Origin: Catajapyx aquilonaris
Taxonomy: Eukaryota
Assembly: GCA_000934665.2 (NCBI GenBank)
Contig: KZ538494.1
Location: 62,001 to 126,000 of the forward strand
DNA length: 64,000 nucleotides
Direction of reading: 5' to 3'
Made by a program: the position numbers and the translations under genes. Positions 1 to 64,000 of this stretch are shown piece by piece. Each line of letters opens with the position of its first letter. Position 1 is the first letter of the stretch. The notes under the pieces are model-generated. The model saw nothing but the letters and a program-made list of their open reading frames with translations, was not told where the DNA came from and searched no databases.

Positions 1-789
1 CCACTTTGCACTGTGACAACGTCAGTGTCGCAGGCAATCTCTCATCACCCAGGCCTCCAGATAAGAGTGCCGGACCTGGCTGGGAAAAGGCGTCCGGATC
101 TCTTTGCCTATAGCATATCCAATACGTGTCGCGGAAGTTCGATTGGGCCATACCGCCAGTGTATCTGTGTCTGCTGCATACCAACAGTCACACATGCGTA
201 TTGACCCAGCCTGAATGCAGGTCGGAGTACCTGCAGAACCAGCATCCTTTCATTTTGGGGCAGCGCACCAAATGACCTGTGCCACGGTTTAATTCCCAAC
301 ACAACAGACGGGAAGAAAAATGAGGCAAGGATAGCAGGCGGACGAGGCGCACAAAAAAGATGGAATAAAATAAAAAGAGGGGCGGTGAGAGGCTTTTATG
401 AGTAAATTGCCACGGCACAATCGGCGCACCGAATTGGGTTCTAAAGTGGCAACGAGGCCGTTTAGCCGCAGCCTTCATCAACAATCCTCGCCCTAATTAC
501 TCGCAGCTCCTATTAGAAAGCCTTTAAGCCCGCATTCCTCCTTAACTACTTGCCCAACATGTGTCCAGCAGCCCGGCACTTTGGCCGAGCCATCCCAGCG
601 CCCTAAATCTGCTGCGGCGCCATTGTCCTCGGCACTGCTGGCCAGCGCCAAAAACTGCCTCGTCGCCACAAAAGAAGCTCGGGCCCTGAAATCACCTCTC
701 GTCCTCCGACACTGCACCAAGCAACCGATCATTACCCCATTCTCACCTGCAATAGTGCAAAGGCCCCCCCAGCATGAGTCAGGCAGCAG

Positions 790-837
790 ACCTGAAGCTC
801 AAATTAGCCTCCCCTCTCTTGGAGGCTAATTTCAGGT
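790..837. repeat. Inverted repeat / hairpin
   Basis: AAATTAGCCTCC (801-812) and GGAGGCTAATTT (821-832) form a perfect 12-bp stem with an 8-nt loop. ACCTG (790-794) can pair with CAGGT (833-837) across a bulge. Confidence 0.7.
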
Positions 838-3800
838 ATGCTACAAGATGGCACCAAATCCGAGATCATTCTGCACATACAAAAAATTTCGCCCCCTGAA
901 CCGCATCAAAATTCGAACAAGGACAATGACAAACATTGGGCCAGCTGTGCTAAGCTTACACTCGGCAACTGCACAAAAATATAATTGTGCAAAATATGGA
1001 GTTTGTTGGGGCTTGGAGTTAGCAAATTTTTTTTGTGGGGGCGGGAGGAGAAGGGGAAAAAAGGTGGGGGAGATGCAAGTCCAGCTGGTGGCCCCAAGTG
1101 AGCCAATTAGTCCATCGGAGCGTAGGAGTTTCCGCGCCATTGGACCACGTGAGCAGCGTGCCAATCGAGCCTAATTTAATGCCTTCCCAGCCGATTGCTC
1201 CTCTAGCTCGAATGGGTGCTTACAAAGTCGCTTCGCAGGCACAATTATTCTGTCTGCAACATCTGTCCCGCCACTCATGTCCCGGGCTCTTCTTTTTCTG
1301 GGGATAGTCCGGACACCCGTTCTCTATATAGTCCGCCAGACTTCACACGATTTACTGCAATTCATTGTTTGTCACGGTCAGAAGAGGTAACCCATGAAAT
1401 CTTTACTCTAGCAGAAAAACGCGCCCAATATAGGGTGGTGTCACAAGTGAGACCTGATGGTTACATCATGTGGCATAATAATTAGCAAGATAATGCGAAG
1501 TAATTATTCCGATGCAACAAATGGGCATCGCTCAAATTGACAATGAGCACTTTAGTGAATGCACGTGACCGGTAATTAAATCAAATGAGGAATGGGCCGT
1601 GACAAATTAATAGAAAACATGAAACAGAGCCTAACATTATGCGTGTATATGCAGGGGCAATTATTGCTGCACATGACATGTTGACGCCATTTACGCACAA
1701 CAAGCGCCACTGTTGTGTCGTTCATTCTACATAAACACGCTGCAACCCGCAGTTGTTTATCAACTGCATTACTGGAAAGCTCTGTGAAATACAAGGGGAA
1801 GTAATCAAGTTGAGTATTACAGTACAAGTATTTTTTCCTCCTCAACTTGCACGAGTAACACGAGCCCCACGGATTCGTTCCCTGAAAGACTACTGTCAAA
1901 CAGTTGCAGCATTAGCTGGGGTAATATTATAAACGGAAACCCTATATTCAGACTGGAAGAGGAAGCCAAACTTGTGCAGAAAATGAAGACCTGCGCGGAT
2001 GCTCCATCAATTACACTAAAAGGGCAAGATCCATGCTTTAGGTATGCGATGTTGGCAATGAAAAGGCGCGCGTCTTTCCAGGTACGCCCTCTCACAATGC
2101 ATGCGTTGGAGTGCAAAAAAAGTCCTTTGGTTGCCCTCCCCCACATAACTACCCCTCCATCCCTCCTTCCCCTACCCTCACTCCCAGAATTAATAGCCAG
2201 CGATCAGATCACAAAAGGCGCCAGGCCTCAAAGGCCGCCATCCGCCCGCACTTTACTGCCTCCAATCAAAGCCAATATCCAGCCGGCCTTTTCCCAGCTT
2301 CCCAAACTCAACTTTTCGGCCTTTCAGCAAGCTAAAAGGTGCGCCCAACATGGCTTCCCAGAGAGTTGGATGAAAAAAAAAGACGCAACCAGGCGTTGCC
2401 ATTGGTTCACCGACCATCACAAATCTGAAAGAGCCACCGTGTGACGTGGAGCGTGGAGGTGCCTCTTCCATCCACGTTTGTCTCCACTGTTCCCCCCATG
2501 CCGTCAATGCACTGCTGGGGTTAGTGGGCCAATTTGGGGAAAACATATTGTGACCCTTGACTACCCACACGTTTCAAATTGAACACTTCCACCGATAGAT
2601 CAGTTGCCCATATAATTAATTACGTTCATTAAGCCACCCCAGCACCCACACTGCAACCATGCCCCAGGATGATTTTATTTAGCCAACTGCGCATAAAAAT
2701 ACATATATCGTATATATAGCTGTGGGGGTGGGGTGGACAACGCTGATGTTGGAAATGTCGGCGACAATCGGCGCAGATTTATGAGTCGGCTTGTCCCGCC
2801 ATTTCCTTGTAGGCGGTGGTGCTTGGTGGGGGGTTCCCCATTTGGGTCCTCCTCCCCCTTCAGCCCATTTGGAGCGTCAGCGCCAGCAAAGCAACGGGGG
2901 CCTCCCAAAGAAAAGGCTTGCCTGCTGCTTGTGCCTTTCCCTCCACCTGTTGCGGCCTAAAATAAATATTAGCCTCTATCTGGACACAGCGGACGACAGA
3001 TATAGAAAAAAGGAGGGTCCCCACACTGCCTTCCTCCCTTCCTTCCTCCAGTTATGGCGCATGCAGCAGGCCCCATGGATCATCAGCGTTCCCCTCCACT
3101 CGCCCGGCCCAACCTCCGTCCCTTCCCTAATGAGATGGCAGCATAGCGACTAATCAAGACGTGGCGGGGAATTAGGAGGCCTTCCCTAAGAAATCCGCAG
3201 GAGGCTCTCACTATCAGTCCCGGATAATCCTCCTGCCAGACACACTCCTACTTTCCTCTCTCCCTTTTCTCTCTCTCATTACGCCCGTCACAACCGCATC
3301 CTACCCTTCCCTCATTTCTTCTTCCTACTATATACCAGCTTCTTATGCAAGCCTGAGAAGTTGTGCTATGCCTATATATTACCTTAGTCGCAAATGTAAG
3401 GTGTCACGTGTCAGTATTGTGACATTCCCTACATCCAGTAGATGGAATTACGTAGTTGTGTGAGTTGCCAGTTTTGACGAGAAATGGAGGGATGTTGGGG
3501 GGTGTCGTGCGGACCTGGGAGAAGGCTTTATGTTGTAGGCAGTCGTGAGTAAGCCGTATACGAGGCTAGTATAATAAACAGGTCGTTAGCAACTTGCGTA
3601 TTATTGGACCACGACTGGGACATATAGGCAGGTCAGATATAACAGTATCCATAAAAGTTGTGTAATGTAACAGTATGTGAACAGGTTCATGCGATAAATT
3701 GTATGTAACAAAGGCTGACAGAATAATATACAAAAGCCCCTCAGTTCTCTGACAATGATAGGAGGAAAGGCGTATATACCCTGGGTGGGTAACATGCACG

Positions 3801-4930
3801 TCCAGATGTCGCTGTAAATAACATACGTGTTCTACGGCTCTCAGTTGCATGTGGGTTGATTGGGTTTGAGCGAAACACGGGCCCGCTGCCCCAATTGAAC
3901 CGGACTGAATGCATTTCAAGCTTATGCTACATTACCAGTCATGATGCATCAACTCGGTTTGCATTAGTGCAACGGAAATATAGCGTCAGTTTAAGTTAAC
4001 CAACGAGGACCGGCCAAGTGGGTATGGGAAGGGGGATGCAGTGTACTGTAATGCCGGGGCCAGAGTGCAGCTAGTGTTTACAGGGATGTGATATTCAGCG
4101 CACAGTCGGCGTGCCATGAAAGGTACCCCCAGACCGACTCGTGACCAGAAATTTTCATAAAACCAGCAGATTGCACCCTGCTTCCGAATGGATCGAAGGT
4201 ATCATCCCGAAAAATGCTAATTACTGGAAATTGTGGATATTAATCTCTCTTTAAATTTAAAACGTTTCAGATCGCAGTTACTTTGTTTTTACATGGTGCA
4301 GCATGCTATTTCTTCTTCCAATTGTGGCTCAAAACCGCAGCTTTAATTGCCCCTTTCAGTTTAGGTTGAATTAAAAGCAATGGGCACGCATGTATGTTAA
4401 ATATGTCCCCTTGAAACTAATTTTCTCGCCAACAGCATGGCGCCAAATACTGGGAACGATAATCTCAGGGCGAAGGAATAAATTGCGTATACGTTAACAC
4501 AAACGGTCAAAGTTGTAATATTAGAGAACCTCCCTCACATGGCATGTAAGCTATTGAACGCCGTTGGCAACAAACCCCTACAACCTACACGATAATATTA
4601 CTAGATTATACCAGCTACATATTTCCACCTTTAAGCCTCTAATATGAATATGCAGTATAGTGGTCGTAAATGGAGCTCTCAAAGCACGAGCCTGCGCGTA
4701 TACTCAGATATGATCAGCCAAATTTGTGGGTACCAGCATCGTGCGCCATGGTAATATTGGTGCCGCAGAGAGTGGTGATGCAGTGTCATAGTAAATAAGG
4801 AATGGATGAAGGAATTCACATCAAAAGTGAAACTCATTCCTTATTTAAACTCTCGTGGTCGACCGCGACGTTCAGGAGTAACTTCACTCATAATTAACTG
4901 TAAGCAGATAGAGAGTGAAACGCTATCTAA

Positions 4931-5055
4931 GGGCCGGTTTCACCGAGCTTGGTATATGATAAAACCAGGTTTCTTTAGGAAAATCCATACAAATAGATAG
5001 GGATTTTGAGAAATACCCTGGTTTTATCATATACTGAGCTCGGTGAAACCGGCCC
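4931..5055. mobile_element. 125-bp MITE, PIF/Harbinger (Tourist-like) type
   Basis: 39-bp terminal inverted repeats GGGCCGGTTTCACCGAGCTnnGTATATGATAAAACCAGG with 2 mismatches and further partial internal symmetry. Flanked by identical TAA at 4928-4930 and 5056-5058, the target duplication characteristic of PIF/Harbinger. Confidence 0.88.
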
Positions 5056-5445
5056 TAAGATATCCCTTCCAGAAGCCCTAGTTCAAAGGATATAAAAGGT
5101 TGGGTGTTTTCTCCTCCCAAAATTGCGCCACCTCGCAAAAACAGAATAATAATCCCAAAAGGAGGATCGGTGCCCCACAATCGTCGCTTCTTATACTCAT
5201 GTGACTACAAACGCGCCAAAAATACCCTATTACTGTCGTACCAATACCACTTCCGAGAATCTCACAATTTCTACTGTAGTACGAATGTACGACGACTGAA
5301 ATCATGAAAATAAGAGTAAGATTTCCTGCCGAAGTGTTATCTGAAACTGGTTCCACTGCATAGTAAGTGCAATGTTTTCGCTTTGCTTTTGCCTACATTG
5401 AGCTCGGTCCACAGTTTCTATATAACAAAAACATGCTCGACTCAC

Positions 5446-5736
5446 CTTCATAGACGGCCAGCAGCGCGTCGGCTGAGACGGCGTCGCCCACACCATTTTC
5501 GGCGACACACTCGTACTTGGCATCGTCTCTCCCAGCCCGGACCGGCTCGATCCTGAGCAAGGACCCGCCCTTGAAGTGGTGCACCAGGTACCTGGAGTGC
5601 GAGCCGGACACCTTCTTCATGTTCTTCCGCCAGTGGATCTGCGGAGGAGGATCGCCCGAAGCCTGGCAGAAGAAGGCGGCGATTCCTCCTTCCTTCACGC
5701 TGCGATCCTTGGGCGCCCGGCTGATCTCCGGAGGAT
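5446..5736 (-). CDS. Lar: LAR-family receptor tyrosine phosphatase, exon encoding first Ig domain (DPPEISRAPKDRSVKEGGIAAFFCQASGDPPPQIHWRKNMKKVSG...RIEPVRAGRDDAKYECVAENGVGDAVSADALLAVYE)
   Basis: I-set Ig fold with conserved Cys, Trp and D-x-A-x-Y-x-C. Segments WRKNxKKVSG, LRIEPVRAGRDDAxYECVAENGVGDAVSADA and GDPPP match Drosophila Lar Ig1 as I recall it. Acceptor TTTTTTGTGTCCCTGTGTACAG|AT (AG 5738-5737), donor GAAG|GTGAGT (GT 5445-5444). 291 nt, symmetric phase 1-1, GC-rich third codon positions. Confidence 0.96.
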
Positions 5737-8700
5737 CTGTACACAGGGACACAAAAAAGGCGTCACGATTAGTTACACATTCCTTGTGGGCGGGCAGACA
5801 CGTGTGATGCTATACGACAAAATGATGCAGGCTACCGGGTACAGGAGGTGGTGGGGACTCTGCAATTCTGCAGGATTCGTCCGACCCGTCGCGTCATTCC
5901 CACCCCCTCATTAATTAGGCGGACGTCCCCACGGTTTCAGGAGGCAATCCGCTGGCAAAATTAAACCAAAGCCTAAAGTCAACTGCCGGGTCAAACTTTG
6001 ACGTGGGGCGCCACCATTGCGCCGACAAAATTACGCTCCAGCTCTCTTTCTCTGTTTGTTTAAAGAAAAACTTAATTAATGTACATCAAATAAGAAAGCC
6101 ACAAATCAGGACTGCCACCGGAATCCTCGCTCTTGTCGTATAGAAGACCATGGTGCAGCTGCCCAGTCATATATTATACGTGTACAAGTTATACAGTGTA
6201 GTCTGAACAGGCTTTGTTGCTGGGTGTGCCAATCAGCATAGGCATGTATAAAGGAATGGGTGATATCACGAGCTCTTGGTGATATTATCTGCCCAAACTG
6301 TTGGGGGCATCCAGATACACGTGCACACAGCAATAATATCGCACAATGGCAACCCCGTGCGATGACACTGTGCTACAATATTTTCCCCAGCAAAACGAGG
6401 CGCATATCGCGGAGCGGTGAAAGCCCGGATTAATAGAGTTCAGGGAATGAAGGCAGGCCGCTCATAAAAATGGCGTAGGTGAGTTCAAGGGAGTCCCCAA
6501 AGAGCCACACACATCGGCCCCGCTCATTGGCGCCGGAAATTAAAAGTGCAGGGCCTAATGACCCCTGCCTTCATTATTCCCTCAGAAAAATTCTCCCTCT
6601 CGCCCATTCTAGGGCAGCACCAGCAGTAGCATCAGCAAAAGCAGCACTGGGGGTACAGTACAGGGTATATTTGTCTCTTGCTGCATGCATATAGGCTCCG
6701 GTAAACTGCGGGTCAATTTACGACCTAAATTTATGCACCGCGATTTGCGTCCCCAATGTGGACAATAAAATAAAGCAAGGGCGAGTTGTGATGCCAGCTA
6801 ATATATCACGGAAATGAAATTCTTCAACCGCGTTTGATAGACTGGACGCTTTGCCGTTTTCATTCATTCAAAATGTCGGATTCGCATTACCTCTAATTAA
6901 TTGGCCGCTAACGCTGCTTGCTTCCGAATGACGGAAGATACACACCGACTTTGCACTTCTGCCATTAAATAATTCCACCACTCGAAAAATCCATGTGCGC
7001 CGAATCCACTGGCGGATAACAATTTTCTATCTAGGAGGCCTAATGTACTGTGCCAACAATAATCCAGTCCGGGGTTATCCCCAGTTTTCCGGAGGTAAGC
7101 CGCAGCTGAGTTCGCTCAACCGAAGTGAAACATGGACAGAGTGGGGGATTCAATCAGACAGGGGGGGAAACCGTGACCCAGTTGAAGTTCAACTTGCTTG
7201 TTGAATTGCAAACTGATCAAAAGGGTTGCCCACAAAATGGGTTTTCTCTGGAATTTGTGCAAAAGTAGAGATAGATTTTTTTTTGCGGCCTATGTCCTTT
7301 TCCCAGACTTTTTGATTTTACACCAAATGACGTTGCCGCATAGCTGTAAGAGCAGGAGAAATTTTCGTTATGAGGATTTCAACATTCATGAACTTATATA
7401 CGGATGGCAGGCAATTATTTTGAACATACAGTATTTCCATATATGGACTGTCTGATATTATTGACGCAAACAAATTTTCGGCTCATAATGTTAACGACTA
7501 ACTCAGGTGGTCACACACTGGACACAAGCTGCCAACAACCTGCTGGAAATCCGAGGGGTTGAAAAAAAAATTTAACGCATGCTCGCGTGGAGTTACATCA
7601 GCTCAGAAAATGAGGCTTGGTCTTACTTTCCCCCGGTCAAATTTCAACCACACTGTCATTCGCCATCCAACTCCAACACTTCACTCACAGGGGTTATGGC
7701 CGCCGCACCATGCACTATAGCTATATACCTAGAACCTCCTGTATGGCTCAGCTTAATTCCTCTACATATTGCAATGTTACGAAGCGAAGAAAATTAAATG
7801 CGACAATTGGTTAGTCCATTAATTAACGTTACAGTAGAATTAATTTTGCAACAGAGGACTATGAAATGGCAAAGCAGTATTGTATTATTAAGACGGTACA
7901 GCCGCATGGCTGCAGCGCTATGACTGTACTATACACTATACAGTGCAGGTGAACAAGAACAGTCTCCAATTTCAGACCAAGAAAAAAGTAGGTTTTCTCA
8001 GAAAACATCGGCACATTAATCTAATAATATCCTTATTTACCTCTCTTACATTTCTGCTCTGAAAATGACAGTTTTATAGTACTCGACAGAATCCATTGCA
8101 ATATTTTCATTACTATAAGCAAGGAGGGAGACCATAAATTAGGCCTACTCTTAGACTAGCAGTGAATGAAAGCGACTGGTAATAAACTGAAACAAGTGGC
8201 ATGACGACAGCCTATGAGTAATCCCCAGTAGACAACACAGGTCAAGTCGTCCAGTTCTGTCTCGCTCCAGTGAAAGAACGACATCCGCGGTTGCCGCTCT
8301 GGGCCCCCACCCTTGTACCGCATCCCCCTGGCCTCCCTGGAAGCACAGGAGGTATAGGTAGGTAGCTGGTGCAACTTTGGAAAGGAATTCCCAGGAGAAG
8401 AGGGCAAGTCGTGCCATCAGACTAATGGGCGTGTCCCCTCCGCACATGACACGCCGGCCTGCCTTTAATCAAGTGCGCGCGCCTCCCTCGAGAGCCTCTT
8501 CCCTCAAGTAATTAAGCAGCCTCTCCGCCTTCCCCCACCCACCCACGCACCCCCCTACACTCTTCCGCTCCCAGCTTCACTTAGCAACCAAACAACCCTC
8601 CCCATGGCTATCCCCCCGCCTATTAATGACCCTTTCTGCCAATTATTTTGCACCATCATCATTCCCCCCCTTAAGAAGCCGCCGCATCTGGACCTTGCCA

Positions 8701-11700
8701 AATCGGCCTATTCATCATGGCGGCCTAACCGCGGGGCAAGCCGCAAACCGGCTATTTGGCATCTTCTCGGACGCAAATTCGGGGATAATGAGCCAGGGAC
8801 ACGGCCTTTGTACCTTGCATATATGCGTCTGCGGGATTGCACAACTTGTGCTTAAGAGGTGGCCGATTCGTGCGTTCAATTCACTTCAGAACTATACAGT
8901 AGCTGGGGAAGGGATATGTGCTAGAGTGCATTATTATTGCTTTATGTCGAGATCGAGCCTGTGAGATGCGATAAAAATGATCAATCGGGATGAAGGCATT
9001 AGGTTACTCGGCTGATGCATTCCCTTAATTGAATTCAATTTCACTCAATTTTAAGCCGCACGGAAAGTCTCCCTGGAGATCAGCGTTGTGTCAGACTATA
9101 TGACAACAATCATGATGTAAGCCTTGTCCGAGATTAGCCAACCGGTGAAATTTAATCGAGAATACTGCAAAAACAAATTTTTCTTGTTACCACCTGTTTT
9201 ACAAATAATTGTTAAAAATGCAAATGTGACTCAATAACGTTGCAATCTATTTCGAGTTCTATGGAATTGCTACAGCCTACCAGCAAGGTGAACATAAAAG
9301 GGCACAACAAATCCCATTCCTGCTGTACTAAATTTTATGGCTTTTGTTTTATTTACACAATTTAACAAGCCGTTTATAAACAACACTAAATGGCGAAAAG
9401 TAGCTGTAAATCTTTTAATTAATTACTGCGCTGTATAATACTGTCACATTGATGAATGACTCAACAATGTAATAATTTATACCTTCCGCCCCTGTCATCC
9501 CCTGCTATTACGCATTTGCCAGCCACGAAAATATGCCACTGACAAAAAAATGAGCCTACTGGCACATATACACTCATGCAGGCCCGCAGAATGAACAAAA
9601 AGCGTTTCCAGCACTGTGACAGCCAAACATTTACACTGTACTGCGTGTGCAGATTAATTGAGTATATTAATTCCCAACCAAGGAATGAGCAAAGCGATAG
9701 AGAAAGGTTCTGGCTGAACGAGTTTTAACGTAATAAAATTGACAGGGAACTGACATCGTGATAATGTAATGGCCCGCTCTGAAATTGCGGCACTATCAAA
9801 TCGTCACGCGTTTATGCCCCACATGAACTCCAGATAGCAACAAAAATATTTGCTTATGCAAAGACAGCCCCATGCGTCTCACAGGCGACACATCCATCAA
9901 TTTTTGTCCTCCCTTGGGACAAAATGTTTCCACCCCATGTGTAACTACCGGTTATGACCCCACTTATCATGCATGTAACATAAGCATGTATATAGGGAAA
10001 AACGTATTCATTTCCAACTGCATAATACATAACCTTCTTGAGGTTGATTATGGAATCAAAAGTTCAAAGCAAATGCACCCAGCAATCGAAAATTCAGTGC
10101 TTTGGGCAAAAGTAGGAGGGTAAATTAATATAGGCGGTAACATGACTTGACGCGAGAAGGAGACACTTGTCAAGCCAGGAGATGCAGAACTTCCCATCAA
10201 GAAGGCAAAGATAAAGAGGATTAAATATTCCGGTAGAGCAGGCAACAAGGTCCGGGGTAGAGAAACGTGGCAAAGCAGCAAAAGGCCCGATCGATGACGA
10301 CACGACACGAAGAAGCGTCCTTTCCGCCCATTTCCCTTCCTTTGCCTGCTAAACCCGGTTCCAAGTACAGCTCCGTATAATCTGCCGGCAGCTACGGGGC
10401 CACGCCTCCTTTTGCCCCTTATTGCCCCTCTCCCCCCAAAAAACGGGGAGGAAAATGTTAGGACAGCTCAAGTTGTCCAATTTGAAACTTGGTATCGTAT
10501 CGGATTCCCGCGAGGCCCGACATTTCCCGCCGTCCGGAGAAGCTGCCCCGGGTCTTCCTGATAAGAAAGGAAAACCATAGGAGAAAAGCGCTTCTTATAC
10601 TTTCCTTCCCGCAGCATTGTTGTCTCATGTAGAACAACCTCCAACCCAGAGCGTGCCTTTCCAGCGTGTCACGACTCAAATAACGGGGGCCGGAATGCAT
10701 GTCCAGTGGTCGCTACCAAATTACACACTTCACGCTTCTCAAAGCACAACTTGGGACTGATAAGCTCAAATCGCCGGATCGCAAAAATCGGCGAATATTT
10801 AACCCCGCCTTGTTTGCCTTGACAGCCTTATCTAGCAGCAGATCCCATTACATTTTGCACAATATTTGGCCTGAATGCACCGCACACGTTACAACCTGAG
10901 AAGCGCAGGTGCGAATAAGGAGGTGTAAGCAGTAAAGAAACTGGAGGAAAAAAAAACAGTGCACACGAGCTAAATTGAAAGCGGGCCCGGTCTACAAAAT
11001 CCGGCGCTGCAAATCCCAATAAGCCCATGGCCATCGCAATAATCACGGGCGTTGGGACCCACTTTATTGCTGGCTATTATATTCCCTCTTCCTTGGGCGC
11101 GTCGGCTATAAACGGACCTCCTTGCAGCCCCAAAAGAGGCGGCGAATAAAATAATGATGGTCCAGGGCCCGGATCCACATCAAGGAGGCCGCAGTTGGCA
11201 AACACACAGGACCACTGTTATTGATTGATCTCAAAATTCGCACATCTCAAGCTCAATGATCACACCCTACACGTATACGGAAAAAAAAATTTGGTAGCTG
11301 AGATCAAAGGCTAGTCGGACAGCTTGATCCGAACATCCCAGATGAAAGCTGAGAGGAAGAGGGGGGGAAAAAAGAGAGGGGCCCATCGGGGACACTTGCT
11401 CATTCGATTTTCTTGCCATCACCACAAAAATTTTCTCCGTCGGCCTGTGATACGCCTGCCGTTCGGGATTTCTAACAAGGTCTGCTCAGAAAAGGGACGC
11501 TGCTCACTTTCATCAGCCCTCGGAATGTTTGCTCGTCATACAGTTATCTTCCGCCAAGAGGACGCTTCTGCTTCATTAGATAGGACCCCTCCTGCTCTGT
11601 ACGACCTAATGCGACCATCAGCATCCAAATGCAACGGGTTTATTTTCATATGCGCCGGCTGATATGAGGCGACAACATCTACGCTGGAGCCTCTAATAAT

Positions 11701-14700
11701 ATAATAGCAGGATAACTTCAAAAATATTTAAGTTTAAAGTGTGACATGTCTGACTAATCGCAGTGCTATAGGGTGTTAAAATTCGGAGTATTTTTATCCA
11801 CTCATTCCCGTGACTAGGGGCTGTAACGTCTTTCAAGTTAGCTTAAGTGGGATTGAAAGGATAAAATTGGAGTTGAATTTTGACGCGCACTGCATGAATT
11901 ATACAGCAGCTGCTGAGCAGAGCGCCTAAATCGAGGGAAACACTGATATGAATGTCCCTTTTCTGGCATCCGTACTTGCTTCGCTGATGAGGAAATCTTC
12001 ATCGGCATAAATGAAATAATGTAATGCATTAGGAATTGATTGACGAAGACGTGCACATGCTTACAACGCCTCAAATAGTCAATAAATTGTAATGATTCTG
12101 CATATGATATGGTGTCTGTAAAGCCAAAATAGAAACATTACACTATGATGTTTCACTATACAGTGAATATCGGCACACTCCAGATGGTATAAGAAAATAG
12201 GTAGGGACGTGCAATATGTTGTGGGGATTTGCTGATTGGCACACACACAGCCAAGGAAAAGAGGATGATGTGGTTTTTCTCCTTGAATGGCGCCAGGATT
12301 TCTCTTAGGTTGCGAGCGACAAAGTACTACATAGAAGTCGTAGAGGCCCAAGATGCGGCAATTCCGGCCAGAAAAACCCCTCCCGAAGGAACCTCCTTTC
12401 CCTGAATGGAAGGGACCCGGGTCCATTCCACAAAGCCTATACAGCAAGAAAAATAAAGAAAATAACGGACGACATGGCGAAGGAAGAATATTGGGGGTCT
12501 GGGTCAATTCCCAAATAATTAGGCTGGATTTGGCAGGGACCTGGAAAAAGCCTAGTCGGCAATTTTTGGGGGAATGGGATGGGTGGGCCAACATGAAGAT
12601 GGGGCACTATTACTTACGTGTCAGGTATTGGATGTAGGGAAAGACGGAAAAGTTTGAGCCTGCAACGGAAGAAGGAAAGATGTCTGGTGTGTGGTTTTCC
12701 TCGTCTGCTGGGCGTCCGTGGATGACTCCAGAAACGCGTCATAACCCGATCCACCTTCCCAGGCGCAAAATCCGATCCCAAATTCCAATTGGATCCAGGG
12801 TTTTTAGCCTATCCCTCTCCTTCCAAAATCCGGCTAGCTATACAATATTCATGCGACATGCTGTACACGAGCACACACCATGCACTGTAACGTGTTTGCC
12901 GAAATAGCTGAATGGATGGATTCAGACCAGGACATCGCCTCCGTCTCGAAGCCATGCTCGGAAACTCTCTGTTAAATCCATCGAAGTAAAATAGCAAGCC
13001 GAGTGGGTAAACATGAGGCTGGGGCCGGGTAGTGTTGGAGAAGAGCGCAAACGAATACATAAGGTCGGAGGGGGTTGTGTGTGGAAAAGGACCGAGTCCG
13101 GCCGGCGGAGCCTCGTTTCAGGCCCCGGAAAAGCCGGGCCGCGACAACTGATCCATTATTCACGACCTACAGGCTGCAGCGAAGATTAAACTCTATCAAC
13201 TGTTTGATGGCAGCGGGTGGCAGCTGCGCAAATAGTGACAGTTCCGCAGGCAGCTAATCATCGTAAATTTGGGCGGCCCAATATGGGCAATATTGCGGGA
13301 ACCGACCTGCGCACCGCCTCCAACCTGGGGGTTGCTGTGTATATATAGGTCCTGTATATGTAGTGTGAGAAGAGGAATTCCCGCAAGCCATTGCAAGGCG
13401 CTTCACGCGTCCACCCTATACACCTAGCTCCCAATTGGAAGCGAGGAAGCAGCTCAAAGGCCCCGGCTTGCCTCATTTCCATTGCATTGCTGCGCCCCAT
13501 ACAGTACAGCCTGCGGAATCAAACCGGACCGCAAGGGACCATCTCCCTCGCCTTTAATTAATGCCCACCCCCGCCCATACCTGAATTTTTGCCCCCTTCC
13601 CAGCTTCCACTCCAATTAAGCAGTCCGGGACCCTCCCCTTGCCTTCATCTTTGGACCAAAGGCTGGGGTCATCACACGGATCCGATATACGGTATATTCC
13701 CAACGCATACGGCTCGGGAGAGATAAGAGTGCGGAACGCCGAGTAAATCTTGAGAGGGCTCTCTCCCCCTCCTTGCTCCTGGAAAGCCCACTCGGCCCCT
13801 CATCTGGGCGGAAAATAAATTCCGGCCAGCCCGCATGCTGTTTGCTAAACGGTTGTCGGCGGCAAATCCGCGATCCGCCAGACATGAAAAGCAGATAATC
13901 CGGGCCGCCCTGAATAATTCCCGCCATGTTCCCCTTTTGTTTGCGTAATTTTAAGGCGCCGAGGGGAACAAGAGGCTCGATTTCGCCGCCGGCAAATGAC
14001 GCCGCCGAGGCTCCTTATTGCGCCGCTTTTAAATTTAATTAATGGAGATTGGACGCACAGCTGCTGCACCGCCGCTTTGCAAAACTTCCAGCTCTTCCGA
14101 CAGACGTATCTGACGTTCCTCGACTCATCACCTGCCCGATGGACGACAACTATAGGTATACGTCCCAAACAATGCACGTCTGCCGTCAGATCAGATTCCA
14201 CCCAGCGTCGTTTTCCATCCGCCAAACATTAAATAGGAATGGACAGAAGAGCTGTCAGTCATAGTCGCATTTGCATAATTCTGTCATTAGGCATTCCTGT
14301 GAAACTATGTCCATGATATTATGCTTACTCCACACCCAAGTGCATTATTCATCGCACAACATTATCTTTTCTGTGTAGCTAATCCCAACTGGTGCTGTTC
14401 CCACGGGAACCACTGACAAGTGAACAAGCCCCAATGCCACTGACTGACTCGGCTCCCATGTAAGCTCGGTACACACACTATACGTACAGGCTTCCCGAAA
14501 ATATAGACGTGACACCATTCATATCCATATGGCTTCCCCATAACGTATCGCCAACAAGATCCTAAAGATCACGATCTGCACATGTAAAAACAAGCATATG
14601 CATATGAGTATGTATGTGTCGCCTTGTCGACCCCATCAGAAAAATTTCTTGAGAACTGAAAACGCTGTCTTGTGGATCTAAAGTGAGCAGGAGCCAGGTG

Positions 14701-17700
14701 CAGGAGTTGCCGTAACCAACTTTCTGGTGCAAGAGGGAAATGAGGAAACATAATTACGTCCCACGTCAAACCTGTGGCTTTTAATAAAAGCGGAGCAGTG
14801 ACCTTGACCGCCTCAGTTCAAGGAAGAACAGCCACCTTCATCGACACCGCAGCCCAAATATTTAAAAAGTTGGCGACATCCTGAAACACTCCCCAAATTG
14901 AGGCACATTTCTGGCACAGTATGGTGTGGCCTGCCATAAACCATTTATTCTGCGCATAATCCGGTCGTAAGAATTAGCTACGTGTCCGTGCCCAGATCTC
15001 AAGATGCGCCAAAATATGAGACGTATTTCCGCGCGATGGTTCCTATTATTCAAGCTTATAATTACAATAACGCTGGAATTACCACCAATAATGACATTAA
15101 AGACGGTAATAACACTCTTGTTGCAGTTGTTAATCACTCCCCAGAGGATATCTGTGATTTAACGAGTGGATGAGCTTCGAGGTGGGAAGGAAGGAAAATA
15201 ATCGATGCTCGGGACATTACCAGATTAGGAAACCGCAAGGACGGGGGTGTCTACAAAGTGATCACTTCCAGCCATTCCTTCATTAATCACATTCTTGCGC
15301 ATAATGCCTCCATACAGAGGCTTCCAAGACGACGCTGACTCTTCCTATAAACGACACTGATTGATATTTGATTCCTCTGCGGCTGCCACGGTCCATAATT
15401 CTTCGTCGTATCGGAAAGCGACACCAGCCGCACTAATTTCGCAAAAGCTCAGGTGGAAATTAAATTGAGTAACGTAATACTCCTCGGTGAAATATACAGC
15501 ATTGAGAGAAATGAAACTGAGAGTACATACTCTAACAACTTCCAGTGTGTTTAAACCGCACTGTACCGGAGTCAAGAAAGAGCTTTGAGATAATTTCTGC
15601 TCCTGCCTGCATAATCCGAAGTCCGGGGAGAAATTAGATTATTAGGCGTTTAGCCCCGTCAGCCTTTGACTCTGATAATCGACATTTAATAACAATTCAT
15701 TAGCCTAATTAATGACACTCATTTCTAATTAATGAACTGATTTAGGAAAACGGCAACTTTCAGGATTCCGCCTTGTTATTTAGTTAAGAAGCGCTTTTAG
15801 GAGTGTAATGAAGTGGTTAAAAATTCGTCGTTTAAAATCACGATAGCGGCTCACTTATGTCAACACAATGGGGAACGATAACAAGATCGAATAGAAGTTA
15901 ACAACACTGCATTCTACATTACGGCCTATTGTCTAGATACTTTGATAATGGAACAATAGTTTATACGCCTGCACTCGCAATTACCCACTCTTTGTATCAT
16001 TAATTTTACAATCCATTAAAATTAAAAGTGGCCTTTTTCACAGTTTCATGCAAGTTCCATGCATATTATTTAAAACAAATACTGCCTTCCTCAGCCAATA
16101 CACTATTTAAAGCACAGTACAGTGCTTGAATAATTATCTCAACTCCTTACTTGAGCCGTATTTGTGCAGACAAATATAAAAGGAAGAAAAATATATCTTA
16201 TCTACATTTCGGTTGAGTTAATATTAGAAATAAACTAATAACGCATCTCTAAAACCTGTCAACTGTACTGGAATATCCTTAAGCAACAGTGTTAAAATGG
16301 CTGAAACGGTCAGGTTATGCCACCCAAAGTATGTAACTGCGCTGCTGTACGCAGATTCGATCAAAGTAAAGGGCGTATCGCCTGAAGCACGATGGCTAGT
16401 ATGCACAGTATAAATCACCGCGGTGTGATGAAATAACACTGTGATTTACTTGATATGTTCAAATTCGAATCGCCTGTGCAGGCATTTCTCTCACGCTTTG
16501 TCAACAGAAATCAGTCGGTCGTGCAAACAGCGAAATGAACCATAACACTGCCCCCCCCCCCCCCAAAAAAAAAGAGTTGCATATATCAACTCTCTTATTT
16601 AGAGTCAGGCCATTTTTTCGCCGCCAACATTAATTTTTCAAAAGTCACATTTAATTACTAACGAGGTCAGTTGGTTGCAAGTATGCAACTCGCAAAATTA
16701 ACAACACTTCAATGAATAACGGGATTGGATAATATGATTTTATACAAGCTTTGTTCACACAGCGGCCACAGTCCCGGTGTGAATCCTGTTGCAGGTTAAT
16801 ATTCATGTTTTCACCTGGGAACAACAGGGAATATAATTTAAAGCTACACTGAACAGTTTAAACGGCTCGTCTGTCATATTGACGCAGCTTCACCTCCGCG
16901 AAAACATTGACGCAGTTTCTCCTTTTCAAACTAAAAATACGCACACGCCACATAATTACGACTTCAAAAATTCTGTCTGTTGATTTTATCAAGCAGTTTT
17001 AAAAATGTAGTTTATTTATAACAGGGTGGCTAGGCTCTCTAAAGAAATCTAACATGATGCCGCGGAACTTGTACGCCGTACAAGGCGGCAATCCGTTAAA
17101 CAAGAGAGGAGCAAAGGTTGTCTAACTTCCAGGATGAAAGTGACCTTGTACCATTTCCCAAAGGCGCCCTCTCGCACAGGTTGTATTGTGAAGGTGGTGG
17201 CTCAATTAAATGAATTTACCCGCATGATCCTCCTTCCCCATGCACCGTGTACTTTTATCTGAACAGTCAACAGTCCACTCCACTAAAAGAACAAGCAATG
17301 CGGATGTAGCAGCATTAAAAAACCGGGAGAAAAAAACACCCACATTTACGCTCAGAGCAAAACGAATTGCTACGAACCACAGTTCCATCAAAGTACATGT
17401 GGGTCTTCATCCCGTGCAAGCTGTGGCTATATTCCTGCATCACTCATTATTATTTGGCACTTGACAGACTTCCATCGGTAGACATTTCTCGGTTCTATTT
17501 GTAGGATTTTCCTGCTGTCTCCAGAGAAGGACTGAACGAAAGCTGAATTCACTACTGCTCGTGGAAAACAAATATCGACTGAGATAGAGGCAAAAAACAA
17601 TCATATTTGTATCTCACTCGACACAAGCCTATAAAGGTAACGTCGGTAAAACAGAAACCAGACAGAGAAAAAAAAAAAAAATCAGCGCGACAGCGGTGCG

Positions 17701-20700
17701 GCGGCTTGCTGGGCACATTTTTCACTCCTGGCACCAACACGGTTTGCCTCTCTGGACTTTATTAGGCCTTGATGATGCCACCACGCTCCACCGATTATAA
17801 CTTTTTGAGTCCGAGTGATTTTTCTACGTTTTGGTGCCATCAAGAATACTTGCAGCTAACAAAAAAATACTACGGGGTTGAGAGCAGTTAAATTAATCAT
17901 TTTAATTAATCCCGACAATTTTAATTTCAAAACTGTCCTGTGCACAAGAGCCATACTGCGTATAACATATATTAATTTTCTTGGTTGATACCGATCGGTG
18001 CTTAATGACGCATTGAGAAAATATAAATGAAATGCGTGTGACCTCAAAATGAAGTTACATCTCTGGTAACTTTGAAACTATTCCTCTTGGTGGCATTTAT
18101 TAGTGAGCGCGATTTCCGCGCAGTAAGTTTAAATATTCAACGTGACGTTTGGACTTGCAGCAGTGCTACGGGAATAAAAATTCTCCGGCCAAGGAGTATT
18201 TTCCTGCAGCCATTGTCACTTACCGTGACCAAGAATGTCAAGACCCCTTACACATCGCTTCCCCTCGGAGATTACCCCTTTTCCATTGTAATGTTTAATT
18301 AAAAACCCCGGACCCAGTTTAAGTCACGGAGACAAACTATTACACGCTTTATTAATAACCCACGTTACGCACACTCAGGATCATACAATCTCTTACTCTG
18401 TGAGTACATTAGCATACATCACTATTGTAACATTTGTATTACAATTACAAACCTGTAAGTATAAACTTACTGTAGATTCCGACTTTTGCAAATACGGATG
18501 TACTGTAGAATGGACTCTTTATGGTAAAAATTTATCCGGCTGTACTAAATCATCCACGCGTAAGGTGAGGCATCAATAATTCTCGTATCCGCCTAATTAG
18601 AAATCCGTGATCAAAATCGGTACACAGATGAGGTTTATATGACCAATGTTCATTACAGCGTAATGAGTCGTTATGATACCATGTGACTACAGTAATGAAT
18701 ATTTTTACGGCGCCCGCAAATACTGCCGTTTGAGTGGAAATAAATCCAACGTTAAACAACCTTTGTGACCCGCAATATTTCCAGACAGCATAATTGCTGG
18801 CGCATAGTCCTGGTGTATAAATCCACCCCAGTCGCATTTCAAAAGAGCTCTCTGAAGAAGAAATGTTCCATACACAGAGAAAGCGGCGTGGACCGATCAA
18901 TAACGTCGTATGTAGCGGGCGAGTATAGATCCAACAAGTTGTGCTTCTCCCTTGTGGTACCTTTACACTTGTCGCGACCGTAAAGGCAAGAAACGGGAGG
19001 CCTATTTATGTGTGATTGGCAGCGGTTAAGGAAGTAGCTGATCAAAGGCCCAGCGAGGAGGAGCCATAGTCAAAGTAAGGAAGCAAAAGACCCCTGCTTT
19101 TAGCTCCAGATAGGGCTATAGGAGCCATACACCCAACTCTTTTCCCTCCGCCCTTCGCGTGTCAAAGGCCGGACACGCCCTGCTCCCGCGCCTAAACCCT
19201 GGTTTAGGCCTAGGTGAATCCTCCTAATAGTTTGCGGAGTGAATATTGGCCGCGTGACAAATGGCAAATCAATAACCCTTTTGTGCCCAGGACCTTTCAC
19301 TTCCGACGCCCGTTTTCCGCTTGAAAAGCCCGCCGCTCGGACATGCGGGGAATATCGGATTGCAATTTGGGCTGGCCAGGGACCCAGTCCGGATTAGCTC
19401 CGAGATCCCCCATTTGCGAAGGCCCGGCCCTTCCCTCTCCCCACGGCTCTAATCGCCGCCAACACCTATCCTACCCTCCAATCTGGAAGCCCCATCTTGT
19501 GCTTTTATAGGCACCCACGCGCCACATGCTCACTATCTTTATCCGCTCTCCATTACGCCCATCAAACTTGGGCCCTTGCCCAAAAAACCATACTCACACA
19601 CTCCCTCGTATAACGGAAAAGCATATGCTCCATGACGCCTTTGCCTCATCTCCCCAGATATGGGCCTACTTACAATCACGCCATATCAGGCGTATAAGCA
19701 GATCAGCAGATGGAGGTGGCAGACTAAATCAGCTCCCAGTCATCTTCCGAGCGTGAATAACGCGTCCGAGCGCATGCGCCGGCCAAGCCTATACTAACAA
19801 AGACAACCCCTTCTTGACTTGCGGCGTGCCAACACCGCCAGATTGACACGTCTTGCAATTTAACACCAGCTAACCAATCCCGAGTTCATTTATTGGCCCA
19901 AAAAACACGATTGAACCTCAGTTAGCGCTCACTAAAAACAGCCGTTCATTAAAATCACTCTCCATGTAAAGTGACAAAAAAAGTGCTAATAGCACGCCCC
20001 CGCACGAAGAGCGCAGTGCCTCAAAGCGACCAAAATTGGGGCTTGGCTGCCACGGAAATGAGCCCACCTCTCTGCCAGTTCCTACAACAACGAACCCAGA
20101 GCAAGTTACATGATTCGGCCGAATAACGCCCCATAAACAAATAAGAACACGCGTGTCGCTCCGGCCTGCTGCGTCCTCGGACAATGAAGTGTCCGGGGGT
20201 ATGTACGTGGGTTTTCCAGTAAACGACACACGGTAGTCCCATCACAGATGGTGCAAACTTTGCAGGGACTGACACTATAGGGGGCGAGAGGTGTGATGAT
20301 GACATGGCTGGTACTACACCAGCAGTCAACATCGCCCCCCGGTGTCCTGAGTGACGTAAGCGACGGGTGGAGATGATCCGAACGACTGTGGGGCCTTAAT
20401 TAGGAGCGTGGGCCTGCGGGTGGCAGCACACTCTGCGAATTATTGCACCCACACGTGTGACTCCATATACACCCTGCTCACTGCCAGAGTCGGAATAAGT
20501 GTGGTGGAGTTCGTGTGTACCGGCCAGGCCAGGGGTAACTCTATGTGAGGCTGGGGAAACGTGACGGGAATGCGGGAGGCCGTCTTCTGAGGGCTAGCCG
20601 TGCGAGGCAATTAAGTGCGGTGTCAATTGGAAGGAAAAAATCTTTCTTTATTGCACCCAACAATATTGCAGGGAGTCACTAACTTAACCGTCACGTTGAC

Positions 20701-22450
20701 GTACTGCTCCATCAATTACGCTGAGGCATTTTGTGAATATAACAATGCACACCCAGGGACAGTTACAGAGCCCATTACGGCAGTGACGCCTCACTGCTAG
20801 GATCCCAGTTAGGTTACAAAATAAAATCATAAACGTCATGCAGGTTGGCAAATATTGCGTGAAAATGTAGTTAATAACAAGGGCATAGTTCGAAGCGAAT
20901 AGGAAAGCACGTGCGGTATGCGGTTTAGACCCATTCCACATTAGCCTATGCGGCATTCACTGGGTGGTGATTTAGATGCAGAATGACGTGTGCGTGTTCC
21001 CATTTATCCGGCCTGGTCAATGCGCAGGTCGTTCTCCCATGTGTGTATTATGTCTCAATTGTGTCGCGTCGACGCCGATCTGCAGAACAGGCTAATTTTA
21101 TACAGGTGTATAGTCCAGACCGAGAAAGTACACTAGTAGAAAGTACAGTAGATAATTTACCACGATCTCGTTAAGTAGTGGTGTAAAGTACAGGCAGGGG
21201 TTGCAAATATGGGCTTGGTCCCTGTACAACATGAAGCGCGTGTTAACACGACTAGAACCAACAATAAATTAAAGACTGCCCACATTTCTTCCCCCTTGTT
21301 ATTTCTGGTGCCGATGTTGTGCATGATAATGTTGTTGTGATTGGTGGCGGTTATGATAGAGAAGGCAGGGCAGTGTTATTTCACTAAACAATCAAGCCTA
21401 TACCGCAGTGTGACTAACGGTTATAATCCAGAACGTGGAACGGCAGATATATTTCATTAAATGTTAATATGTGCAGGCTGGATACACATTGCCGCGCGTT
21501 AATGGGTTCATTAGATGCAAGCGATACAGCCCAGCTGCCTAATACCGTTGTCCACGGGTACACAGAAATGCTAATTCGCCATCTCCCTTCAGGTAAATCA
21601 CGCTCCTTATTAACATCTGTATATATACCAGCAACGTTACATACTCGCAATCCTGGCGTGACTGGGGAGCCTTGGTGTAACTCGATAATTCAACAAGTGC
21701 TGACACACTTCCCGCAGACTTGGCGGTAAGAAACCTTTCCAGAAGTTGCGAAAGTGTACCGCACTTTCGCCTGCACCCTAATTAAAATTGGGAGACAAGT
21801 GAAACCACAGCAGTGCCGTAAATCGCCAGGATGCCCCCTTTTCACACCAGTTCTCCCTATACTTGTGGTCTACGCACCACTTTCATTTGGGGCCCCCTGC
21901 CGTGTAGGATGGCTTTTGATAAGTGGTGCAGAGGATCTCCACCATTTTTCGCATCCCTTCCTTCTTTTTATATAAAAAAAATTTAAAGGCCGCAGCACTG
22001 GGATTGATGGGGGAACGGTGTTATTAAAAAGCTGGGTCCGTCGTTTGGAGTGCGGGGGGAATCATGTCGAACACGGCGCCAGCGCCATCTGGCCCTGCGC
22101 TACCCATTTCCCGCCCAATAAACAGCCGTAAATTACTTTTAGTGCGCCATCCGCCCCCTACCAACACTTGCATCCCATCCACTTTTTCCTCACTAAAAGC
22201 TTGCTCCTATCGCACTCTCACTACTAAGCTTATCGGCTCCTGCCAGGTGGCTCTGCAACTTTCCCAATCGGTTAAAAAATATCATTCTACTTCCCTTTCC
22301 ATCGCGAAGGCCCGTAATGGTCATGGATATTTCTAAGTATACATTTATAAACATTAGCATACATCGCAGTTCGCTCTAAGAACCTCAGTGGAAATTTCGA
22401 TGCAGCACCCCCAACACATGCAAAATTCATAGAGAAACAATCTCCGTTAC

Positions 22451-22497
22451 ACTTACCTACATGTAAAAAAAAAAGTCGCACATTATTAATTGACAAA
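22451..22497 (-). other. Candidate recursive splice site (zero-nucleotide exon / ratchet point), junction 22457|22456
   Basis: Minus strand: TTTGTCAATTAATAATGTGCGACTTTTTTTTTTACATGTAG|GTAAGTGT. T10 tract, ~39-nt AG-free zone, TAG acceptor directly abutting a perfect GTAAGT donor, on the sense strand of a 52-kb intron. Confidence 0.55.
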
Positions 22498-25140
22498 CTT
22501 TATATACGCAGACGTGCTCCTACATCAATGTTTCCATGCAAAACTAGGAACAGTAGAGGCTTTGTTATAAAATTATGTATACACAATGTAAACCGCTGCC
22601 AACACAAGAGACCGACACAAATTTCCATAAAATGTACGGCCATTGAAAATGTTTACAGAGTACCGCCAGTAGTAAAACACCGCATTAATATGCTGTTGAC
22701 TTGTCTACAGCAAACAAATTGGTTTTGGGTGGCATTACTAAATTTATTGCACTTTTACTGAGCATCTGTTTTCCTTATTGCACGATTTCCTTTATGGGGC
22801 CATTTGGGGGGTAGAGACCATTACATGCTTTGTGCTTCTTTCCATCTTAGAGGGGATGAAAAATAACCCACCCTATATCCAAATCCATACCAATAATTAT
22901 GGGAATTTCCAGACATGCAAGTGCCACAAATCATGTAACGGACGATGTGAAGCAACACCAGCACGGCTCTTAACAATGGACCCAATTCGCATCTGAAGAC
23001 ATGAATACGTAAATTAACCGAGTCGAGATGATGAATTACTCCTGTAAGGTGAATGCTGTCTACCAATAGGCCATTGTTCAACACAACAAAAGGCTTGTAA
23101 ATATTGTAAAAAAAATAAAGCATTGGCAATAACATGAATGATCCAAGAAATTCATATCGGGACAACCTTTGGTCCCTGTTTTCAAGAGTGGAAGAGTCGA
23201 TAAGGCAGACCTAACGTAGAAGTGTCGAATTCACGGATCACTTCTCTTCCAACCAAGTCTCCAAAAAATTTTGAGCATAAAAATGGCGCCTCTTCGTCAT
23301 CGATTCCTCGTCCGAATTCATGGTCCCATGGCGGCTCAATACATCTCGACAACGGCCGCACGTTATTGAAATTGCGGCCGAATATTCTGGCCCGCTAAGC
23401 CACCTGTTGGACCCTGAGCGCCAATACCCGTACCCTGCATTTACGCCACGCACATTAAGCCTTCCTCAGCTTATTCGCTCCTATCCCAACTTGCCACTTT
23501 GCATAATTTTTCCTAGGCGACCATTAAGCTGCACTCTGCCGAAGCTTATTTCAAATGGAATCATCAGGACGCAATATTAAGGGCAAATTTTCATGTGCAA
23601 AAAAAATGCAATTTCGTTTTTTTGTGCCGTAGCGACAGTCATTATTACATGTAGACCCTATTAAAGCAGACGTGACAATTAAGCTTAGGCTATTCATAAA
23701 TTCTAGCTTTTTAAAAAATTTGAAACAAGGAGTGGCTGAGTGCAGCTTCGCACTTTCAGTTGAAGTTCAGAGTATATCACAAAATTAGGTCAGCCCAGAT
23801 GGATGCGCGAACGTGAGCACTGCCTCAGGTACAGTATAATGGATATTGTGTAAGTACACTGTGCACGTTTTAATACCTTACTAAAATGATCCGCAAATCC
23901 AACCAACCGCTGTAATGCACTTTAGCTTTATCTTAAAATTGACTTTAAAATTCAACGAACGTTGCAATTTAAGGCCCAGATGGTCTTCGTATACGTAAAC
24001 CCTTCACACCTTCAATTCGACCGCATTTTTATTAGCTCGAGTAAGTTCTCAAACATTTCGCCACTTCTTTTAAGACGACTCTAAAAGACCTTTTCTGCAC
24101 GCAACACCCTACACGTCAAGGGGTTAAGCAGCCCTGAAAAATACTGCACAGCAACAAGCCCGAACGGCACTTGTCGTACCGGCCCATTTATTTAAAGAGA
24201 TGCCAAAGGGTCGTGATGCAAAACAAATAGCAAAGCCGTCCCCCCACTTGAACAATGTTGCTTTATGCAAAGCAAGTTGAATGCCATCAGGCGGTGAAAA
24301 GGCCAGGCAGGCAGATCTCTATCCGCTCGTCTGCTCCACCAACCCACCATTTTTTCTCTTCCTCCGTTAGTCGCCGTTAAAGGCGCTGTTTTCGCTCGAA
24401 TAAACCCTGACACGTCCGCCATTCTCGACGGATTCTTGGGATGTGAGGCTGAACGCGCCAAAGGGCCCTTTGTGGCTTCTTTAAAAATTGCTAAGGAGCT
24501 TGCAGCAAGGGATCCATGTCCGAGACTTGCACATTAGTGCCAGAAACGCAGGGAAAAACAAGAATACAGATTCAGACGCTTTGTTTTCTAGGAGGGGGAG
24601 GATCCAGCCTGACTTGGCAGTGGTAAATGGCAGCCCAAGCGCCCCGAATCTATAAGTGCAGTTCCAGGCCAAACAGCAGCAGCCCAGCCAGGTTAAAGGG
24701 GGGTGGTAGAGGGGGGGATGAACGTGAGAGAACGGCGCCGGATCCGTTTTCATAAAGCGCTCTTATTCCCCGAGAGAGCGGCCCAGATAAAGAGATGTAT
24801 TCACTTTGGCCCGCCCAAAGATGAATCTGAAAAGAGGGAGCGAGGAGAGAGAGAGAATTAAGCCTAATGAAGATTCATTGGGGCTTTGATATAGTCGCTG
24901 CCTCCGGTTTGTTGACTGCCGTCCGGGTCGCTGCAAATTCGACTCCTAATTGACATTAGAGCAATTTGCTTGCCCCCTAACCATGTAATTCGGCCGGAGA
25001 AAGCGCTCCCGGTTACGCCGAGCGGATTGCCTTTGCTTCCATCACGGCGCGCCTACTACGCTGCACCAAACCCCAACACCCATACCTGAGCACCCCCATT
25101 CTTGTACCTCTGCCACCTACACACTTCAACATTGCACACC

Positions 25141-25225
<85 letters not shown>
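25141..25225. repeat. Perfect (TAA)28 microsatellite
   Basis: 28 uninterrupted TAA units plus T; explains the poly-Leu ORF 25126-25419. Confidence 0.98.
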
Positions 25226-25226
<1 letters not shown>

Positions 25227-28200
25227 TTGGGCTACAAACAGTGCAACCTAGTGGTTGTTGGAAAAGATAAAGGTTTAAGATGCGGTCAATGTTTCCCCGC
25301 ATTTCCATAAACACGCCAGCTTGTAGTGACCATGAATGGATTAGCCACGTAGGAGAGGCAATGTGGAGACCAAAACGCCTAGAAAACACAAGTAGGCTAA
25401 TCAGTGATGCACAGGCCACAAGAGGATACTAGTTAGGACGCAGCGGAAGTAATCCGGACGTGTGCAAGCAAAATATGGGAAGAGAAACAACGTTTCCGTT
25501 GTCAACTTATGCGTAGGATGCAAGGGAGTTTCAGAGGAATACTTTGGTTTACTATAGGGGAAAGCCGACATTTCCCTACAAATAATAAAATCATGTAAGG
25601 AGAGCAACCGAAATGGATAGCTTATCTCAATAATTTAAACCCTTCACCCGTTGCATCAGAGAAGCGACCAGCAACTTCGTTACAAACTGATGTAGCAATA
25701 GTTTCCATATAGAGTAATTACTGCAGTTGGCACTAATTTTAGTTCAGGCCAGCTGTGTTTGTCTGGCGTTTTAACAGTACGCACCTCAAGTCCGTTAATA
25801 AAATGAAGTGTTCGCAACACACTTGCACCGCAGCAGGAGGCACTATTTTGTCACTCCCTCTGAAGGTAAGATCAAAACAGCACGCTATATTAACTACTTG
25901 GTATTTTCCCAGCCTCGTACTGAAAACACCCATGAAAACAGATTGCACCTCGCATTTTCCGTAGTAAATACGTCTTCTCTCGAAACCGAAGTTTCCTGAT
26001 ACAGAGAGCTTTCCAGAGGCTCGATCCGCAAGAATATTCATCCTCCGGAAAGAATCAATTTAACTCTCGACAGTGAGATAAGGAATCCGATGAAGCTGAA
26101 GTAAAGAAAGGCGTTGATAAAAACAAGTGGCAAGCGACAGAGCAGATGGGAAAAGAAACCGAAGCCCCGGTGGAGCCCCCCGGATTTTCTCTTCCTCCTT
26201 CCCCCCCTGCGGGGAGGGATTGGTAAGAGCGATCCGGGTGGGATTCCGGGAGATCGGAGGTACTTCATCGAATCCACACCGATATTTGGACACATAAATC
26301 CGGAAGACGTCGGCTGCTTATACTGTTCCATCAACAAGGCGCTGTTTGCACGGCCAAATGGAGCTCTCATGTGACGTAACTGGAAAAAAGTGGGTGGTGG
26401 GTGCCAATGACAGACCCCCCCCCAAAAAAGGCCGGATTGGGATAAAAGCTGGGAAAGCCGGTGCACCAGGGGAAAGAAATGAGTACCGACAAGAGGTGGA
26501 AATCCGGGCGCCCCAATCAATTACATCACTTGTAACTCGGAGCGACAGGAAACAGCAACGCGCCAGAAATGCTCCCTAATTTAATTTGGTGCCACGGCCA
26601 AAACGGGGCGGGGTTCTAATGGACCACCCCGGCTCCTTACCACAGGAGCATCATCCTCTCCTACCCTTAGCGCCATTCCAGCGCTCTTTAAACCGGGTCA
26701 AAAGGTAAAAGCCGGTGCGACGACCTAAGGCCCACCCCAGACTAATTCGTCGTCACGCATCTTTCGACTGTGGCCCACAGAGCAATGACCCGAGAATGGT
26801 GCAAATTGCTCGCACAATAAGGCTGATATGCACTAATGATGACATGCAAATGCGATGGGCACGCTTTTTTTCATTAATGCATAACGGAATGCTTTAATTT
26901 CGGGCCATCGCGTCCTCTCTCCATGTGTAGCTATTGACTCCAGCATTTTTATTCAGATATAGGTATGATTAATATCCGACAACACCCACACCTCCTAAAA
27001 TAGTGCGCAAGAAAAGACAAATGGTTGCCAACCTATTCATTAAACTAGCCTCGTCTCAGGATGTCTCACGACTACCACGAAATTCGTACCCTCCCCCCAG
27101 GTCCGTCCACATCACCCCAAGGATCCACGCCATCTCTCGACAAAACTGCCAACTCGCAACTAACCCCATCTTGCGGATGCTATGTTACACAGTATACGCA
27201 AATATGCTTAACTTAATGCGACGTTAAATCACAAAGTACCGGCTCGTAAATTGGGTGCAAATCGAGTTCCGCATTGTTATCATTTCTAAATGCCACACCC
27301 TTTCAAGCCCTTCCATTTGATTACGGCCAACAATCAAGTCGGTAAATCATGCCACATATACCTGCGTGAAAAATCTGCATTACGTTAGCAATTCGCGACA
27401 AATTATCCTTTTAACATGATTTTGTGAACGGTGCCTCTTCCATCCCACTAATTCTATCCCGGCGCGATAGCAATCTGATTAACTGCAACGTCCTCATTTT
27501 AATTCTCCCAACTCTCCAAGTATGACTGTCATGCAATCTCTCACCTGCTACACACATGCTGTTCCTCTGCTCATTTTTCCCTCCGCTTTTTTCCACCCAT
27601 GCCGCTCACTGACCATTGGCATATTCCCAGGAGAGACTACACCGATGTGCGTACCAGAACGGAGCGAAAGTATAATTGCAACCGTCTGACAACGCCTGGT
27701 GACACTAATCAATCTGAACGTAAAGTGCTCCAGTGATCGAAACCTTCCCGCGCTCTTTAATTCGTCAGTCACACATCAGCAATGTAACTGTTTATAACGT
27801 GCGCACCGGTGGCTTGTACGAGTCAACTTTAATAAAATTAATGATACCATTTCCATAATTACTATATAATGGCAAAACTAATTAAATGTGATGCAAAAAC
27901 AACATAGTCCAAAAAGAATTCGAACTCTATTATTATTAAAATTGAATTCTTCCGCTATTAGCTGTGGGTACACAAAAATATCTGATGTTAACATTTCGCA
28001 AAATTATGCTTTCGGTTTGCTGTCAGAATCAATGTTACAGTGTTTCTCCTATAACACTACACACAGTTCTTTTATACTGATGCCGGCCATGCTTCCTCAG
28101 CACCACGAAACCTTATCTCCACAGTTTCCCAGGCTGGCAATGTTTCGTTCGTTTATCTCCTGCAGCCTCACAGTTCACGTACATACTGACGCATGGGTGG

Positions 28201-31200
28201 ATAAGTCTCGGCGAGTGCTTACGAACCAAAAGGGGGGGAAAAAGACGCACTCATTCTGATTCCACTTGGAATGAGACCAAGGGAGAGGGTCTGCAGTAAA
28301 ACCGAGGTTAAAGTCCGCCTAAGTTCCCCAACTTTAATTGGTTCGGCCCGTTCTGCTACGGTCACGTGCGCAGCCAACCTGCTCAAATGGTCCGGGCCTT
28401 ACTTCTTCTCTTTTTTTTCCTTTTTCCCTTCTTCTTTTCCCTCTTCTTTCTAAAAACCCAACCTATCTCCAATGTAACGTCAAAGCTACCTGAGTAGGGA
28501 CCAGGGATTTACTTCAACTGGAGTTTTACAACCGAGCTCGACATCACTAACATGCAGACATTTCCTGCAAATGCACATAGGACCATGGAATAAAACAGCG
28601 CTTAGGTGTACAATTGTCTTGCTGATTATTGTAGAACAACTTCTTTTTTTTGTTAGCAACAGTGTCGCACTTCCGCAATATACGCTTTTTTAAAAAGCGG
28701 ATCCAGAATATCACGTGTGTGCGTATCACATGTTCACTACGCATTCGTGCCCACTCGGTTGCATTTGGTAGTAGCAAGTGTTTTTTAAAAAATTCTTCCA
28801 CTCTCGTTGGCAAAACGCACTCTGCATGGGTCGGATCGAAGGCGTGGCCACGTGTCAACCCCTGAACCTCACCCCACCCTTACCCAAAAGTGCGTGTGAC
28901 ATGAAAGAGACCAAGCACTTATACCCAGATAACCTCCTCTTATCTCATTTGTTTTTACTTATTCCCCCTCCTGCACGCGTCTTAACCCCGGTCCCAAATC
29001 TTGGGTTCCGCGTATATATAAACAGGGCTGCAACCAGGTTTATCCGGGGCACAAAAGCAAAACGTTACCAAGTCAACTGCATCAGATTACGTCAAAAATT
29101 CCTTTAGCCCCCCTGTTTTTTTTGCAGGTTTTGGAGCTACGAGGTTAGGAAAACTGGTAAAAAAAATCCGATACATCATGACACGTAATTACTTGGCATC
29201 GCGTGCCCCCTTTTTTATATACCACCCTATTTTTTGCCGTGCCCCTAGTCTGGCGTGTCTATGAATGCTTTTCAATATTAGTTTACTACAGGGGCACTCT
29301 TTTGTATCCCCCCGGATGGTTTCTGAAGGGCTGCAGAAAATGATTGGGTGTGGTGCACCGCATACAAAGCTGGCCGCACAGTCTGTGTGTATAGGCCTAG
29401 CATGTACTTTCCTTATTTACACGAGCGTTGATATATTGCTCTTACAAGTCTTTAGTCAAAGGACGACTTTGGAGGCCCTCATTGTTTTCGGAAGGGGCGG
29501 AGAGGGCATGGGAGGGTTGGGGGTCCTTGTGTACCCCCACCCGAATGATAAATGGGGGAGGGAAGCAGGACAATTCACAAAGACGGTACACAGCCCCGGG
29601 AACATTGATGAACGCAGCGGCACGTCAATCGTCTAGTCACGCTACGACTACCCTTCCATAGTACATGGGTATCGCATACTCTCAAAAAACACATCACATG
29701 TCACTTGCACACCCAAAAAGTATGTCTGTGAAACTCGCAACTTTGTAATATCATTCGTGCACGTCACTCACAAACATCGGCCAGCAAGTGAACCGTGGGC
29801 GTGATTGGGCCAAAAAAAAACATGAGGTTTATATATATCCGCAGAAAATGTTGGTCCATCACACGCATACACACCAAAAAATCCGTGGAGGTCGGCAGCC
29901 CAAACTAATTGAAAGATATAACCGGGGTCCGAATTATGCAGCGCCATTTGTTAGCATTAGCATCACAAGGGGAGGGGACCTCTTGTTTGTTTTCCAGGCC
30001 AGTCGCCGCTTCAGACGGCCCGAATTTTCTCAGAACACTGAATCGCTTGCACAGCCGGAAAGGGGAAAACGTCCACTGCAGATGACCACTCCGGGAATAT
30101 CAATCCCTACCTCCATTGTTGTGCTGCTGCAGTCAACTTGGGCTTTCCAACTTGTTATTTGCGTCGGGCATTACTCTGCTCTGCGATCAACCGAATTATT
30201 TCTCGAAGCATTTCTTTGATAGAACTTTTCAGCGTGGGCAGGAAGTCAACAAGTTATGCGAGTCACAACAATTCATTTGCGTTTGTGTAAGTTACAGTAC
30301 ACAAGTCGCGGGTGAATCACACGGTCCTAACTGCTTGTCGAAAAAGTTCAATATTGACTAACGACCAGAGGGGACACATTATCGTAAGATATTTACATGC
30401 ACTCCGAACCTAGCGATTTTAACACAAATCTACCTCTCACCTTGAAGCCCTACATTAGACCCAAGAATCAGGCCTACTTTTAGTTCAAAGTCTGGTTTAA
30501 GCTGTCGTGAGCTCGCCACTCACCCAGAATATACCGTGTGACCTACATTGCACAATCACGTCTATTTAATTCGCCGCATTACTCCTGTCAATTGCATAAA
30601 ATTGATTATATTAGCACAAAAGGCTTTATCCCGAACCGCCAGACATTCTTGTTCCCCATTGGCGACGGTGTAACTACCCAACCTTGTCGCACAGTAGACT
30701 ACCGACCACGAAGGTAGATGCTCCACTTTGCTTCCAGAAGGTCGATGTTCTCCCCAATGACTGAATGAATGCAGCAGATCAATGGAAACGTGAAATTGAA
30801 ACGGTCAACGGTCGCGTGAATGCCATACTTGCAAGAGAGACGAGGGAAAGGAATGAATATAAATGCGGTAAGGAAGTAAGGAAAGGGTTGCAATCAGACG
30901 CCACTCGCTTGTTGCTTCCTCTAACGCCACCCTTGCAGTTCAGAAAATGAACCGCAGAATTCCATCACCCACCAATTAAGCAGTCCTTTTCCCGCAACCT
31001 AGTAGATTTAAGGTACAGTAATAGAAACCTCCAAAATTGGATAAATTGTCGGATATGTTACGTAATATTTTAAACCTGTAGGCTTACCGCTTTTATGCTC
31101 TCAGCTTACCCAGCTGGAATGTGCCTAGTTTTTAAAATCTACTACTGACTTTCTCATTACTCCAGTTCGTATAAGCCGCCTCAACCACATCAACTGATTA

Positions 31201-32224
31201 TATAATTATAAAATGGACTATTTGAAATTTTGAAGCGACATTATCATATCGAAACTTCCTAATGTTCCCTTAACATTGCAGGACAATAATTAACCACAAG
31301 ACGATGCTGTTAAATGTTAACGTTCCTATACTATCAAAAGGATCGTATTATCGTGCAGGGAACAAGGGTAACGACGGAAGCCCTTAAACGTGATAAAACT
31401 TGAACAATAATAAAAAATACATAAGCCACTCTAGTTCAAAAGTGTACATATCCTCATGCAATGATCATGACTTTTCCCAGGTTGAAACCCATACACAGTG
31501 TATGACAACAGAACTATAATTATACTGCAAAACTGGACAAATTATGTCCACAGGGCAGACGTCATAGCAGTAATATTTTATTCGTAAAAACCTCGGCCCC
31601 CTAAAGTATGAAACAACAACACGTCCTATTTCACCTTCAGGTTTCAGTTTATTCTTGACTGTTGTATAAAAATAACGGTCAGGTTTGAGCCAGAAGAAAA
31701 CACACAAGGTTAATCTATTCTGTTAAGTTCAAGGCTTATTTCACAATCTCATTTTTAAATGTACAAAATAATATCCTAATGTTTCCTACAACCCGCTTTA
31801 ACATGCTCACTGAAGCCTACCCTATACCAGCAGATACAGCAGTGCTCATTCTCGCATATACCGACGAAAGACTAACACGAAACACCAGAACTAGATTCAG
31901 GTTATGATTATATGACTAGCAAGCGAGTGCCTTACCATATATATCCATCGGAAAGTGAATTTCGATGGAAATTACATCTGCGCTTCCTTGTTAGGCCAAT
32001 CACGGTGGTCAAATGGAAAAATGAAATCATAATTGAGGTTTCATTGCTCGAAATTGAATCAGAAGAAGGGAACCGTAACCCCCAAAAAATGTGAAACGAC
32101 GCATAATGCACCCATCCCTTCTTCCCCTCCTCATTCTCAAGTCTGTTAGGTCCACCAATCAGCCACCTCCTCTTCCCAAAAAGCTTGGGGGTGGGAGGTA
32201 TAAGACAGCCAATTTCCGGGAAGT

Positions 32225-32262
32225 AAAAAAAAAAAGAAGAAGAAGAAGAAAAAAAAGAAAAA
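32225..32262 (+). repeat. Polypurine low-complexity tract (A-run/(GAA)n)
   Basis: AAAAAAAAAAGAAGAAGAAGAAGAAAAAAAAGAAAAAG; source of poly-K/R/F/S ORF artefacts. Confidence 0.85.
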
Positions 32263-35200
32263 GGTGGCAAAGGCGGCTCGATCCCATCTCGCCACTTGCA
32301 CCCCGGCCGATCGCACTTTCCATCTCCATTTCGCCCTCTCTCCAAGCCAACTGTCTGTGAAATGCCACTCATTTATTTCCAACCCTTCCGCCGGCACGTC
32401 CGCGCGTTTTCCGCCATGTTGCCCAATCACTTCAAATATTCCCTCCTCTTCTCCTCTTTTTTTATTGCAAATTATCATGGTTGTGTTCCTTTAACTCAGA
32501 GCCAATGGCCACTTTGCGCAATCGTCACCCTACAAAACTATATGCAAAAAAAAAAAACAACGAAACCAATGTGCAGTTCAAATCATGCCTATAATAGTCT
32601 CACATAAAAATAATAAAATTAATCCTATGTGCAGTACGTGTCTGAAAATTATAGCCTGTCAATAGCATTTCCTCCGGCATTCATCTCTTCACATGGTTCG
32701 TTCCTTCTGCACAACACCATCCAGCTGCAACTGCAGGCTTCACTTGTCAGATCAATGCCGCAGCGCACGAAGCAATTCTCTGCAAAATTATAGTCAAGAC
32801 AAATCGATGTGGATGGCCCGCCCCTTTGATGACGAAAAATGGGAAGTGGAGAAAAATTAAATTATGAACACTGAACGTGTGCACTCGACAATGTACAATT
32901 GAGCGGGTTTTAAGCAATTTCCCTACCAAATTCGCGTTCCGGAGTGGCCAGAGGAAAAAACTTACACCTCATTATGCTTAGCAGCAAAATGAAACAAAAA
33001 TGATACTCTTTGTGTGTGTATATGGTTGATAATTCAGCCCTTCTTTCACGAATAAAAAAAATGTACGTGCTGTGGATGGAAAATGGTTGCTGTATCGACC
33101 TAACACAGCAATAGTACCAAAGTGGATTCGAAGCTGCGGTACACGTATACCTTTGTACTGCGCCCACAACGGTACTTTTATGAAATCGAAAATGAAAAAA
33201 AAAAAAGAATCACACGTTAAAAATATCTCGCTTCCTGGCATTTCCTGGCTCACTATACTATACAGATACATAATAGCTAACGACCATATGTCTGTATGAA
33301 TATTTCGCGATTTTGTTATTAATTTCGTGCATACAGTACAGTGGGAACTGCGGTGTGGTTCTTCCAATGCGTAGATGGATTTGAGGGCTCAGCGTGTTAC
33401 TGCACTTGCATAAAATCACAATATAAATGTATTCCCACAAAATCAATTCATAAGTTAAACCAAGCAATAAATTTCATATTAATCATAAATCAAATTATAA
33501 TTATATCGTAATTTTTAATCATTGTACTTGCATTATTAATCATAGCTGACCCAATTCATATTGCATATGGCATTTTAAACTAATCTAAAATTGCACGCCT
33601 CATTACCTATGCAATGTCAAAAGGCAAATAAACAAAACGCCGCATGAAATTCACAGTCCCAAGAACATCCCAGCAAAAGCACGCCACAATGTAGGCCATT
33701 TTATTGATCAGGCAAGAGGAGTACGCAGTGTACTAGATGCTGACGTATAGGCCACATTATGGAATTTTAAGTTGAGCGTAACTTTCATACAGTGTAGCTG
33801 CTGATAATTTTAGTCCATATATTCATATGCACACACTTAAAAATGCAACAAACCGCACAAAAAAATAGCAAGCAAGGTCACCTATATTAGAACTGCAGCT
33901 GAATTTCTGGCGAACCTGTCTCTCCTAAGTAAAAGCCCGAATTTCCGCCAAATCCAATTCTCCAAAGTGAATTTAGCGTCACTTCCCAGCCGGATTTCAT
34001 TTCCATGCACTTACACGTGACTCATTTGAGCGACAGGAAAGCGTCCAGCGTCCAGAAGACGCAATCTAAGAGTGCGGGTGGGGGTCGGAGAGACGGATGG
34101 AAGGAGAGGGGGAGGTGATGGTGCTTTGGATGCGCCACGAGACCCCATCTCTCTAACCCCCGCTCTAACCCGGAAGTCTTCCCGCCCAATATGATTATTA
34201 TTCAACCCCCGATGGGCATGGCCAGCATCTGCGCCAGACATCGCCTTCCTCTGGGGCGTAATCGGCCGTGTGCTTCCAAACAGCATCTCTCTGTACAACC
34301 CAACCAGCAGCAGCGCCAGCAGACGTCTGTTCTGGCGCTCACCCGAAATGCGTGGTTCTACTCACCATCAATCACTAGTGGACTCTGGCACCTGGCCAAT
34401 CCACATCTATTAATAGCGGAACAATAGCGAGCAGCCACGAAATTCCTGCAAACCCTTTTTTTTTACATGCTCGAGACATTGAATAAATCCATAATATGCG
34501 CGCGGCTGACCTTTCAACTTTGCGAGGCATCCTTCGCTTAGTATATTTGGAAGGGGTCAAGTTTTTCCCCCGAGCCTTCTACATTATGCAAGGAGTTTTA
34601 TAACTGGAGTGTAATCTGCATTAGAGCAGCCAACCACACAGTTGAAACTGTGCAAAGTGGATTTAAAACATTCTAATTTACATCGAGCCATTAACTTAAA
34701 AATTGCAGTATCTCACAGGCGGGCGGCGAAACTTTCACTGCTACAGTTTCGACGTTTCGAAAAATTAGAACAAGATCATGACATAAATACAGTATCCAAA
34801 TGCCACATTCTTTATTCAACTACAAACTTGCTGAATGTGAATTCATGGGGGGAGAAACCCAATCCTGACCCGCTTCAACCTCACTGTATGTCTGCTGTTG
34901 AACCTACCCCACTGCTCCAATCATTGGCCAGTCAGAGCAGCGGCCAGCATTTGCGTATATACCCTGCAGCTACATTGCATCGGTTATCCGCCAGTCTTGT
35001 TTACGCTTCTTTTTTTAAACAAATAAAATAAAAGCATCTATGTTGAGGTATAGGTTGTTTCTTTTCAAGAGATGGCTGGTCTTGAGATTATCATTAAATG
35101 AAGTAATGGGGGGTGCATCAATTTGAACAAATTTAAAGTTCACGTGTTAGCTTTGGCGGTCTTCAGAATCCGATAGGTAAAGTCGGTGGCCAAACTTAAT

Positions 35201-35695
35201 CTTGAAGTAAGGCCACTTTACTCCCCGTTGATCAGGCACTACTTAACATAGCTCCGCCTACGCCATGTGCTGGCCTCTGGCCAGGCAAATCGCAATTACA
35301 TGCTCCCTGAGAGGCCGTGAATATAAACACCTCCCTTATTGCTTTTCTTCATGGACTCGACTAAAGCTAATCTCGCCAAGGTTTATCCGGTCCCTTGATC
35401 GGATCCAATAGTCCTGAACCAGCCAAATGTCCCAGAAAACGAACATCCTCAGTGTAGCCAACATAAAATGGTAGTTATTTTCTCCAGGCCAGTTTCCACC
35501 TGGTCTTGGTATCGGAGATGCATCCCGTCTGGCGTGGTTTGATGCATCCCAGCCACGCCCAATCACCCGCATCATTAACGGACCAGCAGGCCAACAATCC
35601 GGGATACCGCACGGACTTATTAAAATATTTGCCCGGGCCCGGAGAAAATGAACCTAGTGGACTGGGGGGTGTAGCAGCAGCAGTGGAGGAGGTAA

Positions 35696-35711
35696 GGGGG
35701 GGGGGGGGGGG
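35696..35711 (+). repeat. Poly-G homopolymer (others at 56206-56220, ~60310-60333; poly-C at ~16550-16564)
   Basis: Direct observation. Ns at 56221 and 60325-60326 sit in or beside G-runs, so run lengths may be assembly-uncertain. Confidence 0.9.
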
Positions 35712-38700
35712 TAGAATTTTGGCGCAACCCAGAAATCAATGCGCGAGTGGGTTATTGCGTGACCCTCGCGACGCCTTGACCCCGCACGCCACCCCCTTTC
35801 TCTCCATTTCCATGCTTCTCTGCTTTTTATCTCCTCGGTGCCGCTTTCCGGGATGAATGTTTTAAACTGGCTAATTACGTACACGTCAAAATGTCCCCGG
35901 GCCATGGATCTGGCTGCTGCTGCCTAGCAAAAAGCCCGCATACGTTAGTTATTCATTTCGGCTCTCCTAATAATAAAAAAAAAGGTCGGTGTAAAAATAA
36001 TCATTTTTATGCATTGCTAGGGCCGCCGCTCCGATTGCACATATATACGACCCCCAGTCTTATTTTACGGAGGCATAAAGCCAACAAAGCCTGTCAATAC
36101 ACTTGGGTGGCACTCACCAATCAAACTGAGTATATGCCCAACGCTTTCTTCATTTCGCCAGGACCGGCCGATGTTACGAGCCTGTTCCCAAGTTCCTTCT
36201 ACCCCACCCCTCACTCTTCCTCCGTTTTTTTTAAACTCTTCGCTACCGTTCCGGGTAAAGCTTTACGGCCGTTTCATGACCTCTCGGTACCAATGCCGGG
36301 CGATATATAGCCTACAACTTTGCCAGTCGAACGAATCGACCTGATAACTACACATTTCGTTCAATCGGATACTCTGCAGGGTTGGCTTCCACAACGCTGC
36401 ATTTGTGGCACAGTGTTGGGACTGAACCAGCGTCACGTTGTTATCGCGTATAAATAATTATTACTCCGCTCTAAACAGCACGTATCTGCTATATCCAATA
36501 ATCAATTAAAACATTACAGTTATTGGCTGTAATAATTTGACTACCTACAGGGTATCAAATTACCCTATTACACTATAGGAAATAACGGAAAATACGTATG
36601 GTATTTCCCAAACGGTTATTCCTGACACATGAAAATATAAAAATTACAAAATAAAGTGGGCCTCTCCAATGTAGTTCCACTGCCTAGAATGCCCGCAAAA
36701 AACAAACAAAAAAAACGACTGCCTTAAACTTAAGTAGCTTTAAAATCACTCCTGCATGTTTCACGACTCGCTGTGAACGACTACATCGTATACGGAGGAG
36801 CTAAATTTAACGCCAGCCGTAAGCATACGCCAGGTGAAACATAACCTCGCAGGAATTCAAATTTTCCACCCTCGCCATCCAGGAAAAGTTGGCCGGCGTG
36901 CAAAATTCAGAGAGCGTCCACATTACAACACGTTGCAGCCACTTTGCTCAATATCATTACTACGTAATCTGACGAGCTGAACCGGAAAGAGTTTCGATTT
37001 CAATAATTAACTCGGCTAGTGTCGCGTGCCTTGTACGCCAACAATCCTCACGCGTTCTCTTAAAACCGATCCCTAGCAAGTGACCGCCGTGTAACCCCAT
37101 CCAATGGTCATCGCTCCACCGGTCATTTCGACTGAAGCTGCAAATCCGTCTACATTTTCATGCACGGCTCGGAATCTCCATTTTTTTTTACAAAAAAAAA
37201 AAAAAAACCTGCGGCCTGTTGTTTTGCAGGTCGGAAAGCGGACACATGGAATCATTAGGGCACAGGACACATTCCCATACACCCATATACGCCATGTTAC
37301 ATCGACGCCACCTAGCTCCAGGCACTTTTTTTTTCCAACTACCCGCCATGCTTCATTATTTATGATTTTTTTTTTCTCTCCTGAAAAATGGCCGAATGAA
37401 AACGAATTTTAGGCCCGTTTTTAACCTTACTTTTTCGTTGTGCGTTGGGCGCTCCGAGGTATTACAGGGGGGAGTGTGGAGACAGGCAGGAGGTTGGGAG
37501 GGGGTGCTGCTGCAATCTATACTGTAACGCCACAGGCCCTACTTGACTGGATGCAGAATAGCCAACCCCCAAGGCTTCAGTAACCGACCAATTGCCGGCT
37601 CTGCAACACCGCCCAGCCGGAGTTGCAACTGAGCCTAATTACCATTTAATTATGAGCGATGCCGGCGCGATACAATCGAGACATTTTCCGAGCGGGGCCC
37701 CACAACTATGGAAGCTCGTGGATCCAAAACACTTCCTCGCGTGCGCACCCACTTATCTTCCTCTCCCTCCAGCCAATAAACCACCCCCTCCTTCCTCTTT
37801 CTGCCAACAAAATTTCCAAGAGATGGTGTATGGCGGGGGTGTGCTGGAGTGGTGGAGGAAGAAGGGGGCAAAAAAAATCTACTTCGCTTCTTTTGCTTCC
37901 ACTTCTTTGCCTGAGGAGGTGGTTGGAGGAGGGGTGAAAAAGAAAACGAGAGTAAGGAATGGCCTGAGACGATAGGGTTATGGGCTCCTGGCTGTATAGG
38001 GCCTTACTCCAGACGCTATAATGAGGATTATAGGAACGTCTAGCGACTTTGGGAAGGATTAGCAGTGATATTGCCAGCGATTCTATCTTACAGGTGAAGT
38101 CACAAGGTTGGGAGGAGCTATAATGAAGGACGCTGTTATTATGACCTGAGATAGGGGGTGAAAACCATAACACTGCTTATGAGAAAAGCCTCCTTGGAAA
38201 TACATTTCAATGGGATGGCACGAGACGCTTTTCCCTTGTCGCATTATTTTTTTTAAAATTCTGAAATAATATAAAACACATCCGCTGGTACCAAATTGCC
38301 TTTGTTCTGGTAGGTCAGGTCAGATCGTTGGGGAAGGAGACATTATTGTAATTTGGAGGCTCCTTTATGGGGAAAGATTTAGAGAAGCCAGTGCTTGGTG
38401 GGGTAGCTTTGAATATGTGTTCATCCTATCCCTCATGGATTCCGCAAGAACTAAAGGTTGGGTTTTGTTCGGGACAGGTAGAAGAGCGGTTTGGGTATGA
38501 TAAAATAAGGTAGCCACGATGCAAATCGAGTCATGTTTGAGGTTAGCTAATGAAGTTCCCAACAGCTTGCGAAACTTTGCAATGAATGGCGAATCCCTGC
38601 GCGGCCTGTAGATACTGCACAACTTTCCGCCCTTCCAATAGCGATTATGGTAATCGAAAGGGAGGGAGGAGAAGAGGGGGGTGGAAGGTGAGCACCTCCG

Positions 38701-41626
38701 TTTTCTGTGTTGCATCCACCATTACTTTAGCGCTACCTGAAGCAAGAAAAGGGGGTTGGACCCCTCACCCCCTTTCAAATGGCCCTTTCCACTCGCATAA
38801 TTACACGCCTTGCTGAAGAAACATGGCGCTGCAATGATCAATCCCAATCACCAGAAGCTATTTTCTTCCCTGAAATCCTTACACGTTAGCTTTAATAGCG
38901 CCTTCATTTATATTTCACTCCAGGTGTCACCAGAGCCCACTTGCCGTATTTAAACTTTGCGTAGAAATAATGGAAATCCTGCACCAGAGGCGGGGGTATA
39001 GCAGCATTAGGCGGCCAAAAACATCTTGAAAAATGCATGAAATAGTGGGTCAAAGTTTTAATGATACCAATACGCGCAGAATGGACTTGGCGGCCTGGAA
39101 ACGGGGCTAATTAAGGTCAGGAGCTACTTCATAAAGATGTGAGCACAATTTGGCGGCTGACTTGTATTGCCTGGCGCTAGTAAAAAATTCACACCATCAC
39201 TTTCGTGGTGCGCAAAAGCCCGCTTTTAATCCGCTAACAGGGAATAAGCGCGCCATTTGCTACTCGCTTTTCAATTGCACCGAGCGGGATCATTTGCTGC
39301 ACAATTTTCATCCTCCGCGCACTTTCCCCAAATGTACATCCGACGCATATGCACCATATGGAAAACCACAATTTCAACACGCCACCGTATCAAGTACTCC
39401 TCCGAGTATGTCGTTTCGGAACCCCCCACCTATTTCTATGGATCGCACTATAGACTATTTCTACACCGGTTTCGGACTAAATCGAAGCCCTATTGGAAGT
39501 TACGTACAATCGTTTCACATATTTACACTGCACAACAATGCATATTTATGGCAAGAAGGTTGACATTTATTACACAAAAAATGTTCGAGGAAATTAATAA
39601 AAACATGGTGGTTGCAGAGAAAAATCAATTCGTATTACAGAAATTGAAATGTCTACATGTCTCCCCAGGAAAAAAGTTCAATTTCAGCTGAATGTCACTT
39701 TTTCAGCTATATAGACAGCTTTTTTCCCTGGGTGGTGTAAGGAGAATCGCGGGGACGAAAGAAGCAGAAGGGCGAAAAAAAGGGGGCCCTTGAGAAGACG
39801 AGTAAATGGATAGCGATAGTGAGGAGAGGCGGAAAGAGTAGCCGTGACGACTGCAGACAGCGTTCCGAAGTGCCAATCCAGTGCTAAAAATCCCGGATGA
39901 GGGCTGCCGACACCTGAGTGACACGTGCCGATTGAGCTGCGCCTTCTTTTTTCCGCTGCTGGACCTCCCCAGGAAATGACTCCCTCCTACCCTACCCCTC
40001 CACTGCAATTTCCTTCGGCGGCTACAATCACCCTCACCATCCCGGGGCACCATCTGCGCTTACAGGAAGACGAGTAAATTCGGGTCGTCCGTGCGTGCGG
40101 CTGGACACAATAATGGAATCATCTCCACTCAAAAAGTACATGACGGTACTCCCAAGGAACCAAGCCAATATACCACCTCTTACATCCAAGTAAAAATACC
40201 TGGCCTACCCATGCAGAAGCCACAATGATGGCACGCCGAGTGGAACGGGGTGCTTTTGGGTGGTCGGCAACAACCCATCCGTGCTCACCTGGAAATTTGC
40301 CCCCCATCACAATGGTGGAATAAAATAGCTTCATGCTAATCTGCTCTCCGTTGCTCGCGTTGGAACAGCTTCCTGCGGGCGCCTGATGAAAAGCCACTTG
40401 GGTTTCAACTCCTGCGATATGTCAGAAGTAGAGAGAAAAAGAAGACCTAAAACCGCATACCCCTCCCCTCCCCTCCCCCCGCCCTTCCAGCCCCCTCTAT
40501 TTCTCCTAACTTTACCCCTACGCTCACATTTCTTTCTCCCAACTTTATCTCCCGCCACCTGCCTACAGCATCTTTTCCTGCTCTACTCCGCCTTTATCGC
40601 CAGAATTTGTCTCCTTCAATGCCTTCAACCTCTACGCCCTTTCACAACTTTCTTCTCAACCCAGCTCATTGATGGAGAAATAACTGCCACTGAACTTTTT
40701 TTTTCCTCTCCCCGTCGCACCATACTCTCCCTCCGGACCAGACTCAGGTGCTGGCATACTGCATACATTTCCAAAGTGTTGTGCATTATTTTCAATATCA
40801 GCTTCCACCCAGCTTCCCTGCAAGTTAGGTAATGTCCTCCAACAAAAAAAAAAAAGTTGGTTGAGTAACTGACATTCAGATTTTGGAAAAAGGATACGGC
40901 TACGTAATTGCAACCGGTGGCATCAAACTTTTCCGTAAAAGAGTAACCATCACTGCGTGAAAGCATGCGCTGAAAAATGCATGTTATCCTATTACATTCC
41001 ATTACACGGAACAAAGGATTCGCTCTTGTGCTACCCACCTCTCTAAGTTACAGCCAGGAGCCATTTTTCTTGGGTTACAAAAATGGAGCTTTTTTCTGCC
41101 TGAGATAGACCGAATTACAGTACCCTGTAACCCATTTCACGGGCACATTGACTTTGCAATTACATGCATGTATATATAGGCTTACATGCAGGTTGATGAA
41201 AAGTGCTGGCTTGACATCCTCCAATGGCAATATTCTTGGCCTAAATATCGTTAGAATAGTTGGGTAGCCAGCAATTTTTATAATATGAGTTAAAGCTGGG
41301 AGTAGAGCCATTAAATTTTCAAAAGTTTTTGGGCCATTGGCTCTTGTCAATCGCGCCACTGTTCTACCCTTTGCCTTACCCGCGTCAGTCATCAGGAAGT
41401 CACACAATTTATCAGTGTCATCCGACCAACTCTCGTGTCATTGCCCGTGTCACTTACCCCCATCGTGACATTCATGGCCATGTTGCCACCCTTGTCAACG
41501 TCATTGTCATAAGCGGTTTCAGTCTATAGATCACTATCCATGTCACTGCTACACCGCTCAAATTACTCGTAATTCATCCGATAGAATCAAATTGTGTACA
41601 ACTTCTCGCCTAATCGCTTCTACTAA

Positions 41627-41735
41627 GGGCCGGTTGCATAAACAAAGTAAATTCGGAACAAGTGGTGGATATAATGCTATATTAATGTAGAATTAAATAC
41701 TTGTAGAGGGGTTACCATTGTTATGCAACCCTGCC
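41627..41735. mobile_element. Degenerate ~109-bp Harbinger-type MITE
   Basis: Left end TAA|GGGCCGGTTGCATAAACAA shares its first 9 nt with the 4931 element. Right end reverse complement is GGCAGGGTTGCATAACAA (12/15 match), followed by TAT. Confidence 0.55.
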
Positions 41736-44700
41736 TATATAAGAAGTATTCCACGGTATGAAAATTACGTTTGTACGAGTATTTGCAAGCAGCATTCAGT
41801 ACGAGAGAGGCAGCCGTAGTTCTTAGATTCTGTATAGTATAGACTTGCTTTCATGTAATACATATGTTGAAGTAAGATCCCGGGGAAGGTGGGGGGAGTA
41901 TGGGCAAGGAAAGAGACATCTGCCAAGAAATACACGTTCTACTTCCGCAGGCCTAGGTCAACTCTCCGTTTATTACCACTCCCCAATTTCCATATGTTTC
42001 CCATGGCAACTACAAACCACTACGATGTTTGCATTCAAAACAAAATTATTCGGTGCACGTGTAAAATTAACATTACTGTTATATCCGCATAGGATGAAGA
42101 GAAGTCCTGATATATTCGTTACAGGCATCACCAGCGTACTCGTGGAGATCAAACTGTTTCAAATAGAAAGCATGATAGTCTATACATGTAAGCTAGCACT
42201 CACCAAATGTACACAGCCTTATTAGTTATTTCTCCTCTTCTCCGAGTAGTGTACATTCAACAATAGGTCTACAGCTTTCACCGAGCGCTTTAATTAAAAA
42301 GTATTAATTCACCAAAACCATTCCAATCAACGTCCACGACTCCTGCTTGGCTAAGTCCTCGAATCACTCTATTGCAAGTATTTTTTTCCCCCCCTCGACG
42401 ATTTAAGTAATGAAGTTTCCCAAGCTGTCTTTGATTCTGGCTTGACAGCAGCATGGGAACTGGAAGGAAAGTCATGTGGTCTGCGTCTTGGTTCAGCTTA
42501 CTTCTTTTCTTCCCTGCTTTTTTCCTCTTCTTCTCTATCTCCCTCTCTCCTCCCGGAGGACGAACGACTGAGTAAACATGCCCGATTTGGATCTTGCGGC
42601 TCCTTGGCCGAGTGGAAAGCAAACACCCCAACCTTATCCAATTTTTCTCGGTCCACTTTACGTCCTGATTTCTTCTTCATAGACCACCCTAATCCGACTA
42701 ATACATACGTCATTCTCCTCGATATTGGTTCTATTTATCCACTTAGCGACCAGCTTTTAAAAAAAACGGGATAAGACCAGCAAATAGTGCTCGCATTAAA
42801 AATGTGCTAGCTCGTTACTCCCGTGGTAATTATCAAGTGAAAAGAATACTAGTAATCTGGGTTATCAGGAGCATTAATCCGTCCGTAATTGAGAATGACA
42901 GGTATACTATCACCGGTTACGAAGTAGTGTGGTTTAGTAAGGGGAACCTGTGCAGCAGGCAGCCACTGATGAGACTCGTAATTGGAAATCGCTTGTTCAA
43001 CGCCGCGGACATACGAATGTGTGGAATTAGCGAGCCCATGACAACCTGCAAGGATTTATGTCGGAAATTACAGCCTAGGCAGCGCAAGTTACAACACAAG
43101 GCCCTTCATAAAACTGATCCAGGCGCACGACGCAAATTTCTATCCCTTGCTAATGAAGGCATGCACGTGCTTGGCGCATACACATGCATAAAATATGAAT
43201 AAGGCCATGCCAAAAATTACAAGTTAATTAGTTCATTCAAATTCAGTAATATAATAAACTCCGAGCTCGCAAGCCTGATAATAAATTACATAAATAATAT
43301 ATCACCGCATGAAAATAACTATTGAAACATCAGGCCATCACATACTCCCGTGTTGTATCAGTATATCCCACTACCATAATATTATCCTCCAGCGAAATAT
43401 TCTGACGGAAGTTTCCCCAGTAAAGTAGCTCGAGACCGGACACAACTCAAGCGCCTTACAACATTATCGTATTACAGACCAAGATCTAGCAGATATCCAG
43501 TGGCCCCTACTCCACCTTCTCAGAAGCACTTATGAAATTATCTTACAGCAGCCACGCATTCAATTAATTAATGAGAACCGAAAGACACGGCCATCACTTG
43601 GATCCAGCACTCGCCCAAATTACCCAACCCCCTCCATCCCCTGGTCTTCCTCTACACAGCCGCTCTTCTGTTTGAATATATGTCCGGGGCATCCATCACT
43701 GAGATGGCCGGGGATCCGCCCACGCATCTGGCAGCTTGTCCTCTACACGTTCTCTCGACGGCCAAACCACTAATAATATTCCTCCATTAACATCTCAAGT
43801 GACTCATTCCGTTTTATGCTCATGTGATGGAGTATTTCGTGCCGTCCAACTCGGACCCTCGCGGCGGCTTTTCCGGCCTCCTTTCCTCCCCAGCCCACGA
43901 TCGAAATGTCAAACCACGCATCCTCCTCCACCCAAAGAAAACCCTACTCCACCCCCAAGAACAACAAGGTCCGAGCAAACACTGCCAACCCAATCTCATT
44001 TCCAAGCCTGCACAGAAACGTGGCGCACGCACCTCTACTCTCTCAAACTCTACCTCTCTCTTCCCTGAGTCTCTTATTCTCACCTATTCATATTTGATGC
44101 CAGCACCAAGCGTCTTGTGATCACGCACAACTTACTTAGCTTCCCTCCTCTCATTTCACTACTTAAGAGTGCAAAAAATGGCAACACTACATTCACATAT
44201 TCCGGAAGATATTGGTGCCAAATGTTGGTGTGGATGAGTGCAAACCTTTCAGGATATGCTAAACGAAGTATGAAAAGGCCATTATCTGGGTAACAAGGCT
44301 GTGAAGACCAAGTGACCCATCTACATCAAGTGACGGGGTCATCCTAAAAGTTTGTAGGTGCATTTCTGAAACAACCTGTAAATGTAATTTATTCAGCATG
44401 AATGAACACATATGACAGCTCAAATCCAAGTAATTGCGGTATAAACTGACGTGTTTACTTATGGGGGTCATCATGATCGGGTCATTCGCTCCTAGTTGGC
44501 ATGCCTCATGGCGTATATTCACTTCCTGTACTCATTTAGTAATGAGTGTTGAGGCACCGCAGTGTATATGAACGGAGATCAATGGAAGGATCGATTGCAA
44601 GGAAGAGTCATTGTCTCGCAAAATATCTAGCAGAAACATCAAAGCTGCCATCGTTTTCGCGAATAACGCAACTGGTTTGAAGCCCACATTGGAATCAGTA

Positions 44701-47700
44701 GGACGGTTTGTTACAAGTGGCAAATAGGAAATTTCCGAGGCACAGACCCCCTCCCGAACCGTACTGAAGTGCAGTTGGACACTTCCCACGACAAGCTATG
44801 TGTAAGCAGGGCCTACTCAAACTGCGCTCTTCCCTAGTAAAACTTTCGGTGGAAAGCAAATGCATTACAGAATTATGCTAATTAAATCGCCTACAAAGGA
44901 CGCAACTGCTGACAGGCCAAGAAAAATCCGCCTGGCCCACATGCAGCTGCAAAACCCCCCACTACAATCAAAAGGACGTTGGAGATGAGGTCCTGTTCAC
45001 ATTTGCAGCAAAGGCCTCCCCTTTTGTCTGTCTTACTGACCTCCCAGCAGAACTGCACCGTAGTAACAAGTTAAACTGGATGTTATAGGAGCCTTTGTTT
45101 TACTCGGGCCGCCTTTCCCTCAGGTCTCCTCTCTTTATCATCTCGCATGCCGCTTGAATTTCCTGGTCCCCTTGAGCGTGGGAATCGCCAACACGTTCCC
45201 CAGCCCGCCTCTTAACCTCTGCCAGTTCTCCATTAATAAAGAAATCATCGCCCCAAGATATGCCACGGCATGACCCTTTTGCTTGCTGCGCACAGTGCGA
45301 ATCCATTTAGACTTTAATGGCATTAACTTCAGCATAATGCTGCAGTGTACTGTGCAGAGAGTTGCGGTATTCTACATGTTCGCTCAACATTTTGTGGAGC
45401 AAATGAAATTATCGTCTTACACTTTACCATAGGCGCGATACTAATCTAACGCGTGTCATTTTGTACTTACTCTAATGTTGTACCCTGTTCAAGAGAGGCG
45501 CAGTTTAATAGTTTCTCCCAACTTGGATGATTAACTCTACCAGTTAACAGTTATGGCACCTAGCTATTACACTTAACTGTAATAACACTCGCCGACTGTT
45601 GACTCATTTCAAGCGCATCACTAGAGTCAGCAATTACGTTAAGTGTCAAGTGCAGGATACTCAAGAAACAACTTCCCCCGCCGAGTAATCTATTGTAACC
45701 AAACAAGGGCTATTTCCAACACATATTACTCTCACATTTTATCAATGTACAATAATTTATTGCACAATAAGACGGAGCCGATCCCGACACATGCGGGCAC
45801 ATTTATGTGTTTAAGTTGGCTTAATTAGAAACCTGACGTAGTATGGCAGTGTACCTAAATTACTTGAAAATATTTACAGAAAAAATTAAAACTATCAACA
45901 TGCCAATTTCCCCACGTCCTCATGATGTGCGGTACAGTATTCACCTCAATCTATCAATAGCAGAGTCAAAATTGCATTGACAACATCATTTGTATTTCAA
46001 GTTAACATAATGACGCCCATGAAAAATGCTATTATTATAATTTTAAAATGTCAGTTTAGCGTGTAAAGTCAACACAGCTTGCCATATCCATTCAACAGCT
46101 ACAGCATATCACTCGCGGTTATTGACAAAATATTACTGGTGTGATGGCCAGAAACAGCCTATAATCAATTGAATGGCTGCTCTGTCAAACATTACCGGTG
46201 TTGCATTTACTGTTGGGCGCATTTCAATTATTTTATTCCGGTATTATTTTATACTCTACAGTGTAATCTCGTTAAAATTCAGGTGAGACAAATCGCACAG
46301 GTACTAACTGAACTGGTCAACTGCCAAAATATTACGATGACAAAATCATGGATATTCTCATTCTTCTATTATGCTAGCTAAAAAGCATAATTGGCTCAAG
46401 TTTCAGCGCACCAAAGTTTTCCCTGAAATATGGAAATATTGAGGGTCTTTTCGTATCAGGCAAGGTCAACGTGGCAAGCAAGTTTTGTAATGTATTATCG
46501 ACTAGACTGTCTAGACAACTTCCTACGTTGCGAATCACTCTGATCCAAGAATTTTTAAGAATACAAACGTGCACGGTAAATGAGAAAATTCTGCAACTCA
46601 TGCAGTTAGCACCTTAGTAATATTACAGGAAAGAGGGGGGTATTTCGTAGTTCTGTTATACCGGTACCGCCTAACAGTTGAATATCGTCAAAGAAAATGG
46701 CCAGAAGAGAATGAGGGAAGGAAAGACATAGGCATCTAGGCTCCTACAGTGGAACGCAGTGTAGAAACAAATGACGGCGACATTTAGGCCTCGTTAGGCT
46801 CCCTCTCGCCTCATTCATATCGGAGCCTTGATCCGCGCCCATAACTCAGCTGCCTTCTTTCACAATACCCGCCGTCTCCGGAGAATAACCCGCGCAGGGA
46901 GCCTTGTGAAAAATCGTCCACCTCCGCTTAAATTAAGCCCCGGCAGATGGCGCCAAATGACATCTCCAACCCCACCACCACCTCCACCCCTCTTCCTCTC
47001 CCCACACCTCGCGATCTCCGCTCCTTTTCATAAAACCAATCCCTTACTTCCCTTCTCGTTTTTTCCCTTCTTTTTTTTTTTTTTTTTTTGGTGGAGTGGG
47101 CTGGAAAATCTGTGTAACCTTCTCTTTCGAGCGTCAATGTTGGGGAAAAAGAGAGTCGACTGCTGGAGGATTATTGCCACGTAATTTTATGCCGGAAAAT
47201 TAACTCACTCGACCTCAGATTCTGTTTCCGTTCTGAGATTTTTAAAAACGCTGGACTTAAGACTTTTATTACTACCGATTCGTGCATTAGTACATATGAA
47301 ATGTACGGGTGAATTTATTGTTAACTGGGCTTGTAAACACTGTCGCCTTTTGTAGCACAATCTGCTTCCAATGTGAAAATTCACACTTCTGGTGTGATAT
47401 AAGAAGGATGAAAGCTGGAAAGCATGTGTTCTTTATGAGAGAACAATACATCAACAACTTTCAGGTTTGTTTCACTCCAGACAACGTGTATATACATGGA
47501 AATAATATTCTAGAAGTTGCCATCTTAGGCAGTATACAGTACAATGAAAGTAAGTGAGACCGTTTTGAAATGTCGAAAAAATAAATCAAATACTAGATCA
47601 TATTCTTCAGCACTTGTTACTGCACACTACATATGTGCATGTAATATATTAGAAGAATTTCCGTATAGCAAACAGATGGCATTCTCCTTGGAACGCGAAA

Positions 47701-47895
47701 AGTACCTTAAGACTGATTAAAAAGCCAGGGGCAGCAGCAGCAACAGTTGAATAAATATGCACAACACTGCGGGTCTCCGATTACGGACTGCTGAGAAGGT
47801 TCGCATGCAGCAGCAGCAAATCCCCGCAAAGCTCCATATGATGAGTCCCATCTGTACCTGTCCGGGCTGCCACGAAACGCGAAGTATAAACGGCG

Positions 47896-47913
47896 CATCA
47901 TCATCATCATCAT
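47896..47913 (+). repeat. (CAT)6 microsatellite, near short CAG runs at ~47731 and ~47808
   Basis: CATCATCATCATCATCAT seen directly. Confidence 0.85.
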
Positions 47914-50900
47914 TTGTTTTTCTCCCCAAGACTCCAAGAAGACTCCTGCCTAGCTCTCAGTCCGCTCGATATCTCGCCCAGCTTCGCCTACTTCCCTCGA
48001 ATACTCTGCAGTTATCTTCACGCAGGCACTACCAGAACTAATCTCGCTGCAGTCTCGCAGCCAGACATAACCCACAATCACTCATGTGCTTCGAATATCA
48101 TCAGCCATTCGCACCACGCACTCGAATCATCAGACTGCCCTATTACATCCCATTCTGCTTGTTACTACTGCTAATATAAATTGCAAAACCAAATCAACTT
48201 GCAACACATGTAATATACGACACGTTTAGGAACTAGACCCATCAGTGCTAACGTGCCCCTTCTGATAAAACTAATTCCGAGATTAGTGCAGCCTTTACGG
48301 TTCAGTATTTCCAGGACTGGCAAATACAACGCCCTTCTTGGTCGTCTCCTTGGATTACAGTTTCACAAGCTGAACGCACCAAGTTTTACACAATGATACA
48401 GTACAGTCATACTATTGCACAAGGCATAGCGTCAATCGTCAGGAACGTTCAGTATAAATTAAACACACACAACTTTATTCAATAACTTACTCCTCACATA
48501 CAGTATCATGTATATTTAAAAAATGACAAGACGTAACGTTGCATACGACCAACTCAATAATTTATCTCTCAGAGTCAGGTAGTTCATCCTCTTCTGTCAC
48601 CATTAGAAAATTAAAGTAACTAGTGGCAAGCCTTCCAACAGGAGCCTAAATTGCGAACTATGTGCCTGTTCCTAGCTCCCATTATGTATATGGCGATCGA
48701 TGATATCACCTTTGCAAAATCTCCAGGGACAAAAGTTGGGGACTACTGCAAAGGGATTCAAAATTATGCAGTCGACAATCCAAATGCACATTTGCATTCA
48801 GCATGCACAGAAAGCATGGCCAATGAGACACCATCAGTTTTCACAACCGCAGTATTTCACTTCCTATGGTGATGGACAAGGTTCGCTGCGATTCCATGTA
48901 TTACGGGGTGGCAGGAACGGTAAAATTTCTCTGAATGAGCTGCTGCAGGTAATTTGAGGGGGGCCCAATTGGTCTATTAGAATATGAATGAGAACATTTA
49001 ACGCACATCACAATGCCGGCACAGTACATATAAAGCTAATGTATATCAAATCGTATAGTTTCGCCCGGGCTACACACTACATACAAGTCTACAAGCTCAT
49101 ACTGATGCACTGCATCTCCCCCACTTACCCGCAGTAACGTGTAAAAAATATAACTGAAAGTACTTTCTCTATTTCCACGTCTGCTCGCAACAAATTAAAT
49201 TAAGGAAGATTTCCAGTAGAAACCTGCAGTCAATTTATCCGGATCAGGCCAAAGAAAAGTTGCGGTGCAGGGAATTTGAGGCGGTAAATCTTTGTGGGAG
49301 CCCATAAAGCTCAATATCGACAAGTAACCCGGCAGAAAAATGGTCCACTGATTAGTTGCGGCAGCAGAAGCGAAAATGAGGCAACACCGCCCCGGAATTA
49401 CCCAGAGCTCGCAGATGTTTCTTTCCGCTTCCCTTTTTATTTACCTTTTATGGATAAAAGCCGGCTTCCGTTGGCCACTAAAGAGCGCCGTTCGCTACGT
49501 AATTTATCGGTCTCAGTCGCCGCCATCATTTTCGCTCCATCCAACCCTCGACCAAAACCCACAAACCCACAAAAAAATAAGTAAAAAAAAAAAAAAACTA
49601 GGGAGAGACACGTTAACATATTCGGCGAAAAGTAGCAAACCCCCTGCTGGAAAGAGATCAGTAGCAGCTATAATTCCAGGGCCTGGCCTCCAAATTAAAA
49701 CGGGAACCAAGGCTTGAGCGAACTGGGAAGGATATATAACTGCAGTGTCTGGAAGAAGAAGAAAAATCCTGCCACACGGAAAGAAGGTGGAGGATAAAAA
49801 TGGAAACACCGGAGAAATAGATATGGACCTAGTTGGGACTGGTTCCAGCAAAATAGTCTGAAATCATAGGAGCATTACACAACAATATTATCGCAGCGAG
49901 CTTTCCGTCCCGTTAAAATAACACAACGCCTTCGGCATTTCAAATGACAAGTTACCCAACGGAGCAAAAAAAAAACAAAAAACGGTAGAATGGAGTATAA
50001 ACATGTCTCAGTGCTACACTCTGCAAATAATTAAACCCCCTGGAACATGTAATTGCGTTGGACCCACTTTCCCATTTGCTTGGATGGAGCAGGGTCACAC
50101 TGGGTCGGATATTGACACCCAGGCACAAGCTTTAAAACTGTTCCCTTCTCCCCCGCCTTTATCAATTCGTCTATGCCTCATATAATGGTTTCATGCGGCT
50201 ACAATATAAGTTTGAAACAATATCCCCGACGAACATTAACGTGTTTTGCACAACTGCAGAAGCAACAACAAAGTAAATGCGGCAAAGCGGCAAGGCTCTC
50301 GGGCAAACTTATCGAACAAACTGTACAACTCGGCATTGTCTCCGCATTTACGGTAAAACCGCTGATGAATTATCCAGAAATATGCCAGTTATTGTATACA
50401 ACTTTCCACGTTTGCTCGCTTTCAAGCCGTGCAGTACGGTGTGCAACGGTGTGCTTGAATAACTAGAATATTCTCTGACTAGTTTCTTTTAGTCCGCATG
50501 GTACTAGAATGTGCGGTTATGAATGTCGTTTATACGCATTTGGTTGACATTTAGCATTGCGAAGAGGTGCTGCACTTTTTTATTGTTTTCACCTTTTGCG
50601 CTTGCACAATGAAAGAATCCTTCGCATAAAAAGGTTTTGTATTCCCATCCCACTCAGATTTATAACTACATGTATGTAGCCATTTGGACACAAAAAGACC
50701 TCATTATATGTATGTATATACTTTTTTTGGTTTACGATCTGCAATTAATAATTTCACTTGTTCACTACCACAGTTACATGAGTAATGTGGAGGTAGTTTA
50801 CTTCAAGGCTAACATATTACTCGGCATTACATATTTTTTGAAAGCACGAAAAAAATGCTATACGGTATATTATAAATAACCCATCAATTACAACTTGTAG

Positions 50901-53900
50901 GTCCTAGCAATTAGTCAGGAAATTCACTCTGTCTGTCTGTCTGTGTAGATTACATAGGATTTTCAAAATATAGGCTATACCTGGAAAGAGGTCGAATTAT
51001 CCAAAACTTTACGCATAACAATAACGTTACTCCAAAAATGCGAATTAGACGTTCAAAATTAGAGTTCCGTGATGCGGGTGACTTTAATGCGGCCAGCTAA
51101 TAATGCAAACTCATCCAGCCCAAAGTAGACTTCTCTGTTCGACTAGCTCTCAGTACTATAACGTAATTAACCTAAAAGCTCTCATGTCCTTTTTTTCTCT
51201 CTCCCTGCGTTTTCTGATGAAACAAAACTCAGTTCACACCCCTCGAACTCGCAATGCCACTCCTGGGCGCCATCAATCCCTGTAGCATGACAAAATAATA
51301 AACCGAGGCTGGAAATAAGAAGAATATCTGCTGTAGTGTGCCGCACAAACCTTGACCTCTTGACCACGTGTAATCTTGGGTAGATGAAAGTGGCTAATTA
51401 CTCCTCCCTAGCTGCTTGCCCCCCACAGTTAGTGCGTGCTGCACCTCGTTAAGAGCTACTCACGCACGTTTCTGCCTCTTTTTTTTACCATCTCTCCAGT
51501 GAAATTTGCAGCAAGTCCCGCGAAATCACTATATTCAAGTTTGGACGTCGAGAACGGCGCGTTCTAAATTACCATTAGATTAGGTCCTGGCTGTGAAAGT
51601 TGGCGAATTTCGAGCACAGTGGCATAAAGCAGTAACACGGCCAACGAGTGCCTCTAGTCCATACTAGCACCACGAGAAATGTAGATTTCTGTAACATCGG
51701 CCCAGGAAAATCACAGTCCAGATTATGGCCAAGCTGAAGAGCCTTTATGATTATCATATCCAATGCACAAAGGAAGTTTTTTTTCATATTAGTGTACAAT
51801 GTGGTACCATGGTGATTTGCCGACACAAATCGAGTTTAGCTTCCATGGTCGAATTTAAAATTTTATGCGTAACGCCATGGCATAATCAAATCCTGGATCA
51901 TTCAAAAGTACCCAAGCGTAAAGTTCACGTCAAAAAATTGAAAACAAATCTGACGCGAACATTTACCCAGTTGTGTGCCTCTTGTCTGATAGACTATTTA
52001 AAAATTCTCTATGCCAGGCAATTACATTCGGTGCACTGTACAGCGCCCGCCGATGATAGTGATTGATAGATAGGTAATTAAAGTGTGGCACTTCTTATAT
52101 GAGTTACAGGACACGTACATAATTTAATAGACTCGTCAATGAAGCTTTCGAAGTGATTCCCGGTCCCCCATGATATTACAGATTCTTAATTCACATTTAC
52201 GCTAATGTAATTACCCTTTGGTGTTGATTCAACCAAACACAAACATTCTGTCCATTTCGCCCATCAACTTTGATGTGGTCTGGCACGATTTTGTCCCCAT
52301 CACAAGCGGCTATCCTGACAACGCAGCGGCCATTTTGGTTCATCCAATGGCGCCAGATGGTTTGGCCAGATAGAGTAGTGAGCCAGGCAACATCTCTCGC
52401 CCCCAATTCCGCTAAAGATGCAAACGCAAGCTCTCCTATTTTTACCTCCACCGTTAGCTTCCTCGGAAGGAGCGGATCAATTGATATAACATCGTCCCGC
52501 GGAATCGACTCCAGCGAGAATTATCCCATCTCGCTCCAATTATCTCTCAGTCATAAAAGCCAGCTTTCTCCGACCAGTATGCCCAGGATCCGACCGACTG
52601 CAGATAAGCTTATGTATGGCAAGCACATTAGTCTTGTCGTCTGTCCGAATGTCCGTCCAAAAGCGAATAATTATCATTCCTTCCCGAGTGATTTATCCTT
52701 CCTTCAGCGACTCCATCCCAACGTAATTGGCCGGCAAGATTGACTTGTAAAACGCCACTCATCAATTTATTTCCCACCAGATTGCGCTTCCTGACACCTT
52801 CATTTGCACCTTGCCCCTATCCCCTACCCAGCTTCTATTGTAGTCCGTCCAGAGAAATTAAAAAAACCGGTCCAACGTCATTTCATTGCGCGTGCCACAA
52901 TCGGCGACCAAATTGGTCGATTGGGTTTGTCCCACCGCTAAACCAAGTTTACATATGAACGGTCTCATCCCTCACACTGGATAGTTCAATGCGTTAATTT
53001 TTTCCTCGTCAGCTGCGTAATATGAAACATACAATAACCTGACCCCAAAAAAAGGCTCCGGATGCCGCAATTTATTCTGCCAAATGGACTATGCGACGTG
53101 CCGGTACTGCCTGACCGCATTGTCATTTGTTCAAAAAATAAATAACCAGTCATCTGCTTCTGCCCCTTGCTTTCAACAGGAAAGGCACATGGGTTGCCTA
53201 TCCGACAGGATGAACCGAGTTCATCGGCTACAGTATTTACTTCAAAAGTTGAACGTAGCAGCAAACTTGCCGTTTTGGGCTACGAGCCGTATCTAGAAGT
53301 GAATTTCAAGCAGATGGAGAATCCAGTGAGCGGATTGTGACTGCGCAAAGAAAAAGTGGAGTGGAATAGAAGGGAGTTTTGGGGCGCGATAAGAAAGGTG
53401 GGCCTCAGCGAGTGATGGATCGTGGGAGGAATTTGCGCTCCCCACCCTCTCCACCCCCTTGCAAAAAGAAAGGGAAAGGAAGAGGAGGAAGGGGGGGGGG
53501 GTGCTTTTCCCCCATTTGACTTGCAGCGGCCATCAGTCAGACCGGGCGCCGGCTTGCCTTGACGCCCTGCCTGCCTGCCATCCCTCACCCACATATCCAT
53601 CCCCCTCCACCCTTTTCATTCCAAGACAATCGGAGCGGCAAACAGCCGACTCGTGTCAACACGCTAATCCAGTTAGCTTGCTGCCCCGGATCAACGCCCA
53701 AACCCTTTCAGCCTCATTCTCCCCCCCGCTATTTCCGGACCTCATTGTGCGCGCAACCCCCCACCCCCTTCCAGCACGCCCTATTTTTTAACCTTCCCAC
53801 ACCCAACTTGCCTACCGGTACCCGCAGGCTGAATTCTACCTATCTACCTACCATTGCATTGTATGGTTTCATTTCCACTTTTAACCTCAAAGTACACAAA

Positions 53901-56900
53901 AAAATGCCATTCCCGGCCTCATTCCCAAAACTTGTTTCAGCGCGTTTCAGCCAAGCGCGGGTATAAATATGTATTTCCCTTTAGACTGCAGACAAAGGGA
54001 GGATTGGGTTCCTAACTCTCACTTGGTAGGCTGCAGACGCTTGCCTACAGTGCACTTTCACCATTTTTTTTTCCTTCTCCTATACCCTTGCCTAGTTTAT
54101 GTTCGGTCGCACTTTAAACTCCATACAACTTGCTTTCCCTTTTCTTTAAAATAAAATAGTCTACAGTCTCAATTGTCCGAACTTATTAAAAATTTCATTC
54201 CGGTGCAACACCCACTTTGATATAAGCACGTGTAAACAGTTACAGTCCATTCCTGCGTGGCCCAGATACTGCGTGGCTCAAGTATGGTAAAGGTCGGTAA
54301 CCGCACACAATATTAGTTTGCCCTTCAGCACTATGCATAAAGTTGAGCATTGTCGGCATAGCCCAGTTCCTACTCCAGAACAAATGTCGATGTTCATAAA
54401 CAAGTTACTTTCCTAACTGGATTGGGGGTAGTACAGCACTCTGGGGATGCTCCAAACTTTCCTACAGCAGTTTCCATACCGACTGCGTAACTAAGCAGCT
54501 ACGTTCTCTCAGTCGACTGGGGAAGGCGCGAGAGTTTTTATTTCTGCACTGAAAGCTTAAAATTCTGTACTATCAATAGGACCAGTATTACAGTGCACTC
54601 GGGCGAGCAAATCTAAGCTGACCATTGGCGTGCCATACAGACATAAATTGCGATGCTAAAACTCTTCTCGCAAGCAGCATTCCTCAGAGAACTGGTAAGA
54701 GCACCGCCCCCCAAAAACTGTAAACTCCCGCGATACGCAGGCAATAAACACGCTTTTAGATGCGGCAAAAGGAAGCCTTAACCTCCCCATAGTAATTCCG
54801 CCAAAGTCAACACCTTCATTTGGCGAAAGTTGTCTGCTCAAGTGCAGAGGTTGCTAGCTGGCATAATGCAATCAAGGCCTCGACGCAGCTTCCCGCATTG
54901 TGTACGGCGACGAAAACCCGACACAAGGACTTGATGACTAGGAATCCAAGTTTCCCACTTGATGCGCTAGTACATTATTTAACAGACTACGCTTCTTCAC
55001 TTAGTCTCTTATTCCGTCGCCTGACTTTGCTGGCTGCTGCTCGAAATCAATTGCACGTGTCGGAACCTGAAGTATATCAGGGCAAAATGTGACCAGGAGA
55101 GCAGTTTGGGGAACCGGGCATATAATACCAAGCCATACTGCCTGCCTTGCTGTTCCTCTCTAAACATAGTAGAAAAGTTGCCTCCATCTTTTATTCACGG
55201 CCGATCTAGCGCAAAGCGCGCCATCCATCCCCTTGTTCCCCCTGCTCTCCCAGGCTGGACTACCCGAGCTAGCTTCTAACGACACCCCCAATGCTATAAC
55301 AGAATCCCTGCAGCACCAGGACTGACCTACTAACCCTCTCCCCAATGCTCTTTGTCCAAAGTTTTAAATCACGACTTCCAGTAAGGCTAAGTCGATGGGT
55401 TAAAGTATTATGCGGGACTAGGAGTTCCGGACTACCCCAATATCTCATTGTATATTCGACCTCTCAGCCGTGTTTCAAGTAACATTTATCACAAGTTACA
55501 TCGATTGTATGTGCGATACTTATTCCCAAATTTCCAACTTAGCTATTATTTTATTTTTTAAATTTTTTAAAAGGAAAAACGCTTTTCATCCCACTAATGA
55601 TATGGCAAACTAAAGGTATGTGTATCCTTTCTTAATGAGAAATCAAGCACTACTATACAGTAACGCTGAAGTACTCTCTGAATTAAGCCCACTTCTTCCG
55701 CCTGGCTGAAATCGCTCGAACACTTCCACGTTTTCCAACTTTTAAAGAGAACTTGTGCTGAGGAAAGAAAGAAAAAACAAAGCGCGTAAACAGCATCGTT
55801 TTTATCACGAGCTAAGTATCTTTTAACGTCGGGACGCTTGTTTGCCAGTTTACCGCAGAGATAAGTGGAAGGAGTCGTCGAGTAATTGCTGTTAATTGTG
55901 TAGTGGCAATGAAAGGAAGAGTTTAGAGCACGTTTACTTGCACTTTAAATTGTATTGGGATTTACGCTTTACGGCACTAATTACACCTTTGCCATCAACA
56001 GCGATTTTGGGGACAATTTCAAAGTGCATTTGACGTCATGGCGCTTCCCCTACTATCCAAGAGCCTCTATTTGAGCAGGGGCGTGGAAAGGGTTGGAACC
56101 AACGTCACGCTCTTGCACCAGAGAAGTCTTAAAGCGCATTACTCAACTTTGGCTACTACAAGCATGTTTTTTTTTTCTTCTTCTCCTTCTGTGGTTATAA
56201 AGGTTGGGGGGGGGGGGGGGNGATTGACTCCAGAAATCGATTCCTCCATCCCCCTACCTCTTCCCCCAACCCTCACTCAAAAGTGCTTCCTGCACGCATG
56301 ACCATTTCAATCCCACCTCTACTGGGAAATATCCTGATCAATTTTGGCCACAGCCAGCCTTTACAGCTCCCACTGGCAGGAGATGGAGCTCTTGATCAAT
56401 TTATGGCACGAGGAGAGGGAGTTCTTGAAAACGCGGATAGGGCAACGGGGAGAAACGCAGGTGTCATCTACCAGTACTCTATTAAAAATGATGACCGGTA
56501 CTGTTGCCGGTAATGGAACACACACATAAACAGGGGACGTGTTGACATAGGGCGTGTTGACGTTGGTGGGTCGGAATTCCGCGGATTCCACGCCCACATT
56601 TTGCCCCTCGTGCAGGGCCACACATCATGCCTATGGCGGACAACGTCAGCCGGGGCACTCCTGCTAGGACCAAAATTCCGGATCCCAATTTGCGCTGCCG
56701 GGCCTTATGGAACCAATTGAAACCCCCGGTCTGCTGGCCACCCTGCCGCGCGCATTCCCACGCCTAACACAGACGGGTTTATGCACACCGATCTGTTTGG
56801 GAACGATCCAGTTAAACCAACTGCAGCGTCACTTACAACGGTAACAAAATGCTTCATTCGGCGCATTCGGCCCCGTTGGGATGCACTGAAACCTCAAGAT

Positions 56901-57898
56901 GAATCCGATTCACGCGGCTCCAAATAATTGCCAATTATTTCCAATCTGCCAGCTTCGGTGATACATGCAACCACTAAAAGAATTACCACATCTGAACTGC
57001 ACTGTGTAACGAGACTGCAACAAAATGGGTAGCTTTCCCATCGAGAGAACATCGCCCCTATATATTTATTTCAGCAAACTTCCGCCATAAAACCGCTAGC
57101 ATCAATGTAAAATTCACCATCATGATCAGTGCATATTGAAATAATCATCTAGCGCATTTCACAGTCGCTGTTTGTAAACGCCACGAATAATTGATGTAAC
57201 ACTTTATAAGCCAAATTTCATTTTAAAGTGGTTACGGACTGCCAGAATCACAAATATTTGGCTTTTCACCGACATTCACATTAAAACAAGCGAGAGACAC
57301 TATTGGCAGACATTCTCATATAATATTAATAGCTTGCAATTGCACGTGATACAGGATGTAATATATAGCGACAGCCAGGGGCCAGTCTCAACTTCTAAAC
57401 ACTACTAAACGCGTTTTCAGTTAGCAAGTGTAGGTGGATTAATTAGTCGCACATCTATTTAACATATTTTTAATTAGATTTCGCGCTGATCGCACAATTT
57501 CCCAAATGCGACACACGTTTCGCGCGTACATTTCCCCCCAAAATACGTCTACGAAATTATGGGTTAACGCGTTCTTTATGACGCATAATCAAGAGGTGTC
57601 ATGTACACACCAAAAAAATGCAATTACCCCGATGCATTAACATTCCACACTATCACCACTACACATGTCACGGCTTGGGGAGGGGGGTTGAACCGTGGTA
57701 GTAAAAATGGCGTCCACGTAGGTCTGAATCAATCCATTCAAGAAATCGGGCGCAAGATTGAGTGACAGGATAGAATATCGCTCCGTGGGCTGGAGTGGAT
57801 TGAGCTATGAGCGCAGGTTGCACTGGCAGCTCAACTCCGGGTGTGCCCAGCAACTAGAAACAAAGCACATTGAGAACAATGGACAAAACTGGTCTTAC

Positions 57899-57995
57899 CT
57901 TGCGCGTGCGAGAATCCGGGGCATAGCAGGAGTAGGAGGAGGAAGAGGCTGGCGGCGGCGGCGGCCCCGGGGCGGGACCAGGGGCTGGGCCTCAT
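57899..57995 (-). CDS. Lar: LAR-family receptor tyrosine phosphatase, first coding exon (signal peptide MRPSPWSRPGAAAAASLFLLLLLLCPGFSHAQ)
   Basis: ATG at 57995 in good context (GGCAGGATGA, A at -3). 32 codons + 1 nt encode a basic n-region, hydrophobic core (SLFLLLLLL) and S-H-A cleavage motif. Ends in consensus donor CAAG|GTAAGA, phase 1, matching the phase-1 acceptor of the Ig1 exon (G+AT = Asp). Confidence 0.85.
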
Positions 57996-58007
57996 CCTGC
58001 CCTTCAC
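57996..58007 (-). other. Lar: 5' UTR portion of first coding exon, preceded by a probable splice acceptor (implies an upstream non-coding exon)
   Basis: Minus strand reads TTAGTGTGTTTCCACCTTGTGGCTGGCAG|GTGAAGGGCAGG-ATG; the CAG is at 58010-58008, leaving 12 nt before the ATG. Confidence 0.5.
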
Positions 58008-58529
58008 CTGCCAGCCACAAGGTGGAAACACACTAATAATGCTATCAACACAAATGGGCTACCTGGCGATGGCCTCCTCGCTCCATTCTTCCATCATGTT
58101 AAAAAAATATGCCGACTTATTGCGTTTCCCCCCCACACTGGAGATTGGTTCGGATATCACCACACTCGATGCATGTCGCACCCTTAAACCATGGCTGGCT
58201 TTCAAATAGGGGCCACCAATTATAATTATTTAATACTTCTAAGGCGGCTGGGTATACACGCTGTCGCCTGATTTCATAACGGTCGTCCCTGCCAGAATAT
58301 GCTCACAGCTCCTGGTACTGGCTTGCAGGCACACGTGGTTCCATGAACCGCACATCCAGAGTCACGTATGGCACACACCCGACACCATGCACTTCCTCCC
58401 AACTTGTGTTGCACTTCAGCCCTTTCCCTCCCAGCCCCCCTTTTCTCCCTTCTTTTTTCTCTCTTTTTTTTCCACGGCTCCCTTTGCAGCGAGGGGATTT
58501 TTGTGACTGGGCCTAAAAGCGTGGTGGGA

Positions 58530-59050
58530 AAATGAGAGGCGCTAAGCCGGCAGAAGTGCGGGGCCAAGTCTCATTTCGGCGTCTAATCCGGACTTATTCG
58601 GGGCGGCAGGATATTGGCGCTCCGGAGAGAAGGATGGGCGCCACTTCTTCCTTCTTCTTCGTTTTCACCCCCCGCCCGCCCCCACCCCAGCACCCCTTGC
58701 CCACCCCCACCGCCCCCTTCTCCAATCAATGGTGTCTTCCCCGGGGGCGATCCTGCCAGCGTCTGGAGCACCCCTTGTTGTCTGCACTCACTCACTCACG
58801 CACGCACTCACATGCACAGAGAGCGGCGCCCCGAGCGCAACTCGGCCGCGGTCTCCTCCAGAGTACCTGAATCTACCCTCCCCCTCCCCTCCTCCCCTCC
58901 TATCCGGAGCCACGTGACCTCCCTGGCCCTATTCCAGCGTCCCTATTGGTTGGAGCCTCCGACGCTACCGACGCCCGCTCTTAAAGGATGCCTCCACAGG
59001 CATACACACCACCATATATCCACCCCACGCCGCTTCCTTCGCAACACACA
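58530..59050 (-). promoter_or_regulatory. GC/CpG-rich putative promoter and non-coding first exon region of Lar
   Basis: High GC and CpG density 0.5-1 kb upstream of the ATG. Minus-strand CCAAT at 58945-58949, E-box GTCACGTG at 58911-58918, G-rich GGAGGGGAGG tract at 58876-58900, GC-box/CACCC-rich tract at 58666-58720, and four GTGAGT donor motifs at 58786-58811. Confidence 0.6.
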
Positions 59051-62000
59051 CAACTCTCTCGCCTAATGCATCCGTGGTGAGTACACGCACTTTCTCTGCA
59101 CAAGGGTTGCTATACCCCCCCTTTGCTAACTTATTTATATCTACGCCCGGGTTTGCATCCAAAGCTTGCAAGCTCATGTTTACCCATCTCAGCAGGTCAT
59201 TGGGCATGTTAGTTGCACTTACTCCTGGTTCACTAATAATATTCAAACCACATCGGGGTTGCCAGGCTGTTGTTCGTGAAAATAAAATTTTGGAGACAGA
59301 ACAATGCAAGACGTGAATGAGTGGCGACATAAGTTCGCCCCTGGGAATTAGCTGTGGTTAGCATGCGGCATGGAAGGGTTAATATACTGCATGCCATATT
59401 TCAATCGGGAGTATATCATAAGTAGATAATCATAGCTTGCTATACGGTGATCGAAATATACCAGCTCATTCCCAGAATAGTTCATATTTTGCGAACTGTA
59501 TGGTACGGCATGCCATTTAGAATAATTAGTACAGTACGCTGAGAGTTATTTCGCAGTCGGATTGTTATGAATGGCAGAGAGTGGCACGTGGTTTTAACGC
59601 AGATCACAGAATTTCCTTTAAAGGTTGCGTTGACCTAACAGAAAGGTTACAGGTAGTTCAACTGCATTTGTAACATTTACACATAAAAAGGCAGGCATTG
59701 TGTCCGGCATTCAGGGATTCAAAACAAAATGAAGATTTACTGGAGGTGAGTGAAAGTTTTAAAAGGGGTAACGGCAGTACTTGTATATGCTTCACAGACG
59801 CAATGAGCCTCCTGGTAATAAAGAAGTGTGTTGTACTTTACAGCATACCCATAGGACAGCATACGTATATGATTATACTTTGCATTCATATAACTTGTTA
59901 GGTCAATTATTATATCTTTAGGAATGTTTACTGGCTATAATTATCCAGTGTGTGTAAAAATTATTATTATTCAAAGAGAAATTTAATGCATAAATTATAC
60001 TACACTCCCACAGAAACAATCTAATTAACAAAATGGTACCGCCTATACAAGCCTCACACATGAACAAATATGAAGCGCCAAACAACGTGATTACTATGCT
60101 TGTGACTTTCCTCATCTGATTTGTATGTCATTATCAAAGAGCCAGGCCATAAAATAATACAAATTGTAACAAGTACAAAGTTAGAAAATAACGGGATTTA
60201 TCATCCTAGCACCATGGCAAGCAGAATTCGTTCAAAAATTGACAGCATTATTCTCGTACTAATAATATTCCCGCTATTTTGTAATATCCAACACCGATCA
60301 GTGGCATTCGGGGGGAGGGGGGGGNNGGGGGGGCACCGCCACATAACTACTCACAAAGTTCATGTCACTCATGCGAACACCGAGTACTAGCATCTGTGTG
60401 CTGGTCCGAAAATTTCCCCACGGAAACAGATATACCGCCCGCCTAGGTCCCACTAGATTGTTTCCTTGCCAGCTCCGACATGGTAGTGTCTCATCCACAG
60501 CACCCATGTCATTTTAGCGCTTCTCGCTCCCTCACTTGCCTGTTCACAAAGATATATACTGCGGTGGTCCCAAAAAACGGGAGAGAAAAATAAAACATGA
60601 ATGTGTGATTGGAAGGAAAGTTTCATGCACATGTCACATTTGGTGCTGGTTCCTCCACTGTGCGCTACGGTGAACCGACAAAGGTAAATTTAGAAACCTC
60701 AGGCGAGAGTTAATAATAAATCCGTTTTACCGATGGCAGCAGGATCCCCCGACACCAAGGATACTGCAGTCTCACCACTGCTCACCTGCAATTTTTATTT
60801 CCTTATTTACTCTCAGATTTCGCGAAAAATGTATTTGTGTCTATGTTCGCTTCTCTATCCCGATGCTAAACCAGTGGCTACACATTACGTATATCAAGGG
60901 CAATAATTTCAAACTTCTTGAATTTTACATAGCCTACGTATATGCCCCGTTACGCGTTATAAATATCCATCTCCAACCTACTTAAGTAAGTCCAACCTTA
61001 TTTTAATGTTCTAGCGATGGTCCCATTCTACTTAGGCAAAATAGGTACAACAAAATCAATTTTCCGGAGGATTTGCCCTAAAAGCGAAACAAGGTCAGAG
61101 ACTGGCCATTCCACAAATAAAAATAAGCCATCCTCTGCATATAACGCAGGAGAGCTAAACCACCATTTTCAAAACGATTTCGCATGGGACGCAGGCTGTT
61201 CTTATCTAGGTCACTGCTTTAAAATATATTAATATGCTATTCCCTAACGGAGCCGTACATTCTAAATTATTACAAGTAGCATGCAGTTACTGATCCATAA
61301 TTACCCTACTTTGTTTCGTGAAATTACATAATGCTACTAACAAGTTTTACTCTTAGCCTACATTCTGGGCAATAATCTTCACTGATATAGTGCATATGAT
61401 TTTCACTGCATGATGTAGTTAGCCTCTATTATATGATAAAATAACGTTCTTTCAACACCATGTAGAATAATGTCCTACATGGCCAAGACATACACTTATG
61501 CATTAGGGATCCTCCCGAGCCGTATAGCAAGTAAAAATATGTAAGTACGTTTAGTACGCTGGTCAGAGAAAATAATGCTTATTATCGTATCAGGACAGAC
61601 CTCTTGTTTTTATCTCGTCTACCTATCAAATGCACGCAGACCTAATAAATAAATAAATTCCGTTAATTTATCAGAGGCGTCACTATGTTTTTGTTCCTCA
61701 TGGGACGAGTGAGTTGAGCTGAGGTAAGCAGAGTTGGGAAACTATTCCCAGTTCCATTGAATGGAAAAGCTTTTCTATTTTCGCCATCTCACGCTATCCA
61801 GATTATTTCATTTGCCTTAATGGAACAGTATTGGCCTGGATAATCATCCCCTATTCTTCTAATTTGGGAAGCCAAAAACTGGCTATGCGGCTTCGACGAT
61901 CCGCTCATGTGGCAAGATAATGAGAGGAGGGTATATAGGGCCAGGGGAAAGTCGCGGTGGTGTTGGAAAGGTATGTTTCCTTTTCCCCTGATGAGGTTAG

Positions 62001-64000
62001 ATAAAGGGACGCATCTGGAGAGCGTTTGTTGAGGCCCACCTCCCAGGATGGCGGTCACTGGGCAAGTAGGCGATTGGTCTAGAGCTCTGGAGAAAGTCAG
62101 GTTATGGGTTGTGACTATAGGCAATTTCTCTTGCGGAAAGGTACAGGACGATAAGAGGGAGAAATGTTTAGTCCCCTTGATCTAGCAGGACGAGATTGGG
62201 GAAAAGTCTATCATTCATCTATCAAGCAGTATTCCCAGGTTTTATCATAAATAACGATACCTTATTATTAAATTATTACCGGCACGTAAATACGTAAATG
62301 AGAAAAATAATTATTATTTATGTGCTACTTGTGCCATTGCATTTGTATTATACGTACCGTATAATAAACGGGCCACTATAGGCCACTGTAATTTAGTGCA
62401 CCTCAAATTAACATGCTCCCCCAAAAATCACTTCTCACTTAGATGAATCCGCTCTAAAACTGGTATTAAATTAAAATACAATTTCATATGTGCTAAGTTT
62501 TCGTTCTGCAGCATTCGTTTATCCCATCAAATATTGTCAAATGCCTCGTCCGCCTTGTAAATATTTTATTTTAACTTCGAGAGTAAGGTTTTGTAGGTCA
62601 TATTGCACATGAGAGGCCCGAGAGTAACTTACAGAAGCGACCTGATAAACCTTGAACCTTGGATTGTTTGTATTATATGTGAATCAGCAGACTTCGGCTG
62701 CTTGGATCGACTAAGTGAGAGCATTTACGACTTTTGTCACCCCCATGCATTGCCCAAAATTAATTTTGGTTGTATGGTTGAGCCGGGTTGAGCAGAAGTT
62801 ACTCAAGAAAACATACGCGTTTTCATCAGACGTCATATCTACGGTGTCTTCCCATGCCTGACAGGGTGGACTGATTTGCAGATAATCTGACCCAGTTTCG
62901 TACATCCGTGGCATCTTCAAGTGGTCCAAGTTTCCTCAAAATCAGCAGAGGTCGGAGAAATTTCCTCCGATAGTGATCGAGTTGACATTCAGGCAACCAG
63001 ACGTTATCCTATCACTCCATGGCTACCCATGAGCCTCCCTTGCCATGCGGTGAGTCTAACTTCCAGGATGAACTCGTGCATCCACAAGCGGACTATTTTC
63101 ACGTCTTTGCTGGGTTTCACGTGCTGCATCAAAATTATGTCGGAAAGTGGGGAAAAGCAGGGGGGTATAATATGGCAAACATTATAATCACCTCACACAA
63201 GCAGTCAATAAAAATTCTCGCAAAAATATTTCTCTTGTTAATTAACAGCGGGTGCCTCTTCGTTTTTAATCGAATAAGCAAATGTTCCGCGGCCACGTTA
63301 TGGTAACAGAGCACCGCATCGTTCTGTTTGATAAGCCTCGGTGATCAAATTTTTCCGCGCTCAAGTGCCAGTTTACTAGAACAGGGACTAGACGAATTAT
63401 TTTCAAAACTAATTGCCAACCTATGAGACTACCACACAGATTACCTACAATGACTTTAATTAAATAGTTAGGGACATTATTGCAAGTGATACTCTTGAAA
63501 CTAGAGTATGCAAGGTAATAAGTAATTGCAAGATTTTCTTCAGATAAGGCGACCTTTGGTCTGGTCTTTGAATAGGCAAAGAGATCTGCATAACTCAGCG
63601 CGCGAACTTCTTCTCTGATTAACAATTTCGCGATGCCAAGTATTGCGGAAATGCCTATGGTAATGATTTTGATTTGTGAAAAATGATACAATTTCCGAAT
63701 AAAGGAATATTTCAGGGGAATGTATTTCTTTTATCTTTAAAATAATCCTAAATAGCAATACTAAGGCACTCACTCTAGTGCTCCGGCATGAGGGCAGTGA
63801 TATGCACAGTGCAAGTTTTACATGTCAGTACTGCATAATTGGAGCATACTGTACATGTCGGAGTCAACCATGTGGAGGACACGGAAGTAATAATAGCTGT
63901 CAGTGTTGGCTCTGTCCTCTGCATGGAATACATACATGTACCCATGAACATGGCTACAAACCTAGGCACGTAATTGCCAAGATTAGTATACTACCTGATA

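Follow-up and report, generated by a model that had tools for sequence, protein, structure and literature searches.

A candidate recursive splice site in a 52-kb intron of an arthropod Lar gene

Introduction

Does the 52-kb intron of an arthropod Lar gene carry a ratchet point, where an acceptor directly precedes a strong donor and from which the intron would be removed in two steps? Recursive splicing of this kind is well charted in Drosophila only, and more thinly in mammals. In vertebrates it is found in the neuronal adhesion genes CADM1/2, NCAM1, NTM, OPCML and ROBO2, and the vertebrate relatives of the Lar-type phosphatase genes have huge introns. The locus addressed here lies on the minus strand of a stretch of 64,000 bases, which we call the window throughout, and it had been described in a first-pass annotation as a consensus-perfect recursive splice site. 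We describe here the host gene, the anatomy of the motif, its expected frequency and the readings that compete for it, and we compare the site with ratchet points of flies, other invertebrates and vertebrates. In splice motifs, a slash marks the splice border.

Results

The gene that hosts the site is, judged by homology, a Lar-type (type IIa) receptor protein tyrosine phosphatase gene, in which the signal peptide is followed directly by Ig1. The coding part of the signal-peptide exon, from the start codon to the donor CAAG/GTAAGA, occupies 57899..57994 on the minus strand; its last base is 57899 and the intron begins at 57898. The Ig1 exon (5736-5446, minus strand, 291 nt) is defined by its splice signals, the acceptor tgtgtacag/ with the AG at 5738-5737 and the donor GAAG/GTGAGT, and by its homology to Lar. 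Its translation matches insect Lar proteins with an E value of about 1e-52 and 64-71% identity. A protein search with this exon gave 276 proteins at E <= 0.001 among 700 candidates; 120 of them are listed, and all named rows among these 120 matches are insect Lar-type phosphatases. The exon corresponds to residues 43-139 in Tribolium Lar and 45-141 in Drosophila Lar, with 69-70% identity. Because Ig1 starts at residue 43-45 in the beetle and fly proteins, no coding exon is absent between the signal peptide and Ig1. The first coding intron thus runs from 57898 to 5737 (52,162 nt, minus strand), and the exon borders at 57899 and 5736, together with the Lar matches of the Ig1 exon, bear out that the site lies in a 52-kb Lar intron, as had been annotated. 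The site divides this intron into an upstream part of 35,442 nt (57898-22457) and a downstream part of 16,720 nt (22456-5737). The highest identity to the Ig1 exon is 71% among the matches listed, which fits the earlier view of a non-drosophilid arthropod; the source is an arthropod that is not close to the insects among these matches.

Several other features were seen in the window. On the minus strand, an ATG-led short open frame at 40289-40340 ends in CCAG/GTGAGC and had been listed before as a possible alternative exon. Within the intron, at about 25010-25430, the translations of open reading frames contain long runs of I, N or L in three frames, which point to a long trinucleotide microsatellite of AAT/ATT type. 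The window contains three N bases, and X residues lie within G-runs of open reading frames near 55981-56513 and 60106-60513. This suggests that the N/X positions (~56200 and ~60330) reflect assembly uncertainty in homopolymers.

Read along the minus strand, which is the sense strand of the gene, the site consists of T10 (22474-22465), ACATG, TAG with its last base at 22457, and GTAAGT (22456-22451). The AG/GT core is found at 22458-22455, on the gene's own strand within the intron. All elements on which the annotation had built, that is, the T10 tract, an AG-free zone of about 39 nt, TTAAT and a TAG followed at once by GTAAGT, are present on the minus strand between 22451 and 22497. The donor half (22451..22456) is the 5' splice site predicted to be rebuilt after the upstream exon has been joined to 22456. 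It agrees with GTAAGT in 6/6 positions, TAG/GTAAGT matches CAG/GTAAGT in 8/9 positions, and this is the best donor within +/-400 nt. The acceptor half (22457..22474) has its T10 tract at -18..-9, with a pyrimidine run of 11 and a pyrimidine fraction of 0.67 over -25..-2. The six bases that adjoin the AG (ACATGT) are only half pyrimidine; there is T at -3, G at -4, T at -5, A at -6 and A at -8. The AG-free zone upstream of the site measures 39 nt, the preceding AG being at 22499-22498 on the minus strand, and AATTAATAAT lies inside it. The rest of this zone (22475..22497) holds a branch-like TTAAT at 22489-22485, which would place a putative branch point A at -30. The term consensus-perfect is thus apt for the donor half, but it does not extend to the acceptor half, where A at -6 stands against the TT at -5/-6 of flies. 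A second donor-like motif, CAT/GTAGGT, is located 4 nt upstream (22457-22460, minus strand) and overlaps TAG/GTAAGT, so that the two form tandem 5' splice-site motifs.

A motif of this kind could also be a product of chance, namely a AGGTAAGT octamer that happens to follow a T-run in an AT-rich intron and is ignored by the spliceosome or used as noise only. The octamer occurs once in the window on the minus strand (A at 22458) and is absent from the plus strand. Markov models of order 1-4 predict 0.53-0.93 copies per strand of the window, so that composition accounts for the roughly one copy observed, and the minus strand holds nine T-runs of at least 10. The octamer alone is therefore unremarkable; what is unusual is the good acceptor directly before it. 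We compared all 385 AGGT sites of the window (207 on the minus and 178 on the plus strand). A 6/6 GTAAGT donor is confined to the candidate site, and among the 21 AGGT sites with a donor match of at least 5/6 this site has the longest pyrimidine run (11). This comparison and the octamer count corroborate that it is the sole YAG/GTAAGT with such a tract on either strand. The best antisense look-alike, cgccatctcccttcag/GTAAAT (cccttcag/GTAAAT) at 21591 on the plus strand, has 9 pyrimidines in a row and a donor that matches in 5/6 positions, G at +5 being the one missing. It serves as a gauge of the background and, being a fair imitation, speaks for chance.

The expected number of composite sites was estimated from the counts of qualifying AGs multiplied by the probability of GTAAGT after an AG. 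Of the minus-strand AGs, 33/3,737 have both 11 or more consecutive pyrimidines within 30 nt and an upstream zone of 30 nt or more that is free of AG, and 101/3,737 pass a looser criterion on pyrimidine fraction. When YTAAY with its A at -21..-36 is required in addition, 4 AGs (strict) and 9 AGs (loose) remain on the minus strand; in the window as a whole, roughly 7% of AGs (264/3,737 and 239/3,466) are preceded by a branch-like motif in this range. The joint expectation for tract, AG-free zone and perfect donor is ~0.005-0.025 sites per strand of the window and lower still with the branch motif, a figure that argues against chance but describes local improbability only and is no proof of function, given that the thresholds were set after the site had been seen and that a very large number of windows had been scanned when it was picked out. 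This selection, in turn, favours a chance origin. Taken with the comparative evidence on both sides given below, we consider a chance motif possible, though rather unlikely. The site is not part of a repeat, as the 2 kb around it have no further copy in the window. Screened against Rfam, the complete window yielded 0 families, and the six open reading frames around the site have no Pfam domain at curated cut-offs and two sub-threshold matches.

The near-perfect donor TAG/GTAAGT could equally belong to an ordinary exon that has escaped annotation, either an 87-nt cassette exon (22543-22457) or a short alternative first exon. A pyrimidine-rich, acceptor-like ctactgttcctag/ ends at 22544 on the minus strand and would open the cassette. 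Read in the phase of the signal-peptide exon, these 87 nt reach a TAA after 14 codons, and because of this in-frame stop in the Lar reading frame the cassette would be a poison exon. For a first exon one can point to a TATA-like TATATAAA stretch at 22506-22499, yet an exon that begins past this stretch would be merely ~20 nt long. With either form of the exon, the features just before the donor (T10 tract, AG-free zone and branch-like motif) would have to be coincidences, and the region is free of protein or RNA family matches in the scans described above. The 56-residue frame that follows the site shares no words with proteins of 30-98 residues in a collection of 5.8 billion proteins, which likewise speaks against this reading. 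Hence, we regard an unannotated exon as improbable.

Since GTAAGT matches the U1-complementary consensus perfectly, the site might also act as a stand-alone U1 snRNP site at which no splicing occurs, for example one that suppresses premature cleavage and polyadenylation or marks the intron. In fly mod(mdg4), an intronic sequence that binds U1 is described as conserved and as having a non-canonical function (PMC4387717, excerpt). Such a role would leave the juxtaposed acceptor features unexplained, and the GTAAGT hexamers of the window (15 on the minus and 9 on the plus strand) display no evident special spacing or enrichment. Thus, we give this reading a very small chance.

In fly and mammal models, recognition of a ratchet point begins with a short cryptic RS-exon, which must have its own, weaker donor downstream (PMC8605326, excerpt). 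For fly kuz and Bx, mutation of the ratchet-point GT is reported to lead to inclusion of such a cryptic exon. A fly-type RS-exon would be expected to measure ~50 nt. The best donors 20-250 nt downstream of the Lar site each match the consensus in 5/9 positions and are weaker than the ratchet donor: GAG/GTTCTT at +73 (G at 22383) and GAT/GTATGC at +94 (G at 22362). The latter had been proposed as a possible cryptic RS-exon donor 94 nt downstream; the motif is indeed present at 22362, but it is weak. If used, it would define a putative RS-exon of 94 nt (22363..22456, minus strand), and GAG/GTTCTT would define an alternative of 73 nt. Neither length is a multiple of 3, so that inclusion would shift the frame, and frame-shifting length is typical of cryptic RS-exons. 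Both donors are too weak to count as evidence for an RS-exon, and the shortage of a good downstream donor for exon definition is a further point for a chance motif.

Comparison with the ratchet points of Drosophila reveals both similarities and differences. Like the sites in Ubx, kuz and luna, the Lar site places AG/GTAAGT on the gene's own strand within an intron of great length, and its host, too, is a neural or developmental gene. It shares with fly ratchet points an extended U-rich tract and, at about -30, the modal fly position, a motif that resembles a branch point. In flies, the branch points of recursive splicing range from -36 to -21 and are most frequent at -30, and the recursive introns measure 11-133 kb with a mean of 45 kb, the segments removed having a mean of 18 kb (Duff preprint). 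The two segments here, 35 and 17 kb, fall within the fly range of 2.6-63.6 kb given in the portion of the fly data considered. A high-confidence recursive site is reported for 63% of fly introns >40 kb (PMC6110457, excerpt). One difference is the acceptor. TT is found at -5/-6 in 196/197 fly ratchet points (Duff preprint), and in the first of eleven parts of the main table of Pai et al. every row shows TT at -5/-6, and C prevails at -3 (PMC6110457), while the Lar site has A at -6 and T at -3. This breach of the fly rule is one of the arguments for a chance motif. The ordinary Ig1 acceptor of the same gene has T at -5 and G at -6, and the TT rule may be specific to flies. Further differences are the purine-interrupted spacer between tract and AG and the want of a convincing RS-exon donor downstream; moreover, the Lar site is a prediction from sequence and its host is not a fly. 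Fly Lar itself (FBgn0000464, identity checked) is absent from the nine supplementary files of PMC6110457, and a query of the main table by chromosome position, made with an unverified coordinate, gave no match for fly Lar.

Beyond flies, ratchet-type motifs have been counted per 100 kb in introns >50 kb, on the intron strand and on its complement (Shepard et al. 2009, PMC2773006 Table 2). The densities are 2.20 versus 0.10 in fly, 1.03 versus 0 in mosquito, 0.81 versus 0.10 in beetle, 0.54 versus 0.07 in sea urchin and 0.48 versus 0.12 in bee, while the intron/complement ratio in vertebrates is 0.9-1.5 (PMC2773006). The sense-strand excess is thus 4- to >10-fold in bee, beetle, mosquito and sea urchin over a background of ~0.1 per 100 kb, and 4- to 22-fold for invertebrates overall (PMC2773006). 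These data cut both ways for a chance motif, in that the sense-strand position of the Lar site in a long intron is the one enriched in invertebrates, whereas the long introns of vertebrates have no such excess. Should the genome studied here follow the invertebrates, selection would account for most of the strong motifs on the sense strand of such introns; should it follow the vertebrates, selection would not. The Lar site resembles the RP-sites of that study, which are likewise sequence-only predictions of the (y)n-ncag/gtaagt type on the sense strand of introns >50 kb in non-drosophilid invertebrates. A difference is that those sites were matrix-scored at an 80% threshold, while the Lar site was judged by its motif features.

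Another case is that of the locust NPF1 gene, where a recursive site in a 230-kb intron was predicted with a fly matrix and has an upstream branch point and a poly-T/C tract (2022, PMC8892266, excerpt). It has partial support from U2AF65 immunoprecipitation (PMC8892266, excerpt), and in this it differs from the Lar site, with which it otherwise shares a non-drosophilid arthropod host with greatly expanded introns. The annotation had called recursive splicing little documented in non-drosophilid arthropods. Outside flies, documentation is indeed thin, but the process is not undocumented there (PMC2773006 in 2009; PMC8892266, excerpt, in 2022).

As for vertebrates, the Lar site shares with RS-exon genes the long neuronal cell-surface receptor gene as a host. 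Its regenerated donor surpasses any nearby donor, as the donor-competition model requires (PMC8605326, excerpt). A difference is that mammals mostly express their RS-exons, only nine fully suppressed intronic sites being noted (PMC8605326, excerpt). Among the papers covered by a full-text search, none combines recursive splicing with PTPRD. The human candidate table of PMC6110456 (>30,000 rows), in the portion considered, contains rows for PTPRF and PTPRS, from which no inference is drawn.

Related loci were sought in metagenome contigs. A 28-mer that covers the site had 0 exact matches, whereas the Ig1 exon as a query recovered nine Lar Ig1 loci of 1.0-7.9 kb, each with at most 1.6 kb of upstream intron. 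They are uninformative on the site because they are too short to reach a comparable position. The sole YAGGTRAGT among the nine, at the end of the Ig1 match in locus L007, is that exon's own donor.

Discussion

The site combines a perfect donor, a pyrimidine tract, an AG-free zone and a branch-like motif in an arrangement that is unique in the window and lies on the sense strand of a 52-kb intron. The single best reading, which we consider plausible, is that of recursive splicing; it draws on this anatomy and on priors from other species. We see the chances as evenly balanced that the site is an intronic ratchet point in this first coding intron of Lar, with an exon of zero length or one that is skipped every time.

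The RNA steps that we infer would run as follows. During transcription of the 52-kb intron, the T10 tract, the TTAAT region and the TAG would be recognised as a 3' splice site. The signal-peptide exon (57899) would be spliced to 22456, and the first 35.4 kb would leave as a lariat. The new junction would then consist of the exon G followed by GTAAGT, regenerating a strong donor. Finally, this donor would be spliced to the Ig1 acceptor at 5737, so that the remaining 16.7 kb are removed and the mRNA would carry no trace of the event.

Recursive splicing agrees with the length of the intron, the sense strand, the sizes of the two segments, the branch-like motif and the small number of such sites expected by chance. 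It is favoured also because the host is a 52-kb intron in a gene for a receptor of the neuronal adhesion type. Several observations weaken it. The A at -6 breaks the fly TT rule and the RS-exon partner is weak, and the recursive-site table of PMC6110457 does not include fly Lar. Adding to this, the long introns of vertebrates have no sense-strand excess, and a large-intron genome such as the present one could follow either pattern.

The present case is one prediction of a known kind, and genome-wide predictions for invertebrates have been available since 2009. If it is true, an under-studied lineage would gain a site of a known type, and the wider interest would lie in the departure from the fly TT rule. 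A working ratchet point far from flies that does without TT at -5/-6 would mean that arthropods in general use recursion for the long introns of neuronal genes, with acceptor rules that differ between lineages, and that Lar-type genes are among those processed in this way; we think of this broader scenario as a long shot. If confirmed, a ratchet point in a distant arthropod would show the reach of the mechanism and of its sequence rules. It would also mark a spot in the gene of Lar, an axon-guidance receptor, at which the change of one base could suffice to bring in a cryptic exon that shifts the frame.
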